The notes under the pieces: generated by a model | Database searches by the model: none | Told to the model about the DNA's origin: nothing | Seen by the model: only the letters and a program-made list of their open reading frames with translations | Program-made: the position numbers and the translations under genes | Shown here: positions 1 to 4,347 of the stretch, piece after piece | Layout of the letters: every line of letters begins with the position of its first letter | Numbering within the stretch: the first letter of the stretch is position 1 | Source of the DNA: a virus | Lineage: Duplodnaviria > Heunggongvirae > Uroviricota > Caudoviricetes | Strand: one strand, 5' to 3' | Virus record (IMG/VR): IMGVR_UViG_2675903253_000013 | DNA length: 4,347 nucleotides

Positions 1-563
1 TACTCAACGTCAAACGCCCGAATTGAAGCCAAATCATCCAGACCGCTCAGCTCCTCTTTCATTTCACGCTGACGGCGATAAATCTCATCGTTGCGATCGA
101 CCTGCGCCTGCACCATTGCTGCCGCCAGTTCTTCCAGTTCCGGCATCGACAGTTTCACCTGCTGATTATCGGCATCGCTCCACGCCATATGTGTTTGTGC
201 TGTGACAGATTTTGCCAGCATGACTACCGGGGACAGGCGGCCCAGTGAGTTGGGGCCAGCATTCCAGATACGACCGTTCCATTCAAACGTGAACGGCTTC
301 GCCTCCTGTTCTGTGCGCCATGCTTCAATTTCCTGACGTCTGGCCTCTCTGGCCGCTTCCAGCATTTCTGGTGTCACAGTGAATGGGGCTATCTCACCCC
401 ATTTGCCACTTTGCAGTTCCTGCCAGATTCGCTGACCCGTCGGTGCGACATCATCAGCGGTGGCTGTGTAGGGGACTGCCTGGTCCCTGTCGTCAAAAAA
501 AACGTCACAGTCTACTGCGCCACTTTCGGTATAACGGGGATTAATGATTTTTTTAATTTCCAC
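1..563 (-). CDS. Tail fiber assembly protein / tail-fibre chaperone, second copy, different family from the first (DUF4376-like C-terminal motif); partial, 3' end runs off the window start
   Basis: Minus-strand frame is open from 563 to position 1 with no stop (about 187 codons, not in the ORF track because it lacks an ATG and a stop inside the window). Translation begins VEIKKIINPRYTESGAVDCDVFFDDRDQ and contains FTFEWNGRIWNAGPNSLGRL...WSDADNQQVKLSMPELEELAAAMVQAQVDRNDEIYRRQREMKEEL, which matches my recollection of the phage tail assembly chaperone family. It sits immediately downstream of a tail fibre gene (stop TGA 574..576). Proposed start GTG 561..563, preceded by GAGGAA (570..575) at 6-nt spacing; in-frame ATGs at 615..617 and 621..623 are alternatives but would overlap the upstream gene by about 45 nt. 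Confidence 0.6.
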   Translation of the reverse strand, partial: MEIKKIINPRYTESGAVDCDVFFDDRDQAVPYTATADDVAPTGQRIWQELQSGKWGEIAPFTVTPEMLEAAREARRQEIEAWRTEQEAKPFTFEWNGRIWNAGPNSLGRLSPVVMLAKSVTAQTHMAWSDADNQQVKLSMPELEELAAAMVQAQVDRNDEIYRRQREMKEELSGLDDLASIRAFDVE

Positions 564-569
564 GGTGCA

Positions 570-575
570 TTCCTC
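570..575 (-). promoter_or_regulatory. Shine-Dalgarno (GAGGAA) for the second chaperone gene
   Basis: Minus strand reads TGA GGAATGCACC GTG: GAGGAA lies 6 nt upstream of GTG 561..563 and overlaps the TGA stop of the upstream fibre gene, consistent with translational coupling. Confidence 0.4.
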
Positions 576-1763
576 ACGATGTGCGAATAAAAAGCCCGGG
601 CATTGCGCCAGAGACATGAGCATCCGGCACCCCGGACAGGGCGCTATATGACCCCGGTAATGAATGCTCTGAACATCCCGTAATGAAAAATTGTGGGGAT
701 GCTATATACGTTCCGGTGGGAGTACTGGGCACTGAAATCCCCACCGGTCCCAGTCGTGAGCCTCTGTATGACTGCCCCCTGACAAGTCTGATGACTTTAT
801 CACCGTCAGCTTCTCCCTGGTACGCAGCAATAATCAGCCCGCCAATGTCAGGGTCTCCCCATCTGTTGCAGACAGAGCTCGCCACGATTCTGTAAATAAT
901 ATCTTCTGTGGTTATATTTATTTTCACCCAGCCAGTCAGTCTGGATATGGGCCAGTAGCAGTAGCGGGTGTGATAAATGGGGCCGTTAATGCCGTAAAAA
1001 GTAAGGGATTTGGCTCTGTACCTCGGTTCTGTTGTCTCAGGGCGTGCATCAGTCCACCGGATGCTGAGCACCCCTTCAAACCGTGTGTCGGGTATGATGA
1101 TGTCGTAGGGGCCAGCAACGGAATATTCACCTGGCAGCGCATTCCTTACCCAGGCCAGGAAATCACTCTTAGTGTCAAAACGGATAACATCTTCAGGCAG
1201 AAAAGCACACCCAAAGCCGAATGCGCCGGGTATCGCCAGACGGCCTTTTGTCCGGTCGTAAATGTCGCTCTGTGCTTCCATCGTGGCCGCACTTTTCAGC
1301 CCCAGATTATCCCGGGACTTCTGTTGTGCCTTTTCGCCTGCTGCTGCGATTTCAGACAGATGGTTAGCCGTTTTCAGAGTGCCGGTCAGCGCAGCATCAA
1401 TGTCATTTTTGGCCTGCTCTGCTGCGCCTGCGCCACCATTTCCTCAAAGCGTTTGACGACATCCGGTTTCAGGTCGCCCTCATCAGGAGCAATCAGAAAG
1501 TCATTCAGCGTGCCGGGCTTTGAGTCGTCGTATACAGCAATGTCGCCAACACAGTACTCGTCGCGCCAGTCCCGTTTCAGATACACGCAATATTTTCCGA
1601 CCTGTGCCTCAAACGAATATTCACCGTTATTTCCGGTCACTACATCAGCCCTGGTACGCATCACCACTTCTGAGGTGTTTACACGGGATTTCAGAATAAT
1701 CTGGCATCCGGACATGGGGATGCCTGCGCCATCAGTCAGCGCACCTGATATCACTACAGACAT
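574..1763 (-). pseudogene. Side tail fiber protein (lambda Stf-type N-terminal domain plus distal receptor-binding part), disrupted by a 1-nt frameshift
   Basis: ORF 1386..1763 (125 aa, MSVVISGALTDGAGIPMSGCQIILKSR...DSKPGTLNDFL...VKRFEEMVAQAQ) resembles the N-terminal ~110 aa of lambda Stf (MAVKISGVLKDGTGKPVQNCTIQLKA...DSQPGTLNDFL...LELMVEEVA, from memory). It stops at TGA 1386..1388. A second minus-strand frame is open from 1443 down to the TGA at 574..576 and reads GAAEQAKNDIDAALTGTLKTANHLSEIAAAGEKAQQKSRDNLGLKSAATMEAQSDIY..., continuing into the 235-aa ORF 574..1281. Fibre-like sequence therefore continues across the break in a different frame. The two frames co-exist only in 1389..1443. 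Confidence 0.75.
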
Positions 1764-1786
1764 AGTTTTTCTCGCGATAAATTAAA

Positions 1787-2332
1787 TCAGGAAGAACCTT
1801 CCGGAGAGACGGACCATTCAATGGCGTTATATGAGGATTTATCAGTGATGGTGCTGAAATCCATCGCCTGCAGCGATTTCGCGTAAATACGGTACGCTTT
1901 CAGTTTTTCCCGGTCTTCGTCGCTGATTAGCCCCAGCAGCAGGTCTTCTTCCCATTCCCCTGTCCGGGCACTGACCTGAGCCAGAAGGGCATCACGCTCA
2001 TCTTCCGCTTTGAGTCTGTAGTCAAAGACAAATTCATCATTGCGGTAAAACCAGTAACCCGGCGCGGTAATGCGGCGGTTGGCGGTAATATCAGGAACTT
2101 CAATAACACTGGCGTTACGGGGTTCAATGCCTGTCACATCCTTACCGACCCACACCACGCGCCCGTCTCCGGTGTAAACCATTTTTATGGTGTCACTGGC
2201 AAAGTTCTTCTGTTCTTCATACCAGTTTTTGCCGTCTTCCGAAAAAAGCCAGGTGACATCATACTGTTTTGTCAGCTGATATTATTCCGCGGTTTTCGGA
2301 TTACCTGCCGTAATATTTTTTAAATGCAACAT
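1787..2332 (-). pseudogene. Tail fiber assembly protein (P2 gpG / Mu U family) interrupted by an in-frame TAA at codon 17; the largest intact piece is ORF 1787..2182 (131 aa)
   Basis: Minus-strand ATG at 2330..2332 lies 2 nt after the fibre stop (TAA 2335..2337). It reads MLHLKNITAGNPKTAE, then TAA (2282..2284), then continues in the same frame YQLTKQYDVTWLFSEDGKNWYEEQKNFASDTIKMVYTGDGRVVWVGKDV...EVPDITANRR... to stop TGA 1787..1789. This is collinear with the recalled N-terminus of Mu U / P2 G (M.HLKNIKSxNPKTKEQYQLTKNFDV.WLWSEDGKNWYEE), where the stop position is Gln. CAA to TAA is a single transition. Confidence 0.8.
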
Positions 2333-2334
2333 TG

Positions 2335-3375
2335 TTAAATACTCGCTACGTTATACCAGGTGCCATTAATCAGTTTTTGCAGCGGTCGGTAATACACGCC
2401 GTTGACGTTATCCGCTGAGTTACGGCCGGTATCCGATATCGATATCCCTGACAGCCCGTGTCCCGAAGGTGAGCGAAATGTCCACGAAACGGTGTTACTG
2501 CCGGGGGGGTAATACATTTCATAACCATACCGCACATCCTGCACGCCACCATTTCGCTGCTGGTAACGGGCATCAAAGTTTCCGTAGTCTGACGGTGTTA
2601 CCCGTCCTGTAACGTTTACAGCTTTATTACTCTGGATACTGCCACTCTGAAAACGCAACACATGCACGCTATTGGCATAAACATCCAGCAGGCCATCACC
2701 ATTCTGTTTGAATCCGGTGTCATTATCACCAAGAACAATTGAATTCCCCCCCAGGGCGTTCTGAACGCCGATACCCAGCGCACCATTGACCTGCGAACCA
2801 CCGCCAACAGACACTTTATGCGACATGGATATTTCACCCGTCCGCAGATTAATGGTGAACGGGCGCAGGGGACCAATATCGCCATTTTCCCCCTGACCTT
2901 CACTGGTGGGAATAAGGTGCAGGCACTCTTCCGAACGACGAAAAATCAGGCCAAAAGCTTCGTTGAAAATCCTCAGCGCATTAACACCACGGATTTTCAG
3001 CTCTCCGGTCATGGTGTCGCCATCACGCTGAACGGCATTTTTTGCCTTATCCACCGTGGGTTTTAATCCGAGGTTTTCAACAGCCTCATCCCTGTCTTCC
3101 ACATCCGAAAGGTTATTTTTTATCAGCAATGCCTCTTCGTTAATTGCACCGCCCACCAGCAATAATATAGCCTTATATAGCTGGTCGTGTTCTTCTTTAT
3201 TCAGTTCTATCCCGGCCTTCTCAATGACACCACAGATTTCCTCCTGAATGGCATTCCACATGGCACTGTTCAGCCAGGTAGCAAGACGTCCTGTGCGAAG
3301 ATTTCCGTCAGTAAATCCGTTCTTACCCGGACCAAACTTATCTTTTACCGCAGTCAGCGTATCAATCCTGTGCAT
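2335..3375 (-). CDS. Tail fiber protein (Mu S / P2 gpH-like N-terminal attachment region; P2 gpH / lambda Stf-type C-terminal receptor-binding tip)
   Basis: Complete 350-aa ORF 2335..3387. N-terminus MHRIDTLTAVKDKFGPGKNGFTDGN matches the conserved start of Mu-type tail fibres. Middle and C-terminus (NAVQRDGDTMTGEL..., NALGGNSIVLGDNDTGFKQNGDGLLDVYANS..., ending RPLQKLINGTWYNVASI) match recalled P2 gpH / lambda Stf C-terminal motifs (ALGGSSIVLGDNDTGFKQNGDGILDVYANS... RPIQKYINGTWYNVAQV). I place the start at the third in-frame ATG (3373..3375) because GAGGA (3381..3385) sits 5 nt upstream and the product then begins MHRIDT; ATG 3385..3387 (MRMKMHRIDT) is the longest alternative and has no SD. 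Confidence 0.88.
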   Translation of the reverse strand: MHRIDTLTAVKDKFGPGKNGFTDGNLRTGRLATWLNSAMWNAIQEEICGVIEKAGIELNKEEHDQLYKAILLLVGGAINEEALLIKNNLSDVEDRDEAVENLGLKPTVDKAKNAVQRDGDTMTGELKIRGVNALRIFNEAFGLIFRRSEECLHLIPTSEGQGENGDIGPLRPFTINLRTGEISMSHKVSVGGGSQVNGALGIGVQNALGGNSIVLGDNDTGFKQNGDGLLDVYANSVHVLRFQSGSIQSNKAVNVTGRVTPSDYGNFDARYQQRNGGVQDVRYGYEMYYPPGSNTVSWTFRSPSGHGLSGISISDTGRNSADNVNGVYYRPLQKLINGTWYNVASI

Positions 3376-3952
3376 CTTCATCCTCATCTGGATAGGAAAA
3401 TAAAACGACGGTGTGTGACGGACATAATTTATTAATCACGCACTCCGCAACCGTATCCCCCCACGTCCGGATCGGTGTGTTGCAGGCGTCCGTGCATGTC
3501 TGCCACTGAGCACCGGCATCCATCGGCAACGTCACACGCCAGAAATAACGCCAGCGATCTCCCCATTCCGGATCGGGGCTTGCATCCAAGTGCTGGAACT
3601 GTTCGATCGTTACGCCGGTATATCCCAGCGCCTCAAGCTGATCCAGGAAGAACTGCTCATTTATGCCACCAGCCACATTGGCTTTTGCTTCAAGACGTTG
3701 CTGACGCTGGCGTAATGTCTGGGTTCCGACAGGGGAACAGGAATCAGGTAAACCATACAATTCTTCATAACGTTCAATCAGCTCTGTGGACTGACCGGGA
3801 TCGATTTCAATCACCAGTTCATCAGCCCGCTGGTGAACACGCACAAGCGATGGTGCCAGACCGTCAAGTACACCGTCGGTATCTGACCATGCAGGCCCCG
3901 GCGGCATCAGTCCGTACAGCAGCTTTGTATAATCATCCTGTAACGAATCCAT
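3362..3952 (-). CDS. Baseplate/tail protein of the P2 gpI / Mu gp48 family (DUF2313-like)
   Basis: 196-aa ORF. N-terminal LLYGLMPPGPAW...LDGLAPSL...HQRADEL...IDPGQSTELIERYEELYGLPD.C...TQTLRQRQQRLEAKANVAGGINEQFFLDQLEALGY fits the recalled gp48/gpI family pattern. Position is between a J-like baseplate gene and the tail fibre, as in P2 (J-I-H-G) and Mu (47-48-S-U). Strong SD AAGGAG at 3959..3964, 6 nt upstream of the ATG; start overlaps the upstream stop as TAATG. Confidence 0.8.
   Translation of the reverse strand: MDSLQDDYTKLLYGLMPPGPAWSDTDGVLDGLAPSLVRVHQRADELVIEIDPGQSTELIERYEELYGLPDSCSPVGTQTLRQRQQRLEAKANVAGGINEQFFLDQLEALGYTGVTIEQFQHLDASPDPEWGDRWRYFWRVTLPMDAGAQWQTCTDACNTPIRTWGDTVAECVINKLCPSHTVVLFSYPDEDEDAQD
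3381..3385 (-). promoter_or_regulatory. Shine-Dalgarno (GAGGA) for the tail fiber gene
   Basis: Minus strand reads CAG ATG AGG ATG AAG ATG CAC: GAGGA is 5 nt upstream of ATG 3373..3375 and lies inside the 3' end of the upstream gene. Confidence 0.4.
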
Positions 3953-4347
3953 TATTTACTCCTTGCCGGGTCATAAGCCTGCCAGGTGATCTCGCCGAGC
4001 ACCGGAAGCTCGGTCTCCCCCAGGTCAATATCCGATGAAGGGACGATTAACCGGTGGGCCACTTCACCAGCAGACAAACTGATGGCCTCACTGATTCTGG
4101 ACAGATACATACGCCCCTCTGGCACACCATCCCGTAACATCAGTGCATTCAGCTCTGCTTTTATTGCAGTCCTGATCTGCGGTGTGTCTTTCGATAATGC
4201 AATCGTCATCGGGATGACTTTTTCTGTGGCACCGAATACATACAATCCGCTTCCGGCAACAGGTGCCAGAGGAAGGATGTGGTCCCTGACTGCGTTAATC
4301 ACGCTTTCATCCGGGGCCGGGCGTTCCGGATCGTTTGTCGCCACCAT
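3952..4347 (-). CDS. Baseplate J-like protein (P2 gpJ / Mu gp47 family), C-terminal portion; 5' end lies beyond the window end
   Basis: Minus-strand frame is open from the window edge to stop TAA 3952..3954 (131 codons in window, ending ...LPVLGEITWQAYDPARSK). Assignment rests mainly on synteny, with the stop overlapping the start of the gpI/gp48-like gene, and on general resemblance to J-family C-termini. The ATG at the window edge is probably internal. Confidence 0.65.
   Translation of the reverse strand: MVATNDPERPAPDESVINAVRDHILPLAPVAGSGLYVFGATEKVIPMTIALSKDTPQIRTAIKAELNALMLRDGVPEGRMYLSRISEAISLSAGEVAHRLIVPSSDIDLGETELPVLGEITWQAYDPARSK
3959..3964 (-). promoter_or_regulatory. Shine-Dalgarno (AAGGAG) for the gpI/gp48-like gene
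   Basis: Minus strand reads CCCGGCAAGGAGTAAATAATG: AAGGAG, 6-nt spacer, ATG 3950..3952. Confidence 0.5.

Follow-up and report, generated by a model that had tools for sequence, protein, structure and literature searches.

The closest described counterparts of the locus analysed here come from several phages. In phage Mu the tail fibre gene S and its partner U (gp49-gp50), homologues of the fibre 1 and chaperone 1 of our locus, likewise follow gp47/gp48-like baseplate genes, and a second specificity is obtained by Gin inversion, with S' and U' oppositely oriented and sharing the constant part of S. In lambda the partner of Stf is Tfa, a member of Caudo_TAP, i.e. of the family of chaperone 1. 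The N-terminal domain of Stf is the collar that anchors the lambda side fibres (PMC12617516), and anchors of this phage_tail_N type are documented at the tube/tip junction of this siphovirus (same reference) and, for a distant relative, on the neck of the myovirus XM1 (PMC10457771). Tfa proteins combine a variable fibre-binding N-domain with a conserved C-domain (PMC9608196), and in Alteromonas V22 (PMC7289586) and Campylobacter CJIE1 (PMC7882524) fibre genes are followed by genes for DUF4376 proteins that act as required chaperones. Finally, the Stx2e phage phiP27 (NC_003356.1) carries, in its L52-L58 region, a baseplate J gene, a gp48-like gene, L54, the Tfa gene L55, a 23-nt gap, L56 (phage_tail_N), the DUF4376 gene L57 and the prophage end.

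The window, by which we mean the whole stretch of 4,347 nucleotides analysed here (its features are collected in Table 1), is 100% identical to positions 165-4511 of its source, a draft contig (L011). Its positions 1416-4347 are also 100% identical to the smpB-adjacent prophage of a complete genome (L008), and S. sonnei Ss046 (CP000038) also has this prophage, including an identical fibre 1 protein. Very probably the window is the tail-fibre end of a defective Shigella sonnei prophage of the phiP27-like type, covers the distal part of its late (tail) operon and has its two-fibre tandem by inheritance. The genes run from baseplate J through Mu gp48/YmfQ, fibre 1, chaperone 1 and fibre 2 to chaperone 2, all co-directional on the minus strand and tightly packed or overlapping, and no sigma-70-like promoter was seen in the window (4.4 expected). 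In the prophage, the module is flanked by genes for sheath, tube and a Mu-type baseplate, a contractile-tail context. The initial annotation had described two heterologous fibre-chaperone cassettes in the same orientation, and this description holds: all four genes lie where they had been placed, and BLASTP detects no significant similarity (E > 1) between the two fibres or between the two chaperones.

Table 1. Features of the 4,347-nt window, from the baseplate genes to the distal chaperone gene
Feature	Position	Strand	Observation
Baseplate J / Mu gp47-like, C-terminal fragment (131-aa ORF)	3952..4347	-	Pfam Baseplate_J, E 3.5e-8
Mu gp48 / YmfQ-family baseplate wedge protein, 196 aa, intact	3362..3952	-	Pfam Phage_Mu_Gp48, E 2.3e-25
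Fibre 1, Mu S-type tail fibre, 346 aa, intact	2335..3375	-	phrog_6859 full-length match, E 5.5e-209
NLGL motif of fibre 1	3064..3075	-	Upstream of ~2750, where similarity to the fibre of DUF2612-type prophages starts
Chaperone 1, Mu U-type tail fibre assembly protein (Caudo_TAP), pseudogene	1787..2332	-	Pfam PF02413, E 1.3e-25
Spacer between cassettes 1 and 2, 23 nt	1764..1786	-	Spacing equals phiP27 L55-L56
Fibre 2, pseudogene, own ATG at 1763	574..1763	-	Stf-type N-terminal anchor domain (~1416-1763), then frameshift
Deletion joint, 79 nt missing	1404..1427, at 1415/1416		Between two perfect 12-nt direct repeats (GCTCTGCTGCGC)
NLGL motif of fibre 2	1297..1308	-	Just ahead of the identity drop against P27 L56 (residues ~211 onward)
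Chaperone 2, DUF4376 protein, frame intact, 207 aa from the annotated ATG	3..623	-	Pfam DUF4376, E 1.1e-16

Gene order and spacing are identical in the window and in phiP27. Both have a single co-directional block downstream of Mu gp47/gp48 homologues, with a first pair made of a Mu S-like fibre and a Caudo_TAP chaperone, a second made of a phage_tail_N fibre and a DUF4376 protein, and a junction of ~23 nt. The corresponding proteins are 98% (L53), 84% (L54), 76% (L55), 55% (L56) and 68% (L57) identical. The six-gene order is also that of E. coli FDAARGOS_944, and a 689-nt junction probe is covered over at least 80% of its length in 88 of 5,426 complete E. coli genomes. For the phiP27 family, a tandem of two unrelated fibre-chaperone pairs is the usual architecture, inherited and long known. 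Three things set the window apart from phiP27: an exchange of receptor-binding tips and of the N-termini of the chaperones, pseudogenisation (a nonsense codon, a 79-nt deletion and an IS1), and, in its contig, ipaH beyond cassette 2 where phiP27 has attR.

This comparison bears directly on the origin of cassette 2, for which the initial annotation had proposed a mosaic insertion, which we take to mean that a lambdoid side-fibre module (Stf plus chaperone) was recently placed behind the Mu/P2-type fibre module of this prophage. The N-domain family of fibre 2 is indeed found overwhelmingly in lambdoid siphoviruses among sequenced phages (identity to the window type exceeds 90% in 4 of 311 records), and a transfer of this kind must have happened at some point deep in evolution. 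As a local event, however, the insertion is largely refuted, and we regard it as very unlikely. The tandem with its 23-nt junction, which it had been suggested to look for in related prophages, is kept in phiP27 and in many E. coli prophages, the fibre 2 N-domain is only ~46% identical to lambdoid Stf N-domains, and its partner chaperone is a DUF4376 protein, not a lambda-type Tfa. Nor does the comparison of base composition between the cassettes show any break, GC being 0.49-0.54 and GC3 0.50-0.58 over all genes, with no step at 1764-1786.

In cassette 1, fibre 1 had been labelled as Mu S / P2 H-type. The first half of this label is borne out by a match to the Mu 'Tail fiber protein S' (PDB 5yvq_A, E 4.2e-25); the second is unconfirmed, as the Pfam scan at E <= 0.01 found for fibre 1 nothing but a sub-threshold gp37_trimer match, and the N-terminal domain of the P2 H type, DUF3751 (so named in PMC7882524), was absent from its results. 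The N-terminal ~210 residues of fibre 1 are 93-100% identical to P27 L54, whereas identity falls to 36-40% over residues 271-330 of the variable C-terminal tip. Chaperone 1, as had been proposed, is of the Mu U type, matching 'Tail fiber assembly protein U' (5yvq_B, E 9e-39) in addition to Caudo_TAP. Its codon 17 is TAA (window 2282-2284) where relatives have CAA, and gene callers report it as a protein of 162 aa, which corresponds to a start at the CTG codon 20.

In cassette 2, the reading of fibre 2 as an Stf-type protein with its own start codon and N-terminal domain agrees with a match of its intact relative to Pfam phage_tail_N (PF08400, E 5.6e-63), with a match of fibre 2 to the lambda Stf N-domain chain (PDB 9e7m, E 4.4e-17) and with the alignment of its N-terminal ~92 residues to the collar domain of lambda (Ur-lambda) Stf. 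The likeness has its limits: lambda Stf-Tfa equips a siphovirus and the tail of our prophage is contractile and Mu-like, no match to lambda Stf or T4 gp37 appears for the C-terminal part of fibre 2 among Pfam and PDB profile matches, and the gene directly downstream of fibre 2 matches DUF4376 alone, where lambda Stf is followed by a Caudo_TAP Tfa. What is left of fibre 2 is two ORFs (1386-1763, 125 aa; 574-1281, 235 aa), compared with 421-422 aa in intact relatives. The 79-nt gap is present relative to every relative examined and breaks the frame; the 12-nt repeats GCTCTGCTGCGC occur in both types of parental copy, and a single copy is left at the deletion. The source is a draft, but the 12-nt repeat at the deletion is too short for an assembler join, and the broken ORF recurs on three contigs, of which at least two belong to different assemblies.

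Chaperone 2 does belong to a different family, being a DUF4376 protein dissimilar to chaperone 1. Like Alteromonas V22 gp27 and its Campylobacter CJIE1 counterpart it has a C-terminal DUF4376 domain, a length of ~190 aa, a position directly 3' of a fibre gene, a variable N-terminus and a conserved C-terminus. Its stop codon straddles window position 1. Its true start is probably the GTG at 563, preceded by GAGGA, which gives 187 aa as in P27 L57 and most E. coli homologues; homologues measure 187-193 aa, and in the AF2 model residues 1-19 have pLDDT <50.

Each cassette has one broken partner, as had been noticed: chaperone 1 with its nonsense codon, fibre 2 with its frameshifting deletion. The four intact frames of a functional module are thus not there, and outside the window an IS1 interrupts the baseplate J gene ~100 nt past the right end (nt 1-62 of the source contig are the end of IS1 and the following 108 nt are baseplate J sequence). 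The gene is likewise split by IS1 in complete genomes of S. sonnei. With this IS1, and with ipaH beyond cassette 2, the S. sonnei prophage is unable to assemble a tail. A working dual-fibre system had been called doubtful; we would go further, since with the nonsense codon, the deletion and the IS1 the two-fibre module is dead in this window and cannot work.

One could still ask whether the locus is a decayed host-range segment of the Gin/Cin/Pin invertible type, its invertase and inverted repeats lying outside the window or lost. A paralogous ipaH-island prophage of E. coli O121 (L031) does carry a pinE pseudogene ~3.3 kb past the DUF4376 gene (it lies after ipaHb and IS1, and was seen only in that island), and the NLGL site of fibre 1 retains AAAACCTCGG, the 10-nt core of Mu gix. 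Overall, however, this site agrees with gix at only ~16 of 26 positions (hand count) and is not a credible crossover site. It is also the only, degenerate, AAACCNNGGTTT-type site in the window, the O121 island having none; a scan with the consensus sites found none within 9 mismatches of the 26-position gix, and the DNA at the NLGL site of fibre 2 contains nothing resembling a gix/hix core. Inverted repeats in the window are 14-27 nt long, imperfect (73-89% complementary) and bracket no cassette. Each fibre begins at a start codon of its own and has a separate N-terminal domain, every gene is co-directional, and neither an oppositely oriented fibre segment nor a credible crossover site occurs in the window or in its own contig. 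The source contig has no recombinase from cassette 2 to the bio operon, and phiP27, which terminates with L58 and attR, has no invertase. An invertible origin is therefore extremely improbable, in line with the initial annotation, which had rejected it and had advised inspection of the flank beyond position 1, where the ipaH side of the contig turns out to hold neither an invertase nor a further fibre segment. Unlike in Mu, a second specificity comes here from a whole fibre that has an anchor of its own and points the same way.

How, then, would the tandem work in relatives that have kept it intact? Both pairs would be co-transcribed, and the virion would bear two receptor-binding fibres simultaneously, not alternately as Mu does by inversion. 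Each fibre probably joins an N-terminal anchor that is conserved to a C-terminal receptor-binding tip that can be swapped, and each chaperone would fold or trimerise the fibre encoded upstream, the variable N-terminal part fitting the tip of its own fibre and the C-terminal part being conserved. Against P27, both fibres do show a conserved N-terminus and a variable C-terminus, and the chaperone N-termini co-vary with the fibre tips.

Another matter is the docking site of fibre 2. We know of no description of an Stf-type anchor from a Mu-type tail. In relatives with an intact copy, fibre 2 may belong to the neck or collar rather than to the baseplate, and head-completion or terminator proteins would then hold its N-domain. 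The XM1 collar spike gp40 (PDB 7kjk, E 9e-7) is matched by residues 1-198 of fibre 2, and the N-terminal domain of gp40 binds the neck as six trimers (PMC10457771), and a tube-tip junction of the lambda type would presumably be buried under the sheath and baseplate of a contractile tail. The match to lambda StfN (E 4e-17) is, however, much stronger than that to gp40, and no neck proteins are detectably shared between P27 and the second lineage that hosts the cassette, so that we put this forward as a tentative possibility, rather unlikely on balance.

This second lineage consists of other E. coli prophages in which the cassettes sit behind an unrelated contractile-tail baseplate. The RMDEC364 prophage has a DUF2612-type baseplate and an E217-like sheath, and tblastn with all phiP27 structural proteins finds in it only fibre 1 (from residue 83), Tfa, full-length fibre 2 and the DUF4376 protein. 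The block corresponding to window 30-2751 is common to this lineage at 96% nucleotide identity, and the two contractile-tail lineages share no other detectable structural protein. A branched fibre, with fibre 2 docking on a fibre 1 or chaperone 1 that was transferred along with it, would account for the movement of the entire block between unrelated tails. Yet in lambda and XM1 the phage_tail_N domain binds ring-forming tail or neck proteins, lambdoid phages use it without any Mu S-like fibre, and a common docking surface may exist unseen, tail folds being able to outlast detectable sequence similarity. We know of no phage_tail_N domain that binds another fibre, and judge the branched arrangement distinctly unlikely. 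In a wider form, the fibre 1 shaft/tip, Tfa, fibre 2 and the DUF4376 protein could make up a self-contained portable two-fibre unit whose anchor docks either on fibre 1/Tfa or on some generic contractile-tail feature. We consider this unlikely too; if true, the Stf collar domain would here be attached in a new way. The site of an Stf-type anchor on a contractile tail, and the dual fibre display that P27-type phages would have, are relevant to host-range engineering of phages and tailocins.

The window itself is of minor significance, being a pseudogenised copy of an arrangement that is in the phiP27 record and is common in E. coli/Shigella prophages. Its value lies in annotation: two broken genes, an IS1 and an ipaH next to them identify it as a non-inducible prophage remnant ('ipaH island') and not a working host-range device. 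Its DNA probably persists only as part of this ipaH-carrying remnant, and ipaH may be the reason. Prophages usually carry their effector genes in this position, at the end that follows the tail fibre genes (PMC3530523). In the source contig cassette 2 is followed on its 3' side by a 59-aa ORF, ipaH (LRR_TTSS + NEL), ybhB and the bio operon, and the window is one Shigella ipaH-island remnant with no material difference from the others: the fibre 2 remnant, the DUF4376 gene, the 59-aa ORF and an oppositely oriented ipaH recur in these islands at several chromosomal sites.

Every substantial reading frame found in an ORF scan of the window lies on the minus strand, and the four genes of the two cassettes fall at the places given in the initial annotation, whose coordinates and co-directional layout are thus correct. 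The prophage is degraded, and its tandem of two fibre-chaperone cassettes is a gene arrangement that is ordinary and already known. What that annotation said of the protein families, of the orientation, of the absence of an invertible segment and of the non-functional state stands; its idea of a mosaic insertion does not, for reasons that we discuss below.

Features of the window and of the sequence next to it in the source contig (L011)
Feature	Position	Strand	Remark
Baseplate J gene, C-terminal fragment	3952-4347	-	first in transcription order
Mu gp48/YmfQ-family gene	3362-3952	-	second in transcription order
Fibre 1	2335-3375	-	346 aa, frame intact
NLGL motif, fibre 1	3064-3075	-	keeps the 10-nt core AAAACCTCGG
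Chaperone 1	1787-2332	-	after fibre 1
Spacer between cassettes	23 nt	-	chaperone 1/fibre 2 junction
Fibre 2	574-1763	-	own start, frameshifted
NLGL motif, fibre 2	1297-1308	-	none of the AAAACCTCGG core kept
DUF4376 gene (chaperone 2)	3-623	-	stop codon straddles window position 1; frame intact
59-aa ORF, then ipaH, then ybhB and the bio operon	L011:4512-6455 (59-aa ORF and ipaH)		past cassette 2

The families proposed for the four proteins were borne out by PDB, Pfam and PHROG matches, with one exception. Fibre 1 matches a tail-fibre PHROG over its full length and the solved tail fibre protein S of phage Mu (5yvq_A, E 4.2e-25), especially closely at the C-terminal tip; its additional label "P2 H-type" could not be confirmed, the Pfam scan (E <= 0.01) giving only a sub-threshold match to gp37_trimer. 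For chaperone 1, searched with the intact relative's sequence, the matches are Pfam Caudo_TAP and the Mu "Tail fiber assembly protein U" (5yvq_B, E 9e-39). Pfam phage_tail_N ("Prophage tail fibre N-terminal", E 5.6e-63) is found in fibre 2, whose first 92 residues align with a 94-residue chain of 9e7m named "Tail fiber protein" (E 4.4e-17). DUF4376 is the Pfam match of the last gene (E 1.1e-16), and an NCBIfam search assigned none of the four proteins to a family. That one cassette is a simple duplicate of the other can be rejected, since neither the two fibres nor the two chaperones have detectable similarity to each other. A minor observation concerns phrog_11571, which matches chaperone 1 through its N-terminal part (profile 19-103) and the DUF4376 protein through its C-terminal part (profile 83-218); natural hybrids that join an N-domain of the Tfa type to a DUF4376 C-domain thus appear to exist.

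The tandem had been read as a lambdoid side-fibre module inserted behind a P2/Mu-type one. There is some lambdoid flavour in fibre 2: among sequenced phages, the phage_tail_N domain is mostly lambdoid, and we take the 9e7m chain to be the N-domain of lambda Stf, which fits both the ~46% identity of the lambdoid copies to that of fibre 2 and the Ur-lambda structure, where Stf residues 1-91 form a collar anchoring the side fibres at the gpV-gpM junction (PMC12617516). A lambdoid origin of this anchor domain in deep time is possible. However, the partner chaperone of lambda itself belongs to Caudo_TAP (the Pfam description names lambda), whereas that of fibre 2 is a DUF4376 protein. Phage phiP27 has the genes in exactly the order and spacing of the window, namely L52 (baseplate J), L53, L54 (fibre), L55 (Tfa), a 23-nt gap, L56 (fibre) and L57, followed there by L58 and attR; protein identities to the window are 98% for L53, 84% for L54, 76% for L55, 55% for L56 and 68% for L57. 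An intact tandem copy is annotated in E. coli FDAARGOS_944. In a search of 5,426 complete E. coli genomes the whole window found matches in 332, and a 689-nt junction probe, which also takes in the fibre 2 N-domain and the 3' part of tfa1, was covered to at least 80% in 88. GC and GC3 show no step from one cassette to the other, so that a compositional break was rejected, which also speaks against insertion. Because the same tandem with the same gap is present in phiP27 and the junction is common in E. coli, the insertion reading is wrong, and the arrangement in the window is inherited.

Both cassettes are also present, at 84% nucleotide identity, in PP818812.1 ("Actinobacillus phage vB_Apl-pPE4", 42568-45919), with a fibre 2 N-domain 92% identical in amino acids to the Shigella/E. 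coli type. This is unexpected for the recorded host, Actinobacillus pleuropneumoniae.

A decayed invertible segment of the Gin/Cin/Pin type, already dismissed in the initial annotation, finds no more favour here. Each fibre has its own start and N-terminal domain, everything is co-directional, and the inverted repeats listed in the window are short and imperfect, none of them bracketing a cassette. Searches for crossover sites, with the hix/gix core and a 26-bp consensus, took in the window as well as its contig and relatives. The core AAACCNNGGTTT gave a single degenerate match, inside fibre 1 at the NLGL motif, and no site came within 9 of the 26 positions of the Mu gix sequence, which in Mu S encodes the NLGL motif. 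This motif is shared by the two otherwise unrelated fibres of the window and sits between their conserved and variable parts. With nothing credible among the crossover sites, the invertible segment was rejected. Past position 1, the source contig contains no recombinase between cassette 2 and the bio operon. Recombinase remnants do occur at other loci. A paralogous ipaH island of E. coli O121 (NZ_CP119441.1) contains a copy of pinE (L031:3173-3727), a pseudogene for a site-specific DNA recombinase that has an internal stop. It lies 3.3 kb past the DUF4376 gene, after ipaHb and IS1 and on the strand of the fibre genes; no hix/gix-like core or crossover-like site was found there, and this pseudogene has no bearing on the window's own locus. 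A "Resolvase" match downstream of ipaH in another locus (L014) is a 132-aa N-terminal fragment of a serine recombinase, likewise outside the window's locus.

The two cassettes do not seem to be separate transcription units either. Sigma-70-type promoter-like sites number 0 on both strands of the window (4.4 +/- 1.9 expected from shuffles), hence none between the cassettes, where the terminator search gave just a weak 5-bp stem at 1802-1790; the 8 terminator-like sites in total do not clearly exceed the 4.5 +/- 1.9 expected after shuffling. A separate promoter or terminator between the cassettes was rejected on these grounds, and the lack of promoter-like sites is consistent with an internal stretch of a single late operon.

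Two genes are damaged. Codon 17 of chaperone 1, CAA in the E. coli relative, is TAA here (window 2282-2284), and the gene calls in Shigella genomes give a 162-aa product that corresponds to a start at CTG codon 20; this product is probably impaired, because the N-terminus that is lost shows high conservation with Mu U. In fibre 2, a stretch of 79 nt present in every relative examined is missing at 1415|1416, which shifts the frame. In both parental copy types this stretch is flanked by perfect 12-nt direct repeats, GCTCTGCTGCGC, the signature of a slippage or microhomology deletion. The frames of fibre 1 and of the DUF4376 gene are intact (the true start of the latter is probably the GTG at 563, which is preceded by GAGGA and gives 187 aa, as in P27 L57 and most homologues), so that each cassette has, as first noticed, one broken partner. 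The tail module is in any case dead, since IS1 splits baseplate J and a tail could not be assembled even if the fibre genes were sound. The window is 100% identical to L011:165-4511, in a 40.7-kb contig of assembly GCA_001250555.1 whose first ~62 nt are an IS1 end abutting baseplate J sequence (L011:1-164, just past window 4347), and the same IS1 splits the gene in complete Shigella sonnei genomes including Ss046 (CP000038).

What would the intact relatives have gained from two cassettes? Compared with P27, fibre 1 is 93-100% identical over residues 1-210 and fibre 2 83-93% over residues 1-120, whereas the C-terminal parts of both fall to 10-43%; the divergence of each chaperone is instead N-terminal. 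This pattern fits the modular model of Tfa proteins (PMC9608196), with a variable N-domain for binding to the fibre tip and a conserved C-domain for driving trimerisation. In Alteromonas phage V22 and Campylobacter CJIE1 prophages, experiments have shown that DUF4376 proteins encoded just 3' of fibre genes are required as chaperones (PMC7289586, PMC7882524). Intact relatives would then have virions with two different receptor-binding fibres at once; unlike Mu, which alternates its fibres, phiP27-type phages are expected to carry both together.

Fibre 2 may belong to the neck, may be a fibre of the baseplate or collar, or may branch from fibre 1. Its N-domain has a weaker match (E 9e-7) to the collar spike gp40 of myovirus XM1, and gp40 uses its own N-domain to bind the XM1 neck (PMC10457771). 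Window 30-2751, which runs from within fibre 1 to the DUF4376 gene, recurs as a block at 96% nucleotide identity in E. coli prophages with another baseplate, such as that of RMDEC364, where the baseplate has baseplate J plus DUF2612 and the sheath is E217-like. When all phiP27 structural proteins were compared with the RMDEC364-type prophage by tblastn, only fibre 1 (from residue 83), Tfa, fibre 2 and DUF4376 matched, and one anchor domain thus serves on two tails with no other detectable shared protein. That this second host lineage is XM1-like, which would favour a neck fibre, was rejected, its sheath matching instead the Pseudomonas phage E217 type; its neck terminator had no sequence match in PDB.

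Two paralogous prophage copies have recombined to give the window itself. Its positions 1416-4347 match, at 100% identity, a P27-like prophage next to smpB in a complete genome (L008), while 1-1415 match ipaH-island copies near purL/mltF, and 1-1274 those near mlrA, equally at 100%; the exchange point cannot be placed more finely because the two copy types are identical over 776-1550. Together with the ipaH, ybhB and bio operon neighbours, this suggests that prophage copies have undergone gene conversion or a rearrangement of the chromosome between them. The neighbouring ipaH (587 aa, LRR_TTSS and NEL) has the opposite orientation, and the unit fibre 2 remnant, DUF4376 gene, 59-aa ORF and ipaH is found repeatedly, at several chromosomal sites in Shigella genomes. 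In two paralogous ipaH islands (L001:2869-3045 and L013:13488-13757) a fragment of another tail fibre assembly gene, the C-terminal part of a Caudo_TAP member, is found past ipaH and a SAM-methyltransferase gene and on the strand of the fibre genes; it may be left over from a further fibre cassette or from another prophage.

Follow-up and report, generated by a model that had tools for sequence, protein, structure and literature searches.

The window, that is the whole stretch of 4,347 nucleotides analysed here, represents the right-hand end of a degenerate prophage in Shigella sonnei, phiP27-like and with a Mu-type baseplate, and is 100% identical to positions 165-4511 of contig CXFG01000026.1 from assembly GCA_001250555.1 (L004 in the following). 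All its recognisable genes are carried by the minus strand. They are listed below with the features of the second tail-fibre gene, for which L001, L002 and L003 indicate three intact Escherichia coli alleles and L009 a paralogous S. sonnei copy.

3952-4347, minus strand: C-terminal remnant of the baseplate J gene (PF04865 positions 172-255 of 255)
3362-3952, minus strand: baseplate wedge gene of the Mu gp48 / YmfQ type (PF10076, E = 2e-25)
2335-3387, minus strand: first tail-fibre gene, apparently intact (phrog_6859 positions 1-346 of 346, E = 6e-209)
1787-2332, minus strand: Caudo_TAP tail-fibre assembly gene of the first fibre (PF02413), inactivated by a nonsense codon
1386-1763, minus strand: second tail-fibre gene, 5' fragment (PF08400 positions 1-116 of 134, E = 2e-58)
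1416-1427, minus strand: very probable deletion junction, with one 12-nt repeat copy left (alignment with L001, L002 and L003)
1406-1410, minus strand: A5 homopolymer (T5 on the plus strand), unchanged (A5 in L001, L002, L003 and L009)
574-1415, minus strand: second tail-fibre gene, 3' part (phrog_2636 positions 277-567 of 568, E = 2e-123)
1-623, minus strand: intact DUF4376 gene of the tail-fibre assembly/chaperone type, following the second fibre (PF14301, E = 1.3e-16; phrog_1141, E = 1e-88)

Contig L004 and a second S. sonnei contig, L007, both end inside an IS1 element adjoining baseplate J about 100 bp past window position 4347. The terminal segments L004:1-62 and L007:1-83 are 100% identical to annotated IS1, which takes away at least the first half of baseplate J, so that the C-terminal part is all that is left. 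Each of the two contigs is from a different S. sonnei strain; between the IS1 end and the linker of the second tail-fibre gene (L004:1-3096 against L007:22-3117) their identity is 100%, falling to 96% past the linker. Protein comparison depicted the first tail-fibre gene as a mosaic, with an N-terminal part of about 225 residues of the L001 type and a distal part of the L002 type; its segment ...GSIQSNKAVNVTGRVTPSDYGNFDARYQQRNGG... agrees with L002, and L001 carries about 170 extra bp there. The Caudo_TAP gene is interrupted by a TAA at codon 17 (2282-2284), where the window reads GAA TAA TAT and L001 and L002 read GAA CAA TAT (Gln), and its ORF is thus called as 162 aa or 131 aa from a downstream start.

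On the other side of the second fibre, the stop codon of the DUF4376 gene lies 1 base past the window end. The gene is called as 207 aa in L004 from a start at 623, overlapping the fibre 3' end by 50 nt, while a start at 563 would give 187 aa; since the PHROG match begins at residue 19 of the longer form, 563 is likely the true start. The tail-fibre module is followed on L004 by a gene for a 587-aa ipaH-type effector (LRR_TTSS and NEL domains, 4692-6455) and then by ybhB and bioA, B, F and C, which places the remnant on the bio side of the chromosome. Judging from this gene order, we take the position to be near the classical lambda attachment region. Two plus-strand ORFs were also considered: the 271-aa ORF at 970-1785, antisense to the fibre gene, had no family match of significance, its best Pfam E being 0.067, and is likely to be spurious, and the family search with the 64-aa ORF at 1262-1456 returned no significant match either.

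The second tail-fibre gene is divided between two reading frames. Minus-strand translations of 1270-1470 showed an N-terminal frame that reads ...KPDVVKRFEEMVAQAQQSRPKMTLMLR, or more fully ...FEEMVAQAQQSRPKMTLMLR, up to the TGA at 1386-1388, and a distal frame that is closed by a TGA at 1444-1446 and open from 1443 (GNGGAGAAEQAKNDIDAALTG...SAATMEAQ...) to the stop at 574-576. The two frames are 1 nt apart and overlap only in 1389-1443, thus bearing out every coordinate of the original prediction as well as its arithmetic, according to which a single-base gain or a 2-nt loss restores one frame. The N-terminal ORF was assigned to PF08400 with 196.6 bits against a gathering cutoff of 26.6, in agreement with the earlier description of a lambda Stf-like N-terminal domain. 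Its residues 1-116 are authentic and are followed by nine out-of-frame residues (RPKMTLMLR, 1389-1415) and by the TGA. The authentic protein ends at Ser116 (codon 1416-1418), and the break does fall, as had been proposed, at the junction of the attachment domain with the rest of the fibre. The distal part has been shifted to the -1 frame with respect to the 5' fragment and consists of the rest of an Ala/Gln-rich shaft linker and of a distal domain, presumed to be receptor-binding; it gave no Pfam match over 574-1443. Gene callers report the two pieces as a 125-aa N-terminal ORF and a 235-aa ORF starting from an internal ATG at 1281.

The ORF at 1386-1763 and the frame at 574-1443 are, on the evidence of sequence comparison, two halves of one tail-fibre gene. 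A single family of 568 profile positions, phrog_2636, was matched collinearly by the N-terminal ORF (positions 1-117, E = 2e-67) and by the distal frame (positions 277-567, E = 2e-123), and the intact allele L001 matched the same profile with E = 2e-203. Both parts are 97-100% identical to consecutive stretches of single intact proteins. Together with the PF08400 match (E = 2e-58), these figures put the split well outside the reach of chance. Ten complete E. coli genomes carry a single CDS over the whole region, annotated as "prophage tail fiber N-terminal domain-containing protein", and the three alleles fetched from them encode 421 aa (L001), 422 aa (L002) and 470 aa (L003). These intact single-ORF homologues belong to enteroinvasive-type E. 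coli chromosomes, in which L001-L003 occupy the same position, and phage phiP27 has a further one of 490 aa. The distal part is 100% identical to the C-terminal part of P0116, an in-frame S. sonnei protein. When the 235-aa distal ORF was used as query, the module turned up in S. sonnei, S. flexneri, S. boydii, S. dysenteriae and E. coli O124, nearly always in fusion with PF08400; the matches lacking PF08400 were contig-end partials, truncated copies or proteins with another N-terminal part (P0137, P0146). The protein search with the 125-aa ORF returned mostly contig-end partials of 219 aa or less, which carry little information on natural lengths. The claim that a single gene is broken within 1389-1443 thus holds, the junction being located at 1416-1427.

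Comparison with the intact alleles pointed to the nature of the lesion. DNA alignment and exact flank matching showed that the window is missing 79 bp that L001 and L002 have, and that it is 226 bp shorter than the longer L003 allele; the flanks of the gap are otherwise about 97-100% identical to L001 and L002. As 79 bp correspond to 26 codons plus 1 nt, the loss explains the change of frame. Among the direct repeats of the L001 linker, the longest, GCGCAGCAGA, occurs at 4374 and 4453, 79 bp apart, and the undeleted S. sonnei copy L009 (GCA_000268005.1) contains a perfect 12-nt repeat, GCGCAGCAGAGC, at 438 and 517, with the same 79-bp spacing. A single copy of GCGCAGCAGAGC is left in the window, at 1416-1427, and what is missing is one repeat copy and the 67-bp spacer. 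In silico removal of one repeat and the spacer from L009 yielded the junction of the window, GCGCAGGCGCAGCAGAGCAGGCCAAAAATGAC, and the only mismatches in 270 nt around the simulated junction were two upstream SNPs and the offset due to the additional A of L009. The endpoints of the deletion therefore lie within the repeat, one copy is kept and the length equals the repeat spacing, which is the textbook signature of slipped mispairing or of short-homology illegitimate recombination. The missing segment codes for 26 residues, AGAAAGNAQQTAQDVAAAAGYARAAE, and includes the sequence encoding positions 117-131 of the PF08400 profile, indicating that the long form is ancestral and the window form derived. 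The PF08400 match reaches positions 130-134 in the intact alleles, and the last 18 profile positions are lost from the window because of the deletion. Taken as a whole, the splitting of the second tail-fibre gene by a 79-bp deletion between 12-nt repeats is very probably the correct explanation of the locus.

On this basis, the history of the gene can be outlined. The ancestral gene would have been one ORF of about 420 codons, comprising the PF08400 baseplate-attachment domain, the Ala/Gln-rich linker and the distal domain. A single 79-bp deletion between the two copies of GCGCAGCAGAGC in the GC-rich linker would then have arisen by replication slippage or by another short-homology-dependent illegitimate recombination; intramolecular slippage, unequal exchange between sister chromosomes and exchange with a paralogue are indistinguishable here. 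Translation is predicted to leave the authentic frame after Ser116, to add nine wrong residues and to stop at 1386-1388. The distal 280 codons would be untranslatable, except from a fortuitous internal ATG without a ribosome-binding site. The 125-aa N-terminal fragment, which keeps the start codon and most of the fold, could still be made, while the function of the fibre has presumably been lost. The product of these events would be a pseudogene within a prophage remnant bearing other lesions, a remnant that appears to survive chiefly as a vehicle for the ipaH effector gene.

The linker is evidently liable to insertions and deletions and differs in length among the related copies. P0116, encoded on L007 by the S. 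sonnei copy adjoining sitABCD, shows an in-frame linker deletion of 141 bp, the S. flexneri protein P0117 an in-frame deletion of 12 aa (36 bp), and L003, P0123 and P0120 a linker insertion of 48 aa (144 bp). The paralogue L009 has the full linker, a 5' truncation at about codon 22 and an additional A (A4 to A5) within L009:600-620, equivalent to window positions 1331-1334. The window copy and L009, the two out-of-frame copies that we examined, were thus inactivated independently. The Ala/Gln linker, dense in short GC-rich direct repeats, might be regarded as an indel hot spot which repeatedly varies the length of the shaft and sometimes switches the fibre off, and the 125-aa fragment might still be expressed and act, for instance, as a baseplate-binding decoy against related superinfecting phages. 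The one observation behind both ideas is the indel diversity just described among the paralogues, and we consider this reading very unlikely.

The original prediction had also suggested that the break might mark a recombination joint, at which an N-terminal and a distal module of different origin had been joined out of frame. Part of this suggestion stands, as the motif ...FEEMVAQAQQS... is a module boundary in the tail-fibre family, at which exchange takes place: P0119 and P0123 have a different N-domain joined to the same distal part at this very motif. About 185 E. coli genomes and phiP27 have only the N-terminal 380 bp in common with the window gene, and a megablast search against phages matched only these 380 bp (phiP27, Rac-SA53 and an Actinobacillus phage record) and found the distal module in no phage record. 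It is also at this point that the complete identity of L004 and L007 is lost. As the cause of the frame change, however, a joint between modules is contradicted by the alleles L001, L002 and L009, in each of which both sides of the junction are contiguous with 97-100% identity; for one contiguous intact allele, the two flanks reach 98-100%. At the junction itself, the window departs from these alleles solely in lacking an internal 79 bp delimited by the 12-nt repeat; it contains no foreign sequence, and an out-of-frame joint is therefore very improbable. Besides the deletion, the linker may also mark the limit of a recent exchange, or of a gene conversion, involving paralogous prophage remnants; alternatively, one of the two contigs may have been mis-joined.

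Since the deletion call rests on assemblies, the possibility that the 79-bp gap is an artefact was evaluated, either as a repeat collapse or as a chimera of the paralogues at the sit and ipaH/bio loci. S. sonnei contains at least three paralogous copies of this fibre gene, L004 and L007 are indistinguishable over 3096 bp and begin to differ precisely within the linker, and the NCBI assemblies with the junction appear, from their accession series, to be from one sequencing project. On the other hand, the junction 32-mer was retrieved from L004 and L008, which are two fetches of one contig, from L005, a second NCBI assembly, and from L010, a Logan contig for which another pipeline assembled the reads of run ERR025690 directly. 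The junction occurs in that Logan contig as well as in three NCBI contigs, from different samples. A 12-nt repeat is shorter than the k-mer sizes normally used by assemblers and too short to cause collapse, so that the junction sequence must exist in the reads. An assembly artefact is unlikely, and in our estimate highly so. A chimera between paralogues was likewise judged unlikely, the same junction having been obtained from a different assembly pipeline. An exact-match scan for the deletion junction in the genome_contigs collection gave 0 matches; this collection is believed to hold one genome per species, with Shigella under E. coli, and the result is uninformative.

The annotation of two CDSs of 125 aa and 235 aa by gene callers in several S. 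sonnei assemblies would agree with two real genes, one for a short attachment protein and one for a distal fibre protein beginning at MEAQSDIY, or with one protein produced by programmed frameshifting. Such readings are opposed by the single PHROG family spanning both parts and by the one-ORF homologues in E. coli, in other Shigella and in a functional phage. The exact 125-aa product was detected on 3 contigs only, under three S. sonnei accessions, and the only homologues that end at ...QQSRPK are identical copies of this allele; no gene family beginning at MEAQSDIY emerged when the distal ORF was used as query. The Met of MEAQ (ATG 1281) is internal in the single-ORF homologues and no Shine-Dalgarno-like sequence precedes it, while a scan of 1100-1900 detected no promoter-like or terminator-like site between the two ORFs. 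As for recoding, the homologues are single ORFs, Rfam returned nothing in the window at E up to 1, and the RNA fold at the junction was not different from shuffles (z = -0.97). The observations proposed for refuting the single broken gene thus failed to do so, and two genes or a programmed frameshift are extremely unlikely. A 9-nt inverted repeat, GCGCAGCAG ... CTGCTGCGC, was observed at 1385-1427 on the minus strand, flanking the A5 run and taking in the deletion repeat; this inverted repeat accounts for the main hairpin of the predicted fold, the stability of which did not differ significantly from that of the shuffles.

Finally, the site originally put forward for the lesion, slippage with loss of one base in the A5/T5 run at 1406-1410, has next to no probability: the run does lie within the 1389-1443 overlap, one added A does restore a frame, and the paralogue L009 has indeed slipped by +1A, though in another run, whereas the A5 is invariant in the alignment, being present in every intact allele containing the run (L001, L002, L003) and in L009; the protein repaired by one extra A, ...QQSRPKNDID... 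(...QQSRPKNDIDAALTG), lacks the 26 residues of the homologues and matches none of them; and the frame change is accounted for by the 79-bp deletion alone. The A5 run was accordingly rejected as the lesion, and the difference in length between broken and intact alleles expected for homopolymer slippage or for a phase-variable contingency locus was not observed.

Returning to the repeat-bounded deletion, the second tail-fibre gene is an ordinary pseudogene originating from a short-repeat-mediated loss, a known kind of gene decay. In these S. sonnei assemblies, one pseudogene should be annotated in place of the two "tail fiber protein" CDSs (125 aa and 235 aa), and the case teaches that intact alleles should be compared before a nearby homopolymer is blamed for a frame change; the comparison with orthologous loci, which had been recommended at the outset, was indeed what revealed the intact single CDS in L001, L002 and L003 and the 79 bp missing with respect to L001 and L002. 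The locus also provides a further example of the repeat-mediated decay of a prophage structural gene beside a retained ipaH virulence gene, and the 79-bp deletion could be a lineage marker within S. sonnei, although its significance beyond correct annotation is small. To our knowledge, the 79-bp allele itself has not been described.

A closely related arrangement is the L54-L57 module of phiP27, which has the same order of J, gp48-like gene, fibre, assembly gene, second fibre and second assembly-type gene and likewise lies at the right end of the prophage. The N-terminal 116 residues of its fibre protein L56 (NP_543108.1) correspond to the window with about 89% identity at the DNA level, and the domain order is the same, that is N-domain, Ala/Gln linker and distal domain. 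L56 differs in being intact, with 490 aa; its linker is longer and of another kind, its distal domain has diverged, and it runs ...FEEMVAQAQQSAEAAA... straight past the point at which the window changes frame. In a functional fibre and chaperone cassette, the fibre ORF and the assembly or chaperone gene after it are both intact, whereas in the window the fibre that precedes the intact DUF4376 gene is broken.

Among named cases, the nearest precedent is the stf gene of laboratory lambda, which like the window gene is a PF08400-type side tail-fibre gene split by a frameshift, with the same presumed consequence for the fibre. The lesion in lambda stf, reportedly described by Hendrix and Duda in 1992, is said to alter one base of a phage that is otherwise viable; the window gene has instead lost 79 bp between repeats and belongs to a defective prophage remnant with other lesions. 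Here too two ORFs stand in place of intact alleles of 421-490 aa, but no single-nucleotide indel of the laboratory lambda type was found. [quoted passage not shown]

The decay of Shigella chromosomes offers a further parallel. Pseudogenisation and IS-mediated decay around the chromosomal ipaH genes have been described in general terms (PMC8072062), and the window likewise shows an ipaH gene beside prophage tail genes, an IS1 flank and several inactivating lesions. As regards the type of event, the deletion does not differ in kind from those of the lacI system, the natural prophage gene of the window taking the place of the reporter. In E. coli lacI, spontaneous deletions between short direct repeats were reportedly attributed to slipped mispairing by Albertini et al. 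in 1982.

Follow-up and report, generated by a model that had tools for sequence, protein, structure and literature searches.

The stretch of DNA analysed here (4,347 nt; hereafter the window) is 100% identical over its full length to Shigella sonnei contig CXFG01000026.1 (L023), whose proteins are recorded as S. sonnei. The genes in the window mark it as the distal tail-fibre end of a prophage resembling phiP27, with a Mu-type baseplate, and all of them lie on the minus strand. The module opens with the 3′ fragment of a baseplate J gene (3952..4347; PF04865), whose junction with an IS1 element is seen in L023 and in loci L037 and L050, followed by an intact YmfQ or Mu gp48-like baseplate protein gene (3362..3952; PF10076, 89.6 bits), identified also from the annotations of relatives L001 and L002. 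Next come a tail fibre gene with an uninterrupted 346-aa ORF (2335..3375) and a tail-fibre assembly chaperone gene (1787..2332), and then a second tail-fibre gene (574..1763; phage_tail_N, 422 aa in relatives) that is frameshifted into pieces at 1386..1763 and 574..1281. A 207-aa DUF4376 tail protein gene (1..623; PF14301), placed with coordinates from L003 and L023, completes the set; the last base of its stop codon falls outside the window. The Pfam families in the window are thus Baseplate_J, Phage_Mu_Gp48, Caudo_TAP, phage_tail_N and DUF4376.

Genes L52–L57 of phage phiP27 follow the same order of baseplate J, gp48-like protein, fibre, chaperone, second fibre and DUF4376, and phiP27 covers 70% of the window at 89.4% identity, with DNA identity of 87–93% over most of the window. 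Phage phiP27 converts to Stx2e production and is complete, whereas the element in S. sonnei has IS1 insertions and a nonsense codon and adjoins smpB or, in the window's own contig, an ipaH gene. Phage phiP27-like prophage regions have been reported in S. sonnei (PMC5447701).

The first tail fibre aligns end to end with phiP27 L54 and is identical to protein Q3YYQ6 of S. sonnei Ss046, an exact protein found on at least 1,000 contigs. Relatives and public annotation start the gene at ATG 3375 (MHRIDTL...), which gives a 14-nt overlap with the end of the YmfQ-like gene; ATG 3381 and ATG 3387 are alternative starts, and the ORF from 3387 is four codons longer. Compared with the L001 fibre, the window fibre is without an internal segment of 56 aa (168 nt; window 2608..2641 versus L001 8684..8885), a difference that reads as in-frame mosaic variation and not damage because phiP27 L54 is also without the segment. 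Contigs of two other isolates show indels at this gene, an extra C after position 2745 in the Logan contig L004 (window 2745/2746) and a missing A at 2466 in L012; either would frameshift the fibre, and they could be further decay or short-read assembly errors.

A nonsense codon inside the tail-fibre chaperone gene

The chaperone gene begins on the minus strand at ATG 2332..2330 and continues for 15 sense codons, leaving a residual 16-codon frame (MLHLKNITAGNPKTAE; 2285..2332) that ends at a premature ochre stop at codon 17 (TAA, 2284..2282). The first 17 codons are ATG TTG CAT TTA AAA AAT ATT ACG GCA GGT AAT CCG AAA ACC GCG GAA TAA, followed by TAT CAG CTG, and the frame past the stop remains open for 164 more codons up to a TGA at 1789..1787, giving 181 codons in total with one internal stop. 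The earlier note had read the gene from sequence alone, and its coordinates, peptide and placement of the stop at codon 17 are all correct on the minus strand. Between the TAA stop of the fibre gene (2335..2337) and the chaperone ATG there are 2 nt, a spacing that makes translational coupling of the chaperone to the fibre probable.

Family assignment of the repaired protein is clear. With Gln restored at position 17, the 181-aa protein scores 87.7 bits against Pfam Caudo_TAP (PF02413; cut-off 22.1 bits), and its residues 1–158 align with chain residues 1–164 of Mu gpU (PDB 5YVQ; E = 8e-39). Mu gpU reads MMHLKNIKSENPKTKEQYQLTK in this region, shares the N-terminal motif NPKT.EQYQLTK and places its Gln17 opposite the window stop, as the earlier note expected in proposing that the stop replaces the Gln of KEQYQLTK. 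Residue-by-residue inspection at codon 17 covered two homologues, Mu gpU and the 182-aa phiP27 L55, and both have Gln. A tblastn search of 50,697 phage records returned 173 with a match to the chaperone, and among the 40 of these listed most align from query residue 1, including Mu U′ (about 50% protein identity), D108, SfMu, P1 and P7 U′ and P2-like gpG. Like Mu gpU, P1 U/U′ and P2 gpG, the gene sits directly downstream of a co-oriented tail fibre gene, an arrangement also found in phiP27 and L001. It has the domain layout of Mu gpU-type chaperones, in which a folded N-terminal domain precedes a conserved C-terminal helical region; for the Mu chaperone, helices of the N-terminal alpha/beta domain contribute to fibre binding and the C-terminal helical domain is the proposed driver of trimerisation (North et al. 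2019, as summarised in PMC9608196). In contrast to the Mu, P1 and P2 genes, the window gene lies outside any invertible G/C segment, and it is followed on the same strand by a second fibre gene and a DUF4376 gene. It also differs from these chaperones in the frame itself, which is cut at codon 17 and does not run uninterrupted through the whole protein. On these comparisons the gene is best described as a Mu gpU-like pseudogene derived from the Mu gpU/P2 gpG chaperone family, a predicted non-functional member equal in length to the intact genes of L001 and L045.

Comparison with relatives defines the origin of the stop as a single nucleotide. In L045 (GCA_012465825.1), where the chaperone lies in an uninterrupted tail module with the same neighbours as in the window, 545 of the 546 nt are identical and the frame is otherwise collinear; the sole difference is nt 49, which is C in L045 and T in the window. 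The closest complete E. coli genome, L001 (FDAARGOS_944), has an annotated 546-nt tail fibre assembly gene (WP_000902847.1) of unchanged length, with 4 mismatches to the window over its 546 positions, and it likewise reads CAA at codon 17. This intact allele (P0001) of E. coli and other Shigella is distinguished from the window by CAA in place of TAA, and CAA is present in eight loci altogether (L001, L043, L044, L045, L046, L048, L049 and L050). The changed base is window position 2284, T on the coding strand here and C in the relatives, with C ancestral. A gene boundary between two separate genes is ruled out: homologues of equal length read through codon 17, and the alignment to Mu and P2 chaperones suggested by the earlier note places the stop inside conserved protein, because family N-termini, including those of Mu gpU, phiP27 L55 and the P1 and P2 chaperones, cover codons 1–16. 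The proposal of a CAA-to-TAA nonsense change therefore holds. We conclude with high confidence that the stop is a genuine nonsense mutation: the change of C to T at window position 2284 (CAA-Gln17 to TAA), a transition, inactivates the chaperone gene of a phiP27-like S. sonnei prophage remnant, and its spread was most likely neutral.

Recurrence of the TAA allele and other lesions of the prophage

The stop is a recurrent, heritable feature of S. sonnei. TAA is present in 32 of 32 S. sonnei-type loci fetched, among them ten Logan contigs that derive from different sequencing runs, roughly a dozen complete chromosomes and the finished Ss046 chromosome (CP000038.1). Truncated ORF calls that depend on the stop, all recorded as S. 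sonnei, occur on at least 1,789 contigs (at least 1,000, plus 773 and 16), and the exact intact chaperone protein is found on 18 contigs. A 61-mer centred on the TAA has no perfect match among 5,426 complete E. coli genomes. The allele is therefore real and inherited, and it appears to be fixed, or nearly so, among sequenced S. sonnei. Used as a marker, the C/T site may tell S. sonnei apart from the searched E. coli genomes and from the other haplotypes fetched. Since the intact allele differs by just one base call, the true base could in principle be C and the gene intact, and the earlier note had allowed that CAA in related genomes might expose the stop as an assembly error. That challenge fails because TAA recurs in 32 independently assembled loci, and sequencing or assembly error is a source of the stop that we reject and consider extremely improbable. 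We also dropped the idea that the same stop is common to S. flexneri, which came from a 162-aa cluster member labelled S. flexneri (P0004); this protein has Met naturally at position 20 and belongs to another allele, and Gln17 is retained in partial chaperone proteins of S. flexneri.

The earlier note pictured an element with an intact fibre and a null or truncated chaperone. Its view of the fibre ORF stands, but the element is not otherwise intact. All S. sonnei loci have baseplate J split at nt 586–595 by a 768-bp IS1 with a target duplication (about 6159..6926 in L037). The junction lies 102 nt beyond window position 4347, the window's own contig opens with the last 62 nt of IS1 (L023 1..62), and the identical junction is present in Ss046, in that contig and in L050. 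A second IS1 sits further upstream between the tape-measure and DNA-circularisation genes, and in the second fibre gene of the window 79 nt are deleted between two copies of the 12-nt direct repeat GCGCAGCAGAGC, which causes the frameshift and leaves a single repeat copy at the junction (1416..1427, minus strand). The tail gene set is accordingly neither complete nor uninterrupted, and in this prophage, defective already, the chaperone stop takes its place alongside the IS1 in baseplate J, the second IS1 and the 79-nt deletion. An open fibre ORF in a short window is no evidence of a working tail when the decisive lesion, the IS1 in baseplate J, lies just outside.

The 79-nt deletion is common only to L023 and L024, and all other fetched loci that span the site keep the 79 nt. 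A chimeric join of two paralogous copies was ruled out as its origin: on both sides the window corresponds to the smpB-adjacent Ss046 copy, diverging only in the last 276 nt. Because both flanks are identical to that copy, the deletion reads as a simple repeat-mediated loss between the two GCGCAGCAGAGC copies. The 276 nt at the window edge (1..276, the DUF4376 3′ end) differ from the smpB-adjacent Ss046 copy at 13 sites and match a cassette in L022 (4528 onward) and L023 (4512 onward) that runs into an ipaH effector gene (587 aa, LRR_TTSS and NEL) and then ybhB-bioABFCD. Such DUF4376-ipaH cassettes are found at several chromosomal sites (L025–L032), and among the positions shown for complete genomes, only those beside smpB hold the fibre-chaperone segment. 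The ipaH-bio context of the window contig could reflect recombination among cassettes or rearrangement, a second copy or a draft mis-join.

Fate of the chaperone product and spread of the allele

Translation from ATG 2330..2332 would end after 16 residues at the TAA, which is followed by T, and no full-length chaperone would be produced. In E. coli, a T directly after TAA makes for strong termination. Three in-frame codons past the stop are used as starts in public records. The CTG at codon 20 (2273..2275) opens a 162-aa "tail fiber assembly protein" on at least 1,000 contigs and is a start known from annotation only. The ATG at codon 51 (2180..2182), the first in-frame ATG after the stop, opens a 131-aa ORF (1787..2182) called on 16 contigs. 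The GTG at codon 59 (2156..2158) opens a 123-aa call on 773 contigs, and a GGAG (2167..2170) lies 8 nt upstream of it (candidate restart region 2156..2170). The earlier note considered the ATG and found it without a Shine–Dalgarno motif, and none is present in its 20 upstream nt (TTGCCAGTGACACCATAAAA). It overlooked the GTG, which is the only candidate restart with a ribosome-binding motif at suitable spacing and, from its sequence context, the more plausible of the two. The lesion itself is present in a public reference genome, and the locus is often annotated as a short protein. Record AAZ89357.1 of Ss046 (UniProt Q3YYQ5; "putative tail fiber assembly protein", 131 aa) is exactly the window ORF 1787..2182 and presents the 3′ remnant as a protein with no pseudogene flag, and other records start at the CTG (162 aa) or the GTG (123 aa). 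All of these 162-, 131- and 123-aa records ought to carry a pseudogene flag.

Restart at GTG59, CTG20 or ATG51 could in principle yield an N-terminally truncated chaperone whose conserved C-terminal domain keeps some function. In favour of this are the well-spaced ribosome-binding motif at GTG59, the 131-aa remainder that still scores 75.1 bits against Caudo_TAP, and a frame past the stop that is open and unchanged relative to L045. However, a recent mutation would leave the frame open in any case, CTG initiates very poorly and ATG51 is without a Shine–Dalgarno motif. Any restart product would miss 19 to 58 residues of the N-terminal domain, the part that in Mu Tfa folds into an alpha/beta structure and supplies helices for fibre binding (North et al. 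2019, as summarised in PMC9608196). A truncated product is unlikely to work because these fibre-binding domain residues are lost, and virions would in any case be unable to assemble with baseplate J split by IS1; we give this explanation only a slim chance. A little less probable again is that GTG59 still serves as the start for the chaperone's C-terminal two-thirds, and that S. sonnei has kept this part, together with the open fibre ORF, for a role unrelated to virion assembly. Surface or LPS binding is one possible role, a property attributed to proteins required for tail fibre assembly in the title of North & Davidson 2021 as cited in PMC9608196. If true, such retention would explain why both frames stay open across thousands of isolates. 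Readthrough or suppression of the stop, which would supply some full-length chaperone, is as improbable as an assembly error: any stop may be read through at a low level, but nothing in the data speaks for it here, and against it stand the strong terminator context, a window sequence in which no recoding signal is apparent on plain reading, and relatives that every one simply encode Gln.

The order of the lesions bears on how the nonsense allele spread. L050 (GCA_900159285.1) differs from the window at 4 of 2,915 nt, and because it shares the IS1 junction yet keeps CAA, the IS1 insertion in baseplate J probably preceded the TAA, an order that follows by parsimony from one CAA haplotype and that recombination could mimic. 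IS1 would first have split baseplate J and left a tail module unable to build a baseplate, and the TAA would then have arisen and spread neutrally. Neutral spread is the most likely course because the tail module was probably already non-functional through IS1. Selection could instead have favoured chaperone inactivation, say because the fibre-chaperone product was costly or harmful, and swept the allele through the population; its presence in every S. sonnei-type locus sampled is a near-fixation also expected under selection, and the fibre ORF is still open. S. sonnei emerged recently, is clonal and is known to accumulate pseudogenes. Neutral fixation in such a pathogen gives the same pattern, the tail module was apparently dead before the mutation, and neighbouring genes carry more strain-specific lesions (the 79-nt deletion and possible fibre frameshifts in other isolates), so that a selected loss is very improbable. 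The nonsense mutation is ordinary prophage pseudogenisation in an insertion-sequence-rich pathogen and shows no departure from it. Because the prophage was apparently dead already, the functional significance of the stop is smaller than the earlier note's reading would imply; the locus plainly illustrates how a prophage decays in a clonal pathogen of recent origin, and outside annotation it has little importance.

The exact intact chaperone with Gln17, together with the start of the second fibre gene (phage_tail_N), is also found on unrelated myovirus backbones, one E217-like (L047 10001–10546) and the others of a different Mu-like type (L048 and L049, 10001–10546). This distribution suggests that the chaperone and the start of the second fibre gene move as a mosaic cassette.
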